DNA of 64,000 bases from an uncultured Candidatus Binatia bacterium (GTDB lineage Bacteria; Desulfobacterota; Binatia; UBA9968; JAJDTQ01). Position numbers and translations under genes: made by a program. The stretch lies in assembly GCA_965213675.1 (NCBI GenBank), contig OZ243916.1:1-64000 (forward strand), given 5' to 3'. The notes beneath the pieces are model-generated. The model saw nothing but the letters and a program-made list of their open reading frames with translations. It searched no databases and was not told where the DNA came from. This document shows, in pieces, positions 1 through 64,000 of the stretch; positions within the stretch are counted from its first letter, which is position 1, and every line of letters starts with the position of its first letter.

Positions 1-326
1 TCGTGAGTCAATGCCTGCGCGATCAGCACTCGATCGAAAGGATCGCGGTGGGCGCCGGGCAATCGGCCGGCGCGTTCCGCATCTTTAACGGTGATTGCCA
101 GTTCCTCGAAGCCCTGGCTGGCGATGCTGGCGGTCACGTCGCGCGCGACGGCCTCCGCCTCCGGTAGTTTGCCGACGCGATGCTGGGTAGTGATTTCCCA
201 AGCCGTGGCCGCGCTGACCACCACGTCGTTGGAAGTGTCGTCCACTGCGCGACGAGCCGCTGGGGAGAACCGCCTGTTGCCTGCGAGCCACCACATGAAA
301 GCATGGGTGTCGAGAAGGAGCCTCAT
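1..326 (-). CDS. vapC: VapC-type PIN-domain toxin (3' end outside the window)
   Basis: Hand translation from ATG at 326 gives MRLLLDTHAFMWWLAG...VSAATAWEI...HRDPFDRVLIAQA, with typical PIN motifs. Absent from the ORF track because it runs off the edge. Confidence 0.9.
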   Translation of the reverse strand, partial: MRLLLDTHAFMWWLAGNRRFSPAARRAVDDTSNDVVVSAATAWEITTQHRVGKLPEAEAVARDVTASIASQGFEELAITVKDAERAGRLPGAHRDPFDRVLIAQALTH

Positions 327-332
327 GTCGAT

Positions 333-563
333 TCAGCTTTCCCAAGCTGCCAATTCTTCCTCCGGCAGTGGATCGAGGATGCTGTCGTCCACCACGATTT
401 GTCCTCGCATGGCGCCAAACTGCCGCTTGCCGCGCGGGTTGCAACGCACCAGCCGCGCCACCGGCTCGCCCCGCCGTGCGATAACCACATCTTCGCCTGC
501 CTCCACCTGCGCCAACAGGCGAGAAAGCTGTGTCTTGGCTTGATGTACGTTGACCACGGGCAT
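333..563 (-). CDS. Phd/YefM-family antitoxin
   Basis: MPVVNVHQAKTQLSRLLAQVEAGEDVVIARRGEPVARLV; directly upstream of the PIN toxin. Confidence 0.9.
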   Translation of the reverse strand: MPVVNVHQAKTQLSRLLAQVEAGEDVVIARRGEPVARLVRCNPRGKRQFGAMRGQIVVDDSILDPLPEEELAAWES

Positions 564-647
564 GGGTCTGGACAATTCGATGCGGGCCTTTAGAAGCTGA
601 ATGGCGGCCATGGTCGCTCCCCCGGCCGCCGGCATCTTCTCCGGTGA

Positions 648-914
648 TCTGTAAACGTCGCGACGATGGCCGACCTTCACGACCAGGACACGCAAGACGG
701 CTTCTTCAATGCTACTGATAATTCGGTAGTCGCCGACCCGGTATTTCCAGAATTCGCCCAGCTTCGACCCCTTGAGGGCTTCACCGATACTGCGCGGGTC
801 GTCGAGTCGGGCGAACCGCTCATGGAGGAAAGCGAGGATACGCCGCGCAGCTTGCCGGTCGAGCTTGTCCGGGTCACGAACAGCGCCGCGGTCAAGCTCA
901 ATCCTCCATGCGAT
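648..914 (-). pseudogene. relE: RelE/ParE-family toxin with start (ATC) and stop (TCA) codons apparently lost
   Basis: Frame reads (I)AWRIELDRGAVRDPDKLDRQAARRILAFL...DDPRSIGEALKGSKLGEFWKYRVGDYRII...VLVVKVGHRRDVYR. There is no ATG at the expected start, and the frame stays open into the Phd gene. Confidence 0.8.
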
Positions 915-1122
915 AGCGTTTCATTACATCTTCAAGCGGAAGGCTTTCGGATCTGTCGGCGCGGCTCTCGGTCAGTCGCTGTTCGGCCAAGTACAAGTCT
1001 TCGAGGTCTTCCAGGTGCTTCAGGATGGCTTCACGGGCGTAAAACGTCTTGGTTCGGCCGGTGGCTTTTGCCAAGGCGTCGAGGTGGGCTTCCAAGTCGG
1101 CGGGCAATCTGATCGCAAGCAT
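898..1122 (-). CDS. RelB-like ribbon-helix-helix antitoxin
   Basis: MLAIRLPADLEAHLDALAKATGRTKTFYAREAILKHLEDLEDLYLAEQRL; overlaps the start of the RelE frame. Confidence 0.85.
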   Translation of the reverse strand: MLAIRLPADLEAHLDALAKATGRTKTFYAREAILKHLEDLEDLYLAEQRLTESRADRSESLPLEDVMKRYRMED

Positions 1123-1144
1123 GATACCGGTTCCATTCTCCGCA

Positions 1145-1161
1145 GCTACACGAGTATAGCA
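1145..1161 (-). promoter_or_regulatory. Probable extended -10 promoter and autoregulatory operator of the relBE-like locus
   Basis: Imperfect palindrome GCTACAC-GA-GTATAGC overlaps the minus-strand TGnTATACT, about 25-40 bp upstream of the antitoxin ATG. Confidence 0.5.
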
Positions 1162-1249
1162 TAGCATGGAGTCCTGTCGGGTCCCTTGTACCTCTCCGAG
1201 ACGCCGCAAGTCCAAACACTGTTCCCCAAGTGCTCCTTCCGTCTGAGAA

Positions 1250-1560
1250 TCATGAGGTGCATTGCCACGCCAACGAGTCAACAACTTTGTCGAGTTCTGT
1301 CTGCATGCGCTCCAGGTTCGCTACGATGGCGGCGTGAAGTGCGGTCTGCTCGTCCGATGCTTCGTCTTCGTTGCTGAATTCACCGGGTTCATCTGGGGTC
1401 TGATCGGCTTCAAGGGTCTGAGTCCGGCATGAGTTGACCAAGAACCGTGATAGCGTCCCGATATCCGCCGAGTGGATCAACCGATTCGGGCAGCGCGCGA
1501 CGATGGCTCCACAGCTTGAGAATCAAGTCGACCACGCGAGCTTCCGCTGCTTCCTTGGCG
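1250..1560 (-). pseudogene. Fragmented gene relic resembling part of AVAST-3 Avs3b-like proteins
   Basis: Frame AKEAAEARVVDLILKLWSHRRALPESVDPLGGYRDAITVLGQLMPDSDP*, then a second acidic/helical fragment in another frame. The resemblance is from memory only. Confidence 0.35.
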
Positions 1561-1590
1561 TGAACACGACACCGCGCCGCCGCCCTTTCC

Positions 1591-1620
1591 TTGACAGTCG
1601 TCCCGGCCCGTCGTTACGCT
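1591..1620 (+). promoter_or_regulatory. Sigma70-type promoter for fhs
   Basis: TTGACA (1591-1596), 18-bp spacer, TACGCT (1615-1620), about 70 bp upstream of the fhs ATG. Confidence 0.55.
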
Positions 1621-1687
1621 TGTCGGGAGGATGATGCGGAGCGCCATCGCTCCGTGTTCCACGCCCACGGGGACCTGGAGAGGGATC

Positions 1688-3370
1688 ATGTCCATCGCAT
1701 CAGACGTCGAAATAGCGCAATCGGCCGAACTCAGACCCATCGGTGAGGTCGCCGCGGACCTGGGGCTTTCGTCCGGGGAGATCGAACTGTACGGCGCGCA
1801 CAAGGCCAAGATCGGTCTGGATGCTCTCGAGCGCCGCCGGGACGAACCGGACGGCAAGCTGGTCCTCGTCACCGCCATGACGCCCACGCCGCTGGGCGAG
1901 GGCAAGACGCTCACCACGGTGGGCCTCGGCCAGGCGCTCGCGCGGCTTGGGAAGCGGAGCGTCATCTGCGTGCGCGAGCCCTCCCTCGGCCCGGTGTTCG
2001 GCATCAAGGGCGGCGCCGCTGGCGGCGGCATGTCGCAGGTGCTGCCCATGGAGGACATCAACCTCCACTTCACGGGCGACATCCACGCGGTCACCTCCGC
2101 CCACAACCTGCTCTCCGCGCTTCTCGACGCACACATCTTCCACGGCAACGAACTCGGGCTCGACGTGAACCGCGTGACCTGGAAGCGGGTGCTGGACATG
2201 AACGACCGCGCCCTGCGCCACATGCTGGTGGGCTTGGGCGGCAGGGCTCACGGCGTGCCCCGCGAGGAGGGCTTCATGATCACGGCGGCATCCGAGGTGA
2301 TGGCCGTGCTCTGCCTTGCCAGCGATCCGGCCGAGATGAAGGACCGCCTCGCTCGCATCGTGGTCGGGTACAACCGGAAGGGCGGGCCCGTCACCGCGGC
2401 CGATCTGAACGCCGCGGGCGCCATGGCCCTGCTCCTGAAGGACGCCATCAAGCCGAATCTCGTGCAAACGCTGGAAGGCTCTCCCGCCCTGGTCCACGGT
2501 GGACCCTTCGGCAACATCGCGCACGGGACGAACACGCTCATCGCGGACAGGCTCGCCCTCAAGCTTGCCGATGTGATGGTGGTGGAAGCGGGTTTCGGCG
2601 CCGACTTGGGCGCCGAGAAGTTCTTCGACATCACCGCGCGCGCCGGCGGCCTGAACGTGAACGCGGTGGTGCTCGTCGCTACCGTGCGCGCGCTCAAGCT
2701 CCACGGCGGTGTTGCCTTCGACCCGAACGCGCTGGCAGAGGAGAACGTGGACGCGGTGACGAAGGGCTTCGAGAATCTTCGTACCCACATCGAAAACATC
2801 CAGGGCTTCGGGGCGCCGGTGGTGGTGGCGGTGAACCGCTTTGCGTCGGATACGGCCGCCGAAGTCGCGCGCGTCCAGGATCTCTGCCACGAAGCCGGTG
2901 TGCCGTGTCGCGCGCATGAACTACATGGGAAAGGCGGCGAGGGGGGTGTCGATCTCGCCGAGACGGCTTGTGATCTCGCCGCCGCCAATGACAGCCCCTA
3001 CACGCCGCTGTATCCCCTGGAGATGCCTCTCAGGGAGAAAATCGAGACTGTCGCCACGCGCATTTATCGCGCCGGCTCCGTGAGTTTCGAGCCGGCGGCG
3101 GCGCGCAGCCTGCGGTCCCTGACGAACCTGGGTTATGGCAACCTTCCGGTGTGCTTTGCGAAGACGCAGGCGTCTCTGTCGGATGATCCCAGGAAGCTTG
3201 GCGCGCCTTCGGGCTTCAACCTGAACGTGCGCGAGGTGTATGTTTCTTCGGGTGCGGGGTTCGTCGTCGCCATCGCTGGAAGCATCATGCAGATGCCTGG
3301 GCTTGCCAAGACCCCCGCCGCGGCGGGGATGGACATCACTGCGGACGGCAGGATCACGGGGCTGTTCTGA
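1688..3370 (+). CDS. fhs: Formate--tetrahydrofolate ligase
   Basis: Motifs TPTPLGEGKT, REPSLGPVFGIKGGAAGGG, EDINLHFTGD, HGGPFGNIAHG and MPGL...ITGLF; RBS GGAGAGG. Confidence 0.97.
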   Translation: MSIASDVEIAQSAELRPIGEVAADLGLSSGEIELYGAHKAKIGLDALERRRDEPDGKLVLVTAMTPTPLGEGKTLTTVGLGQALARLGKRSVICVREPSLGPVFGIKGGAAGGGMSQVLPMEDINLHFTGDIHAVTSAHNLLSALLDAHIFHGNELGLDVNRVTWKRVLDMNDRALRHMLVGLGGRAHGVPREEGFMITAASEVMAVLCLASDPAEMKDRLARIVVGYNRKGGPVTAADLNAAGAMALLLKDAIKPNLVQTLEGSPALVHGGPFGNIAHGTNTLIADRLALKLADVMVVEAGFGADLGAEKFFDITARAGGLNVNAVVLVATVRALKLHGGVAFDPNALAEENVDAVTKGFENLRTHIENIQGFGAPVVVAVNRFASDTAAEVARVQDLCHEAGVPCRAHELHGKGGEGGVDLAETACDLAAANDSPYTPLYPLEMPLREKIETVATRIYRAGSVSFEPAAARSLRSLTNLGYGNLPVCFAKTQASLSDDPRKLGAPSGFNLNVREVYVSSGAGFVVAIAGSIMQMPGLAKTPAAAGMDITADGRITGLF

Positions 3371-3532
3371 ACGACCTGGCGGGTTCTCCACCGGGAGCCG
3401 AGCTCCCGGACGCGAAATTTTCGCGCAAATTTCACGCGACTTCCACGCAATCGGTTCCATCACGGTTGAACCCGCGGAACCAGCATTCACATGGACTTCG
3501 ATTCGCGTTCGCGCGAAGGCTGTTTCCATGGC

Positions 3533-3558
3533 GTCAACCCGGCGAAAGCTGGAATCCA
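3533..3558 (+). repeat. REP/dRS3-like palindromic repeat (degenerate)
   Basis: GTCAACCCGGCGAAAGCTGGAATCCA, similar to 33748-33773 and 60011-60035. Confidence 0.6.
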
Positions 3559-3672
3559 GCGGTGCGAGGGTCGCGTTGACACCCTCCGGCCCGCGTGTTA
3601 CGAGCGGTTCGAGAGTCGCCGGCTTGCCCGAGTGCATCCCCTGACAGGCAATCGCAGATGGGAGGAACGGCC

Positions 3673-3849
3673 GTGAAGGAACGGATTCGCGAAATCGACA
3701 AGGAGTACGGTTTCAACCTCACCGAGGACGAGATCGAGTCCATTGCCAGGCAGGCCGAGGAGACGCACAAGCTGCTCCAGGATCTCTACAAGGTGGACGT
3801 CACCGGCGTCATGCCCATCATGAAGATCGACAAGCAACAGCAAAGCTGA
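3673..3849 (+). CDS. Small acidic protein, GatC/AtzG-like
   Basis: GGAGG RBS plus GTG; MKERIREIDKEYGFNLTEDEIESIARQ...LYKVDVTGVMP resembles the GatC pattern. Confidence 0.55.
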   Translation: MKERIREIDKEYGFNLTEDEIESIARQAEETHKLLQDLYKVDVTGVMPIMKIDKQQQS

Positions 3850-3856
3850 CCCCACC

Positions 3857-4020
3857 TGATGTCGTGTCCCGTAAATGACTGTGATAATTTGCTGGTCAAT
3901 TTCGCCGTCGGCTGCGTGGCTCGTCGTCGCGTGGTGCCCGCCACTGATCGTCATCGCGCCTTGCCGGCAACAAAAAATCCTGTGCAACTTGTCGCAGTAA
4001 TTTACGGGAAACGACACTAA
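3857..4020. mobile_element. MITE family A, divergent copy (~164 bp)
   Basis: Imperfect terminal inverted repeats TGTCGTGTCCCGTAAAT...ATTTACGGGAAACGACACTA; core shared with 33528 and 52260. Confidence 0.75.
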
Positions 4021-4089
4021 CGCGTCGCAACCGGCGACGAACACCCGTCGAACGTTTACGCACGGAACGCACCAACGAACCACGACAAC

Positions 4090-5364
4090 ATGGACAACGA
4101 CACCCAGGAACGCATCCTGCAGCACATCGAAGGCCAGGAACTGGCCGAGTTGACCCGCGATCTTGTGGACATCCTGAGCCCCACCGGATCGGAGAGAGAG
4201 ATCGGCGAGTTCATCCTCGACTGGTACCGGGCCAACGGCCTCAAGCCCATCCGCCAGGAGATCGACCCCAACCGCGTGAATGCCGTGGGCGTGCTCCGGG
4301 GCACGGGGGGCGGCGTGTCGCTGATGATCAACGGCCACATGGACACGAGCTTCACCGGGCAGGAGGACGATCTCATGCTGTGCCGGGAGCTCGAGCCCCA
4401 GAGCCAGTTGCGCGGAGCCATCCGTGACGGCAAGGTGTTCGGCTTGGCCGCGTCCAACATGAAGTCGGGTCTCGCGGCCTTCATGGTGGCCGGCAAGGCG
4501 CTCAAGAAGAGCGGTGTGGCCCTCAAGGGCGACCTGATCCTGGCGGCGGTGGCGGGGGAGATCTCACGCACCCCCATCGGGCCGTACCAGTCCGGGCTCT
4601 ACCGCGGCGAGGGCACGGGCACGCGCCACCTGCTCACCTACGGCGTCCAGTCCGATTACGCCATTGTGGCGGACCGTTCCGCTCTGTCCGTGGTCTGGAC
4701 CCAGGCCGGCGTGGCTCAGTTCAAGATCGACACCTACGGCAATCCCCACGCGGCCTGGGGCGTGACCCGCGAACAGGAGCCGCCCGAGGAACACAACGCC
4801 GTGCTCAAGATGGCCAGGGTGGCGCAGGCGGTGGACGCCTGGGCCGAGGCGTTCGAGGCCAACCACGTCTATCAGTCGGCCAACGGACCGATCATTCCCA
4901 AGGTCAACCTCGGCGCGGTGCAGGGCGGCGCGCCCTACCGGCCCAACTACCACCCGGGCATCTGCTCGCTCTACGTGGACGTGCGCATCCCGCCGGAGCT
5001 GCGGCCCATGGAGGTGCAGCGGCAGTTGCGCACGGTGATGGACGCCACCGGCTACGAGTACGACATCGAGATGTATACGTCGAAGATGGGCTACGAGGCC
5101 AAGGGTATCGAGCCGGTGGTGGAGGTCATCGAGAACACGCACCAGGATCTGTTTGGCAAGAAGACCACGCCGGTGAACACGTTCCGTTCCAGCATCTGGA
5201 CCGATACCAACATCTACAACGAAATGGGCATTCCGGCCTGCAAGTTCGGCCTGGGCGGCGGCCGCTTCACCACCCGGTCCGAACAGATCGACATCGACGA
5301 GATCGTGCGCGCGTCGCAGATCTACGCATTGTCGGCGGCCACCATCTGCAACTGGACGCGCTGA
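4090..5364 (+). CDS. M20-family metallo-hydrolase (ArgE/DapE-like)
   Basis: NGHMDT, G.AASNMKSG and WTDTN motifs; dimerisation-domain segment VNLGAVQGG. Confidence 0.88.
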   Translation: MDNDTQERILQHIEGQELAELTRDLVDILSPTGSEREIGEFILDWYRANGLKPIRQEIDPNRVNAVGVLRGTGGGVSLMINGHMDTSFTGQEDDLMLCRELEPQSQLRGAIRDGKVFGLAASNMKSGLAAFMVAGKALKKSGVALKGDLILAAVAGEISRTPIGPYQSGLYRGEGTGTRHLLTYGVQSDYAIVADRSALSVVWTQAGVAQFKIDTYGNPHAAWGVTREQEPPEEHNAVLKMARVAQAVDAWAEAFEANHVYQSANGPIIPKVNLGAVQGGAPYRPNYHPGICSLYVDVRIPPELRPMEVQRQLRTVMDATGYEYDIEMYTSKMGYEAKGIEPVVEVIENTHQDLFGKKTTPVNTFRSSIWTDTNIYNEMGIPACKFGLGGGRFTTRSEQIDIDEIVRASQIYALSAATICNWTR

Positions 5365-5402
5365 CCGCGTTCGGTTGGCATGGAAACGACCCCATACGAA
5401 CG

Positions 5403-5909
5403 ATGCAACCTGAACTCGCCGAGAAGATCGTCCACGGCCTCAAGGCGGCGGGCATCAACTTCATGACCTACCTGCCGGAGAGTCGGCTGAGTCAGATTCT
5501 GCCGCTCCTGCGCGAGGACGGCGCCGTGCAACTGGTGGGCACCGCCAGCGAGCAGGAGGCCATCACCATCGCCGCGGGCGCGGCCTTGGGCGGCAAACGC
5601 GTGGCCTGCTACATGGAGAGCACCGGCCCCTACGTGTCCGCCTACTCTCTATTGACCGTGGGCAAGCAGATGGGCGTTCCGATCCTGCTGCTCATCGGCT
5701 TTCTGGGCAGCTTCGCCGACCAGCGAAACAGTTTTCTGTACGTCACCATCGGCATGCGCATGATTCCCACCCTGGAAGGAATGGGAATTGAGTACCGCGT
5801 GGTCGAGGACGCGGAGAACCTCGAACGGCACATCCGCGACGCCCAGCGCGTCAGCGATTCCATGCGCGCGCCGGCCGCGTTGATCTTTTCCGGGGAGTTC
5901 GCCCGATGA
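5403..5909 (+). CDS. ThDP-dependent decarboxylase alpha subunit (sulfopyruvate/phosphonopyruvate decarboxylase, ComD-like)
   Basis: YLPES...SEQEAITIAAGAALGG...YMESTG; ATGA overlap with the next gene. Confidence 0.8.
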   Translation: MQPELAEKIVHGLKAAGINFMTYLPESRLSQILPLLREDGAVQLVGTASEQEAITIAAGAALGGKRVACYMESTGPYVSAYSLLTVGKQMGVPILLLIGFLGSFADQRNSFLYVTIGMRMIPTLEGMGIEYRVVEDAENLERHIRDAQRVSDSMRAPAALIFSGEFAR

Positions 5910-6511
5910 TCCGGCGCGACTGCCTGGAGCTCATGGCCCCGTTGATGACCGATCAACTGGTGCTCTCCTCCCAGAGCGGCCAGCGCATCGAATGGTTCCA
6001 CCTGGCGCCGGAGCACGAGGGCAACCTGCTGGTGGGCATGATGGGCTGCGCCACGGGCGTGGGCATGGGGCTGGCGCTGGCGTTGCCGCACCGGCGCGTG
6101 ATCGTGCTGGAGTCCGACGGCAGCGTGTTGCTGTCGCTGTTCAACCTTCCGACCCTGGGCAATCTCGGCCTCGACAATCTGAGCGTGTTCGTGTTCGACA
6201 ACGAGGTCTACAGCGGCAGTTCCATGAGCGAACCCACGGCGACCTCCGGCCAGACCGACCTGGCCGCGGTGGCGCGGGCTTCGGGCATCGAGAACGCCGT
6301 CACCGTGCACGATGTCGAGGGCTTCAGGGAACACGGATTGCCGGGCGTGACCGGCGAGGGACTCCATTACGTGGTGTGCAAGGTGGAGGAGAGCCTCATC
6401 CACCGGCAGATTCCGCGGCCGAACGTCGATCTTGCGGAGTACAAGTATCGCTTCGTTCGCTATGTCGAGCGTACCGAAGGCATCACCCTGCCGTTCGTCG
6501 GCCTGGGCTGA
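5906..6511 (+). CDS. ThDP-dependent decarboxylase beta subunit (ComE-like)
   Basis: GMMGCATGVGMGLALA...ESDGS...DNEVY (ThDP-binding motif variant). Confidence 0.82.
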   Translation: MIRRDCLELMAPLMTDQLVLSSQSGQRIEWFHLAPEHEGNLLVGMMGCATGVGMGLALALPHRRVIVLESDGSVLLSLFNLPTLGNLGLDNLSVFVFDNEVYSGSSMSEPTATSGQTDLAAVARASGIENAVTVHDVEGFREHGLPGVTGEGLHYVVCKVEESLIHRQIPRPNVDLAEYKYRFVRYVERTEGITLPFVGLG

Positions 6512-6615
6512 GGGCGCAAGCGCCCGGAGCGCATGTGGAAGCGGCGTTACGCTCCACGGCCGTACATTTCGAAGCAGAACAACCCGAACCACACACAAAC
6601 CACAAGGAGGTGCAT

Positions 6616-7128
6616 ATGCCTACCAATCCCGAGGCATTGAAGCGGCAGGATGACGAAAAGGCCGAGTACGACTGGGGCACGCTCTGGCCGCACTACCACA
6701 AGGAGAAGATGAACTGGGCCACCGGTTTCCGCACCCGGGGCGACGTGGACATCCTGTTTCTCTCCGGGTCCACCGGTCGTGATCCGTTCGAGGACGCTCC
6801 CTGCCGGGAGCCCAGCCAGGAGCGGGAAGGCCGCGGCAAGGTCGTCGGCGGTATCAAGGAACAGACCACTCAGGCGTGGCAGGACATCAAGGACAACCTT
6901 GAGATGATGGGCGGGGAACTCAAGCACATCGTCATGATCCGCTACTTCCTCACGCGGCGCGAGGATGTGTTCGACATGCGCGACGCGATGTACGCGTTCT
7001 TCGAGGAGCACGAGCCCGATCTGCGCGCCCATCCCCGCCCCGCCACGCTGCTGCGCGGCGTCGGCATCGACCTGCAGGACATGCTCATCGAAATCGAAGC
7101 GTGGGCCGCGGTGCCGCGGCAGAAGTGA
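6616..7128 (+). CDS. Rid (YjgF/RidA) family protein
   Basis: AAGGAGG RBS; LFLSGSTG...EQT...NL...PATLL...MLIEIEAWA. Confidence 0.85.
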   Translation: MPTNPEALKRQDDEKAEYDWGTLWPHYHKEKMNWATGFRTRGDVDILFLSGSTGRDPFEDAPCREPSQEREGRGKVVGGIKEQTTQAWQDIKDNLEMMGGELKHIVMIRYFLTRREDVFDMRDAMYAFFEEHEPDLRAHPRPATLLRGVGIDLQDMLIEIEAWAAVPRQK

Positions 7129-7304
7129 TCCGCCCACCCCGTTGACGCGAGTTGCCCGGAAGCGACGACGTTCAGGCCTCGCGAGCGCCTGTGTGGCAAA
7201 CGTCGCGGAGGCGCGGCCGCCCGTTTCGCAACCGTGGCAGTCTCGAATTGTCCCCTTGGCCCAGAAGCTCGAAGGATCGGGTCACGGGCGCCGGTCTTGT
7301 AGAC

Positions 7305-7337
7305 GCTGTAGGGGCGACCGATGGTGGCTCCTACAGC
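7305..7337. repeat. GTAG-type REP hairpin
   Basis: GCTGTAGGGGCGACC-GAT-GGTGGCTCCTACAGC; related hairpins at 16418, 19210 and 58641. Confidence 0.65.
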
Positions 7338-7417
7338 GTACCCGGCCGTTCCGTTCCCAAGAAGTCCGTTGGGGGTCGTGCGCAACTCATCGCACCGTCA
7401 TTCCACGCGCGACACCA

Positions 7418-7578
7418 GGAGCTTGCGCCGCAGGAAGTCGCGGCTGCAAAGCCGCTCTCATCCGTCCTTTCGGCCGCTCGATTTCGTTAAATTTGACCTG
7501 ATATTATCCTCAATCGACCAGCCGAAGGGACGGCGATAGCGAATTTTCGCTTTCGCGAATTTCTGCGGCGCAAGCTCC
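7418..7578. mobile_element. MITE family B (~160 bp)
   Basis: Terminal inverted repeats GGAGCTTGCGCCGCAG...CTGCGGCGCAAGCTCC; internal palindromes shared with 32167 and 45963. Confidence 0.85.
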
Positions 7579-8351
7579 TACGGCCAGTCCAACTCCGCCA
7601 CCACCGGCGCGTGATCCGACGGCTTCGATCCTTTGCGTTCGTCGCGGTCGACCCCGGCGGCGGTCGACCGGGACGCCAGTTCCGGTGTGGCGAGGATATG
7701 GTCGATGCGCAGGCCCTTGTTGCGCGGAAATCCGAGCTGGCGGTAGTCCCACCACGAGTAGAGACCGGGGTCCGGGTTGTGCATGCGCACCACGTCCTGG
7801 AGGCCCCATTCCAGCAGCCGCGTCATCACCGCGGTCATGTCCGGGTTGAACAGCACGGTGTCGCGCCACACGTCCGGCTCGGCCACGTCGGCCACGTCCG
7901 GCGCGATGTTGAAGTCGCCGGAAATCAACAGCGGCGTTCCCGGCTCATGGACCTTGTCGAGATACGGCATGAGCCGTTCCAGCCACTCGCGCTTGTAGAC
8001 GTACTTGTCGGACTCCACCGTCGATCCGTTGGGGACATAGACCGAGATGAACCGGATACCCCGCACCCAGCCGCAGATGCAGCGGGCCTGGGGATCGTCT
8101 GCGCCGTCGTCGAAGCCGATGTGTACGTCCTCAATGGCCTCACGCGACAGGAGCGCCACGCCGTTGTAGGTCCGTTGACCATGCACGGCGGCGTGATAGC
8201 CCTGGTCCCACAGGACGTCGTGGGGAAACTGCTCGTCCGTCACCTTGGTTTCCTGGAGGCACACGACATCGGGTTTGTGGCGCGACAGCCAACTCACCAG
8301 ACGTTCCCCGCGCGCGCGGATGGAGTTCACATTCCACGTGACGACCTTCAA
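7578..8351 (-). CDS. xth: Exodeoxyribonuclease III
   Basis: TWNVNSIR, LQETK, YNGVA, GDFNIAP, YSWWDYR, GLRIDH and PSDHAP motifs; TTG start after GGAGAGAGG. Confidence 0.95.
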   Translation of the reverse strand: MKVVTWNVNSIRARGERLVSWLSRHKPDVVCLQETKVTDEQFPHDVLWDQGYHAAVHGQRTYNGVALLSREAIEDVHIGFDDGADDPQARCICGWVRGIRFISVYVPNGSTVESDKYVYKREWLERLMPYLDKVHEPGTPLLISGDFNIAPDVADVAEPDVWRDTVLFNPDMTAVMTRLLEWGLQDVVRMHNPDPGLYSWWDYRQLGFPRNKGLRIDHILATPELASRSTAAGVDRDERKGSKPSDHAPVVAELDWP

Positions 8352-8371
8352 GGGTTCCTCCTCTCTCCCGT

Positions 8372-9166
8372 TCAGGCTCCCACCGTCCAGTACCGGCCGT
8401 TGCGCTTTCGCAAGGCCAGCGGCGTTTCGTAAAGCTCCCGGAGCAACGTTTCGGTGATGACCCTGTCCGTTGCGCCGCACCGGAACACGCGGCCGTCCTT
8501 TAGCACCAGCGTCTTCTCGAAAGCGGGCAGGATCTCTTCGATGTGGTGCGTGACATACACCAGCGCGGTGGCGCCGGTGGTGCGTCCCAACTCCTGGAGT
8601 GCGGCCAGGAGGCTCTCCCGCGCTCCCGGGTCCAACCCTGCGCATGGCTCGTCCAGAAACATCAGGTAGGGCCGGGTCATCAGCGCCCGGCAGATCAGCA
8701 CCTTCTGCTGCTCGCCTTGGGAGAGCGTGCCGAACGCCTGGTCCTTCAGGCGCAGGCAGCCCATGCGCTCCATGAGAGCCTCGGCCTGGTCGAAATCCTC
8801 CTCAACCGGGTGGACGCTGGACATCTCCAGCAGGCCGATCTGCGCGAACCGGCCGGATACCACCGTCCGCAGCGCCCGTTCCCGCCCGGGGATCTGCGAG
8901 GCCAGGGATACGGTGACCCAGCCAATGCCCTTGCGCAGCTCGCGAAGATCCACCCGCCGGCTGCCGTTGCGATGGACGGTGCCGCCCTGGTTCGGCCACA
9001 GGTACCCGCACGCCATCTTCAGCAGCGTGGTCTTGCCCGAGCCGTTGGGCCCCAGGATCACCCAGTGTTCGCCCCGGCGCACGGTCCATTCGATGGAGTC
9101 GAGAATGGTGCGCTCCCCCGCCGCGTAGGAAACATTGCGGATATCGAGTGGGACCGACGTGTTCAT
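8372..9166 (-). CDS. ABC transporter ATP-binding protein (ModF/YlmA-like)
   Basis: GPNGSGKTT, LSQGE, LDEP and VTHH motifs. Confidence 0.9.
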   Translation of the reverse strand: MNTSVPLDIRNVSYAAGERTILDSIEWTVRRGEHWVILGPNGSGKTTLLKMACGYLWPNQGGTVHRNGSRRVDLRELRKGIGWVTVSLASQIPGRERALRTVVSGRFAQIGLLEMSSVHPVEEDFDQAEALMERMGCLRLKDQAFGTLSQGEQQKVLICRALMTRPYLMFLDEPCAGLDPGARESLLAALQELGRTTGATALVYVTHHIEEILPAFEKTLVLKDGRVFRCGATDRVITETLLRELYETPLALRKRNGRYWTVGA

Positions 9167-9309
9167 GCTTCCCGTCTCCTCCGAAACGCTTTTTCTCGCG
9201 TATTCCGCCCGCTGTTCTCACTCCGCCTGCGGGTCTCGTTCCAGCTCCAGATTGCATTCCGCCCCAAAGGGTCGGCGCGGCCTGGCTGTTGACTGGGAAG
9301 ACTCGCGTG

Positions 9310-10140
9310 TCAGCGCCACGAGTGCCGCGGCTCCCAACCGAGGATCTGCCTGGCCTTGGCGTTGTTGAAAACGCCCTGGGTGCCGGTGAGTCCCCTCGCA
9401 CGGTCGCCTACGGCGGGGTTGAGACGCGGCAGCAGGTCGCACAGGGGTTCCGCCACGGTGCTGTCGTCCGCCACCACGAACATGACGGCGCCGCTCGGCA
9501 CGGGGCGCTCCACCGCCATTCGGAACGCCACCGCCAGGTCGCGTACGTCGATGTAGCTGTACTCGCGCCATTCGCCGGGTTTGCGTCCGCCCGCGCGCCG
9601 CATCTCGTCCAGCGCCTCGGGCGTCACCACCCCGCTGGGCCGGATGACCACGGTCTCCACGCCCTTGCGAGCGTAGGAGCGCGCGATGGTCTCGCCCACC
9701 TGCTTCGACAGGCCATAGGCATCGATGGGCCGGCACGGGTGCTCCTCGTCGATGGGCAGGTAATCGGGCAAAAACGCTCCTTCGCTGTAGGCCCATCCCA
9801 CCGCGGCGTTGCTGCTGGTGGAGACCACCCGTGGGATGCCCAGACGAAACGCCGCGTGGTGCGCGTTGAACGTGCCGGTCACATTGGTCTGGAATACCAC
9901 GCCGGAAGGGGCGACATGAGGATTGTGCACCGCGGCCAGGTGGATGATGGCGTCGGCGCCCGCGGCCGCCTCAATCATCTGGCCGAGATCCTGCACCTCC
10001 CCCATCAGGTATCTGGCCGGGCTGTCCTCCCGCGGGCCGGGCAGCCGGTCCAGAACCGTGACCCCGTGGCCGCCCCGCAACAACTCGTCCACGACATGCT
10101 CGCCAACCTTGCCCAATCCTCCGGTGACCAGAATCTTCAC
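9310..10140 (-). CDS. NAD-dependent epimerase/dehydratase
   Basis: ILVTGGLGKVG, IIHLAA, YGLSK and YIDVRD motifs. Confidence 0.9.
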   Translation of the reverse strand: MKILVTGGLGKVGEHVVDELLRGGHGVTVLDRLPGPREDSPARYLMGEVQDLGQMIEAAAGADAIIHLAAVHNPHVAPSGVVFQTNVTGTFNAHHAAFRLGIPRVVSTSSNAAVGWAYSEGAFLPDYLPIDEEHPCRPIDAYGLSKQVGETIARSYARKGVETVVIRPSGVVTPEALDEMRRAGGRKPGEWREYSYIDVRDLAVAFRMAVERPVPSGAVMFVVADDSTVAEPLCDLLPRLNPAVGDRARGLTGTQGVFNNAKARQILGWEPRHSWR

Positions 10141-10472
10141 GGTGAACCCTCCTCCGCGCGCCCCGGCGCGAACCGCGCGGCTTGATTGCCGCGCCCCCGG
10201 CTACGAGCTACCACCGCGTAGCGTTTGCCGTCAAGAAACGCATTCCTCGCGGATTCACCCGATGGCGGTCCTCAGTCCGTCTTCTTCAGGATTCTCCAAC
10301 GTTGTCGGCAGGACGCGATGACGTGCATGCCATGGGCACTGCCGGCGCCTCCGCCAGGGGGACCCTTGTCTGGCGGATTCAAAGATGTACGTTGGATGTG
10401 GGAGAGTGCAGGACAGCGCTATGGGAATGACGTTTCTGATTGGGTCGTGACTGCGGAACATGCAGCGAGGTA

Positions 10473-11657
10473 ATGTCCATGAGGAGTCTCGTGTTGAACC
10501 GGCCGTGGCCGGGAATGGGCCGGCGCCTGGCCAGTCTTGCCGTGGGCGTATGGGTCGTTGTCCTCGGTTTGTCCGGGTTTGCCGGTGCGGAAACGGTGGA
10601 GCGCACCGAACGGCACAGCGTACGCGTGCGCATCCTGACCCGCGGGCTCGATCATCCGTGGTCGCTGGCATTTCTCCCGGATGGACGGATGCTCGTCACC
10701 GAGCGGGCCGGGCGGCTGCGCTACGTGGGCGCCGACGGCACGCTGGACCCGACCCCAGTCTCCGGTCTTCCCGAGACGTTGACGGCGAGGCGGCAGGGCG
10801 GTCTGCACGACGTCGTGCTGCACCCGCGCTTTGCGCAGAACCGACTTGTCTACCTGGCCTATGCGGGTAACGGCGTGGGCGGGTACGGCACCGAGTTGGC
10901 TCGCGGTCGGCTCGACGGCTACCGCCTCACCGATGTGAAGGTTCTGTTCCGGGCCTTGCCCAAGTATTGGGGCGGCCGGCACTTCGGCGGCAGGGTGGTG
11001 CTTGACGGCAAGGGGCACGTGTTTCTGACCTTGGGGGATCGGGGCACCCGGTCGAGCGCACAGGACCTGTCCGCCCACGCGGGCTCCGTCATCCGCCTCA
11101 CCGAGGACGGCCGCGTGCCCGCGGACAATCCCTTCGTGTCCGTGGCCGGGGCTCGGCCGGAGATATACTCCCTCGGCAACCGCAACATACAGGGCGCGGC
11201 CATGAACCCGTGGACCGGCGAACTCTGGACCCACGAACACGGACCACAGGGCGGCGACGAGATCAATGTCATCCGCGCCGGCGTCAACTACGGCTGGCCG
11301 GTCATCACCCATGGCAGGAACTACGGCATCGGCACGCGCATCGGCGAGGGGACTCGCAAGGAAGGCATGGCCCAGCCGCTGCACCAGTGGACACCGTCCA
11401 TCGCCCCGTCGGGCATGGCCTTCTACGACGGCGACGTCTATCCGGGCTGGCGCGGCAACCTGCTGGTGGGCGCCCTCGCCTACCGCCTGCTGGCGCGCCT
11501 CGAACTCGACGGAGAGCGGGTGGCGCATGAAGAGCGCATGCTCGAAGGGATGCTCGGCCGCATTCGCGACGTCCGTGTCAGCCCCGACGGCTACATCTAT
11601 CTCCTGAGCGATGAGAACCCCGGCGTGATCGCGCGCCTGGAGCCCGCGGACGGTTGA
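10473..11657 (+). CDS. PQQ-dependent soluble aldose sugar dehydrogenase (YliI/GSDH-like); start uncertain
   Basis: Signal peptide; PWSLAFLPDG, HFGGR, GNRNIQG, EHGPQGGDEIN, NYGWP and RIRDV motifs. Confidence 0.92.
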   Translation: MSMRSLVLNRPWPGMGRRLASLAVGVWVVVLGLSGFAGAETVERTERHSVRVRILTRGLDHPWSLAFLPDGRMLVTERAGRLRYVGADGTLDPTPVSGLPETLTARRQGGLHDVVLHPRFAQNRLVYLAYAGNGVGGYGTELARGRLDGYRLTDVKVLFRALPKYWGGRHFGGRVVLDGKGHVFLTLGDRGTRSSAQDLSAHAGSVIRLTEDGRVPADNPFVSVAGARPEIYSLGNRNIQGAAMNPWTGELWTHEHGPQGGDEINVIRAGVNYGWPVITHGRNYGIGTRIGEGTRKEGMAQPLHQWTPSIAPSGMAFYDGDVYPGWRGNLLVGALAYRLLARLELDGERVAHEERMLEGMLGRIRDVRVSPDGYIYLLSDENPGVIARLEPADG

Positions 11658-11724
11658 GGATCCAAGGCTTGCCCTTCGTTGAGCGTTCGATGGTCCCGCC
11701 GCGAGATAAACACGGCAGGACGCG

Positions 11725-13011
11725 TTACTCCGCGCCCACCTCCGCCCTCAGCGAATCCAGCGCCTCCTCCACGAGTTTGCGCCGGAGGGCCTTTTCTTCG
11801 TCCGGCGGAAGGCTCGCGTCTCCGGCGACGTGGACGATGCCGTGGCCCAGGACGACGCGGTTGGATCCCACCATCTTGGCGATGGGGAGGGCGGAGGTCA
11901 TCTGCACGACGGGGACGCCGGCCTTTTCGAGCTCGGTGGTGATCGCAGCGCCGCTGCGAGTGCTGGTGCCTCATGTGGAGGTGAGGATGACGGCGTCTAC
12001 CCCCTCGCGCTTGACTTTTTCGGCCATCTCGCGGCCCAGCCGGCGGGTGTTGGAGAGCGGATTGGACAGGCCGGAGGTGGAGAGGAACTCGCCGTGAACC
12101 TCGCCGACCACGCCTTCCTTCTCCAGTTGCCGCAACGCATCGAGGGGCACGAGGCGGTCGGGGTCGGCCTGGACGAAGCGCGGGTCGTAGCCGCCGTGGG
12201 AGATTTCGTAGTCTTCGCCGGCCAAGTCGTCCGCGCCGGAGATGTCGTAGGCGCCCCAGCGGGTGGCGGCCATGCCCTCGATGTGATCCGGGTTGCCCCT
12301 GGGCACGAGGCCGCCGTCGGTGATGAGCATCACCCGGGCCTTGGACAGGTCGTCGACACCCTTGGGCGTGGCCACGGGCTCGAAGGTGGTGACCGGCATC
12401 TCGGTGTCGAACGGCTCCCCCTGGACCTTGGCCAGGACCATTTCCACGAGCCGTTCCGCCGAGGTCTTGTCCACGAACTGGTCCCGGATCAGGCCGCGGG
12501 TGATGTAGCCTTCTTCGCGGGGTAGGCCGACAGGCTCGCCGGCCACGAGCTTCCGCGCGAGGCCGGCCATGCGTTGGACCACCTGCTTCATATGGGCGGC
12601 GTTCTTGCCCGAATCGATGATGTAGAGGCTTTCGCGGTAGAGGTCGACGCCGGGGTTTTCCTCGTGCATGGCGGTGACGGCAGGGATACCAAGCTCGTTT
12701 TGCACGACGACACACATGGCGCCGGCGGCCATGCCGTAACGCCCCGCGTCAAAGCAGGGGCCGGCCACGAACAGGTCGGCGCGGGCGTCCCGGACATGCT
12801 CCAACACCGCGGCCACCACATCTTCCTGGCGCTCCACCGCGTGGTTGTCGCCGCACACCAAGGTGGTGACCACCGCGGCGCCGTCGCCCAGGGTCTGCTC
12901 CAGCAGCCGGCCCGGACCCACGGCGTTGACCACCGCTCGCAACGGGCTCCCGGCCTGCTCCTCGCCGCCGACGCCCCCGAAGAACTGGTTCAGATAGTGA
13001 ACGACTCTCAT
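11725..13011 (-). CDS. grdB: Glycine/sarcosine/betaine reductase selenoprotein B-like protein (in-frame UGA at 11971-11973 read as Sec)
   Basis: MRVVHYLNQFFGG, AGPCFDAGRYG, HGGYD and ILTST-U-GTSTRSGA. The frame continues in phase after the UGA as a GrdB C-terminus to TAA at 11725. Confidence 0.85.
11943..11959 (-). promoter_or_regulatory. Putative bacterial SECIS element
   Basis: mRNA UGA + 11 nt + UCGCAGC-GGC-GCUGCGA (perfect 7-bp stem, G-containing loop). Confidence 0.75.
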
Positions 13012-13080
13012 GGTTGCAGCCTCCCGGTTCAAAGAGGGGAACACGACCGCCGCGTTCCGTCCCGCCGCTGAATTCCCGTT

Positions 13081-14361
13081 TCAGTACACCACCGCCCGCA
13101 GTCGCGAAGCGCCCTGTTGGTTGGTGATGCCGACCACGTTCATGGCGCTTAATTCCCGGACACCGGCCAGGCGCTCGCCCATGGCCGGGGTGGCCGCGAT
13201 GATGCGGCCGGCGGGCGGCGCCTGCCAGCGGGTGTCGTTGCCGCCGCCGTAGACGATGGCGTTCACTTCGGGAAAGTTGAACAGCAGGGCCGACTCCACG
13301 CGGCGGTCGCGCGATACGTCCGAGACCATCACCGAGGTGCGGACGCCGGCGGATTCCAGCAGCCGCGCGGTCTCCGCCAGATCGGCATGGGGTACGCCGC
13401 CGCCATACTTGGTGAGCACCGCGGCGTCGGCGTTGAGCGCCCACCGCACCAGCGAGGCGGCCGAGCGGCAGTTGCGGTCGCGGTCGGCGTTGTCCGACCC
13501 GGCGATGCTGGCCACGGCGCCCACGAAGGTCAACTCGCCGGCGTGGTGCCGCCGGTACAGTTCCATGACGATGGGATGGTTCTGATAGCCGTAGGTCTCG
13601 GCCCCGCCCATGGACGTGTAGTACGACGTCACTAGCGCGCCGTCGAGCCACTCGTCCGGGTGCAGCAGCACCGGCAGCATGCCGGTGGTGTTGAGTCCGT
13701 AAAGCACGGGCTCGTCCAGTTCCGCCTGCCGCTGGCGCGAGAAGATCTGCCCCACGTACGCCACCCGGGGGAGACCGGCGCGTTCCGAAGGCCCCGGGTT
13801 GACGGGCTCGAAGGTGTGTCGCTCCGCGGGCGCGTGCGCGAGCGCCGCGCGGGCCAGGCGCACGGCAGCCCTGAGCGCGGCCACGCGTTTCGCCCGCTTG
13901 GCCGCGTGGGTTTCCGTCCCCTCCTTGACGCGGGGTATGACGATCAGGTGTGCCAGCCCGGAATACCACGAAACTTCGGCGGCTGGCCCGTCCATTTGCA
14001 GCACCCGGCCCACGGCGCCGCGCGAGCCGCCCGCGGCGTGCTCGTCCAGGACCGTCACGGCCATGCCAGAAAGCACATGGGTCGTGCCCATGCCGGCCGT
14101 CAGCGGAGGCCCGAGAATCCCGGGAAAGTCGGGACTGCCGCCGTCCGCCTTGGCCCTGGGCTCGACGATGTCGAACACGGGTCCGGCGCGGCAGTCCTCG
14201 CCCGGGGCCGCGAGGTCGAAGGCAACGTCGCTCAGCGCCTCATCTTCGAGCAGCACCCGTCGAAGCGCGTCCGTGTCGATTTGAAGCGTGGTTCCGACCA
14301 GCCGGGTTGGCGAGCCGAAGCAAAGGGTTCGCACCGGATGGTACGCAAGAGTCAGGTTCAC
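13081..14361 (-). CDS. Glycine/sarcosine/betaine reductase component B proprotein-like (GrdE/GrdG/GrdI family)
   Basis: DIVEPRAK...FPG...G.THVL.G, PVLLHPDEWLDGA, YQNHPIVMELY and TKYGGG motifs; GGAGGG RBS plus GTG; upstream of grdB. Confidence 0.85.
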   Translation of the reverse strand: MNLTLAYHPVRTLCFGSPTRLVGTTLQIDTDALRRVLLEDEALSDVAFDLAAPGEDCRAGPVFDIVEPRAKADGGSPDFPGILGPPLTAGMGTTHVLSGMAVTVLDEHAAGGSRGAVGRVLQMDGPAAEVSWYSGLAHLIVIPRVKEGTETHAAKRAKRVAALRAAVRLARAALAHAPAERHTFEPVNPGPSERAGLPRVAYVGQIFSRQRQAELDEPVLYGLNTTGMLPVLLHPDEWLDGALVTSYYTSMGGAETYGYQNHPIVMELYRRHHAGELTFVGAVASIAGSDNADRDRNCRSAASLVRWALNADAAVLTKYGGGVPHADLAETARLLESAGVRTSVMVSDVSRDRRVESALLFNFPEVNAIVYGGGNDTRWQAPPAGRIIAATPAMGERLAGVRELSAMNVVGITNQQGASRLRAVVY

Positions 14362-14597
14362 GCGGTGCCCTCCATGCCTGGGAGCCTGTCGGGCACAGGA
14401 TTCCACATTCACGGGGCGATGGCAAAGCGGATGCACACTCTGCGTGACTCCGGGCTTCCCGCGTCCGGGCGTACAGGACGCCATGCGTCCACGTCACCAG
14501 ACGTGGTTGCGGCGCCCACTCGATGGAATGCCGGGACCACTTCCGGCGTGGACCCCGTGGGGCGCCGCGATGGGTCGTGAACTCCAGCGCGTCAGGA

Positions 14598-16178
14598 TCA
14601 GGGCGGGCCAGCGCGGGCGAGGTATTCCCCGACCGCGGCGCCGTATTCCGCCGCGTGGACGCCGTAGTCGGACAAGTCTCCGACGTGGCAGTGGAGCGCC
14701 CAGAGGGCGGCGTCCCGGTGTCCGGGTTCGCTGGTGAGGTCGAAAAGCGCGAGGAAGAAGCGGGCCGCGGCGCCGTTCCCGGAAATGAGGGTGAGGGGAT
14801 AGTGCAGGTAGGCCGGACCCTTCTCCGCGACGTCCAACCAGCCGCCGGCCGGGTTCCGCAGGCGTGTGCGAATGAAATCCGCGAGCGCCTCGGCGCGCCG
14901 CCGGAAAAGCGCATCGTGGGTGGCCTTGAAACCGTCGACCAGCGCGCGGCCCATCCAGACCTGGTCGGCCAGCAAGCCCCGAAGCCGCGGGGCGGTGTCG
15001 AAATAGTGGGCCATGCCGCGGGTAGCGTCCCACCCCCGTTCCAGCAGCAGGCGCAGCGTCGCCAGGGCGTCCTCGGCGCTGTCCTGGCGTCCCAGGACGC
15101 GGGCAGCGCGCAGGCCGGCGCACACCGCGCGGGCGTTGGCGTCGGTGTACATCCAGGAATCGGTGATGGAGAACATGCCCCGGTTCCTGTGCGCCAGCGA
15201 GTCCGGCGGCAGGTCCCGGCCGGGGGTGACGCGTATGTAGTCACGGCAGCCGTGGAAGTACGGCAGGGACGGATCGCGGAGGCCTTGGCGCAGGTAGTTC
15301 AGCAATTCCTCGGCGAGTTCGCGGAAAAATCCCTCGCCAGTGATCTCGAACACGTGCAGCGCATTGTCCAGCAGGGATGCGTGGTCCCACAGGAGCTTTT
15401 CGTGGTGCGGCTCGTTCCAGTCCCGTTTGGACGAATAGCGGAAGAAGCCGCCCTCGGGATCGTGGGTCTTGCTCCGATGCATGTGGTAGAGGGTGAGGCG
15501 CACGTGGTTGAGAAAACGCATATCGCCGGTGGCCTGATGGCGCAGGAGCAGGAACTCGTTGGCTTCGCAGTGCGGGAACTTGCGCTCCAAACCGTAGCCG
15601 CCGTGCATGGGGTCGGCCAGGCGCCACAGGGCGCCGGCGATCTTGTCCAGGGTCACCGCATCCGGGGTTACAGGGTTCGGGGATGGATCTTCGGCCGGAG
15701 GATGATGCGGCGCTGGCGCGGATGCGTCCGGTGCAAGGGACTCCTGTGCAAGCGAGTCCTTCGCCAATGAATTCGGTGCGAAGCCCGCATGGGTCTCGCG
15801 GTCCTGATAGCCCACGTGAATCCGCACCAGCACGTCGCTAAAGTCCGCCGGCGACAGGTAGTTGACCCCGGCCAGATAGTCGCCGCCGGCGCTCATGAAC
15901 ACCAGGGTGGGCCAGCCGTTCCGGTTGTAGCGCACGTCGATGTCCGGGCGCTGGGCGTCCTCCACCCGTACCGGCACGAAGTAGGCGTTGAGCAGCGCGA
16001 TGACCTCCGTGTGCGAGAACGTGGTCTCGTCCATGCGCTGGCACACGCCGCACCAGAAAGCGCCGAGGAAGAGCATCACGGGTTTGCCCTCGCGCCGGGC
16101 GCGTTCGAAGGCGTCGGGCCCCCAGTCGTGCCAGTGGATGCGATGGGCGTCGTTGGGGTTGGGGGAGAAGCGGAACAT
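14598..16178 (-). CDS. DUF255/YyaL (Spata20-like) thioredoxin-domain protein
   Basis: IHWHDWGPDAF...WCGVCQRMD...RPDID.RY...GWPT, GGFFRYS and PHHEKLL motifs. The likely start is 16178; the longer ORF-track extension is antisense to the next gene. Confidence 0.88.
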   Translation of the reverse strand: MFRFSPNPNDAHRIHWHDWGPDAFERARREGKPVMLFLGAFWCGVCQRMDETTFSHTEVIALLNAYFVPVRVEDAQRPDIDVRYNRNGWPTLVFMSAGGDYLAGVNYLSPADFSDVLVRIHVGYQDRETHAGFAPNSLAKDSLAQESLAPDASAPAPHHPPAEDPSPNPVTPDAVTLDKIAGALWRLADPMHGGYGLERKFPHCEANEFLLLRHQATGDMRFLNHVRLTLYHMHRSKTHDPEGGFFRYSSKRDWNEPHHEKLLWDHASLLDNALHVFEITGEGFFRELAEELLNYLRQGLRDPSLPYFHGCRDYIRVTPGRDLPPDSLAHRNRGMFSITDSWMYTDANARAVCAGLRAARVLGRQDSAEDALATLRLLLERGWDATRGMAHYFDTAPRLRGLLADQVWMGRALVDGFKATHDALFRRRAEALADFIRTRLRNPAGGWLDVAEKGPAYLHYPLTLISGNGAAARFFLALFDLTSEPGHRDAALWALHCHVGDLSDYGVHAAEYGAAVGEYLARAGPP

Positions 16179-16342
16179 GGCGGCGTCCTGTGGAAATCGG
16201 GGTCCTTCACCATATGCGCAGGATTGCCTGCCGCCGGCAAGGCGGAAGAAGGCCCGCCGGTTTCCTTTGCGCGGGGCGCCCGCCGGTTGCCCCTGCAACA
16301 CGCGTGGCGTCCGCCAAAGCGCCCGCCGGCCGCCTCCGAACT

Positions 16343-16442
16343 TCGTCCCGCCTCGCCGACAACAAGACCCTTGCGCATCTTGTCGCAGAAATTTACGACA
16401 CAGGAGACCGGCATCGCTGCAGGGGCGACCGCCGGTCGCGCC
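16343..16442. repeat. Half copy of MITE family A followed by a GTAG-type REP
   Basis: GCCTCGCCGACAACAAGA...CTTGTCGCAGAAATTTACG, then TGCAGGGGCGACCGCCGGTCGC. Confidence 0.55.
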
Positions 16443-16505
16443 ATGTGGGGTGTCTATAGTAGACACGAGTAGACACGACTCCATCATCACCACCGGAGGT
16501 TTTCC

Positions 16506-17870
16506 ATGTCCGCATCCGCCATCGACCTTCCCGCCGCGGTGTCCCGCGAACAGACCATCCGCGACTCCGAAACGGTTCTCGCCATGCCGGACATCCCGGT
16601 ACGCGTCGAGGAGGACATCATCCGCATCGAGGCGCTGGGGCTGGAATGGGACATCGGCATGGCTGTGTACCAGCCGGAGGACGAGAGCCGGATTCCCGCG
16701 GGCGCCGACGGCCGCAAGGTGGGCATCTTCCTGCTCCACGGCGGTTCCGGCGACTACAAGACCATGGACCGGGTGGCCCGGCTCGCGGCCGGCAAGTTCG
16801 GATTCAAGGTCCTGAGCGGCACCTTCCCCGGCCGGTTCTACTTCCCGGACGCGAGCCGCGACTGGCCCGACGACACCATCCACGCCGACGGCAGCGTGCG
16901 CACGCCCATCTGGAAGCAGGGCGAGCCCATCGGACGCGACGAGTACGACGTGGCGCGCGACGTGTCCATGCGGCCGCGCTACGGCATCCGCACCGTGGCG
17001 CGGGCCAAACCCGGCACCAACTTCTATTACCGCATGGCGGCGTGGCCCGTGGCCTTCGAGGAAGGCATGAGGGAGGCCATGCGGAGGCATCTGCCCGAGG
17101 GCGTGTTCTCCATCTACGGCGAGGGCCATTCCACCGGCGGCCCCTTTGTCTCCATGCTGTCCCAGCGGGTGCCCAACTTCGCCGGCGTGGTGGCCACCGA
17201 GCACACGCCTTTTGGTCACGTGGGCGCCCTGCGCGACAACTGGAGCGGCTCGCTGGGGAAGGTGTCCGGCTTCGAGCGCGTGAGCACCGAAGACGCGGCA
17301 CGCAGCGATCCGTTCAACGAGCTGTACATCCGCACCTGGCGCGACCTGGCGCGCTACGCCGGCCCAGAGGCCCTGGGACAGCAGGGGCCGGCGGCGTTGA
17401 TGCAATTGCCCATGCTGATGGAGGAGATCCTCGACACATGGGACCGGGCGAGGGCGCGGCCCCAGTTCAAGGCGGAATACGTCATCACCCACGACATTTC
17501 CGGCTCGTTGGCCGAAGCCGCCCGGGTGAGCGCCAAACGGCTGGGCATGAACGCCGGCGCGACCGAGGCGCTGGTGGCCCGCTACCGCGGCTATCCCCGG
17601 GAGTTGTCGGGCGCGGGCGCGCCGCCGCTGCCGCCGTTCCTGTTCGTCATCACCAAGGACAGCCGGGACCACAGCCCGGAGGTCTACAAGGAAGTGATCC
17701 TGCCCGCCTTTGCGGCCATGCGGCCCGCGCCCAGGACCCACCTGACGCACTTCGGCGCGGGCGTGCACAGTTTCTGGAAGGCGGAGGACGGACTGCCGCA
17801 CGGGATCGCGCCCGCCGCCATCAAGCTGTGGCATGATGCCATCACGGGCGGGTACTTCGTCACCGCGTAG
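16506..17870 (+). CDS. Uncharacterised alpha/beta-hydrolase-fold protein
   Basis: FLLHGGSGD and GHSTGG nucleophile elbow, C-terminal GVH; GGAGG RBS. Confidence 0.7.
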   Translation: MSASAIDLPAAVSREQTIRDSETVLAMPDIPVRVEEDIIRIEALGLEWDIGMAVYQPEDESRIPAGADGRKVGIFLLHGGSGDYKTMDRVARLAAGKFGFKVLSGTFPGRFYFPDASRDWPDDTIHADGSVRTPIWKQGEPIGRDEYDVARDVSMRPRYGIRTVARAKPGTNFYYRMAAWPVAFEEGMREAMRRHLPEGVFSIYGEGHSTGGPFVSMLSQRVPNFAGVVATEHTPFGHVGALRDNWSGSLGKVSGFERVSTEDAARSDPFNELYIRTWRDLARYAGPEALGQQGPAALMQLPMLMEEILDTWDRARARPQFKAEYVITHDISGSLAEAARVSAKRLGMNAGATEALVARYRGYPRELSGAGAPPLPPFLFVITKDSRDHSPEVYKEVILPAFAAMRPAPRTHLTHFGAGVHSFWKAEDGLPHGIAPAAIKLWHDAITGGYFVTA

Positions 17871-17962
17871 GCGCGTGGCGGAATGTCGGTCGGGGCGGCA
17901 CGCGGTAGCCCTTTGAATCGTTCGTGGGACAGGCGAAGCGTCCACCGGCGAACTCCCAGCGA

Positions 17963-17995
17963 GGAGCTTGCGTGAATTCCTGCGGCGCAAGCTCC
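17963..17995. repeat. Minimal hairpin derivative of MITE family B
   Basis: GGAGCTTGCG-TGAATTCCTGCGG-CGCAAGCTCC: both termini with the core missing. Confidence 0.7.
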
Positions 17996-18003
17996 GAGGT
18001 CAC

Positions 18004-19149
18004 ATGATGAAATTCTCGTTTTTCATGATGCCGATTCACGATCCGTCGGAGAATCCCGCCTTGGCCTACGACCGGGATATCTCGCTCATCCACTACGCCG
18101 AGGAACTGGACTTCGACGAGTTCTTCATCGGCGAGCACCATTCCGGCGGGTGGGAGAATATGCCCGCGCCGGAACTGGCGCTGGCCAAGGCCGCGGCCCA
18201 CGCCAAGCGTATCCGCCTGGGCACGTCGGTCATCAATACGCCGTTCCACCATCCCTTTCACGTGGCCGAGCGCATGGCGTTCCTCGACCACCTGACGCGC
18301 GGACGCGCCATCCTGGGGGTGGGGCCGAGCGCGCTGGTGACGGACAAGAAGCTCTTCGGCCTGACCAACGAAAAGCTCCATGCCATGCTGGCCGAGTCCG
18401 TGGATGTCATCGTGCGCCTGTTGGAGTCCCACGATCCCGTCGACCACCACGGCGAGTTCTGGAGCTTCGAGGGCATGCGGCTGCAGCTTCGTTCCTACCA
18501 ACAGCCGCGCATGCCGCTGGCCGTGGCTTCGTCGGGGACTTCCGGGAGTCTCGAGATGGCCGGCCGCTACGGCATGATGCTGCTGTCACCCGCGGGCAAG
18601 AACCGTTGGCGCAATCCGCCCCACGCCGAGCAGTGGAAGACCGTGGAGGCCGCGGCGGCAAGACATGGCAAGACCGCCAGCCGGGACGACTGGCGCATCG
18701 CCACCAGCGTGTATCTCGCGGAGACCCGGGAGCAGGCGTGGGCCGACGTGGAGGCCGGCATCGCCCGGGACATGCAGTACTTCTTCGCCATCGGGCTCAA
18801 GAAGCCCTACGAGGCCTACCCCGACCAGCCGGAGTCGGAGATCACGCCGCGTTCGGGCGCCGACCGGCGCGACTGGATCATCGGCACCCCGGACGACGCC
18901 ATCCGCCACATCGAACGCATGCAAGAGGAAACCGGCGGCTTCGGCGGCCTGATGCTCACTACCCACGAGTGGACCGGCAGCCAGAACCTGCGCCGTTCCA
19001 TGGAGTTGTTCGCCCGCTACGTGATGCCGCACTTCCGCGGCCACACCCGTGGATTCATGGACGAGTGGAACCGCTTGCGCGAGGCCGCGCGCGACGGCGG
19101 CGTGAAGTTGCCGGAGAACGGACGCCCCAGCAACCTGAGCAACGGGTAG
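18004..19149 (+). CDS. LLM-class flavin-dependent oxidoreductase (luciferase-like monooxygenase)
   Basis: IGEHHSGGWE, IRLGTSV, AERMAFLDHLTRGR and ELFARYVMPHF motifs. Confidence 0.92.
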   Translation: MMKFSFFMMPIHDPSENPALAYDRDISLIHYAEELDFDEFFIGEHHSGGWENMPAPELALAKAAAHAKRIRLGTSVINTPFHHPFHVAERMAFLDHLTRGRAILGVGPSALVTDKKLFGLTNEKLHAMLAESVDVIVRLLESHDPVDHHGEFWSFEGMRLQLRSYQQPRMPLAVASSGTSGSLEMAGRYGMMLLSPAGKNRWRNPPHAEQWKTVEAAAARHGKTASRDDWRIATSVYLAETREQAWADVEAGIARDMQYFFAIGLKKPYEAYPDQPESEITPRSGADRRDWIIGTPDDAIRHIERMQEETGGFGGLMLTTHEWTGSQNLRRSMELFARYVMPHFRGHTRGFMDEWNRLREAARDGGVKLPENGRPSNLSNG

Positions 19150-19209
19150 CCGGGGACTCCCCCCAATGTCGTGGAACTCCGTGGGCAGGGGACGGCGGGG
19201 TGACAGGAT

Positions 19210-19237
19210 GCAGGGGCGACCGGCGGGTCGCCCCTGC
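19210..19237. repeat. GTAG-type REP hairpin between convergent genes (possible terminator)
   Basis: Perfect GCAGGGGCGACC-GGCG-GGTCGCCCCTGC. Confidence 0.7.
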
Positions 19238-19254
19238 CGCGTTGGTGGTGAACG

Positions 19255-19974
19255 CTACGCGTCTGACGGCCGCTCGGCGCGCCATGCGTGCAGGTACTGC
19301 ACGATGTCGTCCAGCGGCAGCACGTCGGCGTACTTCTGGTTCATGTCGAAAAGGTTGATGGCGTGGCAGGCTTCGTGCCGGTCGAACACGCATTCCTCCG
19401 CCACCACCATGCGGAAGCGGTAGGTGCAGCCTTCCACCACGCTGGCGCGGACGCAGCCGCTGGTGCTCTCGCCGCAGGCGATGACGGTATCGATGCCGAG
19501 CTGGTTCAGGTGCGCCACCAGCGGGGTGCCCCAGAAGGCGCTGGGGGAGAGCTTGCGCAGCACCGCCTCGCCGGGAAGGGGTTCCACCTCGTCGATAATG
19601 TCGAACTTGTTGCGCCGCCGTTCCAGGGCTTCCGGCGACAGATTGGCCGTGCCCCCGTCGCGCCGGAACGACCATTCGTCAACGCCCGCGCCCGGCAGGC
19701 CCGAAATGTGAATGACGGGGATGCCCACCTCGCGCGCGGTGTGCAGCAGCCGCTGGATATGGGGAATGGCGTTCCATCCGGCCATGCCACAACTCCCCGG
19801 CCACTCCTTGATGGACTCGAGCACGGGTTCGGGCTTGTCGCCGAAAACCCAGCGGTAGAGGTCGATGAGCAGCAGGGCGGGTCTCTTGCCGAAGCCGATG
19901 GGTTTGGGCGGCTTCATGGCCACGTGCGTCTTGTCCTGTTCCGACAGGTAACGATCCCATACGCGTTCGCTCAT
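19255..19974 (-). CDS. Isochorismatase-family cysteine hydrolase (maleamate/N-carbamoylsarcosine amidase-like)
   Basis: GFGKRPALLLID, K.SPSAFWGT and GESTSGCVRA motifs. Confidence 0.9.
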   Translation of the reverse strand: MSERVWDRYLSEQDKTHVAMKPPKPIGFGKRPALLLIDLYRWVFGDKPEPVLESIKEWPGSCGMAGWNAIPHIQRLLHTAREVGIPVIHISGLPGAGVDEWSFRRDGGTANLSPEALERRRNKFDIIDEVEPLPGEAVLRKLSPSAFWGTPLVAHLNQLGIDTVIACGESTSGCVRASVVEGCTYRFRMVVAEECVFDRHEACHAINLFDMNQKYADVLPLDDIVQYLHAWRAERPSDA

Positions 19975-20051
19975 GTGCAGTCTCCTTGGTGTAGCTTGAT
20001 GATACCGATGGCTGCAGCGATCACTTGCTGGTGTGCCGCCGGCCGCGTTAC

Positions 20052-20148
20052 GTCATGCCGGGCTTGACCCGGGGGGCCTTCTCGCGCCTTGCTTGCAACC
20101 GAAAACTCTGTGCGACTTGTCGCATGAATAGGCCGGACACGACCCTAG
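20052..20148. repeat. REP-like hairpin plus right half of MITE family A ending in CTAG
   Basis: GTCATGCCGGGCTTGACCCGG, then CTCGCGCCTTGC...CTTGTCGCA...GACACGACCCTAG. Confidence 0.55.
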
Positions 20149-20177
20149 CTTGAGCCCGGCGCATATGTCAACGCGCG

Positions 20178-21173
20178 TCAACGCGCGTGAGCCGCCGGCA
20201 GCGCCTCCCGCCCGTGGGGCTTGTTCAGGTGATCCATGGCAGGACCCAGCGGGACGATGCCGGTGGGATTCACGTGGGACTGGCTGCCGTAGTAGCCGGC
20301 CTTGATCTGGTGGAGGTCGCAGGTCTCCCGGACACCCGGCCACTGGTACAATTCACGCAGGTAGCCGCTCAGGTTGGGGTAGTCCTGCACGCGGCGCAGG
20401 TTGCACTTGAAGTGGCCGTGATAGACCAGATCGAAACGCAGCAGGGTGGGGAACGCGCGCCAGTCGGCCTCGGTGATGCGCGGGCCGGTGAGGTAGCGGC
20501 GCTCGGACAGCCACCCTTCCAGAGTGTCGAGACCGTGAAACACCTTCGTCACGGCCTCGTCGTACGCTTCCTGCGATTTGGCAAAGCCGGCACGGTAGAC
20601 GCCATTGTTCACGTGCTCGTAGACGAAGTCGTTGACGCGGTCGATCTCCCCGCGCCACGCAACCGGATAGTAGTCGTCCCGGACGCCGGTAAGGCCGTCG
20701 AAGGCCGCATTGAACATGCGGATGATCTCGGATGACTCGTTGTTGACGATGGTGCGGCGCCGGCGGTCCCACAGGGTCGGGACCGTGACCTTGCCGCTGT
20801 AGTCGGGTTTCGCCGCCGTGTAGACCTGGTGCAGCCGGAAGACGCCGTCGTCGCCGGGCGCGAGGTCGTCGAGGCCGCGGGAGTAGGACCAGCCCGCGGT
20901 CTTGGGCCGGTCCGCGTTGGACATGGAGACCACATCGTCCAGGTGCTTGAGCTTGCGCAGGATCATGGCCCGGTGCGCCCACGGGCAGGACGGCGAGACG
21001 AACAAGTGGTAGCGGCCCGGCTCCGCGGGGAAGCCGCCCTCGCCCGTGACGCCGGGCGCCCCGTCGCCGGTCACCCAGTTGCGGAAGACAGAGTCGTCGC
21101 GCACGAAGCTGCCGCGGGTATCGGTCTGTACCTGCCCGTCCTCATGCCACTTGCCGTCGATCAGAACGCCCAT
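20178..21173 (-). CDS. yqjG: Glutathionyl-hydroquinone reductase (Xi-class GST)
   Basis: GRYHL...CPWAHR, TVPTLWD, IVNNESSEI, NNGVYRAGF and NPTGIVP motifs. Confidence 0.93.
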   Translation of the reverse strand: MGVLIDGKWHEDGQVQTDTRGSFVRDDSVFRNWVTGDGAPGVTGEGGFPAEPGRYHLFVSPSCPWAHRAMILRKLKHLDDVVSMSNADRPKTAGWSYSRGLDDLAPGDDGVFRLHQVYTAAKPDYSGKVTVPTLWDRRRRTIVNNESSEIIRMFNAAFDGLTGVRDDYYPVAWRGEIDRVNDFVYEHVNNGVYRAGFAKSQEAYDEAVTKVFHGLDTLEGWLSERRYLTGPRITEADWRAFPTLLRFDLVYHGHFKCNLRRVQDYPNLSGYLRELYQWPGVRETCDLHQIKAGYYGSQSHVNPTGIVPLGPAMDHLNKPHGREALPAAHAR

Positions 21174-21423
21174 GGCAACCTCCTCCTGATACCCCGAGGG
21201 GCGTGAAGTTCACCGTGTCGCCGCATGCGTCCTTGAATAACCCCCGGGGGTCGTGGCCGCAAGGAGCAGCGTTTCCCAACGAGATCCCAACGAGATTCGC
21301 TTCTTTTCTGCTTCCCTTCAGATTCATGACCGACTTGGGAAACACGGCTATGGAAAACCGGATTTGCGAGGCCGCCATGCGCCAAGCGTTGCAGGCTCTG
21401 TGCGGTCGCGCTATCCCCGGACC

Positions 21424-22665
21424 ATGAACTCGCGTCCCAAGGGCACTGGAGCCATGGGCGGATTGCTCGGACTCGCGCTTCTGAGTGTTCTTGTCGTCCC
21501 GGCGCCGGCGTTGGCGGCAGAGTTGCCGCTGCAGGCATTGGCGCGGCGGGAGATCGGCGCCGGCCATGGGGTGTTCGTGCGCGCGGCAAGCGGCGCGGTT
21601 CTGGCGGCGTTGAATTCGAGGCGCGCCTATCATCCCGCGTCGGTCACCAAGGTCGCCACCACGCTGGCGTTCCTCTCGAAGCTGCCGCCGGACCGGCGTT
21701 TCCGGACGGCCTTTCTGGCACAAGGTCCCATGGCCGGCGGCACCCTGGACGGGGACCTCGTCGTGCAGGCGGAGGGCGACCCGTATTTCCTGTTCTCCAA
21801 CGCCTTCCGGGTCCTGTGGGCACTCCGGGAAACAGGGCTTGAGCGGGTCCGTGGCACGATCCGCGTCGAGGGACCGTTCTTCTTTGACTGGACCCCCGAC
21901 CCCGAGGGACACAGGCTGGAACGCGTGTGGACGGGGCGTCTGGCCGCGGAGAGTTGGCGGAGGGTGACGCGGGCGCTTTTCCCCGGCGCATCCATGCCGC
22001 TGCAGGAATACACGATCCGCTTCGATCGCCACGGGGCGCGGCAGCGGCCCGGGTCGCTGCCGTCTCGCCCTCTCGTGGTACATGCCTCGCCGCCGCTGTT
22101 GCGGCATCTCAAGGATTTCAACGCCCACTCGAACGACAACTTTCACGAGTTCTCATATCGGATCGGGGGGCCGGCGGAGGTGCAGCGGATTCTTCGCGCC
22201 CGCGTTTCGGGAGTGCCGCCGCGTTCCATCGTCATCGACAACGCCGCCGGCGACGGACGCAACAACCAGATGAGCCCGCGGGCGGTGGTGGGCATGTTCC
22301 AGGCTCTGGAGCGCACCCTCCGGGAGCGGGGACTTGCCTTCGCGGATGTGCTGCCGGTGGCGGGGGTCGATCCCGGCACCCTGGCGGATCGGCTTGCGGG
22401 GGAACGCTACCGTGGAGCAGTGGTGGGCAAGTCGGGGACGGTGCGCATACTGCGCATCCGGACTCTGGCGGGGATCGCGTACACGCGCAAGTACGGGCGC
22501 ACGTTCTTCGCCATCATGATGCGCGGGGTCCCGCTGTGGACGGCCAGGGAACGTCAGGACGCGTTTCTGCGGGGGCTGCTCGACGCCGGCGGGGCGCGGC
22601 CCTTGCCTGAGAGAAACCCACCGCTCCCCGCGTTCATGGAGGCGCGCCTGGAACCGCCGGAGTAG
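21424..22665 (+). CDS. D-alanyl-D-alanine carboxypeptidase, peptidase S13 (DacB/PBP4-like)
   Basis: PASVTK (SxxK), GDP, HSND and GKSGT motifs; signal peptide. Confidence 0.85.
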   Translation: MNSRPKGTGAMGGLLGLALLSVLVVPAPALAAELPLQALARREIGAGHGVFVRAASGAVLAALNSRRAYHPASVTKVATTLAFLSKLPPDRRFRTAFLAQGPMAGGTLDGDLVVQAEGDPYFLFSNAFRVLWALRETGLERVRGTIRVEGPFFFDWTPDPEGHRLERVWTGRLAAESWRRVTRALFPGASMPLQEYTIRFDRHGARQRPGSLPSRPLVVHASPPLLRHLKDFNAHSNDNFHEFSYRIGGPAEVQRILRARVSGVPPRSIVIDNAAGDGRNNQMSPRAVVGMFQALERTLRERGLAFADVLPVAGVDPGTLADRLAGERYRGAVVGKSGTVRILRIRTLAGIAYTRKYGRTFFAIMMRGVPLWTARERQDAFLRGLLDAGGARPLPERNPPLPAFMEARLEPPE

Positions 22666-22904
22666 TGCCGGCGCAAGCTCCTGGGACGAAGGGTCTCGGG
22701 TCTGCCGTTCCGCGCTCTTCCGGTGGTTCCGAGGCTTTCGGTGGTCTCAGGATGGACTTCGGGAAGTGACGTCGCAAGCTCCCAGGTCGGGCGGCAGAAG
22801 CCGGCGCCGTCCTTGCATGGCCCGCGCACGGTGGTGTACGAGTCCGATGGTGGCGACGCGCATGGGTCGCCGGAATCGGCTCGCAGAACAGGAGGCATCC
22901 GCAC

Positions 22905-23753
22905 ATGGCTGATAGACCCTTGGAAGGAAAAGTGGCGTTGGTGACCGGGGCGGGCAGTCCCATCGGTTTCGGCCGGCGCATGACGTTCGCCTTGACCGCG
23001 GCGGGGGCGCGGGTGGCCATGATGGACGTGAGCGAGGAGTGGGTCCACCGCGCCGCCGACGAGGTGCGCGCCGTGGCCGGCCAGGACAGCGTCCTGCCCA
23101 TCGTGGAGAGCGTGAGTAGTTGGGAAAGCGCGGCCCGGGCCGTCCACACGGCCATCTCCGATCTGGGCGGCCTCGATATCCTGGTCAACAACGCCGGAAC
23201 CAATCCGCGCAACGTCGGCCTGACCGCCGAGTTCCGCGAGAAGTGCTGGGAGGTCTCCCCCGAGGCGTGGCTGCGCGTGTTCGCGGTGAACTGCGCCGGG
23301 CCCTTCTACATGGTGCGCGCCGCGATTGGGCCCATGATCGAAAAGGGCTGGGGACGGATCATCGGCGTCACCACCAGTCTGAACACCATGTACCGCGCCT
23401 ACGGCTCGCCCTACGGGCCGTCCAAGGCGGGCCACGAAGCGTTTATGGCGACCCTGTGCCAGGAACTGGAAGGCACCGGCGTGAGCGCCAATATCCTGGT
23501 GCCCGGCGGGCCGGCCAACACCAACCTCATCCCCCAGGACGCCGACTACAACCGGGACGAATTGATACAGCCGCCCGTGATGGAGAAGCCGGTGGTGTGG
23601 CTTGCGTCGGAGGCGTCCGACGGCGTCAACGGGCGCCGTTTCATCGCCTTTCACTGGGACGAGAGCCTGCCGCTGGAGCAACGCCTGGCCAAGGCGAGCG
23701 CGCCGTGCGCGTGGCCGCAGGCCGGTCAGGCCGCCATCGCGCCGGGGCGGTAG
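22905..23753 (+). CDS. Short-chain dehydrogenase/reductase
   Basis: ALVTGAG...G.G, LVNNAG and YGPSK motifs. Confidence 0.92.
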   Translation: MADRPLEGKVALVTGAGSPIGFGRRMTFALTAAGARVAMMDVSEEWVHRAADEVRAVAGQDSVLPIVESVSSWESAARAVHTAISDLGGLDILVNNAGTNPRNVGLTAEFREKCWEVSPEAWLRVFAVNCAGPFYMVRAAIGPMIEKGWGRIIGVTTSLNTMYRAYGSPYGPSKAGHEAFMATLCQELEGTGVSANILVPGGPANTNLIPQDADYNRDELIQPPVMEKPVVWLASEASDGVNGRRFIAFHWDESLPLEQRLAKASAPCAWPQAGQAAIAPGR

Positions 23754-23814
23754 CCAAGCGCCGGGCCGGCGCGATGGCGGGGGCCGCCGCCGGCGAACCG
23801 GCACAACTCAGCCC

Positions 23815-25335
23815 TCAGTCGCCGCGAGCGGCTTCGTCGCCCTTGAGCCGGGCGACGCCGGCGCGGATGGACGGGAGGAAGATCAGCACCACCGCGAAGA
23901 CCAGCAGCGCCAGGGTCATCGGCCGTTGCCAGATGAAGCCGATGCCGTCGGTGAGGTTCATGGCGCGGGCGAAATTGTTTTCCAGCAGCGGCCCGAGAAT
24001 GAACCCGATGAGCATCGGCGCCAGCGGGTAGCCGGCCATGCGCATGACGGTGGCCACGAACCCCATGCCGGTGAGCAGCAGCAGCTCGGTGGCGTTGTTC
24101 TGGCCGATGTAGCTGCCCATCATGGTGAAGAACAGGATGAACGGGATCAGGTAGTTGCGCGGGATCTCCAGCAGCTTGGCGATGTACGGGATCAGCGGCA
24201 GGTTGAGGATCAGCAGCACGACATTGCCCAGATACATGGAGATGATCACGGCCCAGAAGATGGAGGGATTGTCCACCATCAGGCGCGGCCCCGGCGCGAC
24301 GTTGAGGGCGATGAGGGCGCCCAGCAGGATGGCGGTGGTGCCGGAGCCGGGAATGCCCAGGGTGAGCAGCGGCACGAACGAGCCGGTGCAGGCCGCGTTG
24401 TTGGCGGTTTCCGGCGCCGCAAGCCCCTTGATGGAGCCTTTGCCGAACTTGGCCCGGTCTTCGCCCTTGGCGATGTTGCGTTCCACGGCGTAGCCGAGAA
24501 ACGACGCGATGGTGGCGCCCGCGCCGGGCATGACTCCGATGAAGAACCCCTGGAGCGACTGGCGCCCGATGACCGGGGCGATCTCCCTGGCCTCGTCGCG
24601 GGTGATGCGCAGGTTGGCGATCTTGCCGCGGTCGTCTCCCGCGCGCTCCGAACGCTTCGGGTTGAGCACCAGGTACAGGGCCTCGGGCAAGGCGAACAGC
24701 GCCATGGCCAGGGTGATGAAGCTGATGCCGCTCTGCAGGTCCTGGATGCCGAAGGTGAAGCGCGGCGCGTTGAACAGCGCGCTTTCGCCGACGGTGGCCA
24801 GCATCACGCCCAGGACGGTCATCATCAGCGCCTTGGCCACCTGGCCCGACCCTGCGAAGGCGGCGATGGCGGCGAGGCCCACCACCATCAGTGCGAAGTA
24901 CTCGGCGGAGTGGAACAGCAGCGCCACGGTGGCCAGGCCCGGCGCGAACCCCATCAGCAGGATGGCGCCGATGGTGCCGCCGGAGAACGACCCGATGGCG
25001 GCCACGGTCAGCGCCTTGCCCGCCTGCCCCTGCCGCGCCATGGGGTAGCCGTCGAACGCCGTGGCGACGGTGCCGGCCACGCCCGGCGCGTTGATGAGGA
25101 TGGAGGACGTGGAGCCGCCGAAGATGGCGCCGTAGTACACCCCCGCCAACAGGATCAGCGCGGCCGCGGGATCGCCGATCTGGATGGCGACGGGGATCAT
25201 GATGGCGATGATCGACATGGGGCCGAGGCCCGGCAGCATGCCGATGAGGGTGCCGATCAGGCACCCGGCAACGACCATGAGAAGGTTCTGGATGCTGAAG
25301 GCGGTGGACAGGCCCGCGAGGATTCCTTCAAGCAT
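23815..25335 (-). CDS. tctA: Tripartite tricarboxylate transporter large subunit
   Basis: GMLPGLG, ILINAPG...FDGYPM, APETANNA and LTLGIPGS motifs. Confidence 0.95.
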   Translation of the reverse strand: MLEGILAGLSTAFSIQNLLMVVAGCLIGTLIGMLPGLGPMSIIAIMIPVAIQIGDPAAALILLAGVYYGAIFGGSTSSILINAPGVAGTVATAFDGYPMARQGQAGKALTVAAIGSFSGGTIGAILLMGFAPGLATVALLFHSAEYFALMVVGLAAIAAFAGSGQVAKALMMTVLGVMLATVGESALFNAPRFTFGIQDLQSGISFITLAMALFALPEALYLVLNPKRSERAGDDRGKIANLRITRDEAREIAPVIGRQSLQGFFIGVMPGAGATIASFLGYAVERNIAKGEDRAKFGKGSIKGLAAPETANNAACTGSFVPLLTLGIPGSGTTAILLGALIALNVAPGPRLMVDNPSIFWAVIISMYLGNVVLLILNLPLIPYIAKLLEIPRNYLIPFILFFTMMGSYIGQNNATELLLLTGMGFVATVMRMAGYPLAPMLIGFILGPLLENNFARAMNLTDGIGFIWQRPMTLALLVFAVVLIFLPSIRAGVARLKGDEAARGD

Positions 25336-25384
25336 GGTTGGCCATCCTTACACGAACGAGTGTCCTGTGCCGGTGGTGCGCACC

Positions 25385-25888
25385 TTATGATGCCAACAGA
25401 CCGGACAGGATGCCGGGCCAGGGGCGGAGGAAGATGCCCAGCACTTCCTGCACCAGGTACCAGATCAGAAACGCCGACAGCAGCGCCACCGGAACGAGGA
25501 GAACGTAGCGCCGCTCGCCGAGAATCATGGCGCCGAAGATCAGAAAGAGCGTCGTGGTGGCGAGAAAGCCGGCGGGCCGCAGCAGCAGGGCGTAAGCGAC
25601 CATGAGCGCCAGCAGCAGCAGCGCCTGGCCGAGCTTGTACTGGCGGAGGTTGCCGACGTCGATGTCATCGTCCGCCGTTTGGCCGCCTGCGCCGGGACCG
25701 GATTGCACCAGCACGGCGAGCCCCACCACCGCGCCGATGACGCTCAGCCACTTGGGCAACACGTTGGGCAGAAAGGTCATGTTGCGCTCGAACGGGAGCA
25801 GCGCGGCCTCCATGGCCACGAAGGCCGTGTATCCGTAGGCCACGCAAACGACAACGAATATCAGGGCGATGGCGCGTTCGAGAGTCAT
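25385..25888 (-). CDS. tctB: Tripartite tricarboxylate transporter small subunit
   Basis: Multi-TM small membrane protein between tctC and tctA. Confidence 0.85.
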   Translation of the reverse strand: MTLERAIALIFVVVCVAYGYTAFVAMEAALLPFERNMTFLPNVLPKWLSVIGAVVGLAVLVQSGPGAGGQTADDDIDVGNLRQYKLGQALLLLALMVAYALLLRPAGFLATTTLFLIFGAMILGERRYVLLVPVALLSAFLIWYLVQEVLGIFLRPWPGILSGLLAS

Positions 25889-25988
25889 GAAGCCGCTCCC
25901 GTTGGTTGCGCACACGGCAGGAGTGGCTCCGGGGCGTGTCGGGCGCCCCGGAGCGCAGGGTGGGTGCTTGAGTTGTTTGAGGAAGCCG

Positions 25989-26981
25989 TTACTTGAGGAA
26001 GCCGAGTTGCTGCATCAGCGTCTTGATCACCTTTTCCTGGTTTTCCAGGAACGCGCTGAACTTGTCGCCGGGATTGTGGATGTCCACCCAACCGTTGCGG
26101 TCGCGCACGGCCGTCCATTCCGGGGTGGCGTACATCGCCGCGAGGGCCTTGCGGTACTGGTCGGCCTTCTCCGCCGGCAGCCCCGGGGCGCCGAAGAAGC
26201 CGCGCCAGTTGACGAAGGTCACGTCGTAGCCCTGCTCCTTCAGAGTCGGCGCGTCCTTGAACGCGGGCACGCGCTCGGGGGATGTCACTGCCAGGATGCG
26301 CATTTCTCCGGCCTTGGCCAGTGCCACGGCCTCGGAGAAGCCGGTGGAGCCGGCGGCCACTTCGCCGGACAGGATGGCCGCGTTCAGCTTGCCGCCCGCG
26401 TCGTAAGGAATGTACTTGACCTTGGTGGGGTCGGCGCCCGCCGCCTGAAAGGCCATGGCCGCCACCAGGTGATCCAGCGAGCCGGGAACCGAGCCGCCGC
26501 CCACGGATACCTTCTTCGGGTCCTTCTTGTAGGCCGCCACCACGTCGGCGAAGTTCTTGTAGGGGCTGTCCTTGCCGGTGATGAGGGCTTGGTAGTCGCC
26601 GATGGTGCCGGCGATCATGGTCAGATCGCGGAAATTGTGGGGGAAGCGCCCGGTCAGCGAGCGGATGATGATGGGCGTGGAATTGACCATCAGCGTGCCG
26701 TGGTTGGACGCGGCGTTTTCGATGAGGAAGCCGATGGCCTTGCCGCCGCCGCCGCCCGACATGTTCTCGTAGGAGGCGGACCCGACGATGCCCGCCTTGG
26801 TCAACGCCTCGCCAGTGCCGCGCGCGGTGCCGTCCCAGCCGCCGCCGGCGCCCCCGGGAATGAGGAAGTGGATCTTGTCGACGACCTGCTCGGCCGCGGC
26901 GGGGTTTGCCGCGCTCAGGGCCAGAATGATGGCGGTGGCGAGGGCCATGCCGAATCGCTTCAGATAACGGGTGCGCATCAT
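25989..26981 (-). CDS. tctC: Tripartite tricarboxylate transporter substrate-binding protein
   Basis: IPGGAGGGWDGTAR, NMSGGGG, PTLKEQG and NWRG motifs; signal peptide. Confidence 0.95.
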   Translation of the reverse strand: MMRTRYLKRFGMALATAIILALSAANPAAAEQVVDKIHFLIPGGAGGGWDGTARGTGEALTKAGIVGSASYENMSGGGGGKAIGFLIENAASNHGTLMVNSTPIIIRSLTGRFPHNFRDLTMIAGTIGDYQALITGKDSPYKNFADVVAAYKKDPKKVSVGGGSVPGSLDHLVAAMAFQAAGADPTKVKYIPYDAGGKLNAAILSGEVAAGSTGFSEAVALAKAGEMRILAVTSPERVPAFKDAPTLKEQGYDVTFVNWRGFFGAPGLPAEKADQYRKALAAMYATPEWTAVRDRNGWVDIHNPGDKFSAFLENQEKVIKTLMQQLGFLK

Positions 26982-27170
26982 GGTTTGGTTCCTCCTGACT
27001 GAAAGTAATTGAGCCTCGCACTGATAACGCAGTTAGGATCGTTTGTCCAACTTGAGCCAAGGGCGGTTCAGGCGTTGCGAGGCGCGCCGTTCCGTTCCGC
27101 TTAGAGTTGTTGATGTCCCGCGGCAAATGGGATAAAGAGGCGCAATCGACAAACCCGAGGAGGTGTCTGA

Positions 27171-28172
27171 ATGAACCGGAAAACGTTTTTCCCGACTTTG
27201 GCTCTGGCGGCCGTGCTGTTGCTCGGCGCCAGTGCGTTCGCGCAGGTGAATATCTCGGTGGTGGGCTCGCCCGCAGGCGGTACGCTGCAGGTGAAGTCGG
27301 AAGGCCTTGGAGAGGCGCTGCGCCGGGCTATTCCGAATTCCAACGTTACGGTCCCCACTTCCAGTCCCGCGGCGGGGCTGGCGATGGTGGGCGAAGGCCG
27401 CGCGGCCGTGGGAGTGGGCGCCTCGGCGCGCATGGCGGTGAACGCCATTCGCGGCAACGCGCCGTTCAAGAAAAAGTACGACTTCAAGCTGCTGGCGTTC
27501 TGGGGCGCGGACCTCTTCATGTTCGTGGCCACGCCCAAGGCCGACCTGAGCACGTTCCGCGACTACGTGGCGCGCAAAGCCAAGGACGGCATCTCGGTGG
27601 GTCCCAAGGGCAGCGGCTCCTACATGGTGTTCGATGACGTGGCCAACGTGCACGACACCAACTTCAAGGCCATGGAAGACTGGGGCGCGAAGATCCACTA
27701 CCAGTACTCCGCTCCGTCGCTGGAGCTTCTCCAGGACGGCCAGATCGAGGGACTGGGCGGCCTTTGGGGACAGCCGAGCGCCCGCATCGTCGATCTCACC
27801 AACAACCGGGAGATGGTCTGGGTCGGCTTGGACCAGGAAGCCATCGACAAGCTCGGCGCGGAGTTCGGGTATGAGCACGTGAAGCTCGACAAACCGGGGG
27901 ACTTCGGTTACGGCTACAAGTTCGTCAACAAGAAGCCTCTGGATACCGTGCGCATGGCGGACATCGTCGTCATCGATTCGAAGCTGTCCGTGGATGAGGC
28001 CTACACCATCACCAAGGCCGTTTTCGGCAGCAAGGACTTCCTCGTCAACGTGCACGTTTCCTTCAAGGCGTTGAGCGCCGAGAGCACCATCGCCCTGGAC
28101 GAGGCGTCCGATGCCCTGAACCTACACGAGGGCACCATCAAGTACTTCCGCGAAGTGGGCGCCATGAAGTAG
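27171..28172 (+). CDS. TAXI-family TRAP solute receptor
   Basis: Signal peptide; GSPAGG, VGPKGSG, YTITKAVF and LHEG..KYF motifs; upstream of a fused permease. Confidence 0.85.
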   Translation: MNRKTFFPTLALAAVLLLGASAFAQVNISVVGSPAGGTLQVKSEGLGEALRRAIPNSNVTVPTSSPAAGLAMVGEGRAAVGVGASARMAVNAIRGNAPFKKKYDFKLLAFWGADLFMFVATPKADLSTFRDYVARKAKDGISVGPKGSGSYMVFDDVANVHDTNFKAMEDWGAKIHYQYSAPSLELLQDGQIEGLGGLWGQPSARIVDLTNNREMVWVGLDQEAIDKLGAEFGYEHVKLDKPGDFGYGYKFVNKKPLDTVRMADIVVIDSKLSVDEAYTITKAVFGSKDFLVNVHVSFKALSAESTIALDEASDALNLHEGTIKYFREVGAMK

Positions 28173-28184
28173 CGGCGCACGGCG

Positions 28185-28215
28185 GCATACGCGGGGGCCT
28201 CCGACCCGCGTATGC
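28185..28215 (+). promoter_or_regulatory. Intercistronic hairpin between TAXI receptor and permease
   Basis: GCATACGCGGG-N9-CCCGCGTATGC, perfect 11-bp stem. Confidence 0.5.
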
Positions 28216-28262
28216 GCCCCGCCGCCGCATGGCAACGTTCCACAACGTTTCATACCCCGCCC

Positions 28263-30197
28263 ATGCCTTTCCTGACGACCCTCGGCCGCGTGTACGAGGA
28301 CTACGCGGAAGGCAGCCGACGGCAGTTCACCGGCGTTGCCGGCAAGCTTGTCCCCGGCTTCGCCATCCTCTATTCCGTCTACCACCTGTATGTCTTCATC
28401 ATCGGCGTCGGCAAGCTGAACGTGTTTCAGCACCGCGCGACGCACCTGCTGTGGCTTCTGGCCTTCTCGTTCATCGTCTATGGCCCGGCGGTCAAGAAGA
28501 CGCGGGTGGGGCTGTGGGACTGGATCCCGGCGGGCCTGTCCATCGCCATCTGGGTCTACATGATGCTCAACCTCGAGCGCATCACCCTGTGGATGAGCCT
28601 CATCGACGAACCGCCGCTGCTGGACCTGATCTTCGGCGGTCTGCTGATCCTGCTGGTGCTCGAGGGCGTGCGGCGGGTGTCACGCATGCCGCTCGTGTTC
28701 GTCACCCTTGTTTTCCTGGCCTATATGTTCTGGGGAAATCTGTTGGGCGGGATCTGGTGGCACTCCGGCATGACCTACGAAGTGGTTGTCGACGTGCTGT
28801 TTCTGAGCCCCCAGGGCATGTGGGGCTCGCTGATGAACATTTCCGCCACCTACATCATCCTGTTCGTGCTTTTCGGCCAGTTGCTGTTGCACTTGGGCGG
28901 GGCGGCGTTCTTCGTGGACCTGGCCGATGCGGTGGCCGGGCGCGCCCGCGGCGGGCCCGCCAAGGTGGCGGTGGTGGGGAGCGGGCTCTTCGGCACCATC
29001 TCCGGCAGCCAGATCGCCAATGTCGCCACCAGCGGTTCCTTTACCATCCCGATGATGAAGCGCGTGGGCTTCCGGCCGCAGTTCGCCGGAGCGGTGGAGT
29101 TGTCGGCGTCCATGGGCGGCATGTTCATGCCGCCGGTGATGGCCTCCACCGTGTTCCTGATGAGCGACATCAGCGGCATTCCCTACGTCCAGATCATCGT
29201 GGCGGCGTTCATACCCGCATGTCTGTACTTCTTCACGGTGTTCTGGCAGGTGCACATGGAGAGCGTGAAGATGGGCATCACCTCTCCCACCGAGGGCCGG
29301 CGCACGGCGTGGAACGTGCTCAAGGAGGACGGCCACTTCATCGTGCCGCTGGTGGTCATCGTCTGGGTGCTGCTGGAGGGCTATACCCCCATCCGGGCCG
29401 CGCTGGTGGCCATCGCGACGTTGCTGGCAGTGACGGCGCTCAGGAAGAAGGGGCGCAAGGACCTCGTCAAGAACGTGCTCAAGGGCCTGGAGACCGGGGC
29501 CACCACGTCCATTATCGTGGCGCTGCCCATTGCCGCGGGCGCCATCATGGTCACGGCCATCTCGGCCACCGGCCTGGGCGGCAAGTTCGGCTCCATGGTG
29601 ATGCTCTTCTCCGGCGGCTATCTGTTCCCGGCCCTGGTCATCGCCATGATCGCGTCCCTGGTGCTGGGGGCGCCGTTGTCGGTGGCCGCCACCTATATTC
29701 TCACAGCCATCATGATCGTGCCCGTGACCGTTTCGCTGGGGGTGGCGCCGCTGGCCGCGCATCTGTTCGCGGTCTACTTCGCGGTCATTGCGCCCATGTC
29801 TCCGCCGGCGGGCCCGGCCATGTTCCTTGCCGGAGGGCTTGCGGGAGCCAACCCGATGATGGTGGGCTTCATCGGCATGCGCCTGGCCATCGGCGCGTTC
29901 GTGCTGCCGTTCATGTTCGTGTTCAATCCCGGCCTGCTGATGGACGGGAGCGTCTTCGAGATCCTTTTCTCCACCGGCGTGGCCGCGTTGGCGCTGTTCG
30001 CCATGGCAGCGGGCTTCGAAGGCTGGATATCCAGTACCACCACGGCGTGGGAGCGTGCGCTGCTGTTGGCGGGCGGATTCACCATGATTTTTCCGGGTGC
30101 GATCACGCTCACGGCGGGCGCCGCCGCCGTCATCGTGGCCATCGTCGCGCACTTGGTGCGGGTCAAGGTCATACGGCCCGAGAGCGAGCCGACGTAG
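28263..30197 (+). CDS. TRAP transporter 4TM/12TM fused permease
   Basis: RGGPAKVAV, GTISGS..ANV..SG.FTIPMMK and MPPVM motifs. Confidence 0.93.
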   Translation: MPFLTTLGRVYEDYAEGSRRQFTGVAGKLVPGFAILYSVYHLYVFIIGVGKLNVFQHRATHLLWLLAFSFIVYGPAVKKTRVGLWDWIPAGLSIAIWVYMMLNLERITLWMSLIDEPPLLDLIFGGLLILLVLEGVRRVSRMPLVFVTLVFLAYMFWGNLLGGIWWHSGMTYEVVVDVLFLSPQGMWGSLMNISATYIILFVLFGQLLLHLGGAAFFVDLADAVAGRARGGPAKVAVVGSGLFGTISGSQIANVATSGSFTIPMMKRVGFRPQFAGAVELSASMGGMFMPPVMASTVFLMSDISGIPYVQIIVAAFIPACLYFFTVFWQVHMESVKMGITSPTEGRRTAWNVLKEDGHFIVPLVVIVWVLLEGYTPIRAALVAIATLLAVTALRKKGRKDLVKNVLKGLETGATTSIIVALPIAAGAIMVTAISATGLGGKFGSMVMLFSGGYLFPALVIAMIASLVLGAPLSVAATYILTAIMIVPVTVSLGVAPLAAHLFAVYFAVIAPMSPPAGPAMFLAGGLAGANPMMVGFIGMRLAIGAFVLPFMFVFNPGLLMDGSVFEILFSTGVAALALFAMAAGFEGWISSTTTAWERALLLAGGFTMIFPGAITLTAGAAAVIVAIVAHLVRVKVIRPESEPT

Positions 30198-30237
30198 ACG
30201 TGACCGGGATCCCGTGGGACTCCGTGGCGCGAACGGG

Positions 30238-30879
30238 ATGGTGGGAACAGAACCGGCGTTGGTCGTTTCCCGAACATTGCTGATCATTCTCGTGCTGGCG
30301 TGGGTGCCGGCGTGCTCCGTGCCCCCGCCGGAGCGGCAGGCCAACATCTGCGAGGTCTTCTCGCAGTATCCGGACTGGTACGACTACGCCGTCAAGTCCC
30401 AGCGCCAGTGGGGCACCCCCGTGCATGTCCTCATGGCTTTCGTGCGTCATGAGTCGAGCTTTCGGAGCCACGCCAAGCCCCCCAGGCGCTGGTTCCTGTT
30501 CATTCCGCTGAGCCGTCCGTCCTCCGCCGAGGGATACGCCCAGGCCCAGGATCCGGTGTGGGGCGAGTACCAGGCGGAGCGGGGCCGGCTCTTCCGCAGC
30601 CGCTCGGACATGGAGGACGCCCTCGACTTCATCGGCTGGTACAATCACAAGACCTGGCGCGAGTTGAACATCGCCCGGACCGACGCGCACAAGCTTTATC
30701 TGGCCTACCACGAAGGTCGCGGCGGCTACCGCCGCGGCACCTGGAAGAAAAAACCGGGATTGCAACGCACCGCCAAGCGGGTGGCCGCCACCGCTGCCGC
30801 CTACAAGGCACAATTCGCCAGGTGCGAGTCGCGTTTCCGCTGCGACTCCTGGTACCAGGTGTGGCCGCTGTGCAGGTGA
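30238..30879 (+). CDS. Transglycosylase SLT-like lipoprotein; start uncertain
   Basis: Lipobox VPAC; HESSF...AKPP, SSAEGYAQA and LYLAYHEG motifs. Confidence 0.8.
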   Translation: MVGTEPALVVSRTLLIILVLAWVPACSVPPPERQANICEVFSQYPDWYDYAVKSQRQWGTPVHVLMAFVRHESSFRSHAKPPRRWFLFIPLSRPSSAEGYAQAQDPVWGEYQAERGRLFRSRSDMEDALDFIGWYNHKTWRELNIARTDAHKLYLAYHEGRGGYRRGTWKKKPGLQRTAKRVAATAAAYKAQFARCESRFRCDSWYQVWPLCR

Positions 30880-31141
30880 TGGCGGGACTCCGTCCATCAC
30901 ACGCTGCCGTGGGAACTTCGACGAAGATGCAAGGCTCGACAACGGTCCTTTGGCTGCATCTGACAACTGCCGTACTCGCGGTGGCGCCGCGTGGCTTCAT
31001 CGCGCGCCAACTCGGCTATTGAACAAGCGCGGCGTGCCGGTCCCGGCGGTCATGGCGGTTGCTTGCAAACGGATGGGCCTTCGTCATAGAGTGCAGGCGC
31101 TCATCCACGAGTGATGAAGAACACCAGAAGGAGTGACCCCT

Positions 31142-32167
31142 ATGAAGCGACTTATGAACGCATGGACAGTCCCCGCGGCGCTGCTGACCTTCGGCATCGC
31201 CGTTCTGGCGGCTTCCGCGGCAAGCGCGGCGGATCTGACGCCCATCAGCGTGGGCCGGACGACCTCGGCGAGCGGATTTCACATCCCTTCGTACATTGCC
31301 ATGGACAAGGGAATCTTCAAGAAGTACGGCATGGAGGCCAAGTACCGCAGCATGAGCGGCAAGGCGCTGCTCAACGCCGGCATCGCCAAGCAGATCGACT
31401 TCGTGCCGATTCCCGGCGGCGGCTCCCAGGCCGCTCTCAAGGGCGCGCCCATCACCTACCTGGTGGGTCAGTCGCTGATCTCCCAGTGGACCGTCACGGC
31501 TCACGCGAGCATCAAGACGGTAGCGGACCTCAAGGGCAAGACCATCGGCTTGGGGCGGCCCGGCAGTGCCGACTACGATGAGGCCGACATCGTGCTGTCC
31601 AGGAATTTCGGCATGGAGCCCGGACGCGACTACAAGGTCATCAGCTTCCGGGGCGAGGCCGAGCGCATCGCCGCCATGATCAACGGCGACATCCATGCCG
31701 GACTGCTCACGTTCCCCCACGCCGCCAAGGCGAAACTCGCGGGCTTCAAGGTCATCTTGAAGACCGGCAAGTATCTTCCCCGCATCGGCGGCAGCTTCTG
31801 GGTCCACAACGACTTCCTCAAGGCCAACCGCGAGACCGCCAAGGCCTTCATCCATGCCATGGCCGAAGCCGCCGAATACATGGCGTCGAACAAGGAAGGG
31901 TCCGTCGACGTCATCCAGAAATATTTCGCCATGAAGGATCGCAGGGAAGCCGAAGGGGTCTGGGAGGAAGTGTTCGATCAGTACGGGCCGGACATGCCCG
32001 AGGACTTGGTCCGGAGCCTCTTCGAGTCCCGCGTGAAGCGCATGATCGCGAAGAACCTGTGGCCCAAGGACCAGCCTCTCCCCGACGTGGAGAAGTTCGT
32101 CGCCCGCGACCTGCTTTCCGAGACACTTCGGGAACGGGGCTACTACCTTCAGGCGAAACCGCTCTAG
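31142..32167 (+). CDS. ABC-type substrate-binding protein (SsuA/NMT1-THI5-like), orphan
   Basis: Signal peptide; YIAMDKGIFKKYG and IKTVADLKGKTIG motifs; no permease nearby. Confidence 0.85.
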   Translation: MKRLMNAWTVPAALLTFGIAVLAASAASAADLTPISVGRTTSASGFHIPSYIAMDKGIFKKYGMEAKYRSMSGKALLNAGIAKQIDFVPIPGGGSQAALKGAPITYLVGQSLISQWTVTAHASIKTVADLKGKTIGLGRPGSADYDEADIVLSRNFGMEPGRDYKVISFRGEAERIAAMINGDIHAGLLTFPHAAKAKLAGFKVILKTGKYLPRIGGSFWVHNDFLKANRETAKAFIHAMAEAAEYMASNKEGSVDVIQKYFAMKDRREAEGVWEEVFDQYGPDMPEDLVRSLFESRVKRMIAKNLWPKDQPLPDVEKFVARDLLSETLRERGYYLQAKPL

Positions 32168-32326
32168 GAGTCTGCGCCGCAGGGATTCGCGAAAGCGAAA
32201 ATTCGCTATCGCCGTCCCTTCGGCCGGTCGATTGAGGAGAATATCCGGTCATACTTGACGAGATCGAGCGGCCGAAGGGACGGATGAGAGCGGATTTACG
32301 GCCTGAAGTCCAGCGGCGCAGGCTCC
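32167..32326. mobile_element. MITE family B (inverted relative to 7418)
   Basis: GGAGTCTGCGCCGC...GCGGCGCAGGCTCC termini; TTCGCGAAAGCGAAAATTCGC and CCCTTCGGCCG...CGGCCGAAGGG core. Confidence 0.85.
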
Positions 32327-32707
32327 TGGTTCCGCCCTTCTGCGCAACCCTCCCCGGGGCACGCGGGGCCTGGAAAGCGCAGTTCTCCCAAGGGGAACTC
32401 CAGCGAGCTCTGCAGCGGCGAGTACCACATGGCTGCCCGGGTTGCCCGGTGCAGTTGCAGGTGGATCTTCACCGTCCGCCCATGGGCGGCGATGGGATCC
32501 CGTGGGATGCGCGCATCGACGTGTGACGGCGGGGGCCTTTGTCTGCCGCCCATTCAATGAAACGAAAGCGTTCGGTCACGCGGTGATGGAGGGAACGATG
32601 GCGCCGAGCGAAGGCCGGTACGACCCGGCAGAACGCGGAGTTGCCATCGTCTTCTTCATCAGGGGCACCCCTTGACCGAACGCTTGCAACGAAACAAGGA
32701 GACTGCC

Positions 32708-33478
32708 GTGAGTGACGACACCAAGATCGTAACCGGGTTGGGCAAGGCCGAGCTGCACCGCGTCCTGGTCCGCAACATCGACCTGACCCAGGACATCCTG
32801 GGCAAGCTGAGCTTCGGTCAGATGGCCTTCCTGATGCTCGTGGGGCGCATTCCCAGCGAGGACGAAGGGCGCATGACCGACGCCATGCTGAATGTGCTCG
32901 TGGAGCACGGCATGGTGGGCAACGTGGTGGCGGCGCGCCTGACCGTGTCCACCGCGCCGGAGGCCATCCAGGGCGCCGTGGCCGCGGCCCTGCTGGGCGC
33001 CGGCAGCGTGCATCTCGGCTCGTCCGAGTACTGCGCCAGGATGCTGCAGGACGCGCTGCCTCTGGACAGCGGCGACACCGATGTGGCCGCGCTGGCCCAG
33101 TCCGTGGTGGAAGACCACGCCAACCGCAAGCAGCGGCTTGCCGGCATCGGCCACGGCACCCACTCCGAAGGCGACCCTCGGGCCAACAAACTGTACGAGA
33201 TCGCCGCGGAGACCGGTGTGCGCGGGCGCTACTGCGAGCTCCTGGAAGAGATCAAGAAGGCCGCGGAAGCACGCCACAAGCGGGGCCTGCCCATCAACGT
33301 CACCGGCGCCATCGCCGCCATCGCCTCGGACATGGGCCTCCAGTGGCAGATGGCCAAGGCCTTCGCCCTCATCGGCCGCACCTTGGGCGCCATGGCCCAC
33401 ATCGGCGAGGAGCTGCGCAACCCCATGCACCGGCGCATCAGCAATCTGATCCGCTCCAACCTGTCCTACGAGCCGTAG
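32708..33478 (+). CDS. Citryl-CoA lyase / citrate-synthase-fold protein
   Basis: LVEHG, GSVHLG, GIGH..H...DPRA and PINVTGAI motifs; AAGGAG RBS plus GTG. Confidence 0.88.
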   Translation: MSDDTKIVTGLGKAELHRVLVRNIDLTQDILGKLSFGQMAFLMLVGRIPSEDEGRMTDAMLNVLVEHGMVGNVVAARLTVSTAPEAIQGAVAAALLGAGSVHLGSSEYCARMLQDALPLDSGDTDVAALAQSVVEDHANRKQRLAGIGHGTHSEGDPRANKLYEIAAETGVRGRYCELLEEIKKAAEARHKRGLPINVTGAIAAIASDMGLQWQMAKAFALIGRTLGAMAHIGEELRNPMHRRISNLIRSNLSYEP

Positions 33479-33487
33479 TGCCGGCGT

Positions 33488-33521
33488 AAGCAGTACCGTA
33501 TGCTGCCGTACGGTACTGCTT
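33488..33521 (+). terminator. Strong hairpin after the citryl-CoA-lyase-like gene
   Basis: AAGCAGTACCGTA-N8-TACGGTACTGCTT, 13-bp perfect stem followed by a short T run. Confidence 0.55.
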
Positions 33522-33527
33522 TCCCCT

Positions 33528-33692
33528 CTAGTGTGGTGTCTGGTTAATACGCGACATAATCTGCGGGTCTTTTTCGCCGTCGGCTGCGTTGCTCTTCCTC
33601 GCGTGGTAACCGCCACTGCTCGTCATCGCGCCTTGCCGACGACAAAAAATCCTCCGCAGATTATGACGCGAATTAACCAGACACCACACTAG
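33528..33692. mobile_element. MITE family A (165 bp including both CTAG ends)
   Basis: CTAGTGTGGTGTCTGGTTAAT...ATTAACCAGACACCACACTAG, ~39-bp near-perfect terminal inverted repeats; near-identical to 52260-52424. Confidence 0.9.
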
Positions 33693-33747
33693 CAGTCCCG
33701 CGACAGGCGCTGTGCCCAAACTCGCCATGTGATGACGTAATGAAACC

Positions 33748-33773
33748 GTCATTCCCGCGAAAGCGGGAATCCA
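33748..33773 (+). repeat. REP/dRS3-like palindrome
   Basis: GTCATTCCCGCGAAAGCGGGAATCCA (ATTCCC-N8-GGGAAT). Confidence 0.75.
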
Positions 33774-33822
33774 GGGGTGGGGAGAGGCCGCATGGATGGT
33801 GGAATCGGAGTGCGATACCGCG

Positions 33823-36342
33823 TCACTCCAGCGCCCCGTCCTCCCGGAGCTGCCGGATGCGCGCGTCGTCGTAGCCCAGCACGTCGCGCAGAGTGCGGTG
33901 GGTGTCGCGGCCGAGTTCCGGGAAGACCCAGTCCTGGGCCATGTCGCTCCGGGCGAAGCGGATGGGGAGACAGGGGAGGATGAGGCGGCCGAAGCGCGGG
34001 TTGTCGTGGGCGCCCAGAAAACCGCGGGCCTGGAGGTGCGGGTCGTTCTCCACCAGGTCTGCGCCGGTCTGGACCGCGCCGCAGGGGACCGCCTGCGCCT
34101 GCAGCGACCGCATGACCTCATGGCAGTCCCGCGTCCGGGTCCATTCTTCGATGATCGCATCCAACTCGACACGGTGACGCACCCGCGCCGCGGGTTCCTG
34201 GAATCTCGGGTCACCGGCCAGTTCCGGCCGCCCGATGGCCGCGGCCAGCCTGCGCCATTGCGCGTTGTCCTCGGTGGCGATGACGCACCAGCGGTCATCG
34301 CCCGCGCAGGCGTAGATGCCCCAGGGCGCGTGATACGGTGAACGGTTACCCACGGCCACGGGTTCGGTGTCGGTGTTGGCGGCCTGGATCATGGCCGTGC
34401 CGATGAGGAACGCGGCCGCCTCGGCCTGGGCCATGTCCATGGCCATTCCACGGCCGGTGCGCCGGCGGTAGAGGGTGACTGCCACCGACAGAATCGCCGC
34501 CATGACCCCCGATACGTAGTCAGGCAGCACGGTGCCCGCGCCCACCGGTGGGTCCACGTCCGCGGACTCGTTCCACAGCCAGGTAAAGCCCGTGAAGCCG
34601 GTGATGATGGTGCCCAGGGTCAGTGAGTCCTTCTTGGGGCCGGTGGCGCCGAGCCCGGGCATGCGCAAGGTGACGATGTCGGGCTTGTGCTCCACCAGGT
34701 GCTCGTAGTCGAGCCCCAGGCCCGGCATCACCCGCGCCGCGAAGTTGTCCAGCACCAGGTCGCAGTGCTGCGCCAGCTCCCGAATCAGGCCGGGGCCTTC
34801 GGGATGCTTGAGGTTCACGGTGACGGAGCGCTTGTTGCGGTTGAATTCGAGGAAACGGGGCGAGGCGTTGGGATCGTCGCCCGTGCCGAAGAAGCGGAAA
34901 GGGTCGAGCCCGCCCTTGGCGGATTCCACCTTGAGCACCTCCGCGCCCAGATCCGCCAGCAGCATCATGCCGAAGGGACCCGCGAGCACGTGGTCGAAGC
35001 TCAGCACGCGCAGGCCCTCCAGCGGCAGCCCTCGGGCATCGGCGTCCGCAGCGCCGCCGGAGGCGGTCGCCACGGTCCTGCCATCGGCGGCCCCGCCCGC
35101 CGCGTCGTCATCCGCCGCGGTTGCGCTGCCCGCCGCCGGAGCCGCGTCCGCGTTGGCATCGGCCGTGTCCGTACCGCCGGCGTCCATGGCCGCGTTTCCA
35201 GTGCCGGTGGTCGCGCCCCGGCCTGCCGGCGCCGGCGCCTCGACGCGCGGCCGGGCGCCGTTGAACAGGCAGGGCAGCGCCGGCTGGATCAGCGCGTTGC
35301 CGTCCGGATAGGCCACCTCCTGGACGAAGCGGCGCCCTTCCACGTGGGGGTCGCGCAGGAAGCCCAGCGGCCGGTTCACCGGCAGGCACGGGATGCGGTT
35401 GGACTGGAGCAGGCGCGTCAACGCGTCCATGGAATGCCGCCGGGTGAACGCGCTCACCGCGGGATTGATGATGTCCGCCCGCGCCCGCCGGTACAGGTTG
35501 TTGAGGTATTCCGGCGCGTCGAAGTCCTCGGGATGGTCGGTCCAGATGTCGAGGAACCTCTGCCAGTGCTGCCGGCTGACGTAGATGTAGACGTGGCCGT
35601 CGCGGCACGGAAAGATCCGCGCCGGCGCCACGTGCTGGTGCTGGCTGCCGGCCCGGTGATGGATTTCGCCTTCGTTGGCGTAGAGCCGGATCATGTGCTC
35701 CTGCGTGGCCAGCGCTTCCTGCATGGACACGTCGATCCAGTCTCCGGCGCCGGTGCGCTCGCGGCGATGGAGCGCCGCCACGATGCCCAGCGCGGCCATG
35801 AGACTGCCGAAGTAGCAGGCCTGGGTCTCGGGCGGCGCGCACGGCGTACCGTCCGGGTCCCCGGAGATGGACATGAGTCCACACATGGCGAACACCACGA
35901 GATCGTTGCAGGCGAAGCCGCTGTGGGGACCCCACTGGCCGAAGCCGGTGATGGAGGCCATGATGAGCCCCGGGTTCAGGGCGCTTAGACGGTCGTAGTC
36001 CAGCTCCATCCCGGCCATCCATCCGGGTGCGCCGCTCTCGATGAGGATGTCCGTGTCCGCCGCCAGCGCCCGCAGCCGCTCCCGGCCCTCGGGCGTTCCG
36101 AGGTCCAGTTCCAGGGTGCGCTTGTTGGCGTTGAGATGGGCGAAGACGAGGCTGGTGTCGCCGGCAAACGGCGGCAGCCGCCGCACCGGGTCGCCGCCGG
36201 GCGGCTCGATCTTGAGGACCTCCACGCCCAGGTCGGCGAGGAAACGCCCGCACATCTGGCCCTTGCGGTCCGTGAGGTCCAGCGCTTGGTATCCCTCCAG
36301 CAGCCGAGGCGCAGCGCCCTGTTGCGAGTCGTCCTTGGCCAT
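33823..36342 (-). CDS. Family III CoA-transferase (CaiB/BaiF), two domains in tandem
   Basis: Two LADLG(V/A)EVLK(I/V)E...N(A/R)NKR units joined by an Ala/Asp-rich linker. Confidence 0.92.
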   Translation of the reverse strand: MAKDDSQQGAAPRLLEGYQALDLTDRKGQMCGRFLADLGVEVLKIEPPGGDPVRRLPPFAGDTSLVFAHLNANKRTLELDLGTPEGRERLRALAADTDILIESGAPGWMAGMELDYDRLSALNPGLIMASITGFGQWGPHSGFACNDLVVFAMCGLMSISGDPDGTPCAPPETQACYFGSLMAALGIVAALHRRERTGAGDWIDVSMQEALATQEHMIRLYANEGEIHHRAGSQHQHVAPARIFPCRDGHVYIYVSRQHWQRFLDIWTDHPEDFDAPEYLNNLYRRARADIINPAVSAFTRRHSMDALTRLLQSNRIPCLPVNRPLGFLRDPHVEGRRFVQEVAYPDGNALIQPALPCLFNGARPRVEAPAPAGRGATTGTGNAAMDAGGTDTADANADAAPAAGSATAADDDAAGGAADGRTVATASGGAADADARGLPLEGLRVLSFDHVLAGPFGMMLLADLGAEVLKVESAKGGLDPFRFFGTGDDPNASPRFLEFNRNKRSVTVNLKHPEGPGLIRELAQHCDLVLDNFAARVMPGLGLDYEHLVEHKPDIVTLRMPGLGATGPKKDSLTLGTIITGFTGFTWLWNESADVDPPVGAGTVLPDYVSGVMAAILSVAVTLYRRRTGRGMAMDMAQAEAAAFLIGTAMIQAANTDTEPVAVGNRSPYHAPWGIYACAGDDRWCVIATEDNAQWRRLAAAIGRPELAGDPRFQEPAARVRHRVELDAIIEEWTRTRDCHEVMRSLQAQAVPCGAVQTGADLVENDPHLQARGFLGAHDNPRFGRLILPCLPIRFARSDMAQDWVFPELGRDTHRTLRDVLGYDDARIRQLREDGALE

Positions 36343-36435
36343 GTCCGCTCTCCGTCTCTGCTGTCGTGTCTCGCCTGTTCCCCCGACGAGTTGCGCGGGA
36401 GCCTTCGCCGCCGGCACGACGTTGCCATTACGAAT

Positions 36436-37254
36436 TTACGATTTCTTCGCGTCCGGCTTCTCGTAGGCCACGTTGCCGCCGCCCTTCTGGGACTGCAGGT
36501 AGCCCTCCACGTCGTTCAGCGGGTTGGTGTACACGCGCATGCGGTGGGAGATGATCTCGTCCACCAGCAGGCCGCGGCTGTTGTCGAGGTCCATGGCCGT
36601 GTAGGCGGCGATCTTGGCGTGCTCCAGTGTTGCCGGGTGGCGCGTGGCGATGGTGTCGGCGAACTCCCGCACGAACGGTATCAGCTCCCGCTCGGGCACC
36701 ACCCTGGATACGAGTCCCAGGCGCTCGGCTGCGGCTCCGTCGAGGTTCTCGCCGGTGAGTTGGATGTAGAACGCCTTCTTGAAGGGGATGCCGCTGCGGA
36801 AGAGCGTGGGCGTGGCGGTGGCGCCGTAGCTCCCGCGGATGATCTCGGGCATGCCGAACTGCGCGGTATCCGCGCTGATGGCCAGGTCGTGGCCGTTCAC
36901 CAGCACGAGCCCGCCGCCCAGCGCCCAGCCGTTGACCGCGGCCACGGTGACCTGGGGCGCCTGGCGCAGCAGCGTGACGATCTCCCGCGCCGAGCCGCCT
37001 TCGTAGAGACGGCGCCTGCCCTGCCACGACGACCGCAGGTCGTAAAGGTCCAGTCCGGAGCTGTAGGCGTTGCCCGCCCCGGTGGTGACGATGCAGCGGA
37101 TGTTTTCGTTCATCGCCAGGGTCTTGAGGCTGTCCGCCAGTTCCGCCAGGAGTTTGCGGCTGAGCGCGTTCTTCCGTTCCGGCCGGTTGAGAGTGATCCA
37201 GGCCACGCCTGTTTCCTCATGGATGTCCTCGATGATGGTTTCCCTTTCAGCCAC
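36436..37254 (-). CDS. Enoyl-CoA hydratase/isomerase (crotonase) family protein
   Basis: ITLNRPERKNALS, GLDL, AAVNGWALGGG and FGMPE motifs. Confidence 0.92.
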   Translation of the reverse strand: MAERETIIEDIHEETGVAWITLNRPERKNALSRKLLAELADSLKTLAMNENIRCIVTTGAGNAYSSGLDLYDLRSSWQGRRRLYEGGSAREIVTLLRQAPQVTVAAVNGWALGGGLVLVNGHDLAISADTAQFGMPEIIRGSYGATATPTLFRSGIPFKKAFYIQLTGENLDGAAAERLGLVSRVVPERELIPFVREFADTIATRHPATLEHAKIAAYTAMDLDNSRGLLVDEIISHRMRVYTNPLNDVEGYLQSQKGGGNVAYEKPDAKKS

Positions 37255-37272
37255 GTGTCTCCTCCCATCTGT

Positions 37273-38298
37273 TCAACGGGCGCCGAAGCGTTCCTTCCAG
37301 GCGTCCACGCACTCCGGGTTCACCACGGTCTCGGGCACTTCCCCCGCCAGCACCGTGAGAATGCTCTCGGCGGCCATGCGTTCGCCGGATACTTGGGACT
37401 GCGGGTTGGTGCCGATGATGTGCGGCGTCATGATCAGCCGTTCGGGGTCCACCTGACGCAGGGGGTCGGACATGGGCAGCGGTTCTTCCTCGAACACGTC
37501 CACCGCCGCGCCGGCGATGACGCCATCGTCCAACGCCAGCGTCAGGTCAGCTTGCTGAACCACGCCGCCGCGGCAGGTGTTCACCAGATAGGCGGTGGGC
37601 TTCATCTTCTTCAATTCGGTCAGGGTGATGAGCCCGCGCGTCTCCTGGGTGAGGGGCGTGTGCAGGGTCACGAGATCGGACTCCCGCAGCACCGTGTCCA
37701 GCGACACCAACTCCACCCCCAGGTGCTGCACCGACTCCTGGGTGATGTAGGGGTCGCAGCCGATAAGCCGCATCTCCCAGGGGCCGAGGCGCTTGGCGAC
37801 CTCCTTGCCCACCCGTCCCACGCCGACGATGCCGACGGTGCGCCCCACCATGAGGTGGCCCCGGTGCTCGTTGCGCTTCCAGCCGCCCTCGCGCAGCAGC
37901 GTCTGGTTGTGCACCAGGCGCTTGAACAGCATGGACATGAGCCCCACCGTGGCCTCGGCCACGCCCGTGAAATTCTCCCGCGCCGGGCTGTTGCATACCA
38001 GGATGCCCAACTCGGTGGCCGCGTCCACGTCGATGGTCTCGTAGCCGATGGCGGCCTTGATGACGGCGCGCAGCTTCGGGCTCCGGGCCAGCACCGTCCC
38101 GCTGATGACATCCCGCTGGGCCGCCCAGATGGCGTCGCAATCGCCGATCAACGCTACCAACTCGTCCTCGCTGTAGCGATGCTTGGGGAACTCGTCCTGG
38201 TCCTTCCCCAGCACCAGTTCGCAGCCGCTCTGCTCCAGCACGTCCCGTCCCACCGAGAGCTTGTGCGGCGCCGGGATGCATACCTTGTTGCCTTGCAT
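37273..38298 (-). CDS. D-isomer-specific 2-hydroxyacid dehydrogenase (SerA-like)
   Basis: VGIVGVGRVG, LHTPLT, VNTCRG, DVFEEEP and TPHI motifs. Confidence 0.92.
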   Translation of the reverse strand: MQGNKVCIPAPHKLSVGRDVLEQSGCELVLGKDQDEFPKHRYSEDELVALIGDCDAIWAAQRDVISGTVLARSPKLRAVIKAAIGYETIDVDAATELGILVCNSPARENFTGVAEATVGLMSMLFKRLVHNQTLLREGGWKRNEHRGHLMVGRTVGIVGVGRVGKEVAKRLGPWEMRLIGCDPYITQESVQHLGVELVSLDTVLRESDLVTLHTPLTQETRGLITLTELKKMKPTAYLVNTCRGGVVQQADLTLALDDGVIAGAAVDVFEEEPLPMSDPLRQVDPERLIMTPHIIGTNPQSQVSGERMAAESILTVLAGEVPETVVNPECVDAWKERFGAR

Positions 38299-38554
38299 GA
38301 TGACTCCTGAATCCTGGGTGTCCTGTGGATGGGCATTCCGGTCAGCCCATGGACGCGTTCCGCCTGGCTGCCGGGCGCCGGATGCTCCGTCGTAAACCAC
38401 CTCGCCGGCAACAGCTTGCCCCTGATCGGGATCAAGGGCAAGCCATCGCGGGTAGTACGTTCACCGCCGGATCGCGTGAACCGTCGCAACTCGCAGCGGC
38501 ACGGACGCCAGCGTTTTTTGAATCTGGGAGCCAAGAACGGCCTGCGGTACAGCC

Positions 38555-38650
38555 AATATTTATTGACCGAATTAATGTGAACTGTTATTAATGAACTGAT
38601 TACCTTATATGCCAACTCAACTATGGCAACTCAGTTGTCGCAACTCAAAG
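38555..38650 (+). promoter_or_regulatory. AT-rich regulatory region upstream of the giant surface protein
   Basis: TTGACC at 38563 with a weak -10 (TGnTATTAA); CAACTCA three times at 38613, 38627 and 38641. Confidence 0.45.
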
Positions 38651-38693
38651 CGTCGCCGGTAGAAAGGCGCGAAAACAAGGAAATGACCCGACC

Positions 38694-41600
38694 ATGAAAA
38701 AGAGCGACCGCGACAATGATTTCGTTGGCCTGGACGAGCGACGTGCGTCCCTGTGGCGAGGCCTGAGCCGCGGTGGGGGCCCTGCCATCCTCCGGTTGCG
38801 GCGCGCGCTGCTGCGGGTGTGGCTGTGTCTACCGTTGCTCTCCTTCCTGACGGGCCAGGTCATGGCGCAGACCACCCCCGACATTTCCATTTCGAGCGGT
38901 GTGACAGCCATTGCAGAAGGCTCAGGGGGTGTCGAGATCTTGGCGCAGTCCTCCGAGGAACTGAGTGTCGACCTCACGGTGAACTACACGATTGGCGGCA
39001 CGGCCACGCCCGGCACGGACTACACGATCGGCCAATGGACGGATTACTCCGTCAAGACTGGCACCTTCACCATGCCATCGGGGACGGAAGCCCTTGTCGA
39101 GTTTTCCGCTTTTTCCATGGCTCCCCTTTCGGACAATATCGAGGACCCCAGCGAGACCATTGTCGTGACGCTTGCTAGCGGTAGCGGCTATGGCCTCGGG
39201 TCCGCCAACACGCTCACCATCGCGGTGGTTGAAGACACCGGCCATGCGGAATTCGAACTGAGGGGCATCCCCCAGGTGGGCCGGACCCTGACCCTTGAGC
39301 GGACCGTGGACGACCCGGATGGCAATGGCACGATCGTCAATCGTACTTGGCGAAGAAACGAAAAAGGCGAAACTGGCGGGATAACGTCCCGCATCGATAT
39401 CAATGGAGTGCCGCACACGAGCCCACAGTATGTCGTCTCGGAGGACGACCTCGGCCGGGAATTGCACGCGCTGCTTAGCTACATCGACGGCCTGGGTGTG
39501 AAATTAGTCCGTTATACGCCCGCGGTGGGCCCGGTTGTTGCGGCTCCCGCGCATTTCGTATCCGTGAGTGTGGAGGACGATGCTTCGGAGGGTGATACGG
39601 GGACTCAAGACCAGCTGATCACGATGGCGGTTTCGCCGCCGGTGACTGACGGGTTTAGAATTGATCTTTGTCTTTCAGGCGATGCTACCCATTGGGACGA
39701 CTACAGGATTTTTGACGGTTTTGGAGTCTCGGCGGGATTTCACGAGGGCTGCTATACGGGAGGGTTGCTCATCAGCGGCAGCGGCGTGCCTGCTGGCGGT
39801 CAGTTCAGTATCCGGGTGATTGGGGACCGCGAAGTGGAGAGCGACGAGACGGTGACCCTGACGCTGAAGCGCCGCGGCGATACGCCTCTGGAGGTGGACG
39901 TATCGTCCACGAACGGGGCGGCGACCTACACGATCCTGAACGACGACACGGAGGGGGTGGTCATCAGCGAGACGGGGGCATCGACGGCGGTGGTGGAAGG
40001 GGGCTCGGGGGACCGCTATGGCGTGGCGCTGAACGCGGAGCCCACGCACAACGTGACGGTCACGGTGAGCGCGGGCAGCGGGGTGACGGTGAACAGCGGG
40101 GGCGGGACGCAGACGCTCACGTTCACGCCTTCGAACTGGAAGACGGCGCAGACCATCACGGTGGCGGCAGCGGCGGACAGCACGGACGATCCGGGATCGT
40201 CGCGGTCGGCCACGATCACTCACAGTTCGTCGTCGGGCGACAGCCGGTTCAACAACCTGACGATCGAAAGCGTGAGCGTGGACATCCGGGACGACGATGC
40301 GACGACGGTGACGCTTGCCGGGGGCGGCAGGGTAAAGGAGGACGGGTCGGACTCGGCGGAGGTCATGGTGACCTTGTCGCGCAACCTGGTGGCAGGGGAG
40401 ACAGTGACGGCGCCGTTGTCGGTATCGGGCACGGGGATCACGGGGTCGGATTACAGTCTGGCGCTCAAGACGGGAAACAGCCTCAACCGGGGGGTGGCGC
40501 TGAACACGGCCGATCCGTACAGCGCGGAGGCGCCCGCGGTGGTGTTTACGGGTCATGGCACGAACACGGTGAAGGTAGCGACACTGGTGGTGGAAGGGGC
40601 GCAGGATACGAGCAGGGAGGATGCAATTGAGACGCTGACGGTGGGCTTCGGGACTGTGACGAGCACTCTCGACCGGGAGTCGGGCGCCGGGACCGGGGGC
40701 ACCACGACCGCGGGCACGGCGCGGGTGGAGATAGCGGATGACGACGGCGTCACAGTGACCTTGTCGAGCAGCGCCTATGAAGTTCCCGAAGGCGATGCGC
40801 TGACGTTCGAGGTGACGCTGTCCGAAGCGCAGACGTCGGACAAGCAGTTCCATGTCGGGACGACAACGCTTACCGCGGCGGGCAACGGCGTGGATTACGA
40901 CAGCGTCACTCGAACGGTCACGATCGCGGCCAACGAGACCAGCGGGACAGGGACGCTACAAACCACGCAGGACAGCGCGAAGGAAAGCGACGAAACGTTC
41001 CGGATCGACATCGTCGGTTCCGCGTTGCCTGCCGGCATGAACCTGGGCACGCCGGGTACGGCGACCGTGACGATCATCGACGACGATAGAACGCAGATCG
41101 GCGTCGCCGGGGGCGCGGCGGTCACCGAAGGCGGCACCGCGGAATTCACTCTGACTGCGAGCCCGGCGCCGCCGGCGGCGCGGACGGTGAACGTGACCGT
41201 GGCGGACAGCGGGGCCTTTGCGGCCTCGGGGCAGACCGGCAGTCGGACGGTGACGATGGGCGCCGACGGCACGGCCACGCTGAGTGTCGCAACGGAAGAT
41301 GATGAGACCATTGAAGCCGACGGCCAACTGACGGTGACGGTGAAGACCGGCACGGGCTACACGCCATCTTCCAGCCAGGCCACGGCCACGGTCACGGTCC
41401 AGGACGACGACACTCCGCCGACACCCGTGGTCCAGTTCGCGTCAAGTGTGTCGAGCGCAGGCGAGGGCGCGGGTACGCGCAACGTGGTGGTGAGCCTGAG
41501 TCCGGCGCCGCAATCCGCGATCACGCTTCGCTATACGGTGGGCGGCACGGCGATATCGGGCAGCGACTACGGGGCACTGCCCCGGACGGTGTCGGTGCAA

Positions 41601-44600
41601 TCCGGCGCCGGGAGCGCGAACATTCCGGTGTCCATCACCAACGACAGCGCGGACGAACCCAACGAGACGATCATCCTGACGCTCACCGACAGCAGCGCCG
41701 CCTACGACCTCGGCGCGGTGACCGTCCACACCTTGACGATCACGGACAACGACGACCCGGCGCCGCCGCCCCCGCCCGCGACGCCGGTGGCGCAGTTCGT
41801 CTCGGCTTCATCGAGCGCGAGCGAGGACGCAGGCACGCACAACGTGGCGGTGAGCCTGAGTCCAGTGCTGCGGTCGGGGATCACGCTGAGCTACACGGTG
41901 GGCGGCACGGCGACATCGGGCAGCGACTACGAGGCGTTGACCGGGACAGTGCCAGTGGCGTCCGGCGCCGGGAGCGTGAACATTCCTGTGTCGATCACCG
42001 ACGACGGCGAGGACGAAACGAACGAGACGGTGGTGCTGACGCTCACGAGCAGTGGCGCCGACTACGACCTCGGCGCGGCGACCGTCCACACCTTGACGAT
42101 CACGGACAACGACGACTTGGCGCCGCCGCCCCCGCCTGCGACGCCGGTGGCGCAGTTCGTCTCGGCTTCATCGAGCGCGGGCGAGGACGCAGGCACGCAC
42201 AACGTGGCGGTGAGCCTGAGTCCAGTGCCGCAGTCGGGGATCACGCTGAGCTACAGGGTGGGCGGCACGGCGACATCGGGCAGCGACTACGAGGCGTTGA
42301 CCGGGACGGTAACGGTCCCATCCGGCGCGAACAAGGTGAACATCCCGGTGGTGATCACCGACGACGGCGAGGACGAACCGAACGAGACGGTGGTGCTGAC
42401 GCTCACGAGCAGTGGCGATGACTACGACCTCGGCGCCGCGACCGTCCACACCCTGACGATCACGGACGGCGACGACCCTGCGCCCCCTGCGACGCCGGTG
42501 GCGCAGTTCGTCTCGGCTTCATCGAGCGCGGGCGAGGACGCAGGCACACACAACGTGGCGGTGAGCCTGAGTCCAGTGCCGCAGTCGGGGATCACGTTGG
42601 GCTACAGGGTGGGCGGCACGGCGACATCGGGCAGCGACTACGAGGCGTTGACCGGGACGGTAACGGTCCCATCCGGCGCGAACAAGGTGAACATCCCGGT
42701 GGTGATCACCCACGACAGCGAAGACGAACCGAATGAGACGGTGGTGCTGACGCTCACGAGTAGTGACGCCGACTACGATCTTGGCGCTGCGACCGTCCAC
42801 ACCTTGACGATCACGGACAACGACGACCCGGCGCCGCCGCCCCCGCCCGCGACGCCGGTGGCGCAGTTCGTCTCGGCTTCATCGAGCGCGGGCGAGGACG
42901 CAGGCACGCACAACGTGGCGGTGAGCTTCAGTCCGGCGCCGCAATCGGGGATAACGTTGGGTTACCTGGTGGGCGGCACGGCGACATCGGGCAGCGACTA
43001 CGACGCGTTGTCCGGGACATTGTCCGTCGCACCCGGCGCCGGGAGCGTGAACATTCCGGTGTCGATCACCGACGACGGCGAAGACGAACCGAATGAGACA
43101 GTGGTGCTGACGCTCACGGCCAACAGCCCCGACTACGGCCTTGGCGCCAGGGCTGCGCACACCTTGAGGATCATCGACAACGACGAGCCGCCCAACAGGC
43201 GGCCTACGGGCGCGGATTTGACGCTGACGCTTGACGAGGATGGCGCCCACGTGTTCCGGGCGGGGGATTTCGGCTTTGCGGATGCGGACGGGGGCGATGC
43301 GCTGGCGGGCATTCGGCTCGCGACGGTGCCGGAAGCGGGCGCGCTGGAGGTCCACGGCGAGGGGGCGTTGGCGGGCCAGATTGTTTCCCGCGCGGCCCTT
43401 GACGGCGGCGCGCTGGTGTTCGCCCCGGCTGCCAACGAGCACGGCGCGGCATACGCGAGCTTCCGCTTCCATGTGAGCGACGGCGAGGACGAGAGCCTTT
43501 CAGGGAACACCGCGGCGATTGGAGTGCGTTCCGTCAACGATGCCGCCACCGGGGCGCCGGAGATCACCGGCGATCCGGTATCGGGCGGCGTGCTGTTGGC
43601 CAGCGTAGCCGCGGTCTCCGACGTCGATGGCATGGAAGCAGCGGAGTTTTCGTACCAGTGGCTACGTGTGGCTGACGGCAGGGAAGTGGAGATCGAAGGC
43701 GCCAGCGCGAGCAGCTACCGTGTGGCGGGGGTGGACGTGGGGGCGGTGCTGAAGGTGCGGGTGCGCTTCACTGACGATGCGGGCTTCGCGGAGACCGTGA
43801 CCAGCCCGGGCAGCGAAGCGGCGCGGCCCGTCAGGCCATGGGCGCCGGCGGGATTCACGGTCATCGCGGGGGACGGCGAAGCCAGCCTGAGTTGGCAAGC
43901 GCCGGAATCCGACGGCGGCGCGGCAATCACGGCGTACGAATACCGCTTCGCGCAAGGCGGCACGATACCCGAAGGGACGGCGTGGACGGCGGCGGGCAGC
44001 GGACTGGCCGCGACGGTCACCGGCCTGGAGAACGGCCGGAGCCATGTTTTCGAGGTACGCGCGGTGAACAGCGCCGGACCAGGGGCGGCGGCCCGCACCA
44101 CGGTAGAGCTGCCCGCGCTCGAAGCCGTGCCGGGTATGCCGCGGGAGCTGGCTGCCGCGGGCGGCGAGGGAGAGGTACTGTTGACCTGGACCGCGCCCTT
44201 GGACGACGGCAACGCGGCGATCACCGATTACGAATACCGCTTTGCCGAGGGCGCGCATGTGGCGCCGGAGACTCCCTGGTTGCCCGCGGGCACCGACCTG
44301 CGCGAGCGGGTGACCGGGCTGGGCGACAGCCGGCAATACCGATTCGAGGTACGGGCGGTGAACCGGATCGGACCGGGCCCGGCGGCCTTTGCCACGGGCG
44401 AGACGGCCCCGCGCCGGTTGGACAGCACCGCGGTGGCGGGCTGGCTCGGGCGGTTCGGCCGCGCCGCAGCCGCGGACACGGCGGAGGCGATCCGCCGGCG
44501 GCTGGAGGAGAGGCCCCGGCGCGGGCTGATAGTCGGCGGCCGCCACCTGTCGGCTTGGTTCGGGCGGCCTCGGGACGGCGAAGCCGGCGGGCTGGAGGCT

Positions 44601-45947
44601 CGGGGGCGCCTGCCCGAAGCCAGAGAATCGACATTCGACCGGAACGGGAGCGGGGCGGGATTCGCCGCCGGCATGCCAAGGCCCGTGGCGGGGACCGGGG
44701 ACAGCGGGTTTGGCGCGGACGCGGGCTGGCAGCCGCGGCCGGGCGCCCGCCGGCAGCCGAGTCTCGGTGACGTGCTGCGGAACAGTTCGTTCTTCCACGG
44801 CTTGCAGGAAGACGGGGAGAAGAGTGCGGCGGATGGCGGCTGGCATGGCTGGACCGTGTGGGGAGGCGCCGCGCGCAGCCGCTTTGATGCCGGTGTGAGC
44901 AGGCTTTCGCTTGACGCCGAGGTCGACACGGGCACCGCGGGATTCGATGCCCGCCGGGGCCGGTGGCTGGCTGGCCTCGCGATTTCCCACAGCGCGGGGG
45001 AAGGACGTTTCTCCGACGCCGAGGGGAGTCCGGGCGCTGCGGAGAGCAGCCTCACCGGGGTCTACCCGTATGCCCGTTATCAATTCGGTCCGCGCACGGG
45101 CTTGTGGGGCGCGGCCGGCTTCGCGGCCGGCGACCTGCGGTTGATTTCCCACCGGAGCGCATCGCCCGCGGAGACCGACATGGGCAATTTCATGGCGGTC
45201 CTGGGGGGCCGAAGCGTGCTCTCCGCGGGAACCGTCCAGGACAGCCGCTTCGAGTTGGCGGTGCGCTCCGACGCCCTGTTCACCCGCACCTCGGCGGAGG
45301 GCGGAGCGGGGATCGCGGAAGCCGACGCCGCCACCACCCGGCTGCGGCTGCTGCTCGAGGCCACAGGGTCGATTGCCGCCGGCGAAGGCGTGTTGAGCCC
45401 GACCCTCGATGCCGGTATGCGGCACGAGAGCGGCGACGCCGAGACGGGCGCGGGCTTGGAACTCGGCGGCGGCCTTGCCTGGCGCGGCGGTCCTCTGACC
45501 GTGCGGGTGAAGGGCCGCGGACTGCTGGCGCATGCGGACGAGGCCTTCGAGGAGTGGGGCTACAGCGCCGGAGTCCAGTACGAACCCGGCGCCGGCGGCC
45601 GGGGACTGCGGGTTAAGCTCACCTCCGGTCGCGGCGCGACCTTCGGCAGCGCCGAACAGCTCTGGGAACTTCCCGACGCCAGTGGCCTCAGCCAAGGCGG
45701 GGAGCCGATGCCGGGCTGGCGCACCGGACTGGAGTTCGGCTACGGCCTGCAAGGCGACTGGCGCGAAGCCCTGTGGGTGCCCTACGTCGGCGTCGAGACC
45801 CACGCCGCCGGCGACAGGGCGCTGGAGTTGGGCGTCAAGCTTTATGCCGGCGACCGCATGGACGCCAGCCTCGAATACGGCCGGCGCAACTCCGGCTTCG
45901 AACCGCCGCGGAACGCCATCGCAATCAAGGGACAGATCCGCTTCTGA
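38694..45947 (+). CDS. Giant surface/adhesin protein: multiple Calx-beta-like domains, Ig/cadherin-like module, two FN3 domains, C-terminal autotransporter-like beta-barrel
   Basis: Signal peptide; repeated GGTAT.GSDY...DD..DE.NET...TITDND; FN3 W.AP..DG..AIT.YEY...FEVRAVN; barrel region ending in F. Confidence 0.85.
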   Translation: MKKSDRDNDFVGLDERRASLWRGLSRGGGPAILRLRRALLRVWLCLPLLSFLTGQVMAQTTPDISISSGVTAIAEGSGGVEILAQSSEELSVDLTVNYTIGGTATPGTDYTIGQWTDYSVKTGTFTMPSGTEALVEFSAFSMAPLSDNIEDPSETIVVTLASGSGYGLGSANTLTIAVVEDTGHAEFELRGIPQVGRTLTLERTVDDPDGNGTIVNRTWRRNEKGETGGITSRIDINGVPHTSPQYVVSEDDLGRELHALLSYIDGLGVKLVRYTPAVGPVVAAPAHFVSVSVEDDASEGDTGTQDQLITMAVSPPVTDGFRIDLCLSGDATHWDDYRIFDGFGVSAGFHEGCYTGGLLISGSGVPAGGQFSIRVIGDREVESDETVTLTLKRRGDTPLEVDVSSTNGAATYTILNDDTEGVVISETGASTAVVEGGSGDRYGVALNAEPTHNVTVTVSAGSGVTVNSGGGTQTLTFTPSNWKTAQTITVAAAADSTDDPGSSRSATITHSSSSGDSRFNNLTIESVSVDIRDDDATTVTLAGGGRVKEDGSDSAEVMVTLSRNLVAGETVTAPLSVSGTGITGSDYSLALKTGNSLNRGVALNTADPYSAEAPAVVFTGHGTNTVKVATLVVEGAQDTSREDAIETLTVGFGTVTSTLDRESGAGTGGTTTAGTARVEIADDDGVTVTLSSSAYEVPEGDALTFEVTLSEAQTSDKQFHVGTTTLTAAGNGVDYDSVTRTVTIAANETSGTGTLQTTQDSAKESDETFRIDIVGSALPAGMNLGTPGTATVTIIDDDRTQIGVAGGAAVTEGGTAEFTLTASPAPPAARTVNVTVADSGAFAASGQTGSRTVTMGADGTATLSVATEDDETIEADGQLTVTVKTGTGYTPSSSQATATVTVQDDDTPPTPVVQFASSVSSAGEGAGTRNVVVSLSPAPQSAITLRYTVGGTAISGSDYGALPRTVSVQSGAGSANIPVSITNDSADEPNETIILTLTDSSAAYDLGAVTVHTLTITDNDDPAPPPPPATPVAQFVSASSSASEDAGTHNVAVSLSPVLRSGITLSYTVGGTATSGSDYEALTGTVPVASGAGSVNIPVSITDDGEDETNETVVLTLTSSGADYDLGAATVHTLTITDNDDLAPPPPPATPVAQFVSASSSAGEDAGTHNVAVSLSPVPQSGITLSYRVGGTATSGSDYEALTGTVTVPSGANKVNIPVVITDDGEDEPNETVVLTLTSSGDDYDLGAATVHTLTITDGDDPAPPATPVAQFVSASSSAGEDAGTHNVAVSLSPVPQSGITLGYRVGGTATSGSDYEALTGTVTVPSGANKVNIPVVITHDSEDEPNETVVLTLTSSDADYDLGAATVHTLTITDNDDPAPPPPPATPVAQFVSASSSAGEDAGTHNVAVSFSPAPQSGITLGYLVGGTATSGSDYDALSGTLSVAPGAGSVNIPVSITDDGEDEPNETVVLTLTANSPDYGLGARAAHTLRIIDNDEPPNRRPTGADLTLTLDEDGAHVFRAGDFGFADADGGDALAGIRLATVPEAGALEVHGEGALAGQIVSRAALDGGALVFAPAANEHGAAYASFRFHVSDGEDESLSGNTAAIGVRSVNDAATGAPEITGDPVSGGVLLASVAAVSDVDGMEAAEFSYQWLRVADGREVEIEGASASSYRVAGVDVGAVLKVRVRFTDDAGFAETVTSPGSEAARPVRPWAPAGFTVIAGDGEASLSWQAPESDGGAAITAYEYRFAQGGTIPEGTAWTAAGSGLAATVTGLENGRSHVFEVRAVNSAGPGAAARTTVELPALEAVPGMPRELAAAGGEGEVLLTWTAPLDDGNAAITDYEYRFAEGAHVAPETPWLPAGTDLRERVTGLGDSRQYRFEVRAVNRIGPGPAAFATGETAPRRLDSTAVAGWLGRFGRAAAADTAEAIRRRLEERPRRGLIVGGRHLSAWFGRPRDGEAGGLEARGRLPEARESTFDRNGSGAGFAAGMPRPVAGTGDSGFGADAGWQPRPGARRQPSLGDVLRNSSFFHGLQEDGEKSAADGGWHGWTVWGGAARSRFDAGVSRLSLDAEVDTGTAGFDARRGRWLAGLAISHSAGEGRFSDAEGSPGAAESSLTGVYPYARYQFGPRTGLWGAAGFAAGDLRLISHRSASPAETDMGNFMAVLGGRSVLSAGTVQDSRFELAVRSDALFTRTSAEGGAGIAEADAATTRLRLLLEATGSIAAGEGVLSPTLDAGMRHESGDAETGAGLELGGGLAWRGGPLTVRVKGRGLLAHADEAFEEWGYSAGVQYEPGAGGRGLRVKLTSGRGATFGSAEQLWELPDASGLSQGGEPMPGWRTGLEFGYGLQGDWREALWVPYVGVETHAAGDRALELGVKLYAGDRMDASLEYGRRNSGFEPPRNAIAIKGQIRF
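41421..43190 (+). repeat. Five tandem intragenic Calx-beta repeats
   Basis: Units start at 41421, 41781, 42141, 42492 and 42852 (periods 360, 360, 351, 360 bp); units 2-5 are highly similar at the DNA level. Confidence 0.95.
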
Positions 45948-45962
45948 AGGATTCAGGGACCA

Positions 45963-46138
45963 GGAGCTTGCGCCGCAGGAATTCACGGCTGCAAGTCCCA
46001 CGGCTGCAGATCCCCCCTCATCCGCCCCTTCGGCCGCTCGATTTCGTCAAATTTGACATGATATTCTCTTCCATCGAGCGGCCGATGGGACTGCGATAGC
46101 GAATTTTCGCTTTCGCGAATCCCTACGGCGCAAGCTCC
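45963..46138. mobile_element. MITE family B with an internal short duplication
   Basis: GGAGCTTGCGCCGCAGGAA...GGCGCAAGCTCC; CACGGCTGCA occurs twice in tandem. Confidence 0.85.
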
Positions 46139-46220
46139 CAGGCTCCCAGGCCAGCCGCTCCGTCCAAAACGCCGGGTCCTCCCGGCTTTCGGGTCCTCCA
46201 GGAGTCTGTGTCTGCACAAG

Positions 46221-46287
46221 TCGTCGCGCCTTGCCGAGAAACAGAATTCCGGCGACACTTGTCGCAGTGATTTACGGGACACGACAC
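46221..46287. repeat. Right half of MITE family A
   Basis: TCGCGCCTTGCCG...CTTGTCGCAGTGATTTACGGGACACGACAC matches the right arm of the 3857 copy. Confidence 0.7.
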
Positions 46288-46371
46288 GGGGGACGGTCAC
46301 CCTCCCGTCACCGTAGCGCGCTGCATACTCGCTGCGCTGCGGTTCGCCTGTGGAAAGGCTCGGCAATCGAA

Positions 46372-47529
46372 ATGAAGATCACGGACGTCAAGACCCTGCG
46401 GCTGCGCGCGCCGCTCGGCGCGCAGGGGCAGGTGGAGAGCCGCACGGGCGTGCGCACCCACCGCTACGGGTTTCTGGTGCAAGTCCACACCGATTCGGGC
46501 GTCACCGGCATGGGGTCGTGTTCCGGCAATGGGATCGTGCTCGAAACCATTGTCACCCACGTGCTCAAGCCGCTCCTCGTGGGCATGGATCCCCTCGATA
46601 TCGACGCCGTATGGGATACGGCCTATTTCCGCGCCGGCGCGCGCGCGTTCGGCTCCCGTGGGGTCGGCGTCGTGGCCCTGAGCGGCGTGGACATCGCGCT
46701 GTGGGACATCGCCGGCAAGGTGAAGGGCGTGCCGGTTTGCGAGTTGCTGGGCGGCAAGCGCCGGGACCTGGTGGAGGTCTACGCCACCGCCCTCTATCCC
46801 GAGGCAACCGCGGCCGCGGTGGAGAAGGCCGAGACGCTTGCGGAACGGGGATTCCACGGCATCAAGATCAAGGTGGGCTTCGACCTGGCCCAGGACGTCG
46901 AGATCGTGAGCGCGGTGCGGTCGGCGTTGGGAGCCGACTTTCCGCTCCTGACCGACGCCAACATGGGCTACGGGCTCGACGTGGCGGTGGCTGCCGCCGC
47001 GGCGTTCGAGAAGCTCGGCGTCGGTTGGCTGGAGGAGCCGCTGTTCATGGAGGACGTGGCCGGCCACGCCGAACTCAAGGCCCGCACCGGCGTCCCCGTG
47101 GCCTTGGGCGAGAACCTCCACACCCGCTTCGCCTTCGAGTCGTTCATGGCCCGGGACGCCGTCGACGTGCTCCAGCCCGACGTGGCCCGCGCCGGCGGCA
47201 TCAGCGAAGTGCGCGCCATTGCCGCAGCGGCGGCGGAACGGCGGTTGCCGGTGTCCCTCCACACCTACGGGGACGGCATCGCCCTGGCGGCGAGCCTCCA
47301 CTTGGCGGCGGCCCTGGAGAACAGCGCGGTCATGGAGTTCGACTACAACGAGAACCCGCTCCGCAGCGAGCTGCTCCACGAGTCCCTGGAGCCCAGGAAT
47401 GGTTTCATGGGTCCGCCCGACGGCCCCGGACTCGGGGTCACCCTCGATCCCGAAGCGCTCAGGCGCTACCGTTTCGAGGGCAGCGGCGACCTTGCGCTGT
47501 GGCGGCCGACCCTGCGTGATTTCGGATAG
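46372..47529 (+). CDS. Mandelate racemase/muconate lactonizing enzyme family (enolase superfamily)
   Basis: SGVDIALWDIAGK, KIKVG, DAN, WLEEP, GEN, QPD and GPGLG motifs. Confidence 0.93.
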   Translation: MKITDVKTLRLRAPLGAQGQVESRTGVRTHRYGFLVQVHTDSGVTGMGSCSGNGIVLETIVTHVLKPLLVGMDPLDIDAVWDTAYFRAGARAFGSRGVGVVALSGVDIALWDIAGKVKGVPVCELLGGKRRDLVEVYATALYPEATAAAVEKAETLAERGFHGIKIKVGFDLAQDVEIVSAVRSALGADFPLLTDANMGYGLDVAVAAAAAFEKLGVGWLEEPLFMEDVAGHAELKARTGVPVALGENLHTRFAFESFMARDAVDVLQPDVARAGGISEVRAIAAAAAERRLPVSLHTYGDGIALAASLHLAAALENSAVMEFDYNENPLRSELLHESLEPRNGFMGPPDGPGLGVTLDPEALRRYRFEGSGDLALWRPTLRDFG

Positions 47530-47641
47530 TGCCGCGGGCGGCAAGCACGGCAGCTCCACCCATGTGCCCACGGCAAAACCCAAGGGTGCACCTTCCACAA
47601 GATCGCCGACGAAACTATATGTGCCGACGGGAGAACCTCTG

Positions 47642-48142
47642 ATGCAGGACGCCGCCTATTGGATAGAAAAGCTCGGCCTTGAACCCCATCCCGAAGGCGG
47701 GCACTTCAAGGAAGTCTATCGATCCGCGGCCACGGTTCCCGGCGAGGCGCTGGTCGGGTACGATGGCCCGCGCAATCTCGGGACCTCCATTTATTTCCTT
47801 TTGGAGGCCCACCAGGTGTCGGCCTTCCATCGCATCAAACAGGACGAGTTGTGGCACTTCTACGCGGGCGCGCCTCTTGCCGTGCACGTCATCGATGCCG
47901 CGGGCCGTTACACGCCCATCCGCATGGGCGCGGACCCGGAAGCGGGCCACCGCTTTCAAGTGCTGGTGCCGGGTGGATCCGTGTTCGGCGCGTCCGTGGA
48001 CGACGACCACGGATATGCTTTGGTGGGTTGCACCTGTGTCCCCGGCTTCGACTTCGCCGATTTCGAGATGCCCAGGAGGAAAGATCTGCTCGGCCGCTAT
48101 CCGCAACACGAAGCGATCATCGCGCGCCTGACCCGCGCGTAG
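47642..48142 (+). CDS. Cupin, DUF985 family
   Basis: LGLEPHPEGGHF, TSIYFLL, HRI..DELWHFY.G and PGFDFADF motifs. Confidence 0.9.
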   Translation: MQDAAYWIEKLGLEPHPEGGHFKEVYRSAATVPGEALVGYDGPRNLGTSIYFLLEAHQVSAFHRIKQDELWHFYAGAPLAVHVIDAAGRYTPIRMGADPEAGHRFQVLVPGGSVFGASVDDDHGYALVGCTCVPGFDFADFEMPRRKDLLGRYPQHEAIIARLTRA

Positions 48143-48276
48143 GCAGCGCCACTCCAGGCACGGCGGAACTCTCCGCCATGGCCCTGCCTGTGCGAAGGTC
48201 CCCCACCGCGCAGGCGCGACGCGGGACCCTCGCAACCAGTGGCGCTCGGGCAGGACAGCTCGATCGGAACTCTCGA

Positions 48277-50859
48277 TCAGAACCCGCGGCTGTAGCGCAT
48301 CAGAAAGGCGGCTTCGCGGGCTCCCCGAACATGTCCAGCGTCGCGCGAAGCCACCACGGCCGTGTGCAGTTCGCCGCCGGCCCACGGCCGGGAGTAGGTG
48401 ACTTCGAGATCGAATTGCCGGCCCGAGGGTTTGAGGTCCACCCGGGCGTGCTCGACTGCGACCCTTCCATCGGGCGTGCGGCCGGACACCCACTGAACCT
48501 GCGCCTGCCCGGCTTCGACCCGCAACGGTTGCGAGAGTCTCATCGCCAGCCGACCACCGGCGTGCCCGATATCGTTGCCCACGAGGCCGAGCGCGAAGGA
48601 GCCGCTGCGGAGTCCAGACAGCGCGCGCACCATGCCATGACGCCGGATCGAGGGTTGGCTCCTGCCCGCGTGGGCGCTTGCGAGCGCACTCCAGGCGCCG
48701 GTCAGGCGGCGATGGGCCGATAGCCCTACGATGCCGGTCTCCGCGCCCAGTGCGCCGAAGGCGCCGTCCGCCCGGCTGCCCGCGAAACCGCGTGTTTCCG
48801 CCAGCCATCCCGCCTGCACGGCGAGGCTGGAGGATGCGGAGGCGCCAAGCCGGTATTCGGTCAGGGCGCCGTGGACCAGACCGGACGCGGGCTCCCGTCG
48901 CTCGCCGTATTGTGCGCTCCCGTGGAAGACGGCGATGCGGAACGCCCCCATGCCCAAGGGGCGCGCGTAGCTCGCGTTGGCGCCATTTCGAGCGAAACTC
49001 AGATACGGATTGGCGAAGGCGCCGTCGTCGGTGAAGGTGCCCGGTTCCATCAAGCCGGCGCGGCCCTCGGCGGCCACGTGCGGCCCGAACTGCCACCCTG
49101 GATGGTTGCGGTATCCGAACGTGAGCTGGCCGCGGCCGGTGTCGGGCGCAAAGGACAGCGATCCGAGCGAGTCGGAGGCGCCGGACCTCCCGCCGCGGCT
49201 GGTGTCCGGGAAACGGCGGGCGCCGGCGTTCACGCGCACGCGGAATTCGGCGCCGGCCAGGCGCCATGAGGCGCCGCGGGGGTCGCGGCCCAACGTGCCG
49301 AGGCGTTCCTCCAGCACGGGCGCGGTCCAGGCGCGGATGTGATGGCGCAGCGGGCGGAAAAACGGCGCATCGAGCGTGTCGAAGCTCGCCACTTCCCGGT
49401 GCGCCAGCGCGCGCGTCAGCGAATCGCCGAAGGCCGCGCCCAATTGAAATGTGCTGGCCAGGCTTGGCGCCGAGGGGCCGGAAAGGGACCGGCCGGCAAG
49501 CAGGCGCGTCTGGCCTACGGGCCGCGTTGCCGCGTCCAGATTCAGGAAGCCCTGTCCGTATATGTCCGAGTCCTGGTACACGCCCTCCTTGTCGGCAGTG
49601 GCGAGAATGCGTTGGACAATCTCGTGGTTGCCAAGCTGTTGGCGGTAGTGCTGTTTGAGCAACGCGATGCCGCCGGTGACGAACGGAGCGGCGGAAGATG
49701 TGCCGCCGTCTTCAAACGTGAGGAAGCATTCCGCGGTACCGCTGGGACATTGGAACTGGGGAACGGGGCCGGTTATGTCCATGCCAGGCGCCGCCAGGCA
49801 GAATTCCTGGGCGATGCCGCACCGGTTGGAGAACGGCGCGATTGTGCCATGCGGGTCGGTGGCCACCACGGCCAGAGAATGACCGAGCAACTCCGGGATT
49901 CGCGCCGGAAGACCGGCGACGATCTCCACCGAAGTCGCGGCCCCGACTTCGTCGTCACCCCCGCTGTTGCCGCCGGCCCACACGTAGATGGTCCGATCCC
50001 GGGCTGGCGTGTGCTCCTGTGCGATTGTGTCGATGACTTCAGGGAATCGCTGGCGCAATGCCTCCTCGCCGACGTCCGCGATGTTCCCGGTCAGGCCGAA
50101 GCTGGCGTTGATTGCCGTGACCTTGCCGTTCAATCGGCGGAAGCCAGATACGATCTGTTCCTGGATGCGTGCTTCGGCCCAAGCCTCGGCCTGTTCCGCA
50201 ATGTCCGTGATGACGAGTTGCTCTTCGGGAGTCGGATTCACGGGGAGTTCTCCGAAGCGTTCCTTCAGACGTTCTTCAAGGCGTTCTTCAAAAATCAGGA
50301 ACTGGTCGGGGAAGCCCACCGAGATCACTTGGGCATCGAAGGCGACCCCGTGAACCGCGTTGGTGGCGTCGGGCGCGGCGCGCCGGTTTGCCGCCATGAT
50401 GCCCCCCACGAATGTTCCATGTCCCAGATCGGTAATACAGGAACCGTCCGGAGCGGTTTCGTGTTCGTTGCAAGTAGTGAAGTCGGGTTCGTAGCCGTTG
50501 GCGTTGTCCGTTTCGAGCTTGCCGGCGAACTTGGGATGACCCGGGTCGACGCCCGTGTCCATGATACCGAGGGTGACGCCCTTGCCGGTGGCGCCGCGCG
50601 CGTAGGCAAAGTGCGCCTTGATCTGCGCCAGTGCGGGCTGATTCCGAAACTCCGGGTGGTCGGCAAATTCCTGCCGCAGCACGTCTTCGGACACGGGTTC
50701 GGGCGCGACGAGGGGAGGAGCGGAGTCGTCCCCGCCGCTGCAACCCGTCATGAACAGAGCGAGAAGCGCCGCCGCCCACGGCATCATCCCCCGCCCATCC
50801 GCTCTGTGAAGCGATCCCGGCGCCTTGCATGTCCCAGTGAAACGCGGTTGTTTGCCCAT
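48277..50859 (-). CDS. Subtilisin-like S8 serine protease, lipoprotein-type N-terminus, autotransporter-like C-terminus
   Basis: AAGGAGG RBS; lipobox MTGC; triad MDTG / HGT / GTSSAAP; FCLAAPG; ends in F. Confidence 0.88.
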   Translation of the reverse strand: MGKQPRFTGTCKAPGSLHRADGRGMMPWAAALLALFMTGCSGGDDSAPPLVAPEPVSEDVLRQEFADHPEFRNQPALAQIKAHFAYARGATGKGVTLGIMDTGVDPGHPKFAGKLETDNANGYEPDFTTCNEHETAPDGSCITDLGHGTFVGGIMAANRRAAPDATNAVHGVAFDAQVISVGFPDQFLIFEERLEERLKERFGELPVNPTPEEQLVITDIAEQAEAWAEARIQEQIVSGFRRLNGKVTAINASFGLTGNIADVGEEALRQRFPEVIDTIAQEHTPARDRTIYVWAGGNSGGDDEVGAATSVEIVAGLPARIPELLGHSLAVVATDPHGTIAPFSNRCGIAQEFCLAAPGMDITGPVPQFQCPSGTAECFLTFEDGGTSSAAPFVTGGIALLKQHYRQQLGNHEIVQRILATADKEGVYQDSDIYGQGFLNLDAATRPVGQTRLLAGRSLSGPSAPSLASTFQLGAAFGDSLTRALAHREVASFDTLDAPFFRPLRHHIRAWTAPVLEERLGTLGRDPRGASWRLAGAEFRVRVNAGARRFPDTSRGGRSGASDSLGSLSFAPDTGRGQLTFGYRNHPGWQFGPHVAAEGRAGLMEPGTFTDDGAFANPYLSFARNGANASYARPLGMGAFRIAVFHGSAQYGERREPASGLVHGALTEYRLGASASSSLAVQAGWLAETRGFAGSRADGAFGALGAETGIVGLSAHRRLTGAWSALASAHAGRSQPSIRRHGMVRALSGLRSGSFALGLVGNDIGHAGGRLAMRLSQPLRVEAGQAQVQWVSGRTPDGRVAVEHARVDLKPSGRQFDLEVTYSRPWAGGELHTAVVASRDAGHVRGAREAAFLMRYSRGF

Positions 50860-51392
50860 GATGCCTCCTTAACCCAATGTTGCAAAAGGCTATGAGTTGA
50901 TGTCGCTATTGCATTCGCAACATGGCCGATGTACGGCAAGCTCCTAGGGTGCCTTCCGGTTCATTCGATAGTCCGCTTCTTTCGTCGTCCTTCATCGGAA
51001 GATGGATTCATACCCGATACGATGGTTGCAAAGGTAGTGCCGGGGCGGGGAATGACGGACAGAGCGTACCGAACTGCCGAATAGCCGCGACACGTGAGGC
51101 GCGGAGACGACCGAGCGCTTTGCCTTGGGGCTTGGCTCGTTCACGGCGCCGAATCGCGGCCAGGTTGCAAGCGGGCTTGCAGCGCATGGTGACGGAGGCA
51201 TCCGCGGGCTGACAGAGCTGACAGGGAGTGACAGAAACGGGCGCCAGTGCTATTGCGTGTGCGAAGAGACCGGTTTGCTCGCAGCGCATGGCATTGGATT
51301 CCATCCGGCGCAGCCGGAACCTGATCGCCGTTCGGTGGCTTGGTGCGCTGAACCAAGCGCTGGCAGGATCTGACGTCCGAGGGGATACACAC

Positions 51393-51884
51393 TTGGCGAA
51401 AGAATTGATCATCGTGCGGCACGCCAAGTCGAGCTGGAAGGAACCCGGTCTCGACGACCGGGAGCGGCCTCTCAACAAGCGCGGCGAGCGGGACGCGCCC
51501 GAGATGGGCGCGCGCCTGGCGCGGCGCCGGCAAAGGCCCGATCTGATCGTGTCGAGTCCGGCGGTACGGGCACTGACGACGGCGCGAATCATCGCCAGGA
51601 AGCTCGGTTACGCGCGCAAGGACATCCTGGTGAAGGAGCGGCTCTACGGCGCCGGCGTCGCCGACTTGCTCGACGTGATTCGCAACGCGGACGAGTCCGT
51701 GGCCACGCTGATGCTGTTCGGGCACAACCCCGGCTTGAGCGAGCTTGCCAATCACCTGGGGCCGCGGCCGATTCCCAACATGCCCACTTGCGGCGTGCTG
51801 CATCTCAGGTTCAACGCGGACGCCTGGGCCGTCGTGGGTTACGCCCGGGGCGACGAGGTGCTGTTCGACTTTCCCAAGGATTGA
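51393..51884 (+). CDS. SixA-like histidine phosphatase
   Basis: VRHAKSSW...ERPL..RG, SSPAVRA and GHNPG motifs; TTG start. Confidence 0.9.
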   Translation: MAKELIIVRHAKSSWKEPGLDDRERPLNKRGERDAPEMGARLARRRQRPDLIVSSPAVRALTTARIIARKLGYARKDILVKERLYGAGVADLLDVIRNADESVATLMLFGHNPGLSELANHLGPRPIPNMPTCGVLHLRFNADAWAVVGYARGDEVLFDFPKD

Positions 51885-51954
51885 TTCCCCACGGGCACTC
51901 CACTTTTCTCAACTCTGCCGTCACGAATTTGTCGAGCGTGCCCGATGTGAGGAT

Positions 51955-52258
51955 ATCACCGTCAGGTCGCCGATCTTCGCGTGCAGCTCCCGTATCTATC
52001 CCTCGTGCTCCCCTCGTGCCCGCTCCGCTCCCTTTGTGAACACCTCCTTCATCCCCTCCACCGCCCGCTGCTTTCACGTGCTCACCGGTTCGGATGAACC
52101 TTGTGCCGCACAGCGATCTCCTGGATCGTCTTGTCCCCCCGCAGCGCCTCCAGCGCTTGGCCTTGAAGTCCCCGCTGAATCGCGGTCTCGTGCTCATTGC
52201 GTATCCCTGTCGGTGGAATACACCTTGGCAACCTGTCCGTTTTTCCGGGACCACCACA
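51955..52258 (-). mobile_element. IS3-family remnant: left inverted repeat plus frameshifted orfA
   Basis: Terminus TGTGGTGGTCCCGGAAAAACGGACA; orfA pieces MSTRPRFSGDFKAK / LEALRGDKTIQEIA.RHKVHPN / IRELHAKIGDLTV with frameshifts and stops; no orfB. Confidence 0.75.
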
Positions 52259-52259
52259 C

Positions 52260-52424
52260 CTAGTGTGGTGTCTGGATAATTCGGGTCATAATCTGCGGGT
52301 CTTTTTCGCCGTCGGCTGCGTTGCTCTTCCTCGCGTGGTACACGCCACTGCTCGTCATCGCGCCTTGCCGACGACAAAAAATCCTCCGCAGATTATGACC
52401 CGAATTAACCAGACACCACACTAG
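52260..52424. mobile_element. MITE family A (165 bp including both CTAG ends)
   Basis: Near-identical to 33528-33692; the right CTAG contains the TAG stop of the M16 gene. Confidence 0.9.
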
Positions 52425-53740
52425 TGCTTCAGGGCCGCCTTGTGGAGGTTGCCGACCACTGTGAGGATGAGCTTGTCCGGTTGCAGATACTTCAGGGCGA
52501 CCCGCTGGATGTCCTCGGTGGTGACTTGCCGGACCAACTCCGGATAGCGGTCGGCGTAGTCCAGTCCCAGGTCGAGATACTCCACCTGTCCCAGAAATCC
52601 GGCGATGTCGCCGTTGGTCTCCAGACCCAGGGCGAAGTTGCCGGTAAGGTAGCTTTTGGCGTCCGCCAGTTCCTCTTCGGTGACGCTGTCGCGTCGGATG
52701 CGCTCGATTTCGGCCGTGGCGGTGGCGATGGCTTCACCGGCGCTCTCGTTGCGGGTCTGCATGGCCAACTGGAAGCGCCCGGTCTCCTTGCCCGCGAGGA
52801 AGTAGCTGTAGACGGAATAGGCCAGGCCGCGCTGGTTGCGGATGCTGTCCCCGAGCCGCGACGAGAGACTGCCGCCGCCCAGGATATGGTTCATCACGCG
52901 GATGGCGTAGTGGTCGGGGTTGGAACGGAGCGGCCCCTCGTGTCCCATGATGATGGTGGACTGGGTGAGGTTGCGGTCGATCTTGATCACGGTTCGTTTC
53001 GGCGGCTGCAAGGTCACGGGTGCGTCCGGGGCGCCGTCGCTCTTTTTCCAGTCCGCCAGAACCCCGGCGAGCCTTCCCTTCATTTCCTCGTGGGTGACGT
53101 CGCCCACGGCTACGAGAATGGCGCGGTCGGGACGATAGTAACGCCGGTGGAAGTCCACCACCGCGTCGCGGTCCAGGCCCTGGACCGAGTCCGAAGAGCC
53201 CTCCACCGGGCGGCCGTAGAAACTGCCCGGGTAGAGGGCGGCGCGAAACGCCTCCCGGGCGATGGCCCCGGGGCGGTCGCGCTTGGCCCGGATGGTGGCC
53301 CGGAGGGACTGTTTCGTGCGCTCCAGTTCCTTCTCGGGGAACGACGGCTCGGTCAGCGCCTCGCCCACGAGCGCCAGTCCGGTGTCCAGATCCCTCTTCA
53401 GGATGCTCAGGGTCACCGTGGCCAGTTCGCGGCCGGCATCGGTGCTCAGGTGGGCGCCCATGCCCTCCACAAGGCCGCTGATGGCCATGGAGTCGCGCGT
53501 GGGCGTACCCCGGGTCAGAAGCCGCGAGGTGAGGTTGGCCAAGCCGTGCCCGCCCGCGGGGTCGTAGCGCGATCCGGCGCGGATCAGCAGTTGCACGGAG
53601 ACGATGGGCAGCGCGGGCTGCTCCGAAGTCACCAGCACCATCCCGTTGGGGAGGCTCTCGCGTTGGGCGTTCATGGCGGCGAAGGCGGCGGCCTGCGGCG
53701 CCAGAATCAGGCACAGCAGAAGCGGCAGCCAGCGTTTCAT
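52421..53740 (-). CDS. M16 peptidase, non-catalytic partner subunit
   Basis: GLANLT replaces HxxEH; SRL...IR..RGLAY motif; overlaps its partner gene by 4 bp. Confidence 0.9.
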   Translation of the reverse strand: MKRWLPLLLCLILAPQAAAFAAMNAQRESLPNGMVLVTSEQPALPIVSVQLLIRAGSRYDPAGGHGLANLTSRLLTRGTPTRDSMAISGLVEGMGAHLSTDAGRELATVTLSILKRDLDTGLALVGEALTEPSFPEKELERTKQSLRATIRAKRDRPGAIAREAFRAALYPGSFYGRPVEGSSDSVQGLDRDAVVDFHRRYYRPDRAILVAVGDVTHEEMKGRLAGVLADWKKSDGAPDAPVTLQPPKRTVIKIDRNLTQSTIIMGHEGPLRSNPDHYAIRVMNHILGGGSLSSRLGDSIRNQRGLAYSVYSYFLAGKETGRFQLAMQTRNESAGEAIATATAEIERIRRDSVTEEELADAKSYLTGNFALGLETNGDIAGFLGQVEYLDLGLDYADRYPELVRQVTTEDIQRVALKYLQPDKLILTVVGNLHKAALKH

Positions 53741-55074
53741 GAGCGTTGCCTCGGCTGCGGAACCAGGACTCCCACGGTACGGCGGTCTGGATCCAGGTAC
53801 TTTCGCGCCACCCGCTGGACGTCCTCGGTGGTGACCCCCTGAATGCCTCCAAGGTACTCGTTCATCCGGCGCCACCCGCCGGTCAGCTCATGGAAGCCGA
53901 CGCGCATGGCCTGGCCCCGGTTGGATTCCTGGGCGAAGATGAAGCTCGCCGCCACCTGGTTCCTGGCCTTGTCGAGTTCCGCCTGGGTGACGCCCTCGTC
54001 CCGCACCCCACCGGTCACCTCATCGATGGCCCTTTCCACCTCGGCAATGTCCTGGCCCGGCATGGCCTGGGCGCCGAAGGTGAAGGTGGTGGGATCGATG
54101 GAAACCCGGTGATAGCCTGCGTAGGCGTAGCGCGCGATGCGCCGATCGTACACCAGTTCCCGGTGGAGACGCGACGTGCGCCCGCGTGACAGGATCATTT
54201 CCAGCACGTCCAGGGCATAGCTGTCCGGGTGGCCCACCTCGGGCACATGGTATTGCATCATCACCGCGGGCAACTCCGCTTCCTTTTTGAACCGTACGCG
54301 CCGTTCGCCGCGTTGCGGCGGCTCGGTGAGCCCCACCTCGGGTGGCTCCGGCCCCGCTGGGATGCTGCCGAAATGCTTGCGGATCCGTGCCAGGATCTCC
54401 TCGCTGTCGAAGCCCCCGGCCACCACGATGAAGGCGTTGTTGGGTATGTACCAGGTTCGATAGAAGTCCCTGAGATCCTCCACGGTCATGCGCTCGATGT
54501 CCTCCGGCCAGCCGATGATGGGGCGGCGGTAGGGATGCACGGCGTAGGTTACGGCGTTGGTGATTTCCGCCAGGGCGGCGCGCGGGCGGTCGTCGGTGCG
54601 CTGCCGCCGTTCTTCCTGCACCACCTTCTTTTCGGGCTTGAAGTGGACCTCTTCCAGGCGCGCGTTGGCCATGCGGTCGCCCTCGAGTTCGATGGCGACG
54701 CCGATGGATTCCCGGCTCATGGTGGCGTGGTACACGGTGGCGTCGCGGGAGGTGAAGGCGTTGGAGCGGCCGCCGTTTTTCTGGATGATGCGGGCGTATT
54801 CCTCGGGCGCCACCTTGTCGGTGCCCTTGAACATCATGTGCTCGAGAAAGTGGGCGATGCCGCTTTTGCCGTCCACCTCGTTACGCGAGCCCACGCGGTA
54901 CCACACCTGGAAGGTAACCGCGGGGCTCCGGTGGTTCTCCAGCAGCAGCACCTTGAGGCCGTTGTCGAGGACTTCCTCACGGATGTCCACCATTCCCTTG
55001 GGTGCCGTCGCCCCGGCCACGGCCGGGAGCAGGGTGAGCAGGGTGATGCCAGCGAGGCGATGTGTCCATACCAT
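53737..55074 (-). CDS. M16 (pitrilysin-like) zinc peptidase, catalytic subunit
   Basis: GIAHFLEHMMFKGT, NAFT and V.EERR motifs. Confidence 0.93.
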   Translation of the reverse strand: MVWTHRLAGITLLTLLPAVAGATAPKGMVDIREEVLDNGLKVLLLENHRSPAVTFQVWYRVGSRNEVDGKSGIAHFLEHMMFKGTDKVAPEEYARIIQKNGGRSNAFTSRDATVYHATMSRESIGVAIELEGDRMANARLEEVHFKPEKKVVQEERRQRTDDRPRAALAEITNAVTYAVHPYRRPIIGWPEDIERMTVEDLRDFYRTWYIPNNAFIVVAGGFDSEEILARIRKHFGSIPAGPEPPEVGLTEPPQRGERRVRFKKEAELPAVMMQYHVPEVGHPDSYALDVLEMILSRGRTSRLHRELVYDRRIARYAYAGYHRVSIDPTTFTFGAQAMPGQDIAEVERAIDEVTGGVRDEGVTQAELDKARNQVAASFIFAQESNRGQAMRVGFHELTGGWRRMNEYLGGIQGVTTEDVQRVARKYLDPDRRTVGVLVPQPRQRS

Positions 55075-55161
55075 GACTTTGAGAATATCGGGCACGCGAG
55101 GCGGGCGCAACAGCGCTCCCGGCGCCGGCATCGCCCCGGCTTCCCGCCCTCCGCGCCGGCT

Positions 55162-56202
55162 TCAACGCCCGTTGGCTGCGGCCGCGCGGCGCGGTATCAG
55201 CGCACCGAGTCCGTGGCGCCGCATCCGTTCGATAAAGGTGGTGCGGTTCAGACCCAACAGGTTTGCGGCGGCTGTCTTGTTGCCGTCGACACGCTCCAGT
55301 GCCTGAAGCATCATTTCGTGTTGGAACCGGCCAATGCATTGATCGATGTCGATGCCGTCGCCGGGCAGGATGAACTCGGGCAGCAACGTGGCGTCCCCGG
55401 ACGACTTCAGGTATCCCGAGAGTTCGGGCACATCCTGGGCGCGGATCTCCGAATGGTCCGTGAGGGTGACCAGCCGCTCGATGAGGTTCTCCATTTCCCG
55501 CACGTTGCCCGGCCAGTCATAGGCCTGCAGGCGCGTCACCGCGGCCTCCTCGATGGTCCGTGGAGGGTTGCCGCTGTAACGTTTCAAGAAATGTTGAATC
55601 AAGGGAGGGATGTCCTCCCGACGCGCCCGCAAGGGAGGGAGTTCCAGGGCAAGGATGGCCAGCCGATAATACAGGTCCTCGCGGAACAGTCCTGCCGGGA
55701 TGGCTTCCCGCAGGTCACGATTGGTGGCGGCGACGAAACGCGCGTTGGTGCGTGTGGCGACGTCGCTACCCAACGGATTGAATTCGCGCTCTTGAAGGAC
55801 GCGCAACAGCTTGGCCTGAAGCCTGGGAGTGATCTCGCCGATCTCGTCCAGGAAAATGGTTCCTTCCTTGGCGGTCATGAAACGTCCCGACCGGGATTGC
55901 TGTGCGCCGGTAAAGGCGCCTCGGACATGGCCGAACAGCTCGTTCTCCAACAGATCCTCGGGTATGGCGCCGCAGTTGACGGCTATGAACGGCTCGTCCG
56001 CGCGCTTGCTGCGGTCGTGAATGGTCCTGGCAATGAGCTCCTTGCCGGTACCGCTCTCGCCGGTGATGAGGACCGTCGAATCGCTCGCGGCGATCCTCAG
56101 GGTGAGATCGAAGACGCGCTGCATGGCGTCACTCTGCCCGATCATGGAACCGAACGTGTCACAGAGAGGTTCGCCCATTGGCTGATGGTTCGTTTGCTCC
56201 AT
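55162..56202 (-). CDS. Sigma-54-dependent transcriptional activator (AAA+ and Fis HTH, no regulatory domain)
   Basis: [33 protein letters not shown] and GNKTAAA.LLG motifs. Confidence 0.93.
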
Positions 56203-56341
56203 TCTTGTCTCCCAAGTTTAATACTATCTGTACAATATTGATATGGAATGCAAACGGCGGGCCAAGGCGGTTCGTTGTGCCCTTGCTGAAATTTTGCTCC
56301 ATGCATGAAGAAAGGAGGGTTCGCCGCGTTTTCTCGGAGGA

Positions 56342-56366
56342 GGGTTGTCAATACTATGACAATCCC
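56342..56366. promoter_or_regulatory. Inverted repeat, candidate transcription-factor or enhancer site
   Basis: GGGTTGTCA-ATACTA-TGACAATCCC in the AT-rich divergent intergenic region. Confidence 0.5.
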
Positions 56367-56572
56367 TTTCCTTTGAAACTTGAGGTATGCTGGCTAACGG
56401 TTGGGACTAGCGTATCCTCCGGGTGTCATGATGCTGACAAGTGATCGTCGAATTTGCGCCGAGACAAGGCGCCATCCGTGTAAATCGGGGCCGTTGGGCG
56501 GCGGCCGGCGCTTGCTTGAAATGGCGGAACGGGGCAGTAAACTGAAAACCTTGCCGTGAGGAGCGTGGCTTG

Positions 56573-57460
56573 ATGAGTGAACCAGACCGCAAGTCGGCGA
56601 CTGCTGCCGGCGCGAAGAGCGTACCCCCTGTCCCCCTCACTTTGGAGGGCTGGAGCATTCTCCACCAGATGTTCCGCATCCGCTGGCCGGAGTGGAACGC
56701 CGTGGCCCCGGCGCCCCATCAGCGAGCCGTGGACGAGGCCGTCACGGTGCTCAAGGCGATGGAGCAAACCGCGGACGGCCGCACGGGGCTGGTGTCGCTC
56801 CTGGGCCACAAGGGCGACTTGATGCTGATCCACTTCCGGGACTCGATGGACGCCCTGAACGAGGCCGAGCTGGCGCTGGCCCAACTCAAGCTGGCGCCCT
56901 TCCTGGAGCCAACCACCTCGTATCTCTCGGTGGTGGAGTTGGGCCTCTACAGCGCCTCGGGCCAGCTCTACCGCTCACTGCAAGAGAAAGGCGTTGCAAA
57001 CGATACGCCGGAGTGGAAGGAGCAGGTGGACGCCTATCTGGCCCAGGCGCGCATGACCATGAAGGATCGCCTGCGGCCCGACATCCCCCCACGCCGCTAC
57101 GTCTGTTTCTACCCCATGGACAAGAAGCGTGGGGAGGCCAGGAACTGGTATGACGCGCCCTTCGCCGAGCGTCAGAGGATGATGGCGGACCACGGCTTCA
57201 TCGGCCGGCGTTACGCCGGCCGGGTGATCCAGGTCATCTCCGGTTCCATCGGTTTTGACGACTGGGAGTGGGGCGTGGACCTATTCGCGGACGATCCGGT
57301 GGTGTTCAAGAAGCTGATCTACGAGATGCGCTTCGACGAGGCCAGCGCGCTCTACGGCCTGTTCGGGCCGTTCTACCTGGGGCTGCAGTTCCGGGCGGAG
57401 GCGCTGGGGGCGTTGCTGGAGGGGCGGACGCCGGGGTTCGGGACGGATCCCGCTGCGTGA
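56573..57460 (+). CDS. hemQ: Coproheme decarboxylase (HemQ/ChdC, chlorite-dismutase fold)
   Basis: TLEGW..LHQMF, GHKGDLM, SYLSVVELG.Y, FYPMDK.R, MM..HG.IGR.Y and WEWGV.LFADD motifs. Confidence 0.9.
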   Translation: MSEPDRKSATAAGAKSVPPVPLTLEGWSILHQMFRIRWPEWNAVAPAPHQRAVDEAVTVLKAMEQTADGRTGLVSLLGHKGDLMLIHFRDSMDALNEAELALAQLKLAPFLEPTTSYLSVVELGLYSASGQLYRSLQEKGVANDTPEWKEQVDAYLAQARMTMKDRLRPDIPPRRYVCFYPMDKKRGEARNWYDAPFAERQRMMADHGFIGRRYAGRVIQVISGSIGFDDWEWGVDLFADDPVVFKKLIYEMRFDEASALYGLFGPFYLGLQFRAEALGALLEGRTPGFGTDPAA

Positions 57461-57505
57461 CAAGCTTCCGTTACATGGTTGGCGGCGCTCTCAGGCCCAA
57501 CCGCA

Positions 57506-58549
57506 TCAGAACTCGATCCCGATCTCCCTTGCACTCGCCAGGTTGAAGATTCGGCTGGCGATGGCGATGTCGGCGACGCCCTGTCCCGCGTTGTTCTTGA
57601 ACAGGGTAATCTGGTCCGGTGAGGTGCGCCCGGGGATCCGGCCCGTCAACAGATCGCTCAGATTGCCGACCTGGTCCCACTGGAGGATGCCTTTCTCCAC
57701 GGGCTCGTAGAAGTCTCCCTGCTGGTCCTGGATGGCCTGCTCGCGGGAGTTGGCGACGATGACGTCGGCGCGCTGCACGGTGGTGTCGTCGATCTCGCGG
57801 CGCCTTTGCTTGATGAGGCCGGCGTTCATGAGGCCGACGTTGCCGCCCACGATGGAAGTGACGTGCATGCCGGGCTCGAGCCACACGCCGTCGAACACCG
57901 GCACGTTGGAGTTGGTGGCGGTGAGTACCACGTCGGCGCCCTGGACGGCTTCCCGGGGGCTGTCCGCCGGGACGATCTCGCACGGCACCAGCGGCTGCAT
58001 CTCCTCGCAGAAAGCGGCGCGGCTCTCGGGGGTGCGGCAGAAGAGCTGCACCCGCTTGAAGGAACGGATGGCGGCGAAGGCCAGCAGGTGGTACTTGGCT
58101 TCGGCGCCGGCGCCGAGGAGGGCGAGCACCGCAGCGTCTTCACGTGCCATGTGGCGGGTGCCCACAGCGCTCGTGGCGGATGTGCGCAGTTGCGTGGCGC
58201 GGGTGGCGGGCACGCTCGCCACGCCGAAGCGGCCCACCAGCACCCCTTTCAGGGAAGAGTCTTTGGTGTCGAACAGCACCACGCACGGGCGCCCCGCGTG
58301 GTCGTAGGTCTGGTTCTCCGTGGACGCGGCCACGAACTCCGAGTGGGCCAGCACGCCGATGCCGCCCAGGCTGGGCACGCCGCCGGGATGCACGCTCACC
58401 CGCGCGCCTTCCCGGGTCATGACCCTGCGCCGTGGCGCGTTGAGTTCCGCGTTGTCCCCCAACTCCTGGAAGCCCGCCTCCACGGCGTCGATGGCTTCCT
58501 CCATGGTGATGACTTCGGCCGCGTCCTCGGCCCGGATCAGTAGCGCCAC
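57506..58549 (-). CDS. Ornithine cyclodeaminase/mu-crystallin family (imine reductase/alanine dehydrogenase-like)
   Basis: T.LRT.A.SAV, LGAGAEA, DVVLTAT and GRTS..QITLFK motifs. Confidence 0.9.
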   Translation of the reverse strand: MALLIRAEDAAEVITMEEAIDAVEAGFQELGDNAELNAPRRRVMTREGARVSVHPGGVPSLGGIGVLAHSEFVAASTENQTYDHAGRPCVVLFDTKDSSLKGVLVGRFGVASVPATRATQLRTSATSAVGTRHMAREDAAVLALLGAGAEAKYHLLAFAAIRSFKRVQLFCRTPESRAAFCEEMQPLVPCEIVPADSPREAVQGADVVLTATNSNVPVFDGVWLEPGMHVTSIVGGNVGLMNAGLIKQRRREIDDTTVQRADVIVANSREQAIQDQQGDFYEPVEKGILQWDQVGNLSDLLTGRIPGRTSPDQITLFKNNAGQGVADIAIASRIFNLASAREIGIEF

Positions 58550-58640
58550 TTCGTTTCAGTCCTTTCAGGGGTTGCGCGCGCGGCGACCGGTTCGACCATG
58601 ACGTTGATGGATGAATCAACACGCAGTGCTTCGCGCGCGC

Positions 58641-58731
58641 GGCGACGGCCGGTCGCGCCTACAGGTCATCGCGCATTGCCGGCAAGGACAATCCTCCGCA
58701 CATTTGCGCGAGTTGGCCGAACATCACACTA
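58641..58731. repeat. GTAG-type REP plus right half of MITE family A ending at the MFS stop codon
   Basis: GGCGACGGCCGGTCGCGCCTACA, then GTCATCGCGCATTGCCG...AATCCTCCGCA...CATCACACTA. Confidence 0.6.
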
Positions 58732-59949
58732 CGGGGCGGAAGCCCCGTCCGCCGTGGCCGGAACCGTCCGGGCAATGGCCCTTTCGTCGATGGGCCAGTG
58801 GATGATGGCGGCCGCGACGCCCAGGCCCACGGCGGTCCACCAGACGATGTCGTAGGAGCCGGTGTAGTCGAACAGCACGCCGCCGAGCCAGATGCCGATG
58901 AAGCTGCCGATCTGGTGGTCCAGGAACACGATGCCGTAGAGCATGGCCATGTAACGGGTGCCGAAGACCTGGGCGACGATGCCGCTGGTAAGGGGGATGG
59001 TGCTCAGGAAGAGCAGCCCCATGACCGATGAGAACACGATCACGCTGGTGTCCGTCATCGGCACCAGGAAGAACCCGGTCATGACCACCGCGCGCATGAA
59101 GTAGATGAAGCTCAGCAGGTTCTTCTTGCTGTAGCGGTTACCCAAGGCGCCGGCGGCCAGGCAGCCGAAGACGTTGAAGAACCCCAGGAGCGAGATGGCG
59201 GTGGCGCCGAGCCCCGGGGACAACCCGTTGTCCACCAGGAGCGCGGGCAGGTGCTGGGCGATGAACAGCGTCTGGAACCCGCACACGAAGAAGCCCGCGG
59301 TCAACAGCAGGTAGCCCGAGTGGCGCCGGGCCTCGCCCAGGGCCTGCCACAGGGTCTGCTCGCGCTGCACCGCGGCGGGTGTGTTCTCGACCAGCGCCGA
59401 CGACAGCGGGACGATGAGGCCGGCCACCAGCGCCAGCAGCACCAGGGTCTCGACCCAGCCGTAGGACGACAGGAACACCTGCGTGAACGGCACCACCAGG
59501 AACTGCCCGGAGGAGCCGCCGGCGCTGCCGATGCCCAGGTAGATTCCGCGCCACTTGGCGGGGGCGCTGCGGCCGATGACGGCGAGCACGAGCGAGAAGC
59601 TGGTGCCGCTCATGGCCACGCCCGTGAGCAGGGCGGTGCTCAGGGTCATGCTCAGCGGATCCGTGGACACGGACATGAGGTAGAGTCCGGCCATATAGGC
59701 GACGGCGCTCAGGGCCACCACCTTGGCCGAGCCGTAGCGGTCGGCGAGGCCCCCGAGGAACGGCTGCGCCAGGCCCCAGATCAGGCTCTGGAGCGCCACG
59801 GCCAGGGAGAAGACGCCGCGCGGCCACCCGAACGAGTCGCTGATGGGAGTGAGGAACAGGCCGTAGGTCTGGCGGATGCCGAAGGCCAGCATCATCACCA
59901 GAGTGCCACAGACGAGTACGACCACCGGGGTGCGCCAGGAACGTTGCAT
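58729..59949 (-). CDS. MFS transporter
   Basis: About 12 TM segments; GGLADRYG, GFFVCGF and HQIGSF.G.WLGG motifs. Confidence 0.93.
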   Translation of the reverse strand: MQRSWRTPVVVLVCGTLVMMLAFGIRQTYGLFLTPISDSFGWPRGVFSLAVALQSLIWGLAQPFLGGLADRYGSAKVVALSAVAYMAGLYLMSVSTDPLSMTLSTALLTGVAMSGTSFSLVLAVIGRSAPAKWRGIYLGIGSAGGSSGQFLVVPFTQVFLSSYGWVETLVLLALVAGLIVPLSSALVENTPAAVQREQTLWQALGEARRHSGYLLLTAGFFVCGFQTLFIAQHLPALLVDNGLSPGLGATAISLLGFFNVFGCLAAGALGNRYSKKNLLSFIYFMRAVVMTGFFLVPMTDTSVIVFSSVMGLLFLSTIPLTSGIVAQVFGTRYMAMLYGIVFLDHQIGSFIGIWLGGVLFDYTGSYDIVWWTAVGLGVAAAIIHWPIDERAIARTVPATADGASAP

Positions 59950-59980
59950 GGGTGTGATGAGTCATAGAGGGTGCGGGGGT

Positions 59981-60035
59981 TCCGGGTCAAGCCCGGCTTC
60001 CCGCACCCGCTGGATTCCCGCTTGCAGGGGAATGA
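59981..60035 (-). repeat. REP/dRS3-like palindromes
   Basis: Minus strand CTCATTCCCCTGCAAGCGGGAATCCA, then CCGGGCTTGACCCGG. Confidence 0.6.
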
Positions 60036-60166
60036 GGAAGAGTAGGGCGGAAAGACGGAGAGGCGGGCTAAAGGAAGAGGAGGGTGGAGTTGAGGCGAGG
60101 CGGGGGTGACAAGGCGACCGGCATTCGTGCATAAAGGTCGACAGTTTATCATGCGGAGGTGTTGCG

Positions 60167-61063
60167 ATGGCTTTCAGGATCGGCACGGCGGATGCGGGCG
60201 GCACGTTCGACACCCAAGGCGCGGCGGTGGCACAGGTGTTCAACGAATCCCGCCCGCCCGAGGCACACTGCGAGCTCACGCGCAGCTTCGCGAGCATCGA
60301 CAACGCCAACCGGCTCCATCGGGGCGAGATCGAGTTCGGCTTCATGGCCTCCAACTGGACGCCGCGGGCGGCGCGGGGGACGGCGCCCTTCGACCACCCC
60401 ATCGGACTGCGCATGGTGTCGCCGGCCAACGCCGGCCCGATCTTCTTCGTCACCCTCGCGGACTCGCCCGTGGGGAACATCGCCGATCTCGCCGGCAAGC
60501 GGGTGGCGGTGGGGGCCAGGGACAGCGGCATGACCCAGCACGTCCACACCCTCTGCGATGCGCTGGGCGTTCCCTTCTCGGACTTCGACCCGGTCTACAT
60601 GACCTTCCCGGAGGGAGCGGACGCCCTGGTGGCGGGGGAGGTGGACGTCCAGTTCCAGTGCCCGATCCCCAATGCGGTGATGACCGACCTGAGCGAGCGG
60701 GCCCGGGTCAAGGTGGTCCCGTACCGCGAGGACCAGATCGAGGACGTGCTCTCCAAGGTCCCGTTCTACCGGCGGGTCGTGATGCGCCGGGGCGCCTTCC
60801 GCGGAGTGGACGAAGATATCCCCCAGCTTGCGGTGCTCAACGTCCTGGTGAGCCACGAGCGGGTGGACGAGGAGCTCGTCTACGAGTTCGCCTCGACGCT
60901 GGTGCGGAACGCCGAAGCGCTGGCCCGGATCAATCCCCTGTTCGACACATTGGCCGAGCTTTACGAACCGCTACGGACCCAGGGCGCCGCGGCGCTGGAG
61001 CTGGACGGGGTGCCGCTGCATCCCGGAGCGGTGAGGGCCTACCGGGACGCGGGTTATCTTTGA
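60167..61063 (+). CDS. TAXI-family solute-binding protein with no signal peptide
   Basis: IGTADAGGTF, SIDN, DLAGKRVAVG..DSG and PLHPGA..AYRDAG motifs; the sequence starts at the mature domain. Confidence 0.85.
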   Translation: MAFRIGTADAGGTFDTQGAAVAQVFNESRPPEAHCELTRSFASIDNANRLHRGEIEFGFMASNWTPRAARGTAPFDHPIGLRMVSPANAGPIFFVTLADSPVGNIADLAGKRVAVGARDSGMTQHVHTLCDALGVPFSDFDPVYMTFPEGADALVAGEVDVQFQCPIPNAVMTDLSERARVKVVPYREDQIEDVLSKVPFYRRVVMRRGAFRGVDEDIPQLAVLNVLVSHERVDEELVYEFASTLVRNAEALARINPLFDTLAELYEPLRTQGAAALELDGVPLHPGAVRAYRDAGYL

Positions 61064-61090
61064 CACCGGCCCCGGATCCGGAGAGGTGCC

Positions 61091-62392
61091 ATGAAGAATC
61101 CCATCGACGCGGCCGGCCGCCTCGCATCACGAGCCGAGGAAGACGGCGACTTCCGCGAACGTCTTCTCGCGCAACCCCGAGAGACCATCGAGAAGGAACT
61201 CGGCGTGACGCTGGCCGAGGACCATGAGATCCACGTGCACGAGGAAACCTACGGCGCCACGCACGTGGTGCTTCCGCCGCGCGGTAAATTCAGCGCGGCC
61301 GAACGGAAGGAGGCGAAAGCCGGCGCGACATCATTGGAGTTTCTTCGCAAGACGATGCACGATCCCGCGCCGCCCGCTCGTCCCCCGGCCGCTGGAGGGC
61401 CGAGCACCCGGGTGGACGCCGCGACCCCCGAGGCACTGGCAGGGGCGGGCAGGGAAAGCATCCGCCGCGGTCTCGCCTTCCTGGAATCCACCCTCGACGA
61501 ACAGGGGGCCTGGCATTGCATCCGGTTCAACACGGCCGACCCGAACATTCCGCGGCATTTCGAAAGACCTCCCTTCGTATCGGCCCTCTGCGTGCTCGCC
61601 CTGGAAAGCAGCGATGAAGCTCGCGCCAGGGCCATGTGCGCCGCCACCAGGGCGTACCTTGTCAGGACCATCGAGTATCCCGGGTTGTGGCGCTACTACC
61701 GCCACCTGCCCCAGGATCTGGATAGCACCTCGCTCTGCTCGCTTGTCCTCGGGACTCACCCATGGATTGCGCTGGGAAGAAACGTTCCGGCGATATTGGC
61801 GAACCGCGACGAGGAAGGCCGGTTCATGACCTGGGTGCTGGAGGAAGACGAACCCAACGTCGTGGCGACCTTTCGCATCGAGGCGGATCCGGTGGTCAAC
61901 GCCAACGTCATTGCGTATCTGGGCGACCACGCCGAGACCAAGGCTGCCCAACGATGGTTGGAATCGTTGATTGCCGAGGGCCGCCTCGAGGGCTCGTCCA
62001 AGTGGTATCCCGACACGGTGGCCATCTACTATGCCGCCACGCGCGCCATGGTCCGGGCGCGGCCCGCCCTCGATGGACTGCGCCCGATACTCGCCGACCG
62101 TATCCTGGGACTGCGCGACGACAACGGACAATTCGGCGACGTCCTCCGGACCGCGCAGGCCGTGTCGGCGCTCTACAACATTGGATGTCTTGGACGCATC
62201 GACGCCAAACGCCAGGTGGAGAGGTTCGTCGGTTGGCAACGTGAGAACGGGAGCTGGCCGGAGCTGCTCGCGTTCGGCGATCAGTCGTTGAAGTGGGGCG
62301 CGTTCGGACAGATAGGGCATGGCTCCGAAGCCGTGACCTCGGCGTTTTGTATCGAAGCGCTGGAGCGGCTGGTCGAAGTCCTGCGCGCCTGA
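61091..62392 (+). CDS. Fusion: NHLP (nitrile-hydratase-like leader peptide) domain plus class II terpene-cyclase/prenyltransferase-like domain
   Basis: N-terminus RAEEDGDFRERLLAQPRETIEKELGVTL...IHVHEET...HVVLPP...ERKEAKAG; C-terminus GLWRYY, PQDLDST, DPVVNANV, WYP and WQRENGSW. Confidence 0.75.
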   Translation: MKNPIDAAGRLASRAEEDGDFRERLLAQPRETIEKELGVTLAEDHEIHVHEETYGATHVVLPPRGKFSAAERKEAKAGATSLEFLRKTMHDPAPPARPPAAGGPSTRVDAATPEALAGAGRESIRRGLAFLESTLDEQGAWHCIRFNTADPNIPRHFERPPFVSALCVLALESSDEARARAMCAATRAYLVRTIEYPGLWRYYRHLPQDLDSTSLCSLVLGTHPWIALGRNVPAILANRDEEGRFMTWVLEEDEPNVVATFRIEADPVVNANVIAYLGDHAETKAAQRWLESLIAEGRLEGSSKWYPDTVAIYYAATRAMVRARPALDGLRPILADRILGLRDDNGQFGDVLRTAQAVSALYNIGCLGRIDAKRQVERFVGWQRENGSWPELLAFGDQSLKWGAFGQIGHGSEAVTSAFCIEALERLVEVLRA

Positions 62393-62485
62393 CAGGTTTG
62401 TTGGCACCCGTATCGAGTGATAAAATTACACCGGTGCCGGGGAGGCTGGTCCTTTATGCCGCAAGATTCAGCCCTGGGAGGGGGC

Positions 62486-64000
62486 GTGAGCTCGGACAAG
62501 GCTGACATCACGCAGCAGATCGAGCCGTCGGTCCGTAACGCGCTACCGCATTACCTGCCACTGGGCATTTTCCCGCTGCTTCTCGCCGCCGCGATGTACG
62601 GCGGCTGGTGGCTGTTGCCGCCATTTCTCTTCATGAGCGTCGTGGGGCCGCTGGATCGGGCGCTCGGTCCCGACGGCCGCAACATGGACCCGGAGAAAAC
62701 GCCGGAACGCCGGCTGCTCTGGCACAATCTGCCGGTCTGGATCTGGGCGTTTCTGTGGCCGCCGGCGCTCATTTTCGGCATGTGGCAAATCCTGGTCGCG
62801 AATCAGTTCGCGATCTGGGAAGCCGTGATCCTGGTGATTCTTCTGACCATGGAGGCGCAGGCTGTATTCGTGGTGGGTCACGAACTGGTCCACCGGCGCC
62901 TTGCCTGGGAACGGCGTCTCGGAGAATTCCTGCTGGCCTCCGCCTCGTATCCGCAATATTCCACGGAGCATGTCTACATCCACCACGCCAAGGTCGGCAC
63001 TCCGCTCGATGTGGGCTCGGCTCCGAAGGGGGAAAGTTTCTGGAGATATTTCCCCAAGGAAATCGTCAGCAACATCACCAACTCCTGGGAATTCGCCGGC
63101 GAGCGGCTGGCGCGGCGCGGTCTGCCGCGGTGGCACTACAGCAATCAGTTCTGGCGCTACGGCATCGCCGTCCTGTTCTGGTATGGACTGGTGTGGTGGA
63201 TGAGCGGGATCCTCGCCGTGCTGGTCTTTGTCTTTCTCGGCCTGAGCTGCGTCTTCTCGATGAAGATCAGCAACTACTTCCAGCACTACGGTCTGCGCCG
63301 GGTGCGTCAGCCCAACGGCCGTTGGGAAAAGGTGATGCCGCGCCATTCCTGGAACGCGGACTGGAAGTACAGCAACTGGATGTTTTTCAACATGCAGCGC
63401 CATGCGGATCATCATGCGGCGGCGGCACGCCACTACCCGTTGCTCCAGGTCCGCGGCGCCGATGAAGCGCCGGTATTGCCGGGCACCTACGCCGACATGA
63501 TGAACATCGTGCTGCGGCCCAGGCGCTGGTTCGAGAAGATGGACCCGCTGGTGGATCAATGGCGCGCGCATTTCTATCCGGAGATCGATGACTGGAGCGC
63601 CTACGACAGCCCGATTGCGGCGGCGCGGCCGGAAGCCTTCGAGGCCATCGTCGAAATCTTCGGCGCCGCCCCGCGGCTCGCCAGGTGGATCGAACGCAAT
63701 CCGGAGCTTCTGGACAGCCTGCGGGACCGGGAATTCACCGATCTCGACCTGCCGACGGGATTCGGGCCGGATCGGCAGACCGAGGCGATTGCGCGGCGCG
63801 GGCTTGCGCGACTCTATTGGACGGTGGAAATGGGCGTCCAGGACATGAAGGAACTGATCGCCGAAATACCCACGGCGGATGCCAGGGAAACCGCCGAGAT
63901 CGTACGAAACTGGTCCAACGACAAGGCGTTTCAGATCGCTATGCACGTGGTTCGCGGGAACCTGTCGCCGGCCGAGGCAAAGACCGCGCTGTCCAATCTC
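62486..64000 (+). CDS. AlkB-like membrane di-iron monooxygenase/desaturase with a C-terminal GlnE-like extension (3' end outside the window)
   Basis: Hand translation from GTG at 62486 (RBS GGGAGG): GHELVH, EHVYIHH, NYFQHYG, HSWN and MQRHADHH motifs. The frame is open to the window end. Confidence 0.85.
   Translation, partial: MSSDKADITQQIEPSVRNALPHYLPLGIFPLLLAAAMYGGWWLLPPFLFMSVVGPLDRALGPDGRNMDPEKTPERRLLWHNLPVWIWAFLWPPALIFGMWQILVANQFAIWEAVILVILLTMEAQAVFVVGHELVHRRLAWERRLGEFLLASASYPQYSTEHVYIHHAKVGTPLDVGSAPKGESFWRYFPKEIVSNITNSWEFAGERLARRGLPRWHYSNQFWRYGIAVLFWYGLVWWMSGILAVLVFVFLGLSCVFSMKISNYFQHYGLRRVRQPNGRWEKVMPRHSWNADWKYSNWMFFNMQRHADHHAAAARHYPLLQVRGADEAPVLPGTYADMMNIVLRPRRWFEKMDPLVDQWRAHFYPEIDDWSAYDSPIAAARPEAFEAIVEIFGAAPRLARWIERNPELLDSLRDREFTDLDLPTGFGPDRQTEAIARRGLARLYWTVEMGVQDMKELIAEIPTADARETAEIVRNWSNDKAFQIAMHVVRGNLSPAEAKTALSNL

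Follow-up and report, generated by a model that had tools for sequence, protein, structure and literature searches.

The window, a stretch of 64,000 nucleotides, ends inside a plus-strand gene whose product joins an AlkB-type membrane di-iron domain to a C-terminal GlnE-like module. Its frame occupies 62417..64000 and is still open at position 64000 in an ORF listing that allows open ends; from the ATG at 62456 it yields 515 residues without a stop. Continuing along the same contig, we find the stop at 64850-64852, so that the full gene covers 62456-64852 (+) and encodes 798 aa from this ATG (Table 1). The preliminary description of the locus had remarked that the ORF track lacks the gene, which agrees with a listing that shows the frame only when open ends are allowed: the gene is missing because its ORF runs past the window end. 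The same description had begun the protein at 62486. That position is indeed an in-frame GTG, but the start used here is the ATG at 62456; of the 79 relatives in the family alignment, at least 90% retain M1. The database entry for the gene is 788 aa long, the length expected from GTG 62486. The extension that follows FYPEIDDWSAYD (at about 63608), put earlier at 130 aa or more, reads as quoted and totals 414 residues, with no early stop just beyond the window.

Table 1. Features of the fusion gene and its neighbours; positions above 64000 lie beyond the window
Feature	Position	Strand	Basis
NHLP-leader-like domain plus class II terpene-cyclase-like domain gene, 433 aa	61091..62392	+	profile matches
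Alternative in-frame starts of the fusion gene	GTG 62417, GTG 62486	+	frame reading
AlkB/GlnE-like fusion gene, in-window part	62456..64000	+	ORF reading
AlkB-type membrane di-iron oxygenase domain (residues 1-384)	62456..63607	+	PDB 8f6t, PF00487, hydropathy
His box 1 HELVH, residues 142-146 (H142, H146)	62879..62893	+	invariant 79/79
His box 2 EHVYIHH, residues 171-177 (H172, H176, H177)	62966..62986	+	invariant 79/79
NYFQHYGL motif (Q276, H277)	63272..63295	+	Q276 and H277 invariant 79/79
His box 3 RHADHH, residues 315-320 (H316, H319, H320)	63398..63415	+	invariant 79/79
GlnE-like module start (residues 385-515 in window; module to residue 798, 64849)	63608..64000	+	PF03710, NF010706, model
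Degenerate NTase motif G549-D569	64100-64162 (beyond window)	+	alignments
E1-like/YcaO gene	64849-67209 (beyond window)	+	PF02624 2.3e-94
ABBA-prenyltransferase-fold gene, 376 aa	67206-68336 (beyond window)	+	fold match
SrpE-type precursor, 83 aa, ending ...LCCCW	68474-68725 (beyond window)	-	conserved signal
Three transporter genes	68908-76459 (beyond window)	-	domain scan
LolA-like gene	77168-78064 (beyond window)	+	domain scan
Tryptophan halogenase	79324-80598 (beyond window)	+	PF04820 4.1e-43

The surrounding genes, judged by sequence, are a copy of the srp (sponge-derived RiPP proteusin) cluster, from which nothing differs at cluster level. Nguyen et al. are said to have described this cluster from sponge microbiomes in J Am Chem Soc in 2021, and it is reportedly common to many bacterial taxa. 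We find an NHLP-leader precursor whose core is LCCCW, as well as a YcaO cyclodehydratase, a flavin-dependent tryptophan halogenase and a C39-ABC exporter, together with MMPL/sterol-sensing and LolA-like transport genes. The LCCCW core matches the precursor as described in the accessible part of the published srp work. A plus-strand ORF at 68411-68782 (123 aa) was considered as the precursor and rejected, the conserved signal being that of the SrpE gene on the minus strand.

The fusion gene is the second gene of the cluster. It lies between two RiPP genes and overlaps the downstream YcaO gene by the 4-nt start/stop ATGA; overlaps within the cluster include both ATGA and GTGA. It is a core srp gene, translationally coupled to the YcaO gene, and gene order would make it 'srpB'. 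The upstream 433-aa protein matches TIGR03793 at 3.8e-11, below the cut-off, and in profile searches of the PDB it hits nitrile hydratase alpha (2.6e-9), the NHLP leader 8tb1 (6.1e-7) and drimenol synthase 9mhs_B (1.2e-6); a D209-L-D211-S-T motif is invariant in this terpene-cyclase-like protein. The 376-aa protein gives prenyltransferase-type fold matches with TM 0.37-0.54. Among the cluster ORFs scanned, none matches an FMN azoline-oxidase family.

Conservation of the fused gene

We collected 80 related loci of 53-90% identity from MAGs labelled with many phyla; their titles name Binatia, Acidobacteriota orders, Alpha- and Gammaproteobacteria, Nitrospinota and Poriferihabitaceae and do not state sponge origin, and two sequencing runs labelled sponge metagenome also contain relatives. 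An uninterrupted ORF of 785-816 aa with the same architecture is present in 72 of the 80 loci, and a further 6 give one ORF of 658-680 aa. The remaining two depart from this pattern, L058 through an early stop and L075 through a read-through into YcaO that yields 1571 aa. Even fusions of 26-50% identity retain the junction sequence MDPLVDxWRxxFYPEIxDW. The domain junction is also spanned by RNA-library contigs, drawn from three runs in three studies; this is weak evidence because such libraries can contain DNA. An assembly or frameshift artefact merging two genes, to which the irregular ORFs at L058 and L075 might point, has a probability close to nil and is ruled out by the ORF lengths across 80 loci of independent assemblies and by the conserved junction, with the RNA-library contigs on the same side. 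The fusion gene is a real, conserved gene.

Its neighbourhood travels with it. Within flanks of 10 kb per locus, the YcaO gene is present in 77 of the 80 loci, the 376-aa gene and the NHLP-cyclase gene in 71 each, the precursor and the ABC gene in 67 each, C39-ABC in 59, the halogenase in 41, MMPL in 36 and the LolA-like gene in 24; the five core genes occur together in 63. The link to the NHLP-cyclase gene raised in the preliminary description is thus borne out (71/80). That description had also called the joining of a hydroxylase or desaturase to a nucleotidyltransferase-like module unusual. The architecture is so, but the gene belongs to an already published cluster, and the DNA is therefore not newly seen. 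A literature search whose reach stopped short of the primary srp and mpr papers returned no description of an AlkB/GlnE-like fusion.

The AlkB-type domain and its iron site

Residues 1-384 are, on sequence grounds, a true AlkB homologue of the integral-membrane di-iron oxygenase type. The domain matches the Fontimonas enzyme 8f6t over residues 51-368 (E 1.8e-45), 8sbb over residues about 50-368 (E 8.2e-37) and Pfam FA_desaturase PF00487 above its cut-off (E 3.2e-25), and its hydropathy profile has hydrophobic segments at 29-59, 96-145 and 236-275. All nine AlkB histidines, in the motifs HExxH, EHxxxHH, HYG and RHxDHH, are present and invariant in the alignment of 79 family members on which our invariance counts are based. 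The first reading of this domain, as an AlkB-like di-iron enzyme with every His box in place and an altered HYG motif, has held up on each point.

The alteration concerns an iron ligand. The motif here reads SNYFQHYGL instead of the canonical NYxEHYG: in place of the Fe-ligating Glu stands Q276 (codon 63281-63283), invariant in 79/79 relatives; Q276-H277 aligns with E-H of 8f6t, and H277 is an iron ligand. Among distant fusions, the site is Q in 8 of 11 and E in 3. A scan of metagenome contigs with an alignment of divergent fusions listed 79 loci, and at least that many exist; all those listed match only to residue about 374 and are ordinary AlkB genes, though fusions may still occur among such contigs outside this listing. 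Among the matches listed, which are ranked by likeness to an E-bearing query, E occupies the site in 80 of 80 motif copies from the 79 loci.

Solved AlkB structures indicate what this position does. In the excerpts of PMC10113152, Glu271 of FtAlkB coordinates Fe2, and there and in the excerpts of PMC10110569 the Fe2-ligating Glu is proposed as a proton donor. In the solved AlkB this Glu adjoins the substrate methyl. Desaturases have a water at the position of this Glu, according to the parts of PMC10110569 available. The exchange of Glu for Gln is why we consider a desaturase-like activity for the domain next to hydroxylation; it could also reduce or abolish oxygenase activity instead of retuning it.

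The electron donor of the domain would be something other than rubredoxin. This genome (97.7% complete) has no match to rubredoxin PF00301, and neither do four of five other srp-bearing genomes, leaving five of six without one by a search that was positive in 7 of 14 known genomes used as controls. Five of the six rubredoxin-docking basic residues of FtAlkB, as named in the accessible text of PMC10113152, are retained in the alignment with 8f6t. No second AlkB was found in this genome.

The GlnE-like module

The C-terminal module of about 415 aa (residues about 385-798) is a complete, GlnE-derived half of a GlnE adenylyltransferase. Three lines of evidence bear out the GlnE likeness first proposed from the in-window part. 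First, residues 461-573 match Pfam GlnE PF03710 with 32.6 bits against a gathering score of 24; NCBIfam NF010706 matches residues 392-571 with 63.2 bits, below its equivalog cut-off of 724. Second, the module matches 459 representatives at E <= 0.001, among them full-length GlnE aligned over query 9-411, and from end to end it can be aligned with the C-terminal half of genuine GlnE proteins, about 570-1000 of the full-length sequence. Only this one half is present; the tandem arrangement of a deadenylylating and an adenylylating half is absent. Third, a structure model of the module (pLDDT 89.9) has as its best PDB fold match in Foldseek the GlnE adenylylation domain 3k7d (E 2.4e-10, TM 0.60), with 1v4a and DrrA among the others. 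This genome has no other PF03710 match.

The active site has fared differently. The preliminary description spoke of a nucleotidyltransferase-like module and named a G-x-G...DxD motif; the GlnE-derived half is there, but the motif fails and the active-site carboxylates have been lost. The site reads GDLAS...A-I-D, with Ala in place of the first Asp of DxD. Across the 79-member alignment, this first column is Ala in 53 and Asp in only 1, and the second varies widely (D42, E16, N9, R4, H3, K2, G1, S1). The third-carboxylate motif VDMRLRP, read from alignments, is in none of 15 fusion modules and in all of five GlnE proteins. With the catalytic DxD and VDMRLRP motifs lost, the module is most likely not an active nucleotidyltransferase but a pseudo-nucleotidyltransferase. 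Conservation is highest in the helical part that lies in the window (0.85-0.88, against 0.63-0.74 in the NTase core). Strong conservation nevertheless persists in the 'GDLAS-RE..P' stretch of the former active site (73-79 of 79), and this, with an acidic second DxD position in 58/79, makes some ligand binding, even residual chemistry, conceivable.

The same module occurs at the C terminus of RND permeases of about 1525 aa (P0178, P0184) in sponge-type genomes, with 29-31% identity over about 400 aa; one genome with such an RND fusion also carries the AlkB fusion. Within 20 kb of the RND/GlnE-like fusion there is no NHLP, YcaO or other srp gene, nor any clear functional clue. The presence of the module on RND pumps with no NHLP gene nearby speaks against a function dedicated to binding leaders.

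Possible roles and known relatives

We favour, at a probability of roughly 55%, a reading in which the AlkB domain works as a membrane oxidase on a lipid-like portion of the SrpE-derived peptide, with the GlnE relic serving for docking or regulation. The AlkB domain would be an oxidative tailoring enzyme, a hydroxylase or desaturase-like, working in the membrane on the lipophilic part of that peptide. This part would most likely be an isoprenoid chain. The ABBA prenyltransferase-fold protein encoded nearby would attach it, and the NHLP-tagged class II terpene-cyclase-like protein might cyclise it, an idea that draws on the fold-level matches (TM 0.37-0.54) and one profile match (E 1.2e-6). The relic would transfer no nucleotides and would sit at the cytoplasmic face, in the C-terminal place that rubredoxin holds in natural AlkB-rubredoxin fusions.

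A more elaborate version is speculative, and we consider it possible but on the whole unlikely. Here srp would be a membrane-associated assembly line for peptide-terpenoid hybrids, in which the GlnE half docks the precursor's structured NHLP leader and the NHLP-tagged cyclase at the cytoplasmic face while the Glu-to-Gln AlkB-type enzyme oxidises or desaturates the membrane-buried isoprenoid tail of a brominated thiazoline peptide. If true, RiPP biosynthesis would gain its first AlkB-type enzyme, and a pseudo-nucleotidyltransferase would have found a new use, as a docking domain.

The AlkB-like domain might instead act on the peptide core, converting three thiazolines to thiazoles by a desaturase-type two-electron oxidation, or hydroxylating Leu or Trp. 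The absence of an FMN azoline-oxidase match from the scanned cluster ORFs speaks for this, given that the related mpr cluster has the FMN azoline oxidase MprD in the excerpts of PMC12455567, and so does the Glu-to-Gln exchange, which brings the site closer to the desaturases with their water (PMC10110569, in part). We nonetheless regard it as doubtful: in the available parts of PMC10113152 AlkB binds aliphatic chains in a substrate tunnel that is open to the membrane, the accessible srp literature describes the SrpI substrate as the thiazoline form, and the cluster holds prenyltransferase-fold, terpene-cyclase-like and lipid-transport genes.

A second alternative concerns the module only and is compatible with our main explanation of the AlkB part. 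The GlnE relic could be a sensor or regulatory domain that, like GlnE, binds a nucleotide, glutamine or a PII-type protein and gates whichever membrane protein it is attached to, with no specificity for RiPPs. Its occurrence on the RND permeases, one of them in a genome with the AlkB fusion and with no NHLP gene near the RND fusion, fits this role, as does the conserved glycine-rich stretch of the old nucleotide site. We think it improbable, since this genome has no other PF03710 match and the AlkB fusion is strictly syntenic and translationally coupled with RiPP genes.

That the module is an active nucleotidyltransferase with non-canonical catalytic residues, one that transfers AMP or another nucleotide to the precursor peptide, to a protein of the pathway or to a small molecule, is harder to reconcile with the alignments and seems very unlikely. 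The GlnE fold, the conserved GDLAS-RE, the frequently acidic second DxD position and the D-x-E kept by the distant fusion P0146 would all suit such an enzyme. Against it stand a first Asp in a single relative, a second position occupied by N, R, H, K, G or S in 21/79, a third carboxylate missing from 15/15 fusion modules, and an NTase core less conserved than the other half of the module.

Least credible of the functional alternatives, and to our minds scarcely probable, is a hydroxylase of lipids or alkanes that has no part in the peptide pathway and merely co-travels on the same mobile island. The domain is a true AlkB homologue and the island has spread between phyla; yet the gene sits between two RiPP genes, with start and stop codons overlapping by 4 nt, is collinear with RiPP genes in 63-77 of the 80 loci and has its ligand Glu replaced in every member, rubredoxin is missing in five of six genomes and this genome holds no second AlkB.

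If the membrane-oxidase reading is right, the gene hints that srp biosynthesis includes an undescribed oxidation of a lipid-like portion of its product. In the accessible literature, srp is reported to be among the biosynthetic clusters of sponge microbiomes that are most widely shared and most highly transcribed, and its published characterisation there covers only SrpE, SrpC (thiazoline formation) and SrpI (bromination). The fusion gene and its prenyltransferase-fold and terpene-cyclase-like neighbours predict further srp modifications, of lipid type and oxidative. For enzymology, the locus offers a natural AlkB in which an amide replaces the only carboxylate at the di-iron site, in a genome without rubredoxin. 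Moreover, membrane proteins of two unrelated kinds have each reused a GlnE half as a module that is presumably non-catalytic.

The known systems each resemble the fusion in part. Close known enzymes for the N-terminal domain are the AlkB alkane 1-monooxygenases FtAlkB (8f6t/8sbb) and, presumably, Pseudomonas putida GPo1 AlkB. FtAlkB shares the homologous residues 51-368, the four His motifs with their nine His, a hydrophobic pattern that fits six membrane helices and most of the carrier-docking basic surface. It differs in that the fusion has Gln for the Fe2-ligating Glu (Glu271 in the excerpts of PMC10113152), a genome without rubredoxin, an added 415-aa GlnE-like module and a place in a RiPP cluster instead of an alkane-degradation operon. 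The natural AlkB-rubredoxin fusion FtAlkBG (8f6t) likewise carries a cytoplasmic domain after the last AlkB helix (MDPLV...), but the domain fused here has the GlnE fold, lacks a Cys4 site and is no electron carrier.

With GlnE (the E. coli adenylylation domain 3k7d and the N-terminal domain 1v4a), the module shares a helical lead-in, an NTase core and a terminal helical bundle; unlike GlnE, it is one half, is attached to a membrane enzyme, has lost DxD and VDMRLRP and scores 63 against an equivalog cut-off of 724. The RND/GlnE-like fusions (P0178, P0184) have the same degenerate GlnE half at the C terminus of a polytopic membrane protein, whereas their partner is an AcrB-type transporter, in a row of RND genes outside the srp cluster. 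With the srp cluster itself, the likeness extends to the NHLP-leader precursor with its LCCCW core, the YcaO cyclodehydratase, the tryptophan halogenase, the C39-ABC exporter and the occurrence in many taxa.

Reading frame and the AlkB-type domain

The plus-strand frame at 62417..64000 remains open where the window, the initial 64 kb of a 3.97-Mb contig, ends (ORF listing with open ends), giving 515 stop-free residues counted from the ATG at 62456. On the contig beyond, the frame runs on to a stop at 64850-64852, yielding a product of 798 amino acids (aa) with conserved homologues in other genomes. The preliminary description had found this gene missing from the ORF track, which fits, because the ORF is listed only when open ends are allowed; the motifs and C-terminal text that it quoted are all present in the sequence.

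Residues 51-368 align to solved AlkB structures (8f6t, E = 1.8e-45; 8sbb, E = 8.2e-37), the N-terminal part matches Pfam FA_desaturase (3.2e-25), and hydropathy confines the hydrophobic segments to residues 29-275. In a family alignment of 79 members, comprising this protein and 78 of 80 related loci (L058, with an early stop, and L075, a read-through, were omitted), all nine histidines are invariant and the glutamate of the NYxEHYG motif is glutamine in every member. More distant fusions (n = 11) have Q in 8 and E in 3, and 79 ordinary AlkB loci from general metagenomes have E in 80/80 motif copies, as collected with a pattern that accepted either letter; the sample was ranked by how closely loci resembled a query that itself has E. 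The altered HYG motif reported earlier is therefore real, fixed in the 79-member clade and unusual.

In the Fontimonas AlkB-rubredoxin (FtAlkB) structure, Fe2 is coordinated by Glu271, the residue preceding His272; this glutamate sits 3.2 Å from the methyl group of the substrate and has been proposed as the proton donor to the second oxygen atom (PMC10113152). A second AlkB structure paper also names this conserved residue, as E281, close to the iron, and describes a water at its position in desaturases (PMC10110569). Q276 of the fusion falls on the Glu271 position, in an alignment whose numbering is three off from that of the paper. Judged by its sequence, the AlkB-type di-iron domain looks intact, with an amide replacing its one carboxylate ligand.

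Rubredoxin (PF00301) was not found in the window's own genome (97.7% complete, 8% contamination) or in four of the five other srp-bearing genomes, yet the fusion retains five of the six basic residues with which FtAlkB docks rubredoxin (read from the alignment to 8f6t), making another acidic carrier the likely electron donor. The same genome yielded no canonical GlnE, no other PF03710 match and no second copy of either fusion domain. Separately, a six-frame motif scan found the same or near-same ORF fragments on small contigs C4, C13 and C19 and on the window's contig, C1 (for example, C19 at ~77-80 kb versus C1 at ~1.88 Mb). Such duplication suggests that the assembly contains redundant contigs, which may account for its contamination figure.

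A whole but decayed GlnE half

The C-terminal extension had been proposed to resemble the helical region that precedes the nucleotidyltransferase (NTase) domain of GlnE. The GlnE relationship holds: residues 461-573 exceed the cut-off for Pfam GlnE, PF03710 (32.6 bits versus 24), and residues 392-571 correspond to positions 576-730 of 986 in NCBIfam GlnE models, with scores far under the cut-offs. The extension is more than the helical lead-in, however. Searching residues 385-798 against 1.84 billion representatives gave 459 matches at E ≤ 0.001, 135 at ≤ 1e-10 and 57 at ≤ 1e-30, of three kinds: AlkB fusions of ~800 aa (29-51% identity), RND-permease fusions of ~1525 aa, and genuine GlnE proteins of ~930-1010 aa, whose C-terminal half aligns across nearly the entire query. 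A predicted model of residues 360-798 (pLDDT 89.9, pTM 0.91; 46-row alignment) has the adenylylation domain of E. coli GlnE as its top PDB match (3k7d, E = 2.4e-10, TM 0.60), the other leading matches being the N-terminal domain of GlnE (1v4a) and DrrA, a GlnE-like AMPylase. The module is thus a whole GlnE half.

The NTase signature expected of such a module (G-x-G...DxD) did not survive inspection: GKLGG...SDLDLIF of 3k7d corresponds to GDLAS...VAIDMMF in the fusion. Across the 79 members, the first Asp position of DxD is occupied by A53, G10, S5, E4, P3, V2, R1 and D1, and the second by D42, E16, N9, R4, H3, K2, G1 and S1. When 15 fusion modules (12 AlkB, 3 RND) were aligned with five GlnE proteins, S-D-L-D-L and VDMRLRP were present in all five GlnE proteins; by the same alignment, VDMRLRP is missing from every fusion module, and the first Asp survives only in P0146. 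Conservation peaks in the helical lead-in (0.85-0.88 at residues 401-500) and is lowest from the NTase core onward (0.63-0.74). By these motifs, the GlnE half appears catalytically decayed; a preserved stretch, L-G-D-L-A-S-R-E..P (73-79 of 79), may still bind some ligand.

The same degenerate module lies at the C terminus of AcrB-type RND permeases of ~1525 aa (P0178, P0184 and P0157). One such fusion, the last of three RND genes in a row, shares a genome with the AlkB fusion at locus L036; the neighbours of this RND gene include genes for a squalene/phytoene synthase and an MpaB/Lcp-type oxygenase, and no NHLP gene was found across 20 kb of its surroundings. The RND fusions favour a general regulatory or scaffolding role of the GlnE relic over leader binding.

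Distribution and variants

Relatives of the fusion are encoded in 179 stretches in GTDB (one genome per species). The best 80 of these are 53-90% identical, with MAG titles naming Binatia, Vicinamibacteria, Bryobacterales, Terriglobia, Alpha- and Gammaproteobacteria, Nitrospinota and Poriferihabitaceae. A single ORF of 785-816 aa is found in 72/80; the other eight comprise six of 658-680 aa, one reading through into YcaO and one with an early stop. The six short fusions (gammaproteobacterial loci L063, L064, L068, L071, L080 and L081) lack the last helical bundle, and all except L071 show a second, divergent precursor ending ...AGMCCC. From L075:3264 onward, fusion gene and YcaO form one 1571-aa ORF; from L058:85 onward, the frame starts at match residue 14 at a contig edge and meets a stop after 9 codons. 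Each of these two irregularities could be genuine or could come from a sequencing error.

A 5.8-billion-protein collection gave 774 matches; among those listed, 99/120 carry both Pfam domains (our count from precomputed annotation), and where a name is attached, which is rare, it is 'fatty acid desaturase' or 'hypothetical protein'. Three RNA-labelled runs, each from a different study (two labelled as sponge metagenome, one as coral metagenome), yielded contigs that overlie the gene at 80-99% likeness, several of them spanning the domain junction near L003:1608, a locus on this contig. Coming from relatives, and from libraries that can contain DNA, these contigs give a weak hint of transcription.

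The srp cluster and a proposed role

Features around the fusion gene and a related RND fusion
Feature	Coordinates	Strand	Remarks
TAXI-family TRAP solute-binding protein	60167-61063	+	directly upstream of island
433-aa protein (NHLP-cyclase gene)	61091-62392	+	NHLP-leader-like N-terminus, class II terpene-cyclase-like domain
AlkB/GlnE-like fusion	62456-64852	+	
E1-like/YcaO cyclodehydratase	64849-67209	+	PF02624, 2.3e-94
376-aa protein	67206-68336 (L003:5206-6336)	+	beyond the window
83-aa NHLP precursor	68474-68725	-	opposite strand; end ...ITEEQLEAISAGLCCCW
MMPL/sterol-sensing, ABC and C39-ABC transporters	68908-76459	-	
LolA-like protein			between transporters and halogenase
Flavin-dependent tryptophan halogenase	79324-80598		
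RND/GlnE-like fusion region	G001:C1:1581032-1585606	-	L087, L091

Beyond 64000, the positions given continue the contig numbering used for the window. The TGA of the fusion gene overlaps the ATG of the YcaO gene, whose stop in turn overlaps the GTG start of the 376-aa gene. Within flanks of ≤10 kb in the best 80 loci, the NHLP-cyclase gene, whose co-occurrence the preliminary description had proposed to check, is present in 71, YcaO in 77, the 376-aa gene in 71 and the precursor in 67; 63/80 hold all five core genes together. The TAXI gene is common to only the 6 closest loci, so the transferred island begins at 61064-61091, with the TAXI gene marking its left edge. The LolA-like gene is separated from the halogenase by a ~1.2-kb stretch (L086:10065-11290, plus strand; contig about 78065-79290) holding an open frame whose GC pattern is moderately coding-like and which matched no family.

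Several neighbouring genes give clues to function. Neither Pfam nor NCBIfam gave a match for the 376-aa protein; its model (pLDDT 88.9) resembles ABBA aromatic prenyltransferases such as EpzP, CloQ, AmbP1/3, NphB and DMATS (74 chains at E ≤ 0.001, TM 0.37-0.54), and a language-model look-up also led to prenyltransferases. In a 27-sequence profile of the 433-aa protein, residues 6-69 match nitrile hydratase alpha and a solved NHLP leader, and residues 205-426 the class II cyclase part of bacterial drimenol synthase (E = 1.2e-6). Its invariant D209-L-D211-S is presumably akin to the DxDTT motif of drimenol-type synthases. With an N terminus 28-45% identical to the SrpE leader, this protein is a folded enzyme bearing a RiPP leader. 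The prenyltransferase-fold, cyclase-like, MMPL/sterol-sensing and LolA-like genes together suggest that the product carries an isoprenoid portion.

We infer that the AlkB-type domain would work at the membrane on a lipophilic portion of the peptide, oxidising it by hydroxylation or desaturation, with the GlnE relic as a docking or regulatory domain. As rivals, the relic could be a sensor, or the AlkB-type domain could act on the thiazolines themselves. Less likely rivals are residual transferase activity, given the motif losses described here, and hitchhiking of the gene, given the overlapping reading frames and the five-gene association.

The cluster is the srp cluster; the fusion gene belongs to its core and is translationally coupled within it. 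In published accounts, srp is a sponge-derived RiPP proteusin cluster defined by the LCCCW core, ITEEQL motif, YcaO and halogenase that are also present here, and in it SrpC forms three thiazolines and SrpI brominates tryptophan (PMC10858898; PMC12615548; bioRxiv 10.1101/2023.06.09.544420; PMC9426513). The cluster is already published, and public databases contain the fusion protein, generically named; the literature searched, which did not include the primary srp paper (Nguyen et al. 2021), held no description of the fusion or its dead GlnE half. By gene order, with C the YcaO, E the precursor and I the halogenase, the fusion gene would be 'srpB'.
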